This document shows positions 1-29,780 of a stretch of 29,780 bases of DNA, one piece after another. The stretch covers positions 1-29,780 of IMG/VR virus record IMGVR_UViG_3300043410_000189; one strand, given 5' to 3'. Origin of the DNA: a virus. Lineage: Duplodnaviria; Caudoviricetes. Both the position numbers and the translations under genes were made by a program. The notes under the pieces were generated by a model, which was not told the origin of the DNA, did not search any database, and saw nothing but the letters and a program-made list of their open reading frames with translations. Positions within the stretch are counted from its first letter, which is position 1. Each line of letters opens with the position of its first letter.

Positions 1-127
1 GCATTCGTCAACATCTGAGCATGTAGCCTGATTTTAAAAGCATCGTCAAACACTATCTTCACTCGTTTACCTGTCTTGTCGTAGATGTAGTCCTCTATTA
101 CGGCTTTCATCATTGGCAAATCATCTG
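1..127. repeat. Terminal direct repeat (identical to 29654-29780); circular contig overlap
   Basis: Exact 127-bp match between the two window ends; 127 is a common assembler k-mer size. Confidence 0.95.
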
Positions 128-1281
128 ATTGCGTATTGTCCATAGTTTGAATTTAAGCCGAGATTCTCCATCTCGTGGTATCTAAGCGCGTCTATAGCGT
201 GGTCATTTCCTCCTGCGGGGTTATTTAGTGTTACTCCGTGTTTGTCTACATCCCAACAATAGCTTCTCAACTCCTTGATGAGGTTTGTACTCTGCTTTGT
301 AACTAAATACTCTTGGCGTTGCATTACATCAATTCCGTATTTTATTGAATCTTTACCTTTAGTTACTCCTTTAATCGTCTTTCCGTAGCGTCTGATTTCG
401 TCTATTGATTTAGGCTCTGACGAATCAGCATAGATAGTAACTCCTGTCGGAAGTATCTTAGCAATGTCCGAGTTAAGCATTCCTGTTCGATAAACAATCT
501 CGTTTACAATTCGCTTTCCGTTCCAATTATACACCTCAATAGCTGACGTTGGATCATTCGTGTAACCGAAATCAAGTCCTATACCTACCAATCGTGCATC
601 GTCAGGTATTGTATCAATCTCTTTCCAATTGCTAAACACTACGCCTTGAAGCATACCTATCTCACCAAGTCCATATACATTCCACCAATTTAACCAATAA
701 GAACTCGTAGCTGCTTTCTCCTTATTCTTTTCAATCTGTTTTACAATACTTTCGTCTAATGCCTCGTTGTCTTTGTAGGTTAGTATGATAAAGTCTGCGT
801 CTGGTTCGTCTTTTAGTTCAGTATGTACCCAAAACTCATTCGATGGGTTAAAGTCTAAGTAAACTTCTTTCTTTGTACGAATGGAAAGCTCAAGATAAGC
901 GTCAAAGGTTACGTTATTACACTCGTTGATATATAAGATATCTCTCCTTGCTCCTCGAAGTTTAGATGCGTTATCAGCGGAGAAAAACTCCATTGAACTT
1001 CCGTTGGCAAATTCGTATCTGAGTAGCGTTGCATTGAATCTATATTCTACATATCTACCAGTCCAACGCATAATCTTTAGAAAGTCTTTTAGCGCACCTC
1101 TTCGCAAATGAGGTATTGTCTCAGCGACTACCGAAACCTCTAAGCCTTTTTCACGAGCACACTTGTCAATTAGTACAGGTAGTATCCCAAATGTCTTACC
1201 CGCACTTGTTCCTCCTTGAATTATCTTTACTCGCTTTTGGAGATTATAGATTTTCCGTATTGCCGTTGTTACCTGAAACAT
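121..1281 (-). CDS. terL: Terminase large subunit (PBSX/Terminase_3-like)
   Basis: Walker A QGGTSAGKT, LRGARRD, Walker B LYINE, DFNP, nuclease GLDFGYTNDP, DSSEP, DHAIDALRY. Confidence 0.95.
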   Translation of the reverse strand: MFQVTTAIRKIYNLQKRVKIIQGGTSAGKTFGILPVLIDKCAREKGLEVSVVAETIPHLRRGALKDFLKIMRWTGRYVEYRFNATLLRYEFANGSSMEFFSADNASKLRGARRDILYINECNNVTFDAYLELSIRTKKEVYLDFNPSNEFWVHTELKDEPDADFIILTYKDNEALDESIVKQIEKNKEKAATSSYWLNWWNVYGLGEIGMLQGVVFSNWKEIDTIPDDARLVGIGLDFGYTNDPTSAIEVYNWNGKRIVNEIVYRTGMLNSDIAKILPTGVTIYADSSEPKSIDEIRRYGKTIKGVTKGKDSIKYGIDVMQRQEYLVTKQSTNLIKELRSYCWDVDKHGVTLNNPAGGNDHAIDALRYHEMENLGLNSNYGQYAIR

Positions 1282-1687
1282 TAAAATTAAATAGTGGTTG
1301 CTCAGTTACTACTGTATTTTCTACTCGCTCAGTTAGTCCGTTTAATCGTTGGGTGATTGATGGATTGTATTGTCCGCACATACCACCTTCTATTTGGTCT
1401 TGTCTGATTGCTTTTCTTATACGTGAGCAGATGGGTATATACTCGTTGTATCTTTTATCCGCATTCTTAAAATATTGTTCTACACATCCGATTTCTTCGT
1501 AGCAAAAAAGTTCAAATCCCTCAAGTGTTAAAGGTCTTTCAAGTGGCTCTGCACGTTCTTCAAACTCCTTACCACCGAATACGCTTTTGATTCTTGGGTT
1601 GGCTTTTATTTCTCTCTTATATTTTTCGAATAGTTCGTATAGTTCATCAGGACTATTTAGTATTCTTGGTCTTCCTACTTTTGCCAT
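1244..1687 (-). CDS. terS: Terminase small subunit (P22 gp3-like DNA packaging protein)
   Basis: N-terminal GRPR, PLTLEGF, IRQDQIEGG, YNPSITQRLNGL; overlaps the terL start. Confidence 0.85.
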   Translation of the reverse strand: MAKVGRPRILNSPDELYELFEKYKREIKANPRIKSVFGGKEFEERAEPLERPLTLEGFELFCYEEIGCVEQYFKNADKRYNEYIPICSRIRKAIRQDQIEGGMCGQYNPSITQRLNGLTERVENTVVTEQPLFNFNVSGNNGNTENL

Positions 1688-1701
1688 TTGTTAATTCGTG
1701 T

Positions 1702-2130
1702 TTATGTAAATAATCTTCCGATACCTTCGAGCTGGCTTACTACGTCTTTGTTGTTATCATAGTGGATTTCAATTCCAAGCTCTTTTACTTTAGCTACCTT
1801 CTCTTTGTTGCTTCCTGTAGCGTAAACTCTTGAATCAGGTATCCCTGCTTTCTTTGCTCTTGGTAACATTCCGTCTTTTTCTCCTCGTGCTGAAATGATA
1901 TATACATCTGCTCCGTCTTCGATTAGACTTACTGCTTTATCAAATCCTTTTTGAGTAGAGAACGTGTCATCGTAGTCAAATGATATTTTAGCTGCTGCAA
2001 GTTTGTAAGCATCTTGGCACACTGCAAATCGTTGATCAATGTCGTACTCACTTACCATTTTTGAGTCGGACATACATCGTTTTATAAATTCGTTTTTATC
2101 TTCGCCTGAGTTAGGATTGGGTATAGGCAT
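1702..2130 (-). CDS. MPIP-type N-terminal domain fused to a minimal HAD-like phosphatase domain
   Basis: MPIPNP..EFIKRCM..QRFAVC, then ISFDYDDT (DxDxT), IISAR, K, HYDNN. Confidence 0.65.
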   Translation of the reverse strand: MPIPNPNSGEDKNEFIKRCMSDSKMVSEYDIDQRFAVCQDAYKLAAAKISFDYDDTFSTQKGFDKAVSLIEDGADVYIISARGEKDGMLPRAKKAGIPDSRVYATGSNKEKVAKVKELGIEIHYDNNKDVVSQLEGIGRLFT

Positions 2131-2308
2131 CTTTTACTTTTTTAAAGTGGTCTAAAAATTCGTCTTCTGATATTTCTTCTAAGCATAAAAGACCATCGGC
2201 ATCTGTAAAGTATTCGATTAAGTGGTGTCCGTCTTCACGTAGCCTCTTCGATAATGTGTGAGCATAACTCAACATATCTTTGCCGTAGTCTAAAAGATAG
2301 TATCTCAT
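2111..2308 (-). CDS. Hypothetical protein
   Basis: ATGA overlap with the upstream gene; fills the gap in the operon. Confidence 0.7.
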   Translation of the reverse strand: MRYYLLDYGKDMLSYAHTLSKRLREDGHHLIEYFTDADGLLCLEEISEDEFLDHFKKVKDAYTQS

Positions 2309-2664
2309 TTTTCGTATTCTGCTAATACTGCTTTCATCTTGAGAACAATCTCACGAAAACATGAAGAACATGAAGTCGGTTCTTGTCGTAAGTTAAATAC
2401 TCGATTGTAAATCTTAATTAGTTGTGTTTGCTCACTTGGTTTGAATGTTTGTTGGCTTAGTACGTTTGTTTCATTAAGCCAATTGTATTCTTCTTCCGTT
2501 AGGCAATTCGTGTTTCGGTAAGGAAATAACTCGTTTAGTTTTTTCTTTCGCTCATTGCACCCGCAGTCCTCTCCAGCTACGAACTCAACTAATTTTTTAA
2601 TTCCTGTTGCTTCTGTGATTTGTTCAATTGTATCACCTAATCCTGTTGCTTTTCTTTTTGCCAT
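2305..2664 (-). CDS. Conserved phage protein with CxC and CxxC motifs
   Basis: GLGDTIEQIT..TGIKK..DCGCNERKKKLN and CSSC. Confidence 0.75.
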   Translation of the reverse strand: MAKRKATGLGDTIEQITEATGIKKLVEFVAGEDCGCNERKKKLNELFPYRNTNCLTEEEYNWLNETNVLSQQTFKPSEQTQLIKIYNRVFNLRQEPTSCSSCFREIVLKMKAVLAEYEK

Positions 2665-2665
2665 A

Positions 2666-3190
2666 TTATATCAATTCAAATTGTTCATTAATAAAATCCT
2701 CATAGTCTTCTCCTAATGCTTCACGTAGTTTTTCTTTACATCCTTTAATAGTGTGAAAAATAGAAGTAAGGCTGATATCTGTTTCTTTTGCGATTTGACG
2801 CATTGGTTTTAATTCGTCTTTATATATCCTAAATAACTTTTGATCATACCAATGCCATTTATCTATTTCTGATTCGATACGTCTGTGTATTTCCTCAAGT
2901 GATTCGTATTTATCTAACTCCGATTCTTCTTGCATTAATTCCTTTACGTTTTCCAATCCTACTCTTTCGCTTTTAATTCCTCTTAAATGGTCTATATATA
3001 CGCTTCGCAATGATAACCACATCAAGCCACGATTAATGTCGTTAGGCACAACCTTATCTATTTGATTTAAACGAATAAGTTTGATGTATGTTTCCTGTAC
3101 AATGTCTTCAGCTAAGAAATCATTACCGAAAGAATTGACTATTCTTACCCATTCTTTGTGGCATTTTGCAAGTTGAGTTACTTTATCCAT
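2666..3190 (-). CDS. Phage-encoded ECF-like sigma factor
   Basis: Region 2-like AEDIVQETYIKL..SVYIDHLR; region 4 HTH PMRQIAKETDISLTSIFHTIKGCKEKLR; 174 aa. Confidence 0.8.
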   Translation of the reverse strand: MDKVTQLAKCHKEWVRIVNSFGNDFLAEDIVQETYIKLIRLNQIDKVVPNDINRGLMWLSLRSVYIDHLRGIKSERVGLENVKELMQEESELDKYESLEEIHRRIESEIDKWHWYDQKLFRIYKDELKPMRQIAKETDISLTSIFHTIKGCKEKLREALGEDYEDFINEQFELI

Positions 3191-3205
3191 AGATTAAAAT
3201 CTAAA

Positions 3206-3230
3206 CAAATGTATGATTAATTTTTAATCA
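3206..3230 (-). promoter_or_regulatory. Bacteroidota -7 promoter box TACATTTG for the sigma gene, with adjacent palindrome TGATTAA-N3-TTAATCA
   Basis: caaatgta at 3206-3213; inverted repeat at 3214-3230. Confidence 0.6.
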
Positions 3231-3245
3231 AGACGTAAATAAAAT

Positions 3246-3270
3246 AAAAAAGCCTCTTTTTACGGAGGCT
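3246..3270 (-). terminator. Intrinsic terminator after the HTH gene
   Basis: AGCCTC-N8-GAGGCT hairpin followed by a T-tract on the minus strand. Confidence 0.8.
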
Positions 3271-3276
3271 ATTTAC

Positions 3277-3483
3277 TTAGTGTAGGTGTTTTTGCTTGTA
3301 ATTATAGACGTCTAACTTTTTTAATGTGGATAGTGTTACGTCTTTTCCTTGTATGAAGTTGTCTATTTGGAATTGGTGGAACTTTTCGTTTGTTGCTTTT
3401 ATCTCTTGCACGATTTGATTTTTAGTTCGTGTTTTCAGAAGTTCTAAAATATCCCATCGAAGTTCTTCGTTATTTATGTGCAT
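3277..3483 (-). CDS. Small HTH (Cro/XRE-like) protein
   Basis: QFQIDNFIQGKDVTLSTLKKL resembles an XRE recognition helix and its following helix. Confidence 0.6.
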   Translation of the reverse strand: MHINNEELRWDILELLKTRTKNQIVQEIKATNEKFHQFQIDNFIQGKDVTLSTLKKLDVYNYKQKHLH

Positions 3484-3716
3484 CAGAAGGGGAGATCATC
3501 GTTAATAAAAGGTTTGCTTTCCATCTTTTCTGGTGCGATATATGGCTCGCTGAATGCTACCGAAAAGAATTTTTCTCCTGATTTAGATTCTTTTACCCAC
3601 ATTACTACTTCCATTTCTTTTCCGTTTACTACTACGTTACCTCGATAATCTGGGTGCGTGTCTTTTTCCTTTCGTTTATTCTTAAAAATTGCTCCTGAGT
3701 TGTTTTTCTTTTCCAT
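3483..3716 (-). CDS. Small ssDNA-binding-like protein (DUF736-like)
   Basis: FKNKRKEKDTHPDYRG motif; acidic SSB-type tail DDLPF. Confidence 0.65.
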   Translation of the reverse strand: MEKKNNSGAIFKNKRKEKDTHPDYRGNVVVNGKEMEVVMWVKESKSGEKFFSVAFSEPYIAPEKMESKPFINDDLPF

Positions 3717-3726
3717 GTTTACTTAT

Positions 3727-3828
3727 TTAAAATTTACTAATAAATGCAACTATTAATGTCAATACTACTACACCAACTAAAAAAATTGTCGATAGTGCGG
3801 CTATATATTCCTTATCTTCTTCTTTCAT
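3727..3828 (-). CDS. 33-aa single-pass membrane protein (not in the ORF track)
   Basis: MKEEDKEYIAALSTIFLVGVVVLTLIVAFISKF; ATG lies within the cassette junction ATGA. Confidence 0.6.
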   Translation of the reverse strand: MKEEDKEYIAALSTIFLVGVVVLTLIVAFISKF

Positions 3829-4070
3829 TGTTCTTGTTTTTTAGGGTTAAGGAATACACTTCCTTTGATTTTGTTTTCGATTACTATTTCATCATCTTGG
3901 TATAAACCATCTTTAGCATCATCTTGCATCATTTTTATGAGTCTATTTTTTCTTAGATTTCTTTCGTTTTCAATATACTCATCTAACTTATTGTTTTCTT
4001 CACGATTTATATATATCTGAAAAGCTAATGTTAATATGCTTATTAAAAGTGCGGTGATTGATAGTATCAT
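3825..4070 (-). CDS. Cassette protein with N-terminal TM helix, ending KQEQ
   Basis: Hydrophobic N-terminus; IKMMQDDAKDGLY motif; ATGA overlaps at both ends. Confidence 0.7.
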   Translation of the reverse strand: MILSITALLISILTLAFQIYINREENNKLDEYIENERNLRKNRLIKMMQDDAKDGLYQDDEIVIENKIKGSVFLNPKKQEQ

Positions 4071-4225
4071 TCTTCGTCTTTTACTATTTCTAATGTTCCG
4101 TTGATTGAATATCCAGTCAATCGAATCAACTGCTCGATGTAGTAAAGCAAGTCCTCAAGTTCCACATCTTCGTGTTCAAACTCGTAGCTTGCTTTATGTC
4201 CGTAGTGGGTTATTTCTATTTTCAT
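4067..4225 (-). CDS. 52-aa hypothetical protein (not in the ORF track)
   Basis: MKIEITHYGHKASYEFEHEDVELEDLLYYIEQLIRLTGYSINGTLEIVKDEE; ATGA overlaps at both ends. Confidence 0.7.
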   Translation of the reverse strand: MKIEITHYGHKASYEFEHEDVELEDLLYYIEQLIRLTGYSINGTLEIVKDEE

Positions 4226-4428
4226 TGTTCTTGTTTAAAGGTTTCGTTGTAGTATTTTTCTGCAGTTGCGTATGGCTTGTCTCTTAATACAAATGATTCA
4301 TTGTAAGCCTTAACAATCTGTTGCTTCTCCATTTCTTTGGCTTGTTCAAACAAATCTCCAAATGTTCTTACTGCTCCCGAACCGTGTTTTTGTAGTTCCT
4401 CCATTAGCCATTCTACTGCTGTATTCAT
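4222..4428 (-). CDS. Cassette protein (MxTAVEWL...YYNETFKQEQ type)
   Basis: Starts and ends in junction repeats; AKEMEKQQIVKAY core. Confidence 0.8.
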   Translation of the reverse strand: MNTAVEWLMEELQKHGSGAVRTFGDLFEQAKEMEKQQIVKAYNESFVLRDKPYATAEKYYNETFKQEQ

Positions 4429-4440
4429 TGTTCTTGTTGT

Positions 4441-4932
4441 TTAAAGGTTATTGATTTCGTGTTTTACTTGTGTCCAATATGTTAAACCCATTGGATGAGG
4501 TGTGAAGTAATCACTTGATTTTGCAAATTCCCTATCATCAAAGTGCTTGTCATCCTTTCTACTTTCAATTACTTCATCAACTACAATCAATGCGCATTCT
4601 ATGGCAATCTGTTTAGTTTCAGCTCCTTTAAATACATATTTTGTAAATAACTTTTCTGCTTTTTCTTTTGGTGTCATATTTGTTCTTGTTTTTTTAAAGG
4701 TTTCGTTGTAGTATTGTTCTGATATTTCTGTAGTGCCAATAGAAGGTCTATATCCTTGATAATGTGCATTAACTATATACTCTTTCTCTAATTCTTTTAG
4801 TTCTAATGCAACTCTTTTTGCAAATGCTAAACCAATCATTCTGCCACGTACTTCTGATATATACTGATGCGTTTTTAAAAAGTCAACTTCATTGTCTATT
4901 TCTGCAATTATTTTTTCTACTGCTGTTTTCAT
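4441..4932 (-). CDS. In-frame fusion of an MKTAVE...YYNETF cassette and an MTPKEKA cassette (internal ATG at 4677)
   Basis: True start is probably the ATG at 4932 in the junction repeat; degenerate junction at 4674-4702 read as FKKTRTNMTPKEKA. Confidence 0.7.
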   Translation of the reverse strand: MKTAVEKIIAEIDNEVDFLKTHQYISEVRGRMIGLAFAKRVALELKELEKEYIVNAHYQGYRPSIGTTEISEQYYNETFKKTRTNMTPKEKAEKLFTKYVFKGAETKQIAIECALIVVDEVIESRKDDKHFDDREFAKSSDYFTPHPMGLTYWTQVKHEINNL

Positions 4933-4945
4933 TGTTGTTGTTGGT

Positions 4946-5152
4946 TTAAAGTTCTGCTCCAATAGCTTCTAAATCATCTATTGTTTGAACTGAGTTAATA
5001 ATTGAGGGAATGTTAATAACATCCGCTCCGTTTTTAATTTGGAAGAATAATGTTTGAAAATCCAAACCATTGCTATAAATAGCCTTGTATCCAGTTTTTC
5101 CTTCTTGTTCTTTTGTGTATCTCTCTACACTTTGTAAAAATTTTGTTTTCAT
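4946..5152 (-). CDS. Cassette hypothetical protein
   Basis: Starts at a junction ATGA; stop is the TAA of the next junction's TTTAAA. Confidence 0.7.
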   Translation of the reverse strand: MKTKFLQSVERYTKEQEGKTGYKAIYSNGLDFQTLFFQIKNGADVINIPSIINSVQTIDDLEAIGAEL

Positions 5153-5463
5153 TGTTCTTGTTGTTTAGTTAGTTCTTCTATTTTTTGCTCTAGTTCTGTG
5201 ATATACCTTAACACACTAATTGGTGTTTTGATATAATCTTCTTCTGCATTTTGCTTGAAGTAATCTAAGTCTTTCTCTTTCATTGTTTTTTGTTTAAGTA
5301 ATTCAATTGCTTTTTGGAATCCTTGTTTAAATCCATAAATTGTATCTAATTTTTGAGTTTCTGAAGTTGTGTTTTCACCATAACTATTGTATCTATGTTT
5401 AATACTATCTTTAGCAAACTTATCAACCTCAACACTTTCTAAATATTCTACTGCTGTATTCAT
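5149..5463 (-). CDS. In-frame fusion of an MNTAVEYL cassette and an MKEKDL cassette (internal ATG at 5283), ending KQQEQ
   Basis: Degenerate junction AAACAAAAAACAATGA at 5280-5295 read through as KQKTMK. Confidence 0.7.
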   Translation of the reverse strand: MNTAVEYLESVEVDKFAKDSIKHRYNSYGENTTSETQKLDTIYGFKQGFQKAIELLKQKTMKEKDLDYFKQNAEEDYIKTPISVLRYITELEQKIEELTKQQEQ

Positions 5464-5522
5464 TGTTCTTGTTGTTTAAAGGTTTTACATTTCGTGTTTA
5501 GATATGTGGCAATTTTTACCCC

Positions 5523-5759
5523 TTATCCTTGTTTAAATTGTTTTACTTCTTGCTTCAAACGCTCCAAGTACAGGCAGAAGTCCATCGCTTCATCCTGAGC
5601 GTGATTAAGCCATTCTAACGCACTTAAATCAGTTCGTGTTAACATTGTACCGTACTTCTCAATTCCTCGTTGTGAGCGGTAATAAAACTTGCTCATTACT
5701 TTTAGTACAATTGGGTCTTCGACTTTTACTGGTTTATCTTGGTCGTGTGTTATGTTCAT
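5523..5759 (-). CDS. Conserved phage protein, possibly all-alpha NTP-pyrophosphatase (MazG-like)
   Basis: RSQRGIEKYG..LTRTDL..WLNHAQDEAMDFCLYLE helical acidic motif. Confidence 0.55.
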   Translation of the reverse strand: MNITHDQDKPVKVEDPIVLKVMSKFYYRSQRGIEKYGTMLTRTDLSALEWLNHAQDEAMDFCLYLERLKQEVKQFKQG

Positions 5760-6436
5760 AAGAATTTCATTAAGGCGTTATAATACTCACGGCAATACTC
5801 TATCTTCTCTTTAATTTGTTCGATGACTGCTTCGTCTTTTTGTACGTAGAATACTTTTACTCTTCGGTTTTTAGGCACTTGGCTAAATTCGTGTTTACGC
5901 AGAATCTCCTCTCGCAAGTCTAAGTCCTCTTCAATCTTGTGTAACTTCCAATGGGCTCTGCGGATTTCGTCTTCAACCATATCAATCGGAGTATCTACAA
6001 GGCAGTAGCAAAGCATTGACTGTTGTTTTCCTGTTAGCCACATATAACCTTGAAGTTGATAGAAATAATCTTTGTTAGGTATCTCTGTATCAAAAAACGG
6101 AAAGGTAGTAGCATCCCAACTTGATTTCACGTCTAAAAGTATTTCTTCCGTGTTTACGTCAGGCGTTCCTTTAATCCAATCGTTCTCAAAGTATTCTTCG
6201 TTCTTGTAGATAAATTTTACGTCTAAGACATCATTGACAAGTGAGATAGATAAATCTTCAACTGCGTTACCTTTGTCCGTGTAACGGCTTGAAAACTCCT
6301 TTCTAATGCCGTATTTGTCCTCTAATACAAGTTCATGTATGTAACTTTTAGCAGTTTGGCTAAGTAATTCGCCTTTTGCTCGTGGTGTAGCCATGATTTT
6401 ACCTATGGCAGAACATCGAATCTTGAGAGTCTTCAT
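5756..6436 (-). CDS. YqaJ/lambda-exonuclease-like PD-(D/E)XK nuclease
   Basis: RCSAIG, KGNAVE, GTPD, LLDVKSSW, YFYQLQGYM; adjacent to ERF. Confidence 0.85.
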   Translation of the reverse strand: MKTLKIRCSAIGKIMATPRAKGELLSQTAKSYIHELVLEDKYGIRKEFSSRYTDKGNAVEDLSISLVNDVLDVKFIYKNEEYFENDWIKGTPDVNTEEILLDVKSSWDATTFPFFDTEIPNKDYFYQLQGYMWLTGKQQSMLCYCLVDTPIDMVEDEIRRAHWKLHKIEEDLDLREEILRKHEFSQVPKNRRVKVFYVQKDEAVIEQIKEKIEYCREYYNALMKFL

Positions 6437-6948
6437 AGTGCGTTAAGTATATCGGTTTGCCCATCAGTTAATTTGAACGCAGACTCTAACTTTTCACGAG
6501 TATAAGAACCATCTTGAATTGCTTTTAGAGCAGATTGAAAGCGTTTGTTGTCCATTGTAGGAAGTGTTTTAACTTGCTCTCCGCTTGCATCCGTGTCTTT
6601 GTCTGTTACTAATCCAAGTGCAGAACTCAAAGCATAGCGTCTGTAATAAGTTACACCTGATCCGAATCCTTGATAATCATTCATGCCCTTAAGCTGAACG
6701 TAATGAATCATACACTCAGATTCCATGTATTCTCCACTCTCGTGAAAGATTACAGTCTTTAAGCAGTTTTGTCCTTCGTTGTTGGTTAGTTGCTGAGTGA
6801 ATCCAAGTCCGTGTTTTTTTAGTATTGGGTTGATTACCTCAAAAATCTTGGGTAAATCTGCGTAAGAATACCCATAGCCTTGAGTGGCTTTGTGAATTAC
6901 AGGAACTTCTTGTTGGAATGATGCCAACGATTTAAATAGATTTTTCAT
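6433..6948 (-). CDS. erf: ERF-family single-strand annealing recombinase
   Basis: YSYADL, GSGVTYYRRYALSSALGL..DKDTD signature. Confidence 0.9.
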   Translation of the reverse strand: MKNLFKSLASFQQEVPVIHKATQGYGYSYADLPKIFEVINPILKKHGLGFTQQLTNNEGQNCLKTVIFHESGEYMESECMIHYVQLKGMNDYQGFGSGVTYYRRYALSSALGLVTDKDTDASGEQVKTLPTMDNKRFQSALKAIQDGSYTREKLESAFKLTDGQTDILNAL

Positions 6949-6963
6949 AGCGTTTATTTTATA

Positions 6964-6971
6964 CGAAGATA
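6964..6971 (-). promoter_or_regulatory. Variant -7 promoter box (TATCTTCG) upstream of erf
   Basis: One mismatch to TAnnTTTG; flanking context resembles the 12729 promoter. Confidence 0.4.
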
Positions 6972-7000
6972 TAGATTATTTCAATTCGTTGTACTTTTTT

Positions 7001-7546
7001 TTATAAATATTTTAATGATGTTGTATTTTTTCTCGTTCCCAATAGGTAGTGTATTAGTGTTGACCTTTTAATACCAAGTTCAACCGATGCTTCTGTTGCT
7101 GAATCGTAAATTATATTAGTTTTTGTGCATAATACTTTCTTTGCATTTTTTTCCTTTAGTATCTTTTTTAGATTCTCACTCATTATGAGTTTTGGATATC
7201 TATTATTTGCTCTTGCGTGTCTAATATTTTCTAAATGAGTAACCCACTCTAAATTATTTACATTGTTATTAGACCTATTTGAATCTATGTGATTTACACA
7301 TAAGTCTTTTTTATCACCTAAAAATGCGGAAGCAACTAAACGATGTACTTTTTTTGTTGACCTCAATCCATTCTTAGTTAGAACTACTTTTTTATACCCA
7401 CAATCAATACCAGCTTTTAGTATTATTTCCTTTGTAATATAACAACCTTTATTTGCATGTTTTAATTTTGGTAGTGCTTTAACTCTTCCATAATTAGATA
7501 CTTGATATAAACCCTCATATCCAATAACATCTTTCCAAATTTCCAT
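7001..7546 (-). CDS. NUMOD4-HNH homing endonuclease
   Basis: EIWKDVIGYEGLYQVSNYGRV (NUMOD4); VHRLVA, VNHID..NN..NLEW..EN (HNH_3); NUMOD1-like C-terminus. Confidence 0.92.
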   Translation of the reverse strand: MEIWKDVIGYEGLYQVSNYGRVKALPKLKHANKGCYITKEIILKAGIDCGYKKVVLTKNGLRSTKKVHRLVASAFLGDKKDLCVNHIDSNRSNNNVNNLEWVTHLENIRHARANNRYPKLIMSENLKKILKEKNAKKVLCTKTNIIYDSATEASVELGIKRSTLIHYLLGTRKNTTSLKYL

Positions 7547-7551
7547 AAAAT

Positions 7552-7645
7552 AAAAAAGCCTTAACGCTTTCGAGGTTACGGACTCTACTCACGCTAAGGA
7601 CTTAAAATGTTTTCAATGTAGCCGTAACTCTACAATGCTAATATA
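7552..7645 (-). ncRNA. Structured leader/attenuator upstream of HNH (promoter TATATTAG, terminator whose loop pairs with the 5' segment)
   Basis: GTTACGG (7628-7622) complementary to CCGTAAC (7581-7575), which lies inside the CCTTAGCG/CGTTAAGG+T6 hairpin. Confidence 0.55.
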
Positions 7646-7646
7646 G

Positions 7647-8171
7647 CTATTTTTCTAACTCTTTTGTTTTTTGCTTGTATTCAGTTATTAACAATTTTAA
7701 CTCATCTATAGAATATTTTTTGATTTCTTGAGATTTATCACTTAAATTTTCAAATCTTTCAAAACCTATTTTTTTTATTAAATTTTCCCTATAAGATATG
7801 AGATGGCCGTGCTTATATCGGTTGCAGGTTACGCATTGAGCGTGTACATTATCTTCGTTGAATGTTACTGACTTATGTCCACCCGTGCTAAAATAATGTC
7901 CAGCATCGTACTTATCCCCGAGTTTTAAACCACAACTAATACAAGGTTGAGATTTATCTCTAAGTCTTATGTAGGTGTTGAATACCTTTTGGGCTTCCTT
8001 CATCCAATCTGAAGTGGTTTTCAGTTCGTTTTTCATTCGTGTTTTCGTCTGCTTCCAAGTCTTCTCTTTTGTTTCGGCTACAAAAGCACGTATGCACTCA
8101 TCTTTTAAGCAGTATTTTTGATTGAATCGTATAGGCTCAAACTTCTCCTTGCAGTTCTTGCAACGTGTCAT
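7647..8171 (-). CDS. ninG: NinG/Rap-like recombination endonuclease
   Basis: CKNC, QKYC, AQKVFNTYIRLRD, PCISCG, DAGHY, NVHAQCVTCN. Confidence 0.9.
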   Translation of the reverse strand: MTRCKNCKEKFEPIRFNQKYCLKDECIRAFVAETKEKTWKQTKTRMKNELKTTSDWMKEAQKVFNTYIRLRDKSQPCISCGLKLGDKYDAGHYFSTGGHKSVTFNEDNVHAQCVTCNRYKHGHLISYRENLIKKIGFERFENLSDKSQEIKKYSIDELKLLITEYKQKTKELEK

Positions 8172-8425
8172 CAGAATTTAATATTAGATTCAATCCATTG
8201 ACGAAAGGCTAATTGTAAGTCAATTTGTTCGTTAAAAATCTGCTCTCTGTTTGATTCGTCTATTCGTAAAATTAGTTCGTCAGTCTTTCTGATTTCATCA
8301 ATTAGCATGTTCGCTTTGTTTTTTAATGCTCTTTTGAAAATAGACTGATCATTTAAATCCTCAATAAAGTCTGCCAATACTGGTAGGAATGCCGTTAAGG
8401 CTACGAGTTTTTGTTCTTTTGTCAT
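8171..8425 (-). CDS. Hypothetical protein
   Basis: Tightly packed ORF in the early operon. Confidence 0.7.
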   Translation of the reverse strand: MTKEQKLVALTAFLPVLADFIEDLNDQSIFKRALKNKANMLIDEIRKTDELILRIDESNREQIFNEQIDLQLAFRQWIESNIKF

Positions 8426-8431
8426 TGTTTA

Positions 8432-8686
8432 TTATTTATCGGTTTTTAAAAAATTACGTGCTTGATTCTTGTTTTTGAATCGGTGTACTACAAATTGTCG
8501 TTGCTCGAAGTCATATCGTGTAGCCCATAGTTCAGACAATACTCTTGCTCGTTCACATTTGATACATACAATGCATCTTCCTTTGTCGCTTGGTATTTTG
8601 TGATGTCTTCCATTGACTTTGAATTTGTCGATGGTTTTGAGTTTTTTACATCTAAAGCATCTTTTTGTTTCATAGTTCGATTCCAT
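8432..8686 (-). CDS. Small zinc-finger protein
   Basis: CFRC ... CIVCIKC motifs. Confidence 0.65.
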   Translation of the reverse strand: MESNYETKRCFRCKKLKTIDKFKVNGRHHKIPSDKGRCIVCIKCERARVLSELWATRYDFEQRQFVVHRFKNKNQARNFLKTDK

Positions 8687-8966
8687 TGTATTTGATTTCG
8701 TCTTTTAGTCGTTTTACTTCTGCTTGAAGTTCTAAGTTTTTTATGATTAAAGCGTGGTTATCTCTTCCAGATTGTTTAATTATTGATTCAAGATTAGTGA
8801 TTAGTTCCTCTGCTTCGTTTATTTGTAGTTCGCTTTTTTTACTTCCTTCAATATAATCTAACTTATCGGGTCTTTCTTTCTCTATTTTTTCTCTTCCGTT
8901 TTTTAGTCGTTGTTGAATAGCCCAAAGGTTTGACTTTACTGTTATTATTTGTAACCAAATATCCAT
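8670..8966 (-). CDS. Coiled-coil hypothetical protein
   Basis: Heptad-rich C-terminus; starts just after the helicase stop. Confidence 0.7.
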   Translation of the reverse strand: MDIWLQIITVKSNLWAIQQRLKNGREKIEKERPDKLDYIEGSKKSELQINEAEELITNLESIIKQSGRDNHALIIKNLELQAEVKRLKDEIKYNGIEL

Positions 8967-8969
8967 AGC

Positions 8970-9902
8970 TTAAAAATTGTTAAATCTACGAAGTTTCTCT
9001 GATGTGCTTAACATCTCACCGTCTTTCAATTGTGTTTGAATTTCTTTAGGTCTGTAATTTTCTAAAGGGTCTATTCCGTTTATTGTGAATCCGATTCCTG
9101 AATTAAAATTACAATACACTGGCTCGTTTAATGCCGTATGCTTTCCGCCAGTTTCCGTGTCCTTAACTTTCTCTACACCTACCCATGTTATTAGTTTCAT
9201 TGTTTCGTGTTTGATTAGTCGGTGTATTACAAACATATCGTCACATCGATTCAAGAATGCCTTACCGCCCTCGATATGGTCTTTAAGCGGTGGTTTTAAA
9301 TGACCTTTCCATTCGCCATCTTGGTATAAGTTACCCGTTCTTCCTGATTCAGTATTAGGATGCGTGTTTATGTAGATTGTCATTCCAGTCTGATTAACAA
9401 ATTGTCTTGCTCTATTCATAAATTCGTAGTTACCTGCAAATGACATCTCGCGATCAAGTCCTGTAAATGGGTCTATCAATCCTACATTTGCTCCACTCTT
9501 TTTAAATAGCTCAAGAATCTCATCTGGTTTGTATAGTTTTGAATTATCAATAAACATAAAGTATTGCTCTAAGAAAGCTAAATCACTCGAAATTTGTGAA
9601 TGGCTTAGTTTACTAAAGTGCTTACCTCTGTACATTTGAATCATATCTCGTAGGATTTGACCTTTTTGGTTCTCTCCTGACCATATGCAGAATGTTATTC
9701 CGTGTTTTAGTGCAAGTGCAAGAAAATACCAATTAATCCAATACGTCTTACCAACGTTATCGTGTCCTAAGATTATGTTAAGTTGCTTAGGCTTGAATCT
9801 TAAATGCTCATCTAAGAAGCAGTCAAGTCCGAGTCCTTGTTTGATTTTACCATCTCTCACATCCAATAGGTATTGTAGTGCATCTCCTTGTTTAGTTAAC
9901 AT
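8970..9902 (-). CDS. DnaB-like/SF4 replicative helicase
   Basis: Walker A GHDNVGKT, WSGEN, Walker B LIDPF, NTHP, VEKVK; follows the initiator. Confidence 0.8.
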   Translation of the reverse strand: MLTKQGDALQYLLDVRDGKIKQGLGLDCFLDEHLRFKPKQLNIILGHDNVGKTYWINWYFLALALKHGITFCIWSGENQKGQILRDMIQMYRGKHFSKLSHSQISSDLAFLEQYFMFIDNSKLYKPDEILELFKKSGANVGLIDPFTGLDREMSFAGNYEFMNRARQFVNQTGMTIYINTHPNTESGRTGNLYQDGEWKGHLKPPLKDHIEGGKAFLNRCDDMFVIHRLIKHETMKLITWVGVEKVKDTETGGKHTALNEPVYCNFNSGIGFTINGIDPLENYRPKEIQTQLKDGEMLSTSEKLRRFNNF

Positions 9903-10525
9903 AGTCCTAATTTACGTGCTAAAATTAATTCTTTAGGTTCTTCTACTTGATTAGATTTAGATTTATCTTCCCATGTTCTAATTGCTGCTTTCCAGTCTTT
10001 CATTTTGTTTTTACCTACCATCCATCCTTTTGATTCATAGAAGTCAAAGAACTTTTGCGAATCTACGTTATTATTTCTTTCATGACAATAAGCCGAAACT
10101 TCTTGAAGTGAAGGCACTATAAATAACATTCTTTCTTTCTTTTCTTTCTTGTTAGTTGTTAGTTGTTTGTTAGCCGCTTGTTGATTGTTTGTTAGCGGCT
10201 TGTTAGTGTTATCATTTTCATCTTGGTAACAATCATATTTTGAGATAGTTACAATAGTAAATTGGCTTGTTGATTTTAATTCAATTTCGTTTGTCTTTTC
10301 TAACTTTTTCAAAATTGTTCTAATTGTCTGAATTGATATACCAGTAGCGTTAGAAATGTTACCTAAAGACGAAATGAACTGACCTCGTTTTACTTCCACA
10401 CCTTGCCACTTTCCATCCTTGTGGTTAGCTTTTAAAAGCATATACATAAACAAGTGAACTGCCTCAGATTTATTGAACCATTCCCACTCTAAAAACTTTC
10501 GGTGTATTTTAATCCATCCGCTCAT
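9896..10525 (-). CDS. Replication initiator (replisome organiser-like)
   Basis: N-terminal GWIKIHRK plus wHTH; low-complexity linker encoded by iterons; C-terminal PSLQEV..FFDFYESKGW..KMKDWKAAIRTW. Confidence 0.85.
   Translation of the reverse strand: MSGWIKIHRKFLEWEWFNKSEAVHLFMYMLLKANHKDGKWQGVEVKRGQFISSLGNISNATGISIQTIRTILKKLEKTNEIELKSTSQFTIVTISKYDCYQDENDNTNKPLTNNQQAANKQLTTNKKEKKERMLFIVPSLQEVSAYCHERNNNVDSQKFFDFYESKGWMVGKNKMKDWKAAIRTWEDKSKSNQVEEPKELILARKLGLC
10149..10210. repeat. Putative replication-origin iterons inside the initiator gene
   Basis: Five TTGTTAG copies; 19/20 repeat at 10163-10182 and 10185-10204; next to an AT-rich tract. Confidence 0.7.
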
Positions 10526-10682
10526 AATAATCTTTTAGAATCTGAATTAAATCTGCTACTTCTTCTTTTTCAAATAAAATTCCATCTCCTGTTCCGATTA
10601 ATAGCAATCTTCCTGTGTGATTTCCAATTGTAATTTCTAACCTGTCCTCACTTAAAGTTTCATAAACTTCTTTTTTAACCAT
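10509..10682 (-). CDS. 57-aa hypothetical protein (not in the ORF track)
   Basis: MVKKEVYETLSEDRLEITIG...YYERMD; A-rich leader before ATG; overlaps the initiator start. Confidence 0.65.
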   Translation of the reverse strand: MVKKEVYETLSEDRLEITIGNHTGRLLLIGTGDGILFEKEEVADLIQILKDYYERMD

Positions 10683-10702
10683 TTTTTAAAAATTTAGTAA
10701 AT

Positions 10703-10804
10703 AAAAAACCCCTGCATATCATCACGGCTGGACTTGTGAATCAATACAAGGGTCAATAAAACCTTTAGAGTTTATGGTGTCCAGCCAACTCGTCTACAAA
10801 TATA
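10703..10804 (-). ncRNA. Structured leader/attenuator upstream of the replication operon (promoter TATATTTG at 10797-10804)
   Basis: GGCTGGAC (10786-10779) complementary to GTCCAGCC (10733-10726) in the loop of the ACCCTTGTAT/ATGCAGGGGT+T-tract terminator. Confidence 0.6.
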
Positions 10805-10816
10805 ACGATAAATAAT

Positions 10817-11209
10817 TTATTTTGTTTTCTTTAAAGTGAATTTATATATTCCGTCTTTTATGTCTTTTTGTATTTGTACCATTTGCCAGTAGCTTTCACA
10901 GGCTAAGATGTCTTTAATAAGATTGTCTTTAGAGCGTTGTGGTAGCAAGTCAAATTGAAAGTGTACTCTTAGGTCATTTGTCGTATTTAAATATACTGAG
11001 TCATTCTTTAAATTGTCTGCTTGTCTGAGTCCATGTAAGACTGTTGCATGATCAAGCCAGAACATTTCACCTATGTATTTAAGCGTGAAATTGTGCTTTC
11101 TTAGCATTGTGTACATGAACATTCGATTATAAACCTTTCGTCTATTTCTATCACGTTTACGCAAGTCGTATGCGTCAATCACTTTTTTTACTTCTTCTAA
11201 ATCTAACAT
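10817..11209 (-). CDS. DnaA C-terminal-like HTH protein
   Basis: TLKYIGEMFWLDHATVLHG resembles the Bac_DnaA_C motif IG..F..DHTTV.H. Confidence 0.7.
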   Translation of the reverse strand: MLDLEEVKKVIDAYDLRKRDRNRRKVYNRMFMYTMLRKHNFTLKYIGEMFWLDHATVLHGLRQADNLKNDSVYLNTTNDLRVHFQFDLLPQRSKDNLIKDILACESYWQMVQIQKDIKDGIYKFTLKKTK

Positions 11210-11349
11210 GGTGTAACTATAAATTTTCCGTCATTATATCTTCCTGATTCGAGTAAGTCCATCTTTTTCCAATAGGCTAAACTCTCACTTGTAAAAATCC
11301 ATTCTTGAACTACTACGAGTCCTATTTGGTATGTTAGTTTAAATCTCAT
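11203..11349 (-). CDS. 48-aa hypothetical protein (not in the ORF track)
   Basis: MRFKLTYQIGLVVVQEWIFTSESLAYWKK...TPC; ATGA overlap with the upstream ORF. Confidence 0.65.
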   Translation of the reverse strand: MRFKLTYQIGLVVVQEWIFTSESLAYWKKMDLLESGRYNDGKFIVTPC

Positions 11350-11468
11350 ATCTCTTGCATTTTAATTTCACAAATTCGATTATAAAGGTCGTAGTTAAAC
11401 GAAGTCCAAAATCTGTCTAATTGATAGTTTTTAAATGAAGCCAACGAAATCGCCGAAGTCTTCGTCAT
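11346..11468 (-). CDS. ~40-aa hypothetical protein (short form of the listed 11346-11591 ORF)
   Basis: MTKTSAISL...DRFWTSFNYDLYNRICEIKMQEI; the shorter start avoids a long overlap. Confidence 0.5.
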   Translation of the reverse strand: MTKTSAISLASFKNYQLDRFWTSFNYDLYNRICEIKMQEI

Positions 11469-11760
11469 CGTATCGGTTATTTTCTTCTTCTCTGATTTCA
11501 TCGTAGAACCAATGGAACTCATTGTCAACATTTCTGCACAATGATTCATAGGCTTCGTCTGCTTGTTTAATAGTGACTTCTTCATCTTCATTCCATTTTA
11601 TTAGTGTAACATCGTATTTGTATTGGTCTTCCATAAAATCCCAGTAGAACTGAACCTCGAAAGTACCGATTAGTAAATCTTCATCTGAGTAAACCTCAAC
11701 ATCTAAAGTTCGTGTGTGAGCGCATTTCTCAGTACAATAGAAGTGATATTTATTTTGCAT
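11431..11760 (-). CDS. Highly acidic hypothetical protein
   Basis: Very D/E-rich with many aromatic residues; early region. Confidence 0.7.
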   Translation of the reverse strand: MQNKYHFYCTEKCAHTRTLDVEVYSDEDLLIGTFEVQFYWDFMEDQYKYDVTLIKWNEDEEVTIKQADEAYESLCRNVDNEFHWFYDEIREEENNRYDDEDFGDFVGFI

Positions 11761-11977
11761 CGTTTCGAGTTATTAGAAGTCCGTATTTTTGTAGCACTGG
11801 CGATTGCTCGTGGTGTTTAACTTGCGAGTTATATGTCTTTACGACTTTAGTTGGATATGTGTTTGTCGAACTGAGCCACAACAAAAACACGAATCCACAT
11901 AACGCAAGACCAATTCCTTTAAATAAGTCCTTGTCGCAGTCTTCCAACATTCTCCATTCTTTAATAATTGTTTTCAT
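11750..11977 (-). CDS. Small membrane protein
   Basis: TM segment GIGLALCGFVFLLWL; GCTATGAAAA start context. Confidence 0.7.
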   Translation of the reverse strand: MKTIIKEWRMLEDCDKDLFKGIGLALCGFVFLLWLSSTNTYPTKVVKTYNSQVKHHEQSPVLQKYGLLITRNDAK

Positions 11978-12132
11978 AGCATTTGAATTATATAGTTAAA
12001 AATTAAATCGTTTTTTTCTACTTCTGATTTAGCGTAAGCATCTGCTTCTAAGTGCGAGCTAAACGCTTTTACTTCACGATAAAGAGTCGTATTATCTTCA
12101 CGCAAGTAATAGATTTTAAATAGCTTCTCCAT
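11974..12132 (-). CDS. 52-aa hypothetical protein (not in the ORF track), paralog of 12304-12465
   Basis: MEKLFKIYYLREDNTTLYREVKAFSSHLEADAYAKSEVEKNDLIFNYIIQML; ATGA overlap with the downstream gene. Confidence 0.65.
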   Translation of the reverse strand: MEKLFKIYYLREDNTTLYREVKAFSSHLEADAYAKSEVEKNDLIFNYIIQML

Positions 12133-12292
12133 CTTCAATTTGTTCAAGTAATGTATTTAACTCATACCATATCGCAGAAGCTCTTAAAGTTGATATATCA
12201 TCAGAACCAAAATTCTCAATGCAATCTTGTAAATAAGTATAAGCCTCCTGCTCTTTTGACTTGATTAAGTCGATAATTTCTTGTTTTGTCAT
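12116..12292 (-). CDS. 58-aa hypothetical protein (not in the ORF track)
   Basis: MTKQEIIDLIKSKEQEAYTYLQDCIENFG...EDGEAI; GCTATG start. Confidence 0.7.
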   Translation of the reverse strand: MTKQEIIDLIKSKEQEAYTYLQDCIENFGSDDISTLRASAIWYELNTLLEQIEDGEAI

Positions 12293-12303
12293 AGCTCAAT
12301 TAA

Positions 12304-12465
12304 TTAAAGTTCAAAGATTTGAAATGTAAATAAATCATTGATATTTGATGTTGCGATAATTAGTTGTGCGTATGCTTGCGCACTCTCTAAGTTTACAAAC
12401 TCATCAGTCTTGCTAAATAGTTCGTTGTTATCGATGTCTTGAAATTCAATTTTAAAAGTTTTCAT
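12304..12465 (-). CDS. Early hypothetical protein (start at 12465, MKTFKIEF)
   Basis: ACGCTATGAAAA start context. Confidence 0.7.
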   Translation of the reverse strand: MKTFKIEFQDIDNNELFSKTDEFVNLESAQAYAQLIIATSNINDLFTFQIFEL

Positions 12466-12469
12466 AGCG

Positions 12470-12703
12470 TTATTTATTAATAAATTCAATTACTTGATTA
12501 ATACTTCTTGCGGTTTTATTCCAATATGATAAACCCAAATCATTAGCATAATTAAATACTGAAAATTTAACTCGTGAATCGTAGCCTGATTTTTTACCAT
12601 TGATAGAAGTTAACTTAATAACCAGAGTTCCATCAACATAAATCAATGTTTCTTTGTCCTTTGTTAAGTTACAAACTTGTTTTGTTGTTGTGATAGTTTT
12701 CAT
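12470..12703 (-). CDS. First early gene, hypothetical protein
   Basis: Follows a canonical promoter; ACGCTATGAAAA start context. Confidence 0.75.
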   Translation of the reverse strand: MKTITTTKQVCNLTKDKETLIYVDGTLVIKLTSINGKKSGYDSRVKFSVFNYANDLGLSYWNKTARSINQVIEFINK

Positions 12704-12728
12704 AGCGTTTTTGTTAATTGGTTATATG

Positions 12729-12759
12729 CAAATATAGATACTATTTACAACCTACCAAA
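12729..12759 (-). promoter_or_regulatory. Canonical Bacteroidota sigma-A early promoter TTTG-N19-TATATTTG
   Basis: caaatata at 12729-12736 and caaa at 12756-12759. Confidence 0.8.
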
Positions 12760-12838
12760 CTTTTTCACAACTTTTTTCACATTATTTTTAAAATCGTAGT
12801 ATTTACAAGGCTTTCAGAAGCAAACTTTTTTTACGTTT

Positions 12839-12971
12839 TAAGGTTTTACCATTATTTTATGACATGATATATATGATTTTACCCTTATTTTATACGTGAA
12901 AAACACTTAATGCAAAGGAATTATACTTAATAAATTGTGAAAATTCATGCAGTTAGTCGGAATTTAACCGA
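12839..12971. repeat. ~21-bp-period array of bipartite motifs (TGA/GGA-N6-7-CTTA/TGCA/CCGA)
   Basis: Right half-sites start at 12884, 12906, 12926, 12948 and 12968. Confidence 0.5.
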
Positions 12972-12991
12972 TTGTGTATAGTGTATTAAAC

Positions 12992-13018
12992 AAAAAAGCC
13001 TCCGATTAAAGAGGCTCT
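12992..13018 (-). terminator. Intrinsic terminator ending the late region/sRNA
   Basis: AGCCTC-N8-GAGGCT followed by TTTTT. Confidence 0.85.
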
Positions 13019-13051
13019 TACGCTATGAAAATGGAATATGTCACAAATATA
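12992..13051 (-). ncRNA. Candidate ~50-nt antisense sRNA (promoter TATATTTG, seed UUUUCAUAGCGU, terminator)
   Basis: TTTG-N22-TATATTTG promoter; seed at 13031-13020; AGCCTC/GAGGCT hairpin plus T6. Confidence 0.6.
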
Positions 13052-14083
13052 CTAAAATAGGTGACTAATTCGGCAAACTTGTCCGTGATTTTTATGATGT
13101 ATAAATCCTTCAATAGCTTTTGGTGCGTGTTGGTAGCCTGAACGGTGATGCCAAGAGTCTGCCCCTGAAGGTGATCTCAATGATTCTACAGTGACACCTT
13201 GATAGTCTTTGCTTTCCTTATGGTGAATGTGGTGTATATAAACATACCTACGCTTGGTTAAGCTCCAATCTAATGGGAACTCAGTAGCTAATAAAAGAGG
13301 TAAGTCTCCGTGTTTCGCTCCGTCTCCGTGAGTAGTACCGATTAAGTTCTCTCCGTATCTAAACGACTTGCGATGTGAAATAGAGCAGTCGAAAGTAATA
13401 TTTGAAGCCTCACGAAAATGTGTTTTGATAACATCTGCAAGAAAAAATCCATGTGTGTAATCATGGTTAGAAGGATTGAACACAAAATGCACGTCAGCCA
13501 AAGCAATAAGTTTTTCAAGTATTTCAACATATAATTGTTTTGCGGTTAGAAAATTAGCGTACCACATTCCATCGGTGTCTTGTGGAGTTCCTGAGGTTGT
13601 AGTTCGTCTTGGTGAGTCAATGTGTAGAATATCGTTACCACCAATAAATAGAATCTTATCTATGTTAAATCCTGATGACTTATCTAAAATTCCTTGTACA
13701 CCCTCTAAAACACGTTGTACCGCAATCTGAGAGTTGTAATCTTCTCCAGTTTCAAATGAATCGCATAGCTTACCGATATGAACGTCAGCAGGATCAATTA
13801 CTAATAGATGCCCTTCTTTACTTGGGGTTCGTGTAATCGTAGGATAAGACGGAGAATGCTCTGCAATGGACTTAATCAACTCATCTTTAAACTCGTTAAA
13901 CTTGTCTTGTTGTCCATTAAAGTTTGGATTCTTAAAGAATAACGAAGCTGACTTGTTTTTTATCCACCCGTGTTTTACATCTTTGTCATCTAACCCAAGT
14001 GAGTTAGCTTCTTGTTTTATCGCTCTATATTGTTCGATGATTTCTACCTCATCTGATTTTAAGCGATAGCGTGTTTGTTTCAT
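13052..14083 (-). CDS. Calcineurin-like metallophosphoesterase
   Basis: DVHIG, GGNDILH, SNHD, HGD and HHIHH motifs. Confidence 0.85.
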   Translation of the reverse strand: MKQTRYRLKSDEVEIIEQYRAIKQEANSLGLDDKDVKHGWIKNKSASLFFKNPNFNGQQDKFNEFKDELIKSIAEHSPSYPTITRTPSKEGHLLVIDPADVHIGKLCDSFETGEDYNSQIAVQRVLEGVQGILDKSSGFNIDKILFIGGNDILHIDSPRRTTTSGTPQDTDGMWYANFLTAKQLYVEILEKLIALADVHFVFNPSNHDYTHGFFLADVIKTHFREASNITFDCSISHRKSFRYGENLIGTTHGDGAKHGDLPLLLATEFPLDWSLTKRRYVYIHHIHHKESKDYQGVTVESLRSPSGADSWHHRSGYQHAPKAIEGFIHHKNHGQVCRISHLF

Positions 14084-14517
14084 AGTGTGATTTTAAAATT
14101 CTTGAATAGGAAGTGCGTAAACATTCCTATAACAAAACCCAAAACTAATAATAAAATGTTAGGTTTTACATTCTTATGTTTTTCAGTTTTATATTTAGAT
14201 ACCTCTACTTTTTGAATCATTCTTATGGTATCTCGTTTTATTTTGTATTCGATACGTGTTTCAAATCGTGTTTTAGGTACGAAAGAGCGCTTGTAACGAA
14301 TTATTGTATCTTTTTGGACTAATACCTTCTCCCAAGCAATAGAGTCCCTTAAAACGTACGGAATTGAGTCAATAGATGTTATTTGAATTGTATCGGCAAC
14401 CTCATCGCATTTATAGCCTTTCTTGATTGCTTTGCGTAGGTGGTAGTTAGCTGAACACGAACCTAAAATAATTAAGGTCGAAATGTAGAGCGATAGTCGT
14501 TTAATCTGTTTATCCAT
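14080..14517 (-). CDS. Unimolecular spanin-like lipoprotein
   Basis: Lipobox IILGSC near the N-terminus, C-terminal TM ILLLVLGFVIGMFTHFLF; follows the endolysin. Confidence 0.65.
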   Translation of the reverse strand: MDKQIKRLSLYISTLIILGSCSANYHLRKAIKKGYKCDEVADTIQITSIDSIPYVLRDSIAWEKVLVQKDTIIRYKRSFVPKTRFETRIEYKIKRDTIRMIQKVEVSKYKTEKHKNVKPNILLLVLGFVIGMFTHFLFKNFKITL

Positions 14518-15038
14518 CCTTGAAGAAATTTAGCGTTTTTACCTACTCCGATTGAATAGAAGAATCTTTCTCTTTCGTTAGCAATAGCATCGAAAAGTTT
14601 ACGTGGGTCTATTGAGTTAGCACAAGCCAATGTTTGTCGACCAATTAACCCGTCAATGTTGCAATGTACTCCGCAATGGTTGATAGCAACTTGCAAAGAT
14701 TTTACTGCTTGACGCACTCCTGAACCCCATGCCATGCCCGTAACTATGATTGCGATGTTTGGTGAATAGAAGTCATCACCTCTAACGCCATCCCAATAGC
14801 CTCTTTTGAAAACACGAAACCAATTTTCATCCGTCATTTTGTAGAACTCAGCATCGTTATCATGTCCGTAGAACTCCACCCATACACCATAAGTGATACC
14901 TGCGTTTGTATGCCATCCTGTTTTACCTTGATATGGTGTAGGACAAGGAAAAGACGAAGCAGAATCAGACTTATCTCTACTTAATCCACCTTCCCACTTC
15001 TTGGTGAACGCTACGTATTTTTTTATGATTACATCCAT
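14472..15038 (-). CDS. Endolysin, glycoside hydrolase family 108 with PG-binding C-terminus
   Basis: WEGG, TNAGIT, DGLIGRQTL, KFLQGWINRL. Confidence 0.88.
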   Translation of the reverse strand: MDVIIKKYVAFTKKWEGGLSRDKSDSASSFPCPTPYQGKTGWHTNAGITYGVWVEFYGHDNDAEFYKMTDENWFRVFKRGYWDGVRGDDFYSPNIAIIVTGMAWGSGVRQAVKSLQVAINHCGVHCNIDGLIGRQTLACANSIDPRKLFDAIANERERFFYSIGVGKNAKFLQGWINRLNDYRSTFRP

Positions 15039-15463
15039 TATTTTAAATCCTCTAAAGTTTCTTTTGATCGTTTAGCAAACGTAATAAACTTATCCCATAC
15101 ATTCACTCCAGTAACTGAAAAATAACTCTCATTGATACTTTTGATTTCTGTGTAAACACAAAAGAAAGTAAATGCCTTTGTAAGTAGTAATTCAATCGAA
15201 ATGAAATGACCTAAAATATCAGCTATGACGAATTTTTCTAAGAAGAATATAAATACTATCGCACCACTATACAAAAGGCTCTTAGAAATCGTGTGTGAAA
15301 GTCTACGTGAACGAATTGACTTCCATCCGTTTTTCTTTACGCTTCTCCAAATACCAAAACACGTATCAAGAATAATTGAAGCTACTGCAATAAGAACTAA
15401 AGGCTTTACAGGAGTAAGAATAGTAAGTGAAGCAAATACAAAAAGAGAGAGTTTAGTTTTCAT
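15038..15463 (-). CDS. Holin (Phage_holin_4_1-like)
   Basis: Several TM segments; LDTCFGIW..K, I.SRRL, EIKSINE motifs; upstream of the endolysin. Confidence 0.8.
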   Translation of the reverse strand: MKTKLSLFVFASLTILTPVKPLVLIAVASIILDTCFGIWRSVKKNGWKSIRSRRLSHTISKSLLYSGAIVFIFFLEKFVIADILGHFISIELLLTKAFTFFCVYTEIKSINESYFSVTGVNVWDKFITFAKRSKETLEDLK

Positions 15464-15711
15464 TAGAAAGGAGAAGGAGTAGGTTTCGGTTTATACTCGA
15501 TTAGTTCAAGGTCTTTAACCCACATAGTGTCAGGATTAGTAGTGTGTTCCATTTCTTCTACTGAGATAACCCAATTATCATCTATATCTTGAATAGGATT
15601 GTAGATAGAATCAGGAGCGTAGTAAACTCCTACTAATTCGTCTTTCTGCACCTCAGTCAATAATCCGACTAAGGTTGTAAGGTCTTCTGTTGTGATATCT
15701 GTTAGTTTCAT
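15463..15711 (-). CDS. Hypothetical acidic protein next to the receptor-binding protein (possible chaperone)
   Basis: GLLTEVQKDEL.G..YNPIQD.DDNWVISVEE..WVKDL; position in the operon. Confidence 0.6.
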   Translation of the reverse strand: MKLTDITTEDLTTLVGLLTEVQKDELVGVYYAPDSIYNPIQDIDDNWVISVEEMEHTTNPDTMWVKDLELIEYKPKPTPSPF

Positions 15712-16610
15712 TACACGGCTCTATTTAAAGATTGTTGGAACGTTTGTACGCGATTATACAATGCAGATGCCTCTGAATCAAGTAAGCCATCTCCAATTGA
15801 AATAAATGCAGCTTGATTGGCTGAATAGCTGCTTACTGACGAACCTGATAAAGCAATATTTGAACTTGTTATTGCAGTAGTTGAAGTTGTAGTATTCTGA
15901 ACTAATAATGAATTATTTTTAAATACTTTTCTTAATGAATTAGATGTTTCCGTTCCTACCATAAAACCTGAAGTTGTACTTGATGCGTAAGCTGCTTCAG
16001 TTACATCGTCTCCAAATGTAACTCCTGCAGTTCCTGAAACTTTATTATTCGTTCTCAAGTTAACCCACCCTGAGGAAATATAAGTGCTTAACAATAGCAT
16101 CTCTGCTGAAAATAAACCTGATGTACTATTTGTTCTGGAATAAAACGATAAATGGAAATTACCATTAGTTAAGTTTGTATTCGCATTCAACTTCGTATCA
16201 GCATATCCATTTGTTCCATTAGGAGTAGCACCATTACTTGAGTGCGTCCAACCTCCGTTGAATACTAATCGGAAAGCAGCGTCTAAATCACGTGGATCTT
16301 TAAGGTTGTATTTGTGAGTTGTAGCAGTTCCACCAACAAAAGGATAAATCGCCTTCATTTTAGTCCAAATGTTATCAGACTTTAATCCCTTAACTAAAGT
16401 ATCAATAGCACTCTTTTGAGTAGCGTCTGTAATTCCTGCTGCCGTAATAAAAGCCTGAGCATCTGAATCAGTAGTAAGCCCTACGATGTCGGTAGAACCT
16501 GCCCAAGATTTAGCGTGTGAATCACCCCACCCGATGTTATTGTTAGCACCTTGTCCCCAACCTATTGCGTTGTTGGCTGCTCCGTCTCCCCACCCGTTAC
16601 TATTTGCCAT
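15711..16610 (-). CDS. Putative tail fibre/receptor-binding structural protein
   Basis: N-terminal GWG repeats; DAQAFITAAGIT..WTKMKAIYPFVGG domain; S/T/G-rich beta-sandwich-like C-terminus. Confidence 0.6.
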   Translation of the reverse strand: MANSNGWGDGAANNAIGWGQGANNNIGWGDSHAKSWAGSTDIVGLTTDSDAQAFITAAGITDATQKSAIDTLVKGLKSDNIWTKMKAIYPFVGGTATTHKYNLKDPRDLDAAFRLVFNGGWTHSSNGATPNGTNGYADTKLNANTNLTNGNFHLSFYSRTNSTSGLFSAEMLLLSTYISSGWVNLRTNNKVSGTAGVTFGDDVTEAAYASSTTSGFMVGTETSNSLRKVFKNNSLLVQNTTTSTTAITSSNIALSGSSVSSYSANQAAFISIGDGLLDSEASALYNRVQTFQQSLNRAV

Positions 16611-16707
16611 TTTCTTGTTTACTTAGATAAATGATTAACTTTTCAATGTTCTTTGCCTTTGGCGTGTATTTAAGTCCTTTAGGTCTTGCTTTCTTTAGAT
16701 GAACCAT
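16600..16707 (-). CDS. 35-aa basic protein (not in the ORF track)
   Basis: MVHLKKARPKGLKYTPKAKNIEKLIIYLSKQENGK bridges the gap and overlaps both neighbours. Confidence 0.55.
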   Translation of the reverse strand: MVHLKKARPKGLKYTPKAKNIEKLIIYLSKQENGK

Positions 16708-17195
16708 CCGCTATAATTGTTAGTTGTGTCAGGGTACATTTGTTCGTTTACATTTGTGTTGTATTCAGGGAATAAATCACGATGAAAACTCATGTACATA
16801 GTAAAACGCTCAGTATAATGTTGTGCGATTTGACGTTCTTTTTCGACTAAATAGTCTACTTCGTTTTTTTCTACTTTCTCGCTATTCTCAGACGAATGCT
16901 TATAGACTCCTTTATTAGCGATTGTGTATGCTGCAAATGGTAAAAACTCAACCATTGCCCAATGAATTAACATAGGCTTTACAAGGTTTTCTACAAGTGA
17001 TTCGTAGTTACCAGTGAGCGTCCCTGCGACTATATCTGATTGGATTTTCTCAAGTAGTTTAGTGCCTAAGAAATTTTGAATATGTGTGTCTTGAGCGATT
17101 TTAATGAATTGGATGAACTTATCAGTGTCTACGTTACCATTCGTTGCGGTAAAACGAACTAAATCATCTCGAGTTATAAGTAGTGCAGTTGCCAT
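16695..17195 (-). CDS. Head-tail adaptor/connector-like protein
   Basis: Immediately after the portal; helical IKIAQD.HIQNFLGTKL motif. Confidence 0.6.
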   Translation of the reverse strand: MATALLITRDDLVRFTATNGNVDTDKFIQFIKIAQDTHIQNFLGTKLLEKIQSDIVAGTLTGNYESLVENLVKPMLIHWAMVEFLPFAAYTIANKGVYKHSSENSEKVEKNEVDYLVEKERQIAQHYTERFTMYMSFHRDLFPEYNTNVNEQMYPDTTNNYSGWFI

Positions 17196-18976
17196 TATTT
17201 GCCGTAAATAGGGTTAGTAGGTAAAAAGCCATTGTAAGGCATATCAACAGGTCTTTTAGAAACTAAAGCATCATTCTTGATCTTGTAACCATATTTCTCT
17301 GCTTTGTAACCTGCAATTTGTTTTGCTTTCGGTGAATTAACGTCAATACCTACACCTTCAAAACTTGCATATACTTGTTTGTTCCAACGATGATGGCAGT
17401 TTCCTCCTCCTTTAAATTTCCAAATGTCATATGTAGCAGCACCTTTAGCACCCCATCCTTCATTTACAGGTTGGTTGCCCATTCGTAAGATATCTTCTTT
17501 ACGATAGATTTTAGCTGCGCCCATCATTTTTTGACAAAATGGTCTTGATTTAGCACTTGTTTCACCTGCATAAACATAGCGAGTGATGAATTTTACTCCA
17601 TCAATTACTTCATCTTGTTCTGATTTAGCATTTGGATTAGCACTTCCAGTGGTCACAAAGTTGTATACTTTCGATAATAAGGTGCTTTTAGGCTCTTTAG
17701 AGAGCATTTCATTCTCTAAATCATCATTATCATAGTCAACTGCAAATTCATCTATTAAAAGCCAATCAGCGTTAGGCTCTTCACCACACTCAATTAGTGC
17801 CTCTGCAATAGAATTATCTAAGTCAGAACTCAAGTTAGTTCCATCTGTACCTGTTTCCTCTTGTACTTGTTCGGTAGTCATTGCATTTTCCAAATCAACG
17901 AACTCTAAAGGCTTTAGAGTCTTGAAGAATAGGTTTAAAGAGATATTGTTAAATGCAAGAATCTTGTCAATAGCATCTAAAATCTCCTCTTGGAAAGGCT
18001 TAATCACCATGTTATTGAATAACACGAATGAATTTTGTAACTCATCAGCGTTAGAACTAAATCCATTTGTAGAAGCAACACCAAATAAAAGCGGAGATGT
18101 TACGTTATGTCCTAACATAATCTTACGCATACACTCTTCGCTCAAATAAGTATAGTGTTCAGGTGCATCATTTAATGGAATATCATCAACAGTTGTTCGT
18201 GTGTCCATATTGTCATTGAAAGCGATAATTACTTTCTGACCTTTAGAACCTGTCAACTTACCGAGAACTTTATTAGATATAATTTCTTGTTGTTCTTGTG
18301 TAGGGATTCCGTTGTTAAAGTTTACGACTTTCGTTCCTGAGAATCCGTTTTGAACTTCGTTTATTAAGTAATCGGATACCTCTTCTTCAAGTAGAGCGTA
18401 AGGCAACGCACCTTGATAGTCAGGAAAAGCATAATACTTCAATCCTACTGCGTAAGGCTTTGAGAATAGAATCTCAATCTTTTCGTTTGATGTTTCAAAC
18501 GCTGGGAATCGTTGAGGCGGAAACTTCTTAACGTCTGACCAATTATCAGAGTAGTAATAACCTTCAACTTCTCCGTCTTTATTACACTTCTCAGCACGAA
18601 TCAAATTCACAGGAATGTGATAAGCCTTTAGTATTCTATCGTGTTTGTCGTTGTAGTGTATTTGGATAGCAAACTGACCGAATAGCTTACGATCAAATAC
18701 AATCTTACGCAAGCAATCTTTTGAAATTAAGCTCATCATTTGAGCATATTCATTCGGCTTTTTGTTTGAGTCTGTTGCTGAGAGTCCTTTTCCGTAAATT
18801 AGGCGAGCAATATTATTAATGATTGCGTTATTTGTCGTTGAGTTCGTGTATCGGTCAATCAAGAACTGATAAGCATTGTTGTCAGAACCATATTCTACCC
18901 AAGCATCACGCTTTGATTCTTGAATCACAGGTGTAGTGTAGGCAGATAGGTTAAGTACGTGTACGTTATTACTCAT
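17195..18976 (-). CDS. Portal protein with C-terminal MuF-like extension
   Basis: WVEYG.DN, STTNNAII, LTGSKG, IMLGHNVTSPLLFG, VIKPFQ; C-terminal SRPFC..KGGGNCHHRW. Confidence 0.85.
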   Translation of the reverse strand: MSNNVHVLNLSAYTTPVIQESKRDAWVEYGSDNNAYQFLIDRYTNSTTNNAIINNIARLIYGKGLSATDSNKKPNEYAQMMSLISKDCLRKIVFDRKLFGQFAIQIHYNDKHDRILKAYHIPVNLIRAEKCNKDGEVEGYYYSDNWSDVKKFPPQRFPAFETSNEKIEILFSKPYAVGLKYYAFPDYQGALPYALLEEEVSDYLINEVQNGFSGTKVVNFNNGIPTQEQQEIISNKVLGKLTGSKGQKVIIAFNDNMDTRTTVDDIPLNDAPEHYTYLSEECMRKIMLGHNVTSPLLFGVASTNGFSSNADELQNSFVLFNNMVIKPFQEEILDAIDKILAFNNISLNLFFKTLKPLEFVDLENAMTTEQVQEETGTDGTNLSSDLDNSIAEALIECGEEPNADWLLIDEFAVDYDNDDLENEMLSKEPKSTLLSKVYNFVTTGSANPNAKSEQDEVIDGVKFITRYVYAGETSAKSRPFCQKMMGAAKIYRKEDILRMGNQPVNEGWGAKGAATYDIWKFKGGGNCHHRWNKQVYASFEGVGIDVNSPKAKQIAGYKAEKYGYKIKNDALVSKRPVDMPYNGFLPTNPIYGK

Positions 18977-19298
18977 ATACTATGTAAGTGTTAGAGGTTG
19001 TATTTGAAGTGTATTGACCAGCATTAACAGAAAAATTAACGATATTTTGGTCAGTACAAAAGATTCGGTCTTTATATACGATTGATGTTCCTTTTTTTAG
19101 AACTAAGTCGTAAAAATGTCCTTCAGTTAAATTAAAAGATGCAGTAATCGTGTTTACGTAATCCCCTTGAGTTGAAGAATCAATTGTTACGGTTGTTGGT
19201 GTGTTTATTTGGTCATCCGTTATAATCATTGTATCGAATCCATCACGAGGAATGAATGAGAACGTCTGTGCGGATGTAGATGTAGTTAGTACAATCAT
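18969..19298 (-). CDS. Structural/head-completion-like protein (start probably 19298, MIVLTT)
   Basis: ATG lies 3 nt after the late motif TCGTTATATA; beta-rich sequence. Confidence 0.65.
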   Translation of the reverse strand: MIVLTTSTSAQTFSFIPRDGFDTMIITDDQINTPTTVTIDSSTQGDYVNTITASFNLTEGHFYDLVLKKGTSIVYKDRIFCTDQNIVNFSVNAGQYTSNTTSNTYIVYE

Positions 19299-19301
19299 AA
19301 C

Positions 19302-19331
19302 TATATAACGAAAGACGGACAAAGGTGTTTT
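19302..19331 (-). promoter_or_regulatory. Putative ECF-type late promoter AAAACA-N15-CGTTATATA
   Basis: Same spacing to ATG as the other three copies. Confidence 0.7.
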
Positions 19332-19335
19332 AAAT

Positions 19336-19362
19336 AAAAAAGGGAGACCGAAGCCTCCCCTT
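19336..19362 (-). terminator. Intrinsic terminator after the major tail gene
   Basis: GGGAGGC-TTCG-GTCTCCC plus T6 (UUCG tetraloop). Confidence 0.9.
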
Positions 19363-19382
19363 TCACGCTATGAAGAAAAGTG

Positions 19383-19925
19383 TTATGCAGTTACGATAGT
19401 AGCACCACCAAACGCAGTAGCTAATCCTGTTTCAGTCGTTACATCAATTACATTGGCAAATATTTTTTCTGTGCCAACAAAAGTTAAATTATAACCCGAT
19501 AGGTCACCCATTGCAGTACCACTTACCGCACCTGCAGTAGTGATTTCCATTCCGTGTTCTAAACCTGCAAAGAAGAATTGGTTGTTGCGGTTCTTAACGA
19601 TAATGTGTGGTCGCCCATATGCTAACAATTTCACGTTTTTGTGAGTTGTAGCATCTTGTTTTTTAAGAGTAACGGTAAGCGTTTGCTCAGCGAAAGTAGT
19701 TCCGTTCTCACGAGATGAGTTGTACACTTGATCAAAAGAGTTAGTTCCTTTGAGTTCGTATTTATATAAGCTGGATACTCCTGAAACTGAATCAATTACG
19801 TCACCATTAGTACCATCATAAGTGATACCTGTATAATCCCCGAAGTTAACAAAATAGATAGCATCAATACCTGCTACACTATCTTTACATGGCTCAAGAC
19901 GCCCGTTTGCGATTTCACAAGACAT
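19383..19925 (-). CDS. Major tail (tube) protein
   Basis: MSCEIANGR..PCKDSVAGI, SRENGTTF.EQTL, G.AMGDLSGYNLTF; follows the capsid gene. Confidence 0.7.
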   Translation of the reverse strand: MSCEIANGRLEPCKDSVAGIDAIYFVNFGDYTGITYDGTNGDVIDSVSGVSSLYKYELKGTNSFDQVYNSSRENGTTFAEQTLTVTLKKQDATTHKNVKLLAYGRPHIIVKNRNNQFFFAGLEHGMEITTAGAVSGTAMGDLSGYNLTFVGTEKIFANVIDVTTETGLATAFGGATIVTA

Positions 19926-19947
19926 ATTTTTATATTTTAAATGTTAT

Positions 19948-19977
19948 AAAAAAGGGAGGAGCGTTAACCCCTCCCTC
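19948..19977 (-). terminator. Intrinsic terminator after the capsid gene
   Basis: GGGAGGGG..CTCCTCCC followed by a T-tract. Confidence 0.8.
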
Positions 19978-19997
19978 GTTAATTAAGTTAGCTAAGA

Positions 19998-20948
19998 TTA
20001 GTTAGCAGAGTTAGTGATTCCGTAAGTAACAACGTCAGAAGCAAAACCATATTTCGCATCAGCGGTGAAACGCATTACCACGCGGCAATTTTGAGATCCG
20101 TCAATTGGAGACATGTCTATGACAGACACCTCATTTAAATCCGAAAGTAGACCAGTCGCAAAATAAAGGTTAGATTTTTGAGCAAGCAATGCAGTGTTGG
20201 AAGCAAGACCATTAGCCATGAATACTTTAACACCATCGAAGTATAAAGCATCAATTACTTGGTTTGTACCTTTGTTGTCGTAACCATTAGCACCTACACC
20301 TGAAGCAGCGAAACCACCCAATGCACGTACATAAGCACGATAGATGTTGTTAGATACATACAATGTAAGGTCTTCTTTTCCGTAAAGAGCAGCAGGACAA
20401 GCATCAACGATTTTACCAAGCTCAGCGATTACGTTAGAAGCAGTAACAGTTGTACCAGCAACTTCTTGACCTGAAGGAAGGGCAGCATCAGTAGTCAATT
20501 GCGTCATGATACCCGCAAATTCACCTGCAGTTGCGTTAACACCTTGCCAAATTGTAGACTCCATACCAGCAGCAACTTTTTCAGCAGCATAAGCGATAAG
20601 GTAATCAGAGAAAGATTTAGGCAATGTATCGAATGCAGAGTAACCCATTTGAATAGCATCCCAATCTGAACGGAAGTCAGATTTACAAAGTTGCAAGTTA
20701 ACTTGGAAAGACTCAGGTTGAAGAACTTTCTCAGTCAATGTGATAGTTGATGTAGGATCAAAATCACAAGTTGCGTTTTTAACGATTCCGTCAGTAGCAA
20801 CACGTTTGATGACTTGCTTGTATTTTACGTTAGGCATAACGGTGATACCGCCTTTGTCTAATGTTGGTGCAGACAACAAAGCTGCTGCGATGTACTTACC
20901 AGCAAAATCTCCACTATACGAAGTGGTAATCGAGGTTGTAGTAGCCAT
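19998..20948 (-). CDS. Major capsid protein
   Basis: 316 aa after the scaffold; strong codon bias; own terminator; YSGDFAGKYIAAALLS..FQVNLQLCK. Confidence 0.85.
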   Translation of the reverse strand: MATTTSITTSYSGDFAGKYIAAALLSAPTLDKGGITVMPNVKYKQVIKRVATDGIVKNATCDFDPTSTITLTEKVLQPESFQVNLQLCKSDFRSDWDAIQMGYSAFDTLPKSFSDYLIAYAAEKVAAGMESTIWQGVNATAGEFAGIMTQLTTDAALPSGQEVAGTTVTASNVIAELGKIVDACPAALYGKEDLTLYVSNNIYRAYVRALGGFAASGVGANGYDNKGTNQVIDALYFDGVKVFMANGLASNTALLAQKSNLYFATGLLSDLNEVSVIDMSPIDGSQNCRVVMRFTADAKYGFASDVVTYGITNSAN

Positions 20949-20972
20949 AATTAATTGATTTTTAGTTAGTTA

Positions 20973-21575
20973 TTAAATATTGTTTAATTTTTCAAAGATT
21001 GAATCCATTGTTGAACGACCTGCGTTTTTACCGATTTTCATAAATTCACGTGGTGATTCATTCTCAGGATTAAATGCGATTGGTTTAGGCTCTTCGCTTA
21101 ATTCAACAGGTGCGACTTCTTCTGCAACTTCAGTTGATAATGCGAGTTGTGCTTTTAACTCTTCGTTTTCTTTTTTAAGTTCTTCTATTTCGCTAAAGAA
21201 AGACTCTTTAGTAATAGACTCAACGATTTTCTTAGCTTGTGGAGCAGTAGGCTCTTGTGCCATTTCTTCAGTAGATGCTTCAGTTGGGACTTCCATTTCA
21301 GGAGATTCAGGCATTTCTTGTTCTTCTGCTACTTCTTTAACTTCAGAGATAACGCCTTCTTCAACTACTACCAAGATACGACCATCTTCTAACTCATACT
21401 CACCAACAGGCAAAGCAATGCGTTGTTCGTCTTCAGTTAGGATAAATACAGGTTGACCTGCTTCAAAAGAATCTGCTTCAAGAGTTGATACTCCATCTGA
21501 AAGCATCATAGTTTCCAATTTCACTTCCATTCCAAGAAGTGTGCGGACTTTGTTTAAGATTGATTTTTCGTTCAT
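20973..21575 (-). CDS. Capsid scaffolding protein
   Basis: Very acidic; LPVGEYELEDGRIL.V; coiled coil; directly upstream of the capsid gene. Confidence 0.75.
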   Translation of the reverse strand: MNEKSILNKVRTLLGMEVKLETMMLSDGVSTLEADSFEAGQPVFILTEDEQRIALPVGEYELEDGRILVVVEEGVISEVKEVAEEQEMPESPEMEVPTEASTEEMAQEPTAPQAKKIVESITKESFFSEIEELKKENEELKAQLALSTEVAEEVAPVELSEEPKPIAFNPENESPREFMKIGKNAGRSTMDSIFEKLNNI

Positions 21576-21581
21576 TTGTTT

Positions 21582-21941
21582 TTATTTAAATCGTTGAGTC
21601 ATTTTAAAGATATTGTCTAACGGTCCTAAAGAATCAACTGCTTTTTTAAATTCGGGCAAAGTAGATACATTTAAACCTAAATCTTTAGCTTGTTTTTCAA
21701 ATTCGTTAAGTTCTTTTTCAAGTCCTTTACTTAAAGCATCTGCTTCAGCATTAAGTACGCGAGATTTTTTAATGAATGCTTCCATTTCTTTGGCGTATTC
21801 TTGACCTCTTTTATACAGTGCTAAAGAATCTTGAGTCATAGCTTTAACCATATCTAAAGAGGCTAAATTAACCTCGTGAGAAGCAAGCTCGGTAGCTTCT
21901 TCTTTAAAAAGTTTGTTATAGATAGATTTTTGTGTGTTCAT
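21582..21941 (-). CDS. Helical protein in the head module (possible internal virion protein)
   Basis: Own late motif; MNTQKSIYNKLF..ELASHEVNLA; AKDLGLN. Confidence 0.7.
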   Translation of the reverse strand: MNTQKSIYNKLFKEEATELASHEVNLASLDMVKAMTQDSLALYKRGQEYAKEMEAFIKKSRVLNAEADALSKGLEKELNEFEKQAKDLGLNVSTLPEFKKAVDSLGPLDNIFKMTQRFK

Positions 21942-21944
21942 GTG

Positions 21945-21975
21945 TATATAACGATTTAGATTTTATGTGTTGTAT
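21945..21975 (-). promoter_or_regulatory. Putative ECF-type late promoter ACAACA-N14-CGTTATATA
   Basis: TCGTTATATA-cac-ATG. Confidence 0.7.
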
Positions 21976-21977
21976 TT

Positions 21978-22184
21978 TTATCCGTTTTGACGTACAATAA
22001 CACGGACTCCGTTGCTTTCGGTTTTAGTAACTGTATCTGTTCCATTTCCTGTTGTACTTCCTACTCCTTGTGCTTGTAGACTACCATCACAACATTTAGT
22101 TGAGTATGTTCCGTCTTCACATAGACATCCTCTTCTTGATCCTGACTTAGGACTTGCTAAACTTGGTGTTTTAAACTTTGCCAT
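21978..22184 (-). CDS. Small Cys-rich head-module protein
   Basis: RRGCLCEDGTYSTKCCDGSLQAQGVG. Confidence 0.7.
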   Translation of the reverse strand: MAKFKTPSLASPKSGSRRGCLCEDGTYSTKCCDGSLQAQGVGSTTGNGTDTVTKTESNGVRVIVRQNG

Positions 22185-22185
22185 A

Positions 22186-22761
22186 TTATTTAAGTAATTC
22201 TTTTAGTTGATTAATAATTTCATGTTTTTCTTGTTCTTCTCGTGGTGAGTTGGGCATCTTATCAGCGAAGTAACCCTCAATAGAGAATCCTTTTACTTTA
22301 CCCTCCTTAACATCGTTCCACACCTCGTCATTATCTACCTTCATAGAAATCATCCAAGTTCCTTTTGGTAGGTTAAATCCATATAGTTTACTTTTATCGC
22401 ATTCAGAATCTTCAATTAACCAAGACTCTACAACTGACATTCCGTTTAATTCGTCTTTGTGTTCGTAAGTAGCGTTGTTTTGATTACCTTTTTTGAAGAA
22501 TAACTCCATAGCTTTTCGAACAGTATTCTCTGAAAAATAGATATGGAATTCATACTCTCCATTTCTGCGGTAGATTTTTTTGTTAGGAATCAAAGCAGCA
22601 CCCATTAAAATACGTTTCTCAGCATCAATTTCTTTGAGTTCTACTTCGTGTTTAGATAGTGCTATAAAGTTCTCCTCAATGGCTGGAGAATGAACGACAG
22701 AAACAGCGTTGATACCGCCATTCATGTCTTTCTCGTCAATAATTAGTTCTAAAATATCCAT
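22186..22761 (-). CDS. Prohead protease (XkdF-like serine peptidase)
   Basis: SVVHSPAIE, GAALIP, TYEH, VESW, PKGTW, KGFSIEG. Confidence 0.85.
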   Translation of the reverse strand: MDILELIIDEKDMNGGINAVSVVHSPAIEENFIALSKHEVELKEIDAEKRILMGAALIPNKKIYRRNGEYEFHIYFSENTVRKAMELFFKKGNQNNATYEHKDELNGMSVVESWLIEDSECDKSKLYGFNLPKGTWMISMKVDNDEVWNDVKEGKVKGFSIEGYFADKMPNSPREEQEKHEIINQLKELLK

Positions 22762-22764
22762 GTT

Positions 22765-22797
22765 TAAAAAACGATTTTGTGTTACAATGTTGCATTT
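22765..22797 (-). promoter_or_regulatory. Putative ECF-type late promoter GCAACA-N14-CGTTTTTTA
   Basis: TCGTTTTTTA-aac-ATG. Confidence 0.65.
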
Positions 22798-24410
22798 TTA
22801 ACCCTGTTCCTATCTAATGCCTGAGCAGATGTTACTTCACCACTCACTACATAGGCTTGAATAGGTTGTTGTTGGATTTGTGCAAGTTGATTAAATCCTG
22901 AGTTGCCTACTACGTTGAAATTTGGTGCTTGCGCTGCGCTACCTGAAAATGAATTGCTAATGTTTCCACCTCCGCCACCACCACCATTTGGTGTCTGTAC
23001 CGCCGTAATGGCTTTGATATTTTTAATACCTGCTGCAATTGCTAAACCTGCATTAATAGGTGCAAGTACAGGCCCTACAACTGGAACTCCAATAGTTGAG
23101 TCGTATGCTTTTTGGGCAGATAGATAAGTTGATATAGTAGCTTGTGCAATTGCAGCGACTTTACCAACCGCAGTTTGCTCTCCAAATAAATCTGATATTT
23201 GTCCTAAAGTATCAGCAGTTGCAGTTAAAGCATCTTCTTGTGCTTTCTTTTTTGCAGCGGCAATTTCTTGTTCACGCTTCCAAATATTTTCCCTTACTTC
23301 TTGAACTCCTACAAGACCTTGTTTTTCTAATTCTTGAAACTTTAAAGTTTTGTCAATTGATGCTTTTTGAGTTTCTAACTTTGTAAATTCTCCTAAAGCA
23401 TTTAAATCTATTTCTTCTTTCTTTTCTTTGGCACGCTCTTCTTTAAGTCTTAATGCTTCTTCTCTTCTGTCTGCTGCATCTTGCGCTCTTGCTTCTTCTC
23501 TTGCATATCTTTCAGCTTTAATGAAGTTTCGTTCGGTTTCAAGTTGTTCCTTTAATTGTCTTCGTCTTTCTGTTGCTGCTTTTGTATTTTGACCTTGTAA
23601 TTTATTATATTCATCTAAAGCAATATTGTAACGCTCTTGTGCTTGTTGCGAAAGTTTCTGGCTCTTTTCAATTTCAAGTTTGGTCGTATCTTTTCCTGCG
23701 ATAGCTGCCATTCTAATTTCATGGTCATACATTGCAGCAGTAGAATCTGCTCGTCTTTTATTAGACTCAACCATTCGATCATTTGAAGCAGCAATTTTCT
23801 TGTTTGAATCCTCAATTGCTTTTGCAGTTCGTTTAGCTGCATTGTCTGTGAATCCTAACCAATCAGTAAAGTCTTCAAACGCTCTTGTAACTGCTTTTAC
23901 TTCAGTCGTTAGATACACAACGACTCCGACTAAAGCAAGAATACCAGTAGTCATAAAGATTTTAGAAGCAGTAGTCATGCCCATGAAGGCATTTTTAACT
24001 ACTGAACCTAACTGAATGAATGAATCTTTAGCTTCTAACGCTCCTTGAATACCCTGTGAAAGTGCCATTGCTGACTGAACTTTCAATAGTGTTTTTTGTA
24101 GGCTCTCAGATTCTACTCCTACCAAACCTAATGCTCCTTCAAATGCTTGGAATCCATCTAATGCTCCTCCAATTGAACGTGATAAAGCGTTAAACTTAGC
24201 GTCAGGGTTAAACGCATCGGTCAAGTCTTTAGCGTCTGCAATTCTATCTTTTAATTCTGCTGCTTTTTTTGCGGCTAATGCTGCTTGCTCGGATGTAACT
24301 CCAAACTTGTCTGCCATAGCAGCGACTTCTGCTTGTGCTTGGCGAAGTTGTGATTTTAGCGAACCTAAGTTAGTTTCGACTTCTAAGTTTATAGTTTTAG
24401 TTTCTGCCAT
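22782..24410 (-). CDS. Tape measure protein
   Basis: Ala/Lys/Glu-rich helical sequence; LLKVQSAMALSQG; C-terminal AYVVSGEVTSAQALDRN. Confidence 0.8.
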   Translation of the reverse strand: MAETKTINLEVETNLGSLKSQLRQAQAEVAAMADKFGVTSEQAALAAKKAAELKDRIADAKDLTDAFNPDAKFNALSRSIGGALDGFQAFEGALGLVGVESESLQKTLLKVQSAMALSQGIQGALEAKDSFIQLGSVVKNAFMGMTTASKIFMTTGILALVGVVVYLTTEVKAVTRAFEDFTDWLGFTDNAAKRTAKAIEDSNKKIAASNDRMVESNKRRADSTAAMYDHEIRMAAIAGKDTTKLEIEKSQKLSQQAQERYNIALDEYNKLQGQNTKAATERRRQLKEQLETERNFIKAERYAREEARAQDAADRREEALRLKEERAKEKKEEIDLNALGEFTKLETQKASIDKTLKFQELEKQGLVGVQEVRENIWKREQEIAAAKKKAQEDALTATADTLGQISDLFGEQTAVGKVAAIAQATISTYLSAQKAYDSTIGVPVVGPVLAPINAGLAIAAGIKNIKAITAVQTPNGGGGGGGNISNSFSGSAAQAPNFNVVGNSGFNQLAQIQQQPIQAYVVSGEVTSAQALDRNRVKNATL

Positions 24411-24555
24411 TTTTTGCTTTTAATTCACGTTTTGCTTGTTTCCACGCTTTCTTCATAGACGTGTTTAATTCGTGTTTTCCTTTGGCTATATCAATCAACT
24501 TAGACTCTCCATAGAAGTCATCTAATTGAAGCATTGCGACTATTTGTTTTATCAT
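24397..24555 (-). CDS. 52-aa hypothetical protein (not in the ORF track)
   Basis: MIKQIVAMLQLDDFYGESKLIDIAKGKHEL...NGRN; ATGA overlap upstream. Confidence 0.7.
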   Translation of the reverse strand: MIKQIVAMLQLDDFYGESKLIDIAKGKHELNTSMKKAWKQAKRELKAKNGRN

Positions 24556-26816
24556 TGGTAGATGTAAAAAGTTTCTTGCGACTGACTTCCGTTAGCGTAT
24601 GTATATATAACGACAATTGTATATACTGTGTTATCTCCACTTGGTAAGCATATTGAAACCATTGTGGAGTGTTCTATCGGATTAGGACTAAAAGTGACGT
24701 CAGGATTGCTACAAGATAACTCAGCGTTAATCGCTCCGTTTGGTAAATTGATAGTGTATTCAATGCAACCTCCTTCAGTTAATACTTTAGGATTTGGATT
24801 CGTAGAGTTTACTATTGGTCTGAAGTCTAAAATCAATTGAAAGTCTACCTCACCAGTTGTTAGGTTTGATTTCATTTCATTGATAATGTATCGTCTATCT
24901 CTAATGATCAACCTGTCATTTAACTGAAGCCCTGTAATTAATGAAATAGGTAGCTTCGTCTTTACGTTGATTAGTCGTTGCTTTAGATTATACAAGTTGT
25001 ACAAGTAGCTAAAATAGTACGAAGCAAACATTGTATTTTGAATCGGGTATTCTAAAATCGTACTTGTTTCAGGTGAAAAGTTTAAAGTCCAATCTTGCGA
25101 GTTGTATTTTAAGTCTTGACCGAATGGAGTATAAGTGGTTACCGTTGTATGTCCTCCACCATCGTTAGCGAATTTAAAATCGCACGTCTCATTGTCATAT
25201 TGATACAAAAGAACAGGCTTAGGAATATACGGAGCAAACTCGTTGTTTAACGCATATCCTACTTGAAGCATTTGTGTTCCGTTGTATTTTGTTTGTAGTA
25301 GATTCTCGAAAGGTACTTCGACTATAAATTCGCCACCATCGTAATTGTATTGATATGTCGTGTCTCCGTAGTTTCTGTTATAAGTCTGTGAGAATTGCTT
25401 GTTTAAAAAGCATTCTGAATCTTGAAACTTAAAACTTATCTTCTTGTACAATGGCATTCGTGTATGCTCAATTGTATTTACATCCGTGTATTCAGAGATG
25501 TCTACGACTGCGCCTTTTGAATACCAATCGTCTAACGGCTCAATCCAATACTCGTTATCTTTTACAGAGTAGATTGTCATGTTAAACATCAACATGATAC
25601 CTTTGACAAACTCGCCTATCTTCATAATTGGTGCGTTTGCCGATAAGTTAACTTGAAGGTTAAGTGTTAATGGGTCATGCGCAATTGTAACATAGTCTGT
25701 TTGGATTGATCCCGAAGTAATGTAATCTACATTGTATCGTGTTTCAGAAGTTATTACGTTGCTTCCTGATGTACGTATTTGAATTGAATAGGTAGTATTT
25801 AAACCTGCCGTTTGTGTGATGTTTGCAATAGAGTAAACACCAGTACCACTTCCTACGATTGTGCTTAATAAGTTTCCGTTTTGTAGTATATCGATATAGT
25901 AATCATCAGAGGAAGTAGTCGACAATACCTCGAAATCTATTCGGTGCGTAAGTACACCAGCAAGCTCTTCGATTGTAATTGTATTTGTCAGTCCATCCAC
26001 ATAACCACTAAGGTCATAATTCGTGAAAGTGGGGGTAATTGAACTGACTGAAAGTTGGTGAGCATAAGAAGTTGTGATTAAACTTTCTTTCGCTTTAAAC
26101 CACAAGAATAATTTAGTGAAACGCTCGTCATCTAAGAAAGCACCCTGAAAAGAAATGCCATACTTTACTTCAATAGCTTTAAATATGCTTCGAACCCTAA
26201 CCGCAGGGAATAGTTCGTCTTTATTTATCGCACCTGATGTCGTGTGAATATCATTTGAAGTAAGAACAGCAGTTAACCAATTGGGTAACGCAGCAGGCAA
26301 TGGAATAGCTTGATACTCCCAAAGTCTATTTGAAGTGATTAGAGGGTACTTGACATCGTAAGCATTCGTATTGTCAATGATTCTATCGAGTATCTCAGCA
26401 CTTGTGTAGTCATAAGCTAAGTCAGTAAAGTCTAAGTCGCTAATCAAGTCTTCACCGAATGTATCTTTTAGGGTGATTCCTTCTCCGTAGAAAGTTAGCT
26501 TGTAGCTTTCGGGATTTCCTTCTTTGATTACCGCTCCGTCTAATTGTACTTTTCCTTTTCTAAATGTAGTTAGATTAAGTTCTAAATATCCGTCTTTGCG
26601 TAGATTGTTGTCGGTGGTAAAGTCGATATCTGAATTATACCAATGCTGAAAGAACGCATTGTTGACGTCTGAAGCAGGTACAGTAAAACCTTGTGAAAAG
26701 TCCGTGTAAGTCTTTGAAATGTCTTGTACGTTCTGAATAGAACTTGTAACTTGTATCTGCTCGTCATTGAATAACTCAATTCGGTCACCTTCAATGTATA
26801 GTTGTACTTTTCTCAT
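24552..26816 (-). CDS. Large tail tip/hub structural protein
   Basis: IELFNDEQI..DISK..DFSQGFTVPAS..NN; 754 aa, beta-rich; tail module. Confidence 0.7.
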   Translation of the reverse strand: MRKVQLYIEGDRIELFNDEQIQVTSSIQNVQDISKTYTDFSQGFTVPASDVNNAFFQHWYNSDIDFTTDNNLRKDGYLELNLTTFRKGKVQLDGAVIKEGNPESYKLTFYGEGITLKDTFGEDLISDLDFTDLAYDYTSAEILDRIIDNTNAYDVKYPLITSNRLWEYQAIPLPAALPNWLTAVLTSNDIHTTSGAINKDELFPAVRVRSIFKAIEVKYGISFQGAFLDDERFTKLFLWFKAKESLITTSYAHQLSVSSITPTFTNYDLSGYVDGLTNTITIEELAGVLTHRIDFEVLSTTSSDDYYIDILQNGNLLSTIVGSGTGVYSIANITQTAGLNTTYSIQIRTSGSNVITSETRYNVDYITSGSIQTDYVTIAHDPLTLNLQVNLSANAPIMKIGEFVKGIMLMFNMTIYSVKDNEYWIEPLDDWYSKGAVVDISEYTDVNTIEHTRMPLYKKISFKFQDSECFLNKQFSQTYNRNYGDTTYQYNYDGGEFIVEVPFENLLQTKYNGTQMLQVGYALNNEFAPYIPKPVLLYQYDNETCDFKFANDGGGHTTVTTYTPFGQDLKYNSQDWTLNFSPETSTILEYPIQNTMFASYYFSYLYNLYNLKQRLINVKTKLPISLITGLQLNDRLIIRDRRYIINEMKSNLTTGEVDFQLILDFRPIVNSTNPNPKVLTEGGCIEYTINLPNGAINAELSCSNPDVTFSPNPIEHSTMVSICLPSGDNTVYTIVVIYTYANGSQSQETFYIYQ

Positions 26817-27865
26817 TAAACTACGGAATTAATAACGTCATATGCGTATTCAAATTCTAATTGATAGTTAATCATGTGCGTATTTATGCTCTTGAATAAC
26901 TCTGTTGACTTCGAGTTGAGTTTAGCTGGCTTTTTATCAATTAAGATTCGTTCACTAAGCATCATCTCTTTAATTACTTCGCTGAATGATTGGTCAACCC
27001 AATCCGTGTTTACCCTGATGGATTCTTTTCCGTTTAAATTGAATACCTCTCGTTGTCCTTCTAAAATGTTATAGTTAGGAAATCTACTTGGCATTAAATT
27101 GTATTCGTTTCCTTCTACGTTTAACGTGTTGTAACTTGCTTTGAAAAACCATTGTCGTTGCCATGCCCCGTATTTATTTACGAAGTCTATCTGCACTGGA
27201 GTATATTTGCACTCTGATTTTGGTTTAAAAGTAGCCGTGAATAGCACGTTTGAACTTCCGTCAATGATGTCTAATCTGTTTCCGTCAGCAGCATACAAAG
27301 AATAAACTCGTGGTATATCTCTCCACACGTTATTAGTGAGTCCTGTTGTTTGTGTAGCACCTGAAACTAAGTTCGTGTATTTAACCGAGTTTCCTGAGCC
27401 TGTGAAAATACTTAACCACCCATACTCACCACTCAAATTGTAGTTGTATTCGTAAGTTCCTGAGGTTAGCAGGTAGTTTCCTAATGCAGGATTATAACCC
27501 TCAGCAAAATATCCGTAGCCATCTAATCCGTAATGCGTCTGAGTTGCGCCTACTTGGATGAATGAAGTAGTAATTTTCTTATATAGTTTTAGTCCTACGT
27601 TACACCATTGTGCTTGTGGAGTAGCACTTATCGAAGTAGTAACAGTTTGTAATGCGTCATGATCAATAAACTCACGGATGTAAGGTGCAATATCGTAATA
27701 AGTTGCAGGATTATTAGAAGATGGAATCATCTTACTTAATGTATAAGAAGGTGAAGTAGGCATTGAGCCTGTTCCATTCCAAAGATAGATTTCTAATTTA
27801 GTTTCTATTTGTCCTGTTTCGTTTATTGTTACGATGTATGGACTCCGTGCATTTATGTTAGCCAT
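26816..27865 (-). CDS. Tail structural protein (distal tail-like)
   Basis: INARSPY; ECKYTP..FVNKYGAW; MLSE motif; tail module. Confidence 0.65.
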   Translation of the reverse strand: MANINARSPYIVTINETGQIETKLEIYLWNGTGSMPTSPSYTLSKMIPSSNNPATYYDIAPYIREFIDHDALQTVTTSISATPQAQWCNVGLKLYKKITTSFIQVGATQTHYGLDGYGYFAEGYNPALGNYLLTSGTYEYNYNLSGEYGWLSIFTGSGNSVKYTNLVSGATQTTGLTNNVWRDIPRVYSLYAADGNRLDIIDGSSNVLFTATFKPKSECKYTPVQIDFVNKYGAWQRQWFFKASYNTLNVEGNEYNLMPSRFPNYNILEGQREVFNLNGKESIRVNTDWVDQSFSEVIKEMMLSERILIDKKPAKLNSKSTELFKSINTHMINYQLEFEYAYDVINSVV

Positions 27866-28388
27866 TTTCTAATTGGTAAAAAGTGTCGTTAAATAATTTC
27901 ACGGCATCAAGTCCGTATTTTTCTACAAGCGTTTCAGGAAGTTTCTTGTAAGCATCCTCAAAAGGTTTTGTAAAGAATAGGCTTCTTGCAATTCCCTTGT
28001 TAAAAATGCTTCGTGCGAGTGCAAATTTGTAGTTCTTGCGATTTACAAACTTACCCTTTGAATTTCGTGGAGATAGACCTTTTCTTCTAATCCATTTATC
28101 CAAAGATGAAATCATCTGAGCATTTGGCTTTCCTTTTCTGAAGTTGAACTCTGAGCCGTGTTTAATTTTTAATCCATTAACACCTTTGTCTTGATACAAT
28201 CCGTAGTCCTCCATCCAAAACTCCATCTCAAATGAGTTCGGGCTTGATTTAACCCTGCCACCAATAGAGTTGTAAAGCTTCTTAGATGAGTTCTTTTTAA
28301 GTTTTACAAGGTTGCGTTTAGCTTGACTAATTACATAGTCTCTAAAGCGCTCTAACTCCTTCTGTACTTCCGTCTGTTTCATTAACAA
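27858..28388 (-). CDS. Neck/tail completion protein (HK97 gp10-like)
   Basis: Basic; KLYNSI, YGLYQDKGV, ARSIFNKGI..FFTKPFE. Confidence 0.6.
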   Translation of the reverse strand: MLMKQTEVQKELERFRDYVISQAKRNLVKLKKNSSKKLYNSIGGRVKSSPNSFEMEFWMEDYGLYQDKGVNGLKIKHGSEFNFRKGKPNAQMISSLDKWIRRKGLSPRNSKGKFVNRKNYKFALARSIFNKGIARSLFFTKPFEDAYKKLPETLVEKYGLDAVKLFNDTFYQLENG

Positions 28389-28837
28389 ATTGTAACATCA
28401 TTAGGAATAAGTACATCAAAAGTCATTGTCCAACCCGCTAAATAGTTTTCGAATCGTTCTGTAAAAGGCTCGCAAGTAGGATTGCCATCTACAACGATAG
28501 CTGAATCCCACATATTTCCGTGAAGCATTTGTGCATATGCTCTATTGAGAATCTCTAACTGTGTATTTAGAACGTCTTGTTCGTTGTTATTTCCTCTAAA
28601 GATATTAGTGGTTTCGTCTTTTGTTATGTTCACGATGTCCATCGCAATCAGGCTCACGTTAAATCGTACCACGTTTGTTTCAAAAGTGGCATTATTGATC
28701 ATAACGTGTACAAGCGGGAAGATAGTTTGCTTGTTTAAGTCTACTTCAAAAATATCGCCTTCCGTAACTGTATTTACTAACACATCATTATTAAAATGTG
28801 TCTGCATCGCTTCAGTTATAGTGTAAAATCCTGTCAT
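28382..28837 (-). CDS. Tail terminator-like protein
   Basis: VTEGDIF.VDL.KQTIFPL.H; EPFTERFEN.LAGW. Confidence 0.6.
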   Translation of the reverse strand: MTGFYTITEAMQTHFNNDVLVNTVTEGDIFEVDLNKQTIFPLVHVMINNATFETNVVRFNVSLIAMDIVNITKDETTNIFRGNNNEQDVLNTQLEILNRAYAQMLHGNMWDSAIVVDGNPTCEPFTERFENYLAGWTMTFDVLIPNDVTIC

Positions 28838-29116
28838 CTTCTTAGTTGTCTTTCAAATTGTCTTCTTTCGATTTCGTTTTTTTGCTTCTCGAAGGTGAGA
28901 TATGTGAGACATTTAGTAAGTCGAAGTCTGGTAATCTCATCGAACTTTGTAACATCTCCTTTAGCGAGTCCATATATTGACTGATACCATCCCCATCGTT
29001 TGGCAAATTGAGTTGTTTCGCTAAAGTCGTTGACAGGCTCTTGTCCTTCTTCAAGTTCTTCTCCAAATAGTTCAGGGTAGCCGTCAGTAACTCGTTTCCT
29101 AAATTGTAAAAAAAAA
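28834..29116 (-). CDS. -1 frameshift extension of the tail assembly chaperone (G-T-like)
   Basis: The -1 frame is open from the slippery site: FFLQFRKRV..WGWYQSIY..LTYLTFEK; ends in an ATGA overlap with the next gene. Confidence 0.7.
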
Positions 29117-29597
29117 CCGATGCTGAAATGCACACATCCAATGGAGCGAATAACATTAACTCCTGATAGTCCTTGTTTGGTTTATAGTCTTGTACTTGGT
29201 ACTTATCTCCCTTTCGTGTTTTGATAGGTCTGTACATAACTGCCATAGCTTTATGATAGCTTTCCCAATCCTGTAAGTGATTCTCCAAATCTACATACTC
29301 ACCGAAAGTAATCTCCTCTAAATTTGGAATGAACCCGAACTCAATATCTCCTATCTTGAACGTCTGCTTAAATTCAGGCTTTGCTGAGAATAGTTTTGTG
29401 AAATGCACTACCATTTCGTTGAGTGATGTCATCTTAATCTTAGCAACATCAGCCAAACGGATACCGCAGAAAATCTCAATCATCTTTTGAGCAATGAACT
29501 CCTCATCGTTGCTACCTTTCTGCACGTTCAAAAACTCTTGATAGTGCTTTAGTGGTATTTCATTTAATGAAGTTGGTACGTTTATTTTAACTTCCAT
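28842..29597 (-). CDS. Tail assembly chaperone (0-frame product)
   Basis: VPTSLNEI.L; FGFIPNLEEITFGEYVDLE; MAVMYRP; T9 slippery site at 29108-29116. Confidence 0.7.
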   Translation of the reverse strand: MEVKINVPTSLNEIPLKHYQEFLNVQKGSNDEEFIAQKMIEIFCGIRLADVAKIKMTSLNEMVVHFTKLFSAKPEFKQTFKIGDIEFGFIPNLEEITFGEYVDLENHLQDWESYHKAMAVMYRPIKTRKGDKYQVQDYKPNKDYQELMLFAPLDVCISASVFFYNLGNELLTATLNYLEKNLKKDKSLSTTLAKQLNLPNDGDGISQYMDSLKEMLQSSMRLPDFDLLNVSHISPSRSKKTKSKEDNLKDN

Positions 29598-29600
29598 ATT

Positions 29601-29630
29601 TACTTAACGATTAATCCTTGTTTTTGTAGT
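29601..29630 (-). promoter_or_regulatory. Putative ECF-type late promoter ACTACA-N15-CGTTAAGTA
   Basis: TCGTTAAGTA-aat-ATG. Confidence 0.6.
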
Positions 29631-29780
29631 GTACACGCATGACGTAAGCATATGCATTCGTCAACATCTGAGCATGTAGCCTGATTTTAAAAGCATCGTC
29701 AAACACTATCTTCACTCGTTTACCTGTCTTGTCGTAGATGTAGTCCTCTATTACGGCTTTCATCATTGGCAAATCATCTG
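29611..29780 (-). CDS. 61-aa protein spanning the circular junction (ATG at 143, stop at 29611)
   Basis: MDNTQSDDLPMMKAVIEDYIYDKTGKRVKIVF...HYKNKD reads openly across the overlap. Confidence 0.65.
   Translation of the reverse strand, partial: DDLPMMKAVIEDYIYDKTGKRVKIVFDDAFKIRLHAQMLTNAYAYVMRVHYKNKD
29654..29780. repeat. Terminal direct repeat (identical to 1-127)
   Basis: Exact 127-bp match to the window start. Confidence 0.95.

Follow-up and report, generated by a model that had tools for sequence, protein, structure and literature searches.

The window (the whole stretch of DNA analysed, 29,780 nucleotides) is a complete freshwater phage of about 29.65 kb, since a 127-nt exact overlap joins its ends and its gene set, encoded entirely on the minus strand, is that of a phage (terminase, portal, lysis, helicase, NinG, HNH, ERF, exonuclease, SSB-like and sigma-like genes). 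No tRNA was found in the window. The host is probably a member of the Bacteroidota, as suggested by the scarcity of G at the gene starts of the window (as expected without an SD), by the match of its exonuclease to Nonlabens phage P12024, and by the titles of the 16 genome contigs that carry the mini-gene family described below, 9 of which name Bacteroidota, the others being mixed and perhaps mis-binned. Among 50,697 phage records there were no cultured relatives, and five records gave short exonuclease or ERF matches only. The window also carries a NUMOD4-HNH homing endonuclease between NinG and ERF (7001-7546, minus strand), two related terminator-like hairpins that bracket the replication and early region (3248-3274 and 12993-13019), a second small-ORF cluster that lacks the junction (11974-12703, minus strand), and the letters AACGCT immediately before ATG at the starts at 6948, 12465 and 12703.

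The array under study is read on the minus strand between two fixed flanks. Upstream lie the ERF single-strand annealing protein (6433-6948; Pfam PF04404, E 7.5e-28) and the exonuclease used as the query for collecting relatives (5756-6436; phrog_5715, E 1e-61), so that profile matches confirm both neighbours named in the original prediction. At the array head, a 78-aa anchor gene of unnamed function (5523-5759), which matches only unnamed PHROGs and Atlas clusters and is kept in 53 of the 54 arrays compared below, is followed by a non-coding, possibly promoter-like head box (5485-5520) of two conserved blocks with a fixed-length spacer, and by an exact junction core (core 1, 5460-5478) that is part of a 55-nt repeat shared with 4410-4464. 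Next come two cassettes fused in frame via a degenerate junction (5280-5298) and ending KQQEQ (5149-5463), a junction core whose stop overlaps the start (5149-5167), a 68-aa cassette whose stop is the TAA within the next junction (4946-5152), and that junction core, with three mismatches (4929-4947). An MKTAVE cassette is fused in frame to an MTPKEKA cassette via the degenerate junction at 4674-4694 (whole ORF 4441-4932), with a worn internal joint near 4777-4806. After an exact junction core (4425-4443) stands a full member of the TAVEW / EQAKEMEKEQ / YYNETF mini-gene family with three predicted helices (4222-4428), within which the codons of EQAKEMEKQQ (4318-4347) form an internal joint, a putative site of gene-half exchange according to the linkage switch and the codon test. 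The remainder comprises a junction core that is exact but of short form, 3 nt shorter (4222-4237), the common tail gene MKIEIT with a partial junction at its end (4067-4225; in 22 of 54 arrays), an 81-aa cassette with a hydrophobic N-terminus and a KKQEQ end that has no relative among the 54 arrays (3825-4070), a junction core with three mismatches (3825-3843), and, in the last slot, a 33-aa hydrophobic peptide (3727-3828) for which relatives carry a similar peptide. The SSB-like gene (3483-3716; phrog_18154, E 3e-12) forms the fixed downstream flank. A probable third joint lies inside the MTPKEKA family, at the codons of CALIAVDEI (window 4560-4595, minus strand; L095/L140, loci of other contigs being given L numbers throughout).

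Compared with other phages, the window array is a patchwork whose pieces end at joints, each piece being nearest to a different phage. Positions 5487-5290 are 98% identical to L100, L107 and L053, where the shared segment ends at a junction, and 5167-4929 are 93% identical to L112, junction to junction. The ORF at 4441-4932 breaks into pieces resembling L139 (4943-4790, 97%) and L085 (4776-4680, 95%; 4563-4456, 91%), and 4449-4324 are 96% identical to L099, which carries another back half.

The junction motif is confined to the array. A 21-mer search with at most three mismatches gave five matches (3825, 4425, 4929, 5149 and 5460), all in the array, against 0.01 expected, and the other 48 gene starts of the window lack the motif, with at most 0.7 bit per position. 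Eight copies had been placed exactly at gene boundaries; six are true stop/start boundaries, whereas the degenerate copies at 4674 and 5280, in which 7-8 of 20 letters differ when gaps are disallowed and the A-runs have drifted, are read through by the upstream ORFs (4932-4441, 163 aa; 5463-5149, 104 aa). The fusion at 5280 appears to be a worn junction, because the cassette at this position in L053 ends KQQEQ-stop. L030 has the identical fusion, and contigs of one freshwater sample, probably the source of the window (two runs, hence not independent of it), carry the same letters at 4674 and 5280. The weaker copies reported near 4067 and 5523 hold the motif in part only. Both proposed ways of supplying the upstream stop do occur, with KQ(Q)EQ-TGA overlapping the ATG at 5149, 4222 and 3825 and a junction-internal TAA at 4946 and 4441, and the boundary at 5460 has a 59-nt gap and no abutting stop. 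Each boundary has one junction copy, which serves both neighbours, and pairs of window junctions share mostly 15-26 nt, up to 55. Among ORFs chosen for a KQ-EQ tail, 359 of 360 codons follow CAA-GAA-CAA and 120 of 121 stops are TGA, and the 80 type-1 boundaries show a 4-nt overlap at 42 and a gap of at least 5 nt at 36. Conservation of the core is inflated by the selection of junction instances for likeness to the consensus. The junctions appear unstructured, three regions folding at 0 to -2 kcal/mol and a fourth, with the head box, giving a z of -0.14. Some relatives (L061, L069, L072 and L079) have a second type of junction, which ends FKSE-stop and leaves 11 nt or 1 nt before the next start; it is mixed with type 1 in L090, L117 and L144, and the same cassette is found with either type (L069, L081). 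L030 also has a long endonuclease-like ORF within its array, with a junction at its end.

The original prediction held that unrelated small ORFs share a KQEQ tail and that three share an MxTAVE head. Tail and heads are present (the latter at 5463, 4932 and 4428), but the MxTAVE genes are one large family, sharing the motifs TAVEW, EQAKEMEKEQ and YYNETF. Gene halves switch partners at the middle motif (14/19 and 13/16 recurrent types), the change-over lying within a second core of about 27 nt inside these genes. Among 69 genes picked by protein motif alone, with the same genes as background, top codons at the three motifs numbered 439/496 against 206 expected, 261/273 against 155 and 145/160 against 68, and rare codons were kept within the motifs (GCC in 58/69, GAG in 50/50). 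Because this constraint on codons lies mid-gene, a start-signal model is insufficient. The family profile reached 8,717 clusters (threshold E<=0.001). Searches against Pfam and PHROG found no family common to more than 2 of 53 members, the fold had no PDB match at E<=0.001, BFVD gave uncharacterised phage proteins only, and an Atlas search gave hypothetical clusters only. The mini-protein is predicted to form three helices coinciding with the three motifs, and most of what varies falls in between (pLDDT 82, pTM 0.65). Members also occur in L325-L340, contigs with a looser junction or none (a junction copy in 5/16), so the mini-gene family is wider than the junction type.

The head box is 36 nt long, present once in the window and found in about 200 stored stretches, with its two blocks kept at constant distance. 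It is polar, with the junction downstream in 87/108 loci and upstream in 11/116. A sigma-70 promoter scan did not call it, and its promoter-like nature is a guess from the sequence. Directly after the head box, 28/108 loci carry a non-coding element of 90-100 nt (L001:6999-7092, L003:4037-4127, L029:6701-6797 and others) that ends in a terminator-like hairpin, comes and goes in a cassette-like manner and is absent from the window. Its first hairpin has a GACG loop and compensatory changes in 4 of 5 pairs (15 sequences), and single-sequence folding did no better than shuffles. Neither the window nor 13 loci gave an Rfam match at the gathering score, and an E-value search of six loci yielded a single tRNA match; a hammerhead reading of this side RNA was dropped. 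A different non-coding insert of about 65 nt follows the head box in L047, L207, L223, L265 and L285, and in L285 a tRNA-like sequence containing a long insertion comes after it.

Relatives were collected by their exonuclease (80 at 86-96% identity), and 58 of the 80 span the region from exonuclease to SSB, with a slot of 321-2712 nt. The spanning relatives and the window, once identical protein lists were removed, gave 54 distinct arrays with 249 ORFs in 86 families (69 seen once) and 38 gene contents, so cassette content varies between fixed flanks, as had been proposed. Arrays follow a common plan of anchor gene, optional head box, hypervariable block, common tail genes, hydrophobic peptide and SSB. 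Junctions are dense in the slot (116 in 56.6 kb vs 5 in 410 kb of flank); 10/54 arrays have none and 23/54 have one. The variable order that had also been expected was not borne out, as 65 of the 71 pairs that co-occur keep the same order; three of the six pairs seen in both orders come from one duplication. Arrays therefore change by gain, loss and replacement more than by permutation. Adjacencies seen once account for 84 of 100 junction boundaries vs 57 of 149 other boundaries, and a stricter partner-turnover test on recurrent genes gave 12/27 vs 42/64 for junction and non-junction starts (p = 0.067). Of 36 distinct clean insertions among close relatives, in a set where a single deleted locus, L014, accounts for seven rows, only four have repeats of at least 20 nt at their flanks; most share 0-11 nt there, and several share only the stop/start overlap. 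With so few insertions flanked by repeats, exchange via conserved flanking genes or rarer events appears to contribute as well. In L081 (3179-4715), where a 174-kb contig ends, a unit of three cassettes forms a tandem 651-nt repeat, which may be a duplication or an assembly overlap.

The borders of shared DNA were examined in 145 loci, leaving out 16 duplicates and 45 short loci, and segments were counted where identity was at least 92% and the segment was the pair's only shared DNA. Isolated segments lie in arrays in 79 of 88 cases, arrays making up 137 of 974 kb. As predicted, the borders fall in the junction, which holds 32 of 53 distinct 5' ends and 35 of 55 3' ends against a null of 0.23-0.25 (p about 3e-9); a further 5 (5') and 7 (3') ends lie at the internal motif, and 16/53 and 13/55 elsewhere. 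Joints near junctions in the contigs X3 and X14 were left uncounted, being from other phages at 90% likeness. Since alignments extend through any shared motif, and ends alone cannot split homology from whole-gene selection, linkage was tested on 369 distinct contexts, counted per type. Letters at -16 and before are identical in 75-92% of the pairs sharing the upstream gene and near random in pairs sharing the downstream gene, whereas from +6 on letters follow the downstream gene. The linkage switch thus falls inside a 19-nt core, from -15 to +3 of the start codon, and rare letters within the core follow neither neighbour. At least two partners were found for 54/59 recurrent upstream types and 54/58 downstream types. 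Contig depth is lower between the two 40-nt repeats than in either flank (51 vs 60 and 82; 44 vs 55 and 62), which was considered as a sign of excision and rejected, because the flanks differ too; contig depth is flat per contig and so unsuited as excision evidence.

The exact 25-mer of the junction occurs in about 220 IMG/VR stretches, on contigs of up to 174 kb, and in none of the GTDB genome contigs; judged on abstract openings, no published description of the motif was found in the open literature. Loci with the 25-mer adjoin exonucleases of 28-34% identity, or no exonuclease, and the cassette pool appears to span unrelated phages. One cassette, about 250 nt from junction to junction, recurs at 98.8-99.6% identity in L029, L086, L120 and L123, the backbones of which differ, and such near-identical copies in unrelated backbones bear out the idea that cassettes are common to different phages. 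A special link to ERF finds no such backing, because elsewhere the junction lies near ERF, Sak, RecT, Rad52/22, PolA or DUF932 genes (39 of 93 long ORFs scanned), or has no annealing protein in view. Another contig of the same freshwater sample carries the junction with other genes, suggesting that exchange partners co-occur.

The data show varying content and changing neighbours, with the change-over inside -15 to +3. We consider it likely that the array is a variable small-gene slot in which co-infecting phages swap, add or lose genes by short-homology recombination in the 19-nt core. Annealing-type homologous recombination during co-infection or replication would act inside any of several short shared cores, and each recombinant would stay in frame and ready to translate, with no integrase needed. 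Exchange could be run by phage annealing proteins of any class (ERF here) or by host RecA, and longer flanking identity, such as the TAVE head, the YYNETF tail or conserved flanking genes, would help. In phage D3, Erf/Exo recombines diverged DNA (PMC3945230). Against this reading stand the length of the core, 19-21 nt, under the roughly 30 bp quoted as a minimum for RecA and Red (PMC2327257), the mostly conserved order, the many indels that lack a full junction, the arrays with no junction copy or one, and the segment ends that lie elsewhere. The core would be kept because it would act as a strong Bacteroidota start signal free of structure and would provide the stop of the gene before it, and drifted copies would drop out of the exchange pool; the core would have a double role, as start signal and as exchange site. 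The products may be proteins that the phage can do without and that act on the host, like those of the lambdoid nin region, whose position is similar.

One alternative is that the motif is only a copied or convergent start signal, similar to SAS, with random illegitimate recombination and selection for whole-gene joins. The positive start determinants of F. johnsoniae are A at -3, -6, -12 and -13 (PMC6847099), and the core carries all four, with a 5' edge that matches the A-rich region. The core is also unstructured and persists where it is non-coding (the 36/80 type-1 boundaries with a gap of at least 5 nt), and many indels have little flanking repeat. This explanation nevertheless seems unlikely, given that a single junction copy serves both neighbours (with a 4-nt overlap at 42/80), that the 48 other starts of the window share no such motif, and that rare core letters follow neither neighbour. 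It is further weakened by the internal joint, at which rare codons are kept and partners switch in the same way although it lies mid-gene. We also see only a slim chance that a dedicated, undescribed recombinase, site-specific or guided and supplied in trans by the host or another phage, recognises the core. What room there is for such a pathway comes from the tension between the competence of Erf/Exo on diverged DNA and the 30-bp minimum quoted for Red and RecA. The core is short, sharply bounded and common to unrelated phages, its C and G positions are unexplained by the start-signal model, and the polar head box recalls attI/Pc. The head box is optional, however, the core has no inverted repeat and no fold, and no recombinase family was found among the 54 window proteins or among 39 neighbours selected from other backbones. 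Cores of at least three unlike kinds behave in the same way, and several unlike cores (type 1, type 2 and internal) fit homology better than one enzyme site.

A mosaic of this kind could also be an assembly artefact, as short repeats make chimeric contigs in mixed viromes. All the data are metagenomic contigs, a 40-nt identical repeat splits the graph of the freshwater sample, in which no contig spans the array, and the 651-nt duplication of L081 lies at a contig end. Most joints, however, share 15-26 nt, which is below the 31-letter words of Logan contigs, and Logan contigs read through joints unchanged (pieces of 1055 and 1240 nt). Identical arrays recur in separate records (L020, L022 and L025; L061 and L064), and artefacts cannot fix codons, making this explanation very improbable. 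Short-homology exchange in the core is the reading that we retain. A bolder reading, which we regard as doubtful, is that unrelated freshwater Bacteroidota phage families share a community-wide, two-level cloning standard powered by a recombination pathway dedicated to short cores. Its 19-nt stop/start plug would join whole genes and its frozen mid-gene joint would recombine two hypervariable loops on a three-helix scaffold, yielding host-binding proteins as an antibody-like library (>8,700 clusters at 50% identity).

For the long-standing linker view of how phage genomes become mosaic, the array provides a testable case at base level in which crossovers stay within 19 nt, and it suggests that ending one gene, starting the next and serving as exchange site can all fall to a single sequence. 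Exchange of this kind would account for the source of diversity in a very large unnamed family of phage mini-proteins. The array also shows that phages of different families draw on one gene pool, draws attention to a library of candidates for host-interaction proteins, and raises the question of efficient phage recombination with less than 30 bp of identity.

Among known systems, the array works like the shuffling of PeSLs or linkers and is not an integron, although the original prediction was of an integron-like system. The attC sites of integrons carry the core site RYYYAAC and fold as hairpins. The other integron core site is GTTRRRY (PMC9892861); each has one match in the array, both intragenic (4487, 3987) and none at junctions, and an attC reading of the junction was rejected. 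In line with the same prediction, no integrase family was found among the 54 window proteins scanned. Likeness to integrons and CALINs (PMC9892861) lies in co-oriented single-gene units behind a head element and in a huge pool of orphan genes. Unlike in those systems, there is no integrase, attC core site or hairpin here, order is mostly kept, and cassettes are translationally overlapped. SAS of Cluster K mycobacteriophages resemble the junction as non-palindromic repeats in one orientation just before the ATG of non-structural genes, sometimes holding the upstream stop (PMC3203893). They are, however, an SD-containing 13-bp consensus dispersed over the non-structural arm, with no exchange role found in the available text (PMC3203893), whereas the core here is A/C-rich without an SD, is confined to one 1.7-kb array and marks partner switches.

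The account of PeSLs from the T4-type phages RB49 and phi1 (Arbiol 2010) describes a repeated element at the borders of orphan genes in a plastic region, which includes the upstream stop and the downstream start and allows gene gain, loss and replacement by homologous recombination with no dedicated recombinase (PMC2839356); its authors likewise draw the integron comparison. Gain and loss breakpoints fall at the repeat here as well, with partly contrary rows among the clean insertions. PeSLs are about 100 bp long and intergenic, with promoter, stem-loop and SD, and their mini-circles have been shown (PMC2839356). The junctions lack this set of features, the core being 19 nt, unstructured, often coding in the upstream gene and without a promoter per cassette, common to unrelated phages and partnered by a joint inside genes, and the array is known from contigs alone. 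Lambdoid linkers are described as short conserved flanks that let non-homologous modules exchange in place (PMC2839356, PMC2327257); short conserved flanks around non-homologous modules common to phages are likewise found here, and the array has a nin-like position beside ERF, exonuclease and NinG. While those linkers mark fixed module borders, here one sequence recurs in tandem as many as a dozen or so times, so that arrays lengthen and shorten, and the units are single genes and half-genes. Beyond the original prediction, the analysis adds the intragenic joint that appears to swap gene halves, the array head box, and a pool that spans unrelated phages.

Follow-up and report, generated by a model that had tools for sequence, protein, structure and literature searches.

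The phage antisense RNAs sar of P22, OOP and aQ of lambda and STnc6030 of BTP1 are encoded opposite their targets, and type I toxin-antitoxin systems have a small toxin gene that overlaps the antisense RNA or lies beside it. As described in PMC12197685, sar, OOP, aQ and STnc6030 variously block translation, govern timing or keep out superinfecting phages, and act on lysis-lysogeny regulators or the tailspike. The C4 antisense RNA of P1/P7 is phage-made and pairs with an early message of its own phage, which it represses; it shares an operon with icd-ant and, alongside the C1 repressor, helps to maintain lysogeny (as outlined in PMC8198154). SviR of the Vibrio PLE satellite is portrayed as a trans-acting small RNA of a mobile element that lowers phage-gene translation, within a satellite-versus-helper conflict, and as conserved across PLEs (bioRxiv 10.1101/2022.04.08.487710). 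The FopS small RNAs of Bacteroides thetaiotaomicron, finally, are host-encoded, comprise 14 paralogues with one conserved seed and glycan-transporter targets, and block initiation by pairing beside the AUG (described in PMC11697453).

Here we analyse a 29,780-nt stretch of phage DNA (IMG/VR record IMGVR_UViG_3300043410_000189, positions 1 to 29,780), referred to as the window, which encodes a predicted small RNA of the same build as FopS. This RNA, termed the unit RNA after the short promoter-to-terminator unit that encodes it, would work in the manner of FopS and of three antisense RNAs of phages (C4, sar and STnc6030); from each of them it differs in Rfam match, location or target. Whereas FopS is host-encoded and keeps its seed, the unit RNA is phage-encoded, switches its seed between relatives and is directed at the phage's own recombinase gene, erf. 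Like C4, it is a phage RNA that would repress an early gene of its own phage by pairing, but it lies 6 kb from erf, shares no icd-ant operon and has no antirepressor target, and no repressor or antirepressor family was found. Rfam returned no relevant match at E-values up to 5 (11500-14200) and none at the gathering score (window and four loci), which leaves the unit RNA outside both the FopS/GibS and the C4 families. In contrast to sar, OOP, aQ and STnc6030, it is encoded in trans, has a match of 8-22 bp and aims at a recombinase; its three exact-complement targets lie 0.3, 0.5 and 6 kb away and the frame on the opposite strand is not conserved, which sets it apart from cis-antisense RNAs such as sar and OOP. 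That frame, of 1-120 codons, and the covarying target, Erf, likewise do not fit a type I toxin-antitoxin system. With SviR it would share the trans-acting mode and the lowered translation of a phage gene, but it is self-targeting and has a changing seed. Our search of the open-access literature, at listing level, returned no description of this RNA.

Results

Genome organisation of the phage

The window is a near-complete circular phage genome with a 127-nt terminal overlap, and its recognisable genes all lie on the minus strand, as do the features given below unless stated otherwise. The early block runs from 12703 downward and contains genes for a DnaD-like loader, a helicase, NinG, an HNH protein, Erf, an exonuclease, SSB and a sigma-like protein. 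The late block leads from the terminases through the structural genes and the endolysin to a metallophosphoesterase-like gene (PHROG 704; 13052..14083, stop codon 13054-13052), with which it ends at 13052. Early transcription has a promoter of the form TTTG-N19-TATATTTG (12729..12759); the first early gene (12703-12470) encodes 77 aa with no family, and the second (ATG at 12465) encodes 53 aa. The product of erf (6433..6948) is a single-strand annealing recombinase (PF04404), and the start of the exonuclease gene (5756..6436) overlaps the erf stop, through which exonuclease translation is probably coupled to that of erf.

No integrase or repressor family was found among the 60 window ORFs searched against PHROGs, and one 130-aa protein had a helix-turn-helix match below the cut-off. 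A late-promoter motif showed no enrichment (34 vs 30). Portal and capsid have their sole cultured matches in the Nonlabens phages P12024S/L (37% and 31%); the host probably belongs to the Flavobacteriaceae, and the genome-collection matches, mostly short contigs with mixed labels, gave no host indication.

A predicted small RNA behind the phosphoesterase gene

Directly past the phosphoesterase stop lies a Bacteroidota sigma-A -7 box, TATATTTG (13044..13051). The consensus of this box is given as TAHHTTTG, with transcription starting 4-5 nt downstream (PMC6847099), and by setting the start at this distance we obtain a predicted small RNA of ~48 nt (12992..13039), which consists of a single-stranded 5' part and an intrinsic terminator (12992..13016; stem 13016-13011/13002-12997, U-run to 12992) that is also the end of the late gene block. 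The seed is a 12-mer (13020..13031), the inverted complement of early starts. Nine of its 12 positions are predicted to be unpaired at a value of at least 0.99, and the remaining three to pair past the U-run; the terminator folds with a z of -4.3, equalled by none of 200 shuffles. By these sequence signals, the RNA has its own promoter and intrinsic terminator and no coding frame, and among 85 units of relatives only one has an ATG inside the single-stranded part. The arrangement of -7 box, seed and AGCCTC/GAGGCT terminator had been reported in a first-pass annotation of this DNA, and every position checks. That annotation described the promoter as TTTG-N22-box, of which we keep the -7 box. 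The -33-like TTTG (13074..13077) is weak: it sits 22 nt from the -7 box, 3 nt farther than its counterpart in the early promoter (N22 vs N19), and carries little weight because of this overlong spacing and its location inside the coding sequence.

A frame that starts on the opposite strand from the inverted AUG has 11 codons in the window and 1-120 codons in relatives, and is thus not a conserved gene. Members of the window's seed class also carry a 5' extension of 4 to 20 nt (window 13032-13039; loci L335-L406) with two recurring motifs; the window's own version is absent from the 72 matches. No phage partner was found for this extension, which is missing in some members, and the two motifs gave only scattered matches, and no conserved host match, in 61 genomes of one genus. 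The extension is independent of the replication-leader RNA type described below.

Conservation of the unit

Among 81 sequences, namely the window and 80 loci with the same phosphoesterase, 62 have a box, a short unit and a terminator directly after the phosphoesterase stop, and 60 of these 62 contain the anti-start anchor. The other 19 comprise five with the unit farther down, six with less than 500 nt left, and eight with 1-10 kb that hold neither unit nor erf. Three of the five have the unit past an inserted gene, and there the -7 box is retained before the seed; the unit was also found after a different phosphoesterase gene, with variant -7 boxes. Terminators and seeds differ between groups of relatives, and it is therefore the layout, not the sequence, that is conserved.

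A second sample of 67 loci was composed of 61 out of 160 viral rows, picked for upstream length and with earlier contigs left out, and six out of 18 genome rows. With a promoter pattern relaxed after variants had been missed, one unit was found in 46 of the 67 and none in 21. All 32 viral loci with at least 7.5 kb upstream of erf have it, and no unit was found in the 6.8 kb upstream in L105. An integrated copy with the unit was not seen among the six of 18 genome matches examined. We conclude that the unit is a real, conserved feature. In L149 and L153, the terminator after the unit is duplicated with a short spacer, and L158 has a different promoter-hairpin-terminator unit at the place after the unit.

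Complements of the seed at early start codons

The first-pass annotation had noted that the seed is complementary to a 12-mer over the starts of the genes at 12703 and 12465 and of erf at 6948. This is borne out exactly: ACGCTATGAAAA occurs four times in the window, at 6942, 12459 and 12697 on the coding strand, each time spanning a start codon, with the fourth copy lying inverted within the unit. Counted on both strands, shuffled sequences contain a mean of 0.03 copies, and none of 100 shuffles reached four; when two mismatches are allowed, the nine sites found do not stand out (shuffle mean 4.6, with nine attained by 5 of 100 shuffles). We regard the erf leader and AUG (6942..6953) as the main target site, given its exact complementarity and its covariation. 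The start of the first early gene (12697..12708), also an exact complement but with weak class-level covariation, would be a secondary site, and the exactly complementary start of the second early gene (12459..12470) a possible one.

Also present, as had been listed, are a 10-nt match near 11977 at the start of a 75-aa gene (11971..11980), in whose family match length does not covary with the seed, and GCTATG at 12292 and 8966. The late structural genes were said not to use the early start context, and indeed none of those listed for the window starts with GCT-ATG. Just upstream of erf is a -7-like box, TATCTTCG (6964..6971), and a -7 box precedes erf in 42 of 60 loci. A G-rich hairpin-like element takes its place in 7 of the 60 and was seen in L092, L101, L105, L107, L109, L110, L125, L156 and L158.

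Covariation of the seed with the erf start region

An unanchored longest-match search in the relatives was too noisy, and we therefore used a family-wise test, in which the duplex energy of each RNA with its own start region was compared with that for the start regions of other phages in 35 gene families (one shadow frame left out). The own-versus-cross gap was largest for erf (-15.2 vs -10.7 kcal/mol, n=29 RNAs), with a longest match of 8.5 vs 6.7 nt; the next gaps were 2.4 (111-aa gene) and 2.0 kcal/mol (helicase). When all starts of a locus are ranked, the erf start comes first, second or third for 33 of 42 RNAs, where 3.7 would be expected, and the effect remains within the two large seed classes. 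Loci fetched later added 23 previously unseen RNAs, with energies of -15.2 (own) and -9.7 kcal/mol (cross). From relative to relative, the seed thus changes in step with the erf start region. This covariation, for which the first-pass annotation had suggested looking in related phages, supports its idea of an independent antisense RNA, with promoter and terminator of its own, that is directed against early start codons.

The pooled erf set consists of 91 pairs with 70 distinct RNAs and nine seed classes. Antisense pairing reached -14.9 vs -5.2 in the sense-orientation control, and 90 of the 91 pairs beat shuffled RNAs. For the nine classes, which were drawn after the data were seen, seven of nine row minima lie on the diagonal, and this diagonal was not reached in 200,000 permutations. 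Kinship inflates such p-values, families without an expected link reaching p 0.001-0.003, for which reason we base the case on how large the effect is, on rank and on how often the class switches, and not on p.

Position -3 matches in 95% of own and 50% of cross pairs (letter types G 35, A 24), and position -2 is pairable in 62 of 62 and identical in 48. Positions +4 to +7 covary little, so that the full 12-mer is, by this comparison, specific to the window genome; the conserved pairing core spans about -5 to +3 around the target AUG and has 8-9 nt, not 12. On the upstream side of the AUG, and nowhere else, there is a G-U asymmetry (own 38:14, cross 1.7:1), which is lost once +4 to +7 are included (43:57).

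Single loci illustrate the matched changes. The seed/erf match extends to 13 nt in L121, the letters at -3 and +7 are changed on both the seed and the erf side in L123/L127, and pairing falls into two blocks of 10 and 12 nt in L332. A four-locus clade with a new erf leader, at first without a CAU-bearing unit, was found to have its unit after the phosphoesterase, complementary to both sides of the AUG with a two-base loop. The erf position holds three divergent Erf subfamilies and the match persists across all three; two seed classes each occur with two subfamilies (quick tree; about five class-label changes). Mismatches exist as well: at +4 in six loci, and in two loci that retain an unmatched base where a neighbour compensated. 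Some seed classes cross-react (-14.3 kcal/mol), and one class, L069, has a unit that does not pair with its erf start (-6.9 kcal/mol). With a distant initiation region that shows compensatory change and a seed predicted to be accessible, the RNA has the marks of a trans-encoded base-pairing small RNA.

The three Erf subfamilies replace one another at the same position in otherwise similar genomes. The L069 phage has a primase-type replication module, and its unit (13091 region) shares 11 nt with the erf leader (16930-16954) in the same orientation, not as the complement.

Other early genes

A further claim of the first-pass annotation was that the phage has standardised the start context of a set of early genes so that one RNA can silence them together. 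This is supported only in part, for erf and, weakly, for the first early gene (-12.9 vs -11.4 kcal/mol; 1 of 120 orderings at class level, with three classes of only 1-3 members), but most other early families do not track the seed. Start picks were noisy in one test of early families, in which family 2 often took a downstream ATG. By mechanical picks, CT precedes the ATG in early starts five times as often as in late ones (156 of 813 vs 18 of 519), and further ACGCTATG starts number 2.0 per locus in the window's class vs 0.96 in the largest other class. ACGCT/AAGCT-ATG is the usual start of first early genes also in phages whose RNA has another seed, and the context is therefore not a private barcode. 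Put most simply, the RNA would be directed against two early messages that have their own promoters, at their 5' ends, with erf as the foremost target.

A second seed copy and the cultured phage P12024S

A second copy of the seed, absent from the first-pass annotation, matches at 11 of 12 positions (19365..19376); it has no separate -7 box and is placed in a late gene's 3' tail, between the stop of that gene and a terminator (19336..19360). This 180-aa gene (19383..19925) follows the major capsid gene and likely encodes the tail tube, to judge from its position and its 41% identity to gp03 of P12024S; its direct tail-tube matches are at the level of leads only (0.83-0.84). The window's list of strong minus-strand terminators has four entries, and two of them thus carry the seed. 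Of 33 distinct 3' regions of the tail gene, 19 contain CATAG, as against none of 22 from the capsid gene; the tail seed is absent from 10 of the 33 tails, and a -7 box is near the second seed in one of 35 loci. The tail seed tracks erf modestly (-10.2 vs -8.6) and shows no tracking of the first early gene (p 0.76). Its location in a late message tail would tend to favour a timing over an immunity role.

Cultured P12024S has a stand-alone unit with its own -7 box after the holin gene, and its gp03 gene has a short tail. For both unit and tail, the longest complement among 60 start regions is in the promoter-led leader of gp24 (12 and 13 nt, the next being 9 and 8); by energy this leader ranks fifth for the unit and second for the tail, and in this AU-rich genome equally long matches to the unit also occur elsewhere. 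We treat the complementarity of both elements to the gp24 leader as a lead; the best match there lies outside erf. In P12024L, the leader is retained but precedes a different gene (read by eye). The erf operon of P12024S is headed by an unannotated 35-codon frame with its own -7 box (L334:11179).

A structured RNA upstream of the replication genes

Ahead of these genes, the window encodes a second promoter-started and terminator-ended RNA of ~95 nt (10703-10804), whose 5' hairpin loop pairs with the large loop of the terminator. Across 16 sequences, with the structure drawn from the window sequence, 98% of cells are paired and 16 of 22 pairs have double changes. Relatives have a second type of this RNA, and the types do not follow seed class. 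Rfam gave no match for it, and it is possibly an attenuator.

Discussion

The unit probably encodes a trans-acting antisense RNA of ~48 nt that would serve as a protein-free brake on the early recombination programme. Host sigma-A would make this RNA from DNA entry on, and by pairing with the erf message across its leader and AUG, and less strongly with the first early message, it would likely block ribosome loading on these promoter-led messages and thus turn down early-gene translation. By accumulating, the RNA could cap the output of Erf and, via the overlapping start, probably that of the exonuclease too. Late transcription would supply more seed, both by read-through to the unit terminator and in the 3' tail of the likely tail-tube message, and the early recombination programme would wind down as the late programme starts. 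Bacteroidota lack Shine-Dalgarno pairing. Initiation in Flavobacterium is described as depending on positions -3, -6, -12 and -13 and on low structure (PMC6847099). The region that the RNA would mask is the one that tunes initiation in F. johnsoniae according to this source, and we count this in favour of a translation block.

The same RNA and the same pairing could have been selected for kin exclusion, in which RNA built up inside a cell that is occupied, or a carrier, would shut off two genes of a relative that enters, erf and the first early one, with the seed classes acting as exclusion groups. We consider this unlikely, even though phages with closely similar proteins have switched seed between at least eight classes and the class matrix shows a strong diagonal. 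Also in its favour, phage recombinases are described as serving repair, circularisation and replication (PMC2896510), and an antisense RNA excludes superinfection in BTP1 (as described in PMC12197685). However, neither an integrase or repressor family among the 60 ORFs nor an integrated copy with the unit among the six genome matches examined (of 18) was found, some classes cross-react (-14.3), and a seed in a late message tail suits timing better. Quite improbable, in our estimation, is the absence of a separate transcript, with the seed acting solely from within the late message, as its 3' tail or as a fragment processed from it, which is how the second copy has to act. The unit does double as the terminator of the late block, and the second copy has a nearby -7 box in just one of 35 loci, but the unit's -7 box is kept directly before the seed, even past an inserted gene (three loci) and, as variants, after a different upstream gene, and the P12024S unit has its own box after the holin gene.

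Repeats of the motif at several promoter-proximal starts, the 11 nt that the L069 unit shares with its erf leader in the same orientation, and the loose pairing of AU-rich seeds with many leaders could be read as signs of a double-stranded DNA site, such as an operator or nick site, or of a mere terminator that resembles A-rich leaders by chance or shared descent. Such an origin is very improbable, as complementarity is conserved across phages while the sequence varies over nine classes, the motif is found inverted only before terminators, where it keeps register with the AUG, pairing in the sense-orientation control drops to -5.2 (vs -14.9), and position -2 is identical in 48 of 62 cases but pairable in all 62. 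We attach hardly any credence to an RNA aimed mainly at host messages, or left over from a small opposite-strand gene, for which the erf match would be a side effect. This would agree with the 5-6 occurrences of the 11-mer in each of three Bacteroidota genomes, with a 5' extension that has no phage partner and with the 11-codon frame starting at the inverted AUG in the window; yet whenever the class switches, the seed stays matched to the erf start of its own phage, the opposite-strand frame varies from 1 to 120 codons in relatives, and the two 5' motifs have no conserved host match in 61 genomes.

Beyond the antisense brake on early recombination, we tentatively raise the possibility of an early-to-late switch, possibly with kin exclusion, that is run by RNA alone. 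The small RNA and the 3' tail of a structural message would share one seed that shuts promoter-led early messages, the classes into which seed and target drift jointly would behave like immunity groups without a repressor, and the pseudoknotted terminator RNA may be a further arm.

A 48-nt silencer of start codons would be a useful tool in Flavobacteria, and the cultured pair P12024S/L, which carries both elements, makes the idea directly testable. Our data describe a predicted compact antisense system with a natural compensatory series over 70 distinct RNAs, which appears to be aimed at a recombinase, not at a lysis-lysogeny regulator. They also suggest that the 3' tail of a structural message may act in trans on early genes. 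The finding thus bears on how small Bacteroidota phages order their gene expression without an evident repressor.
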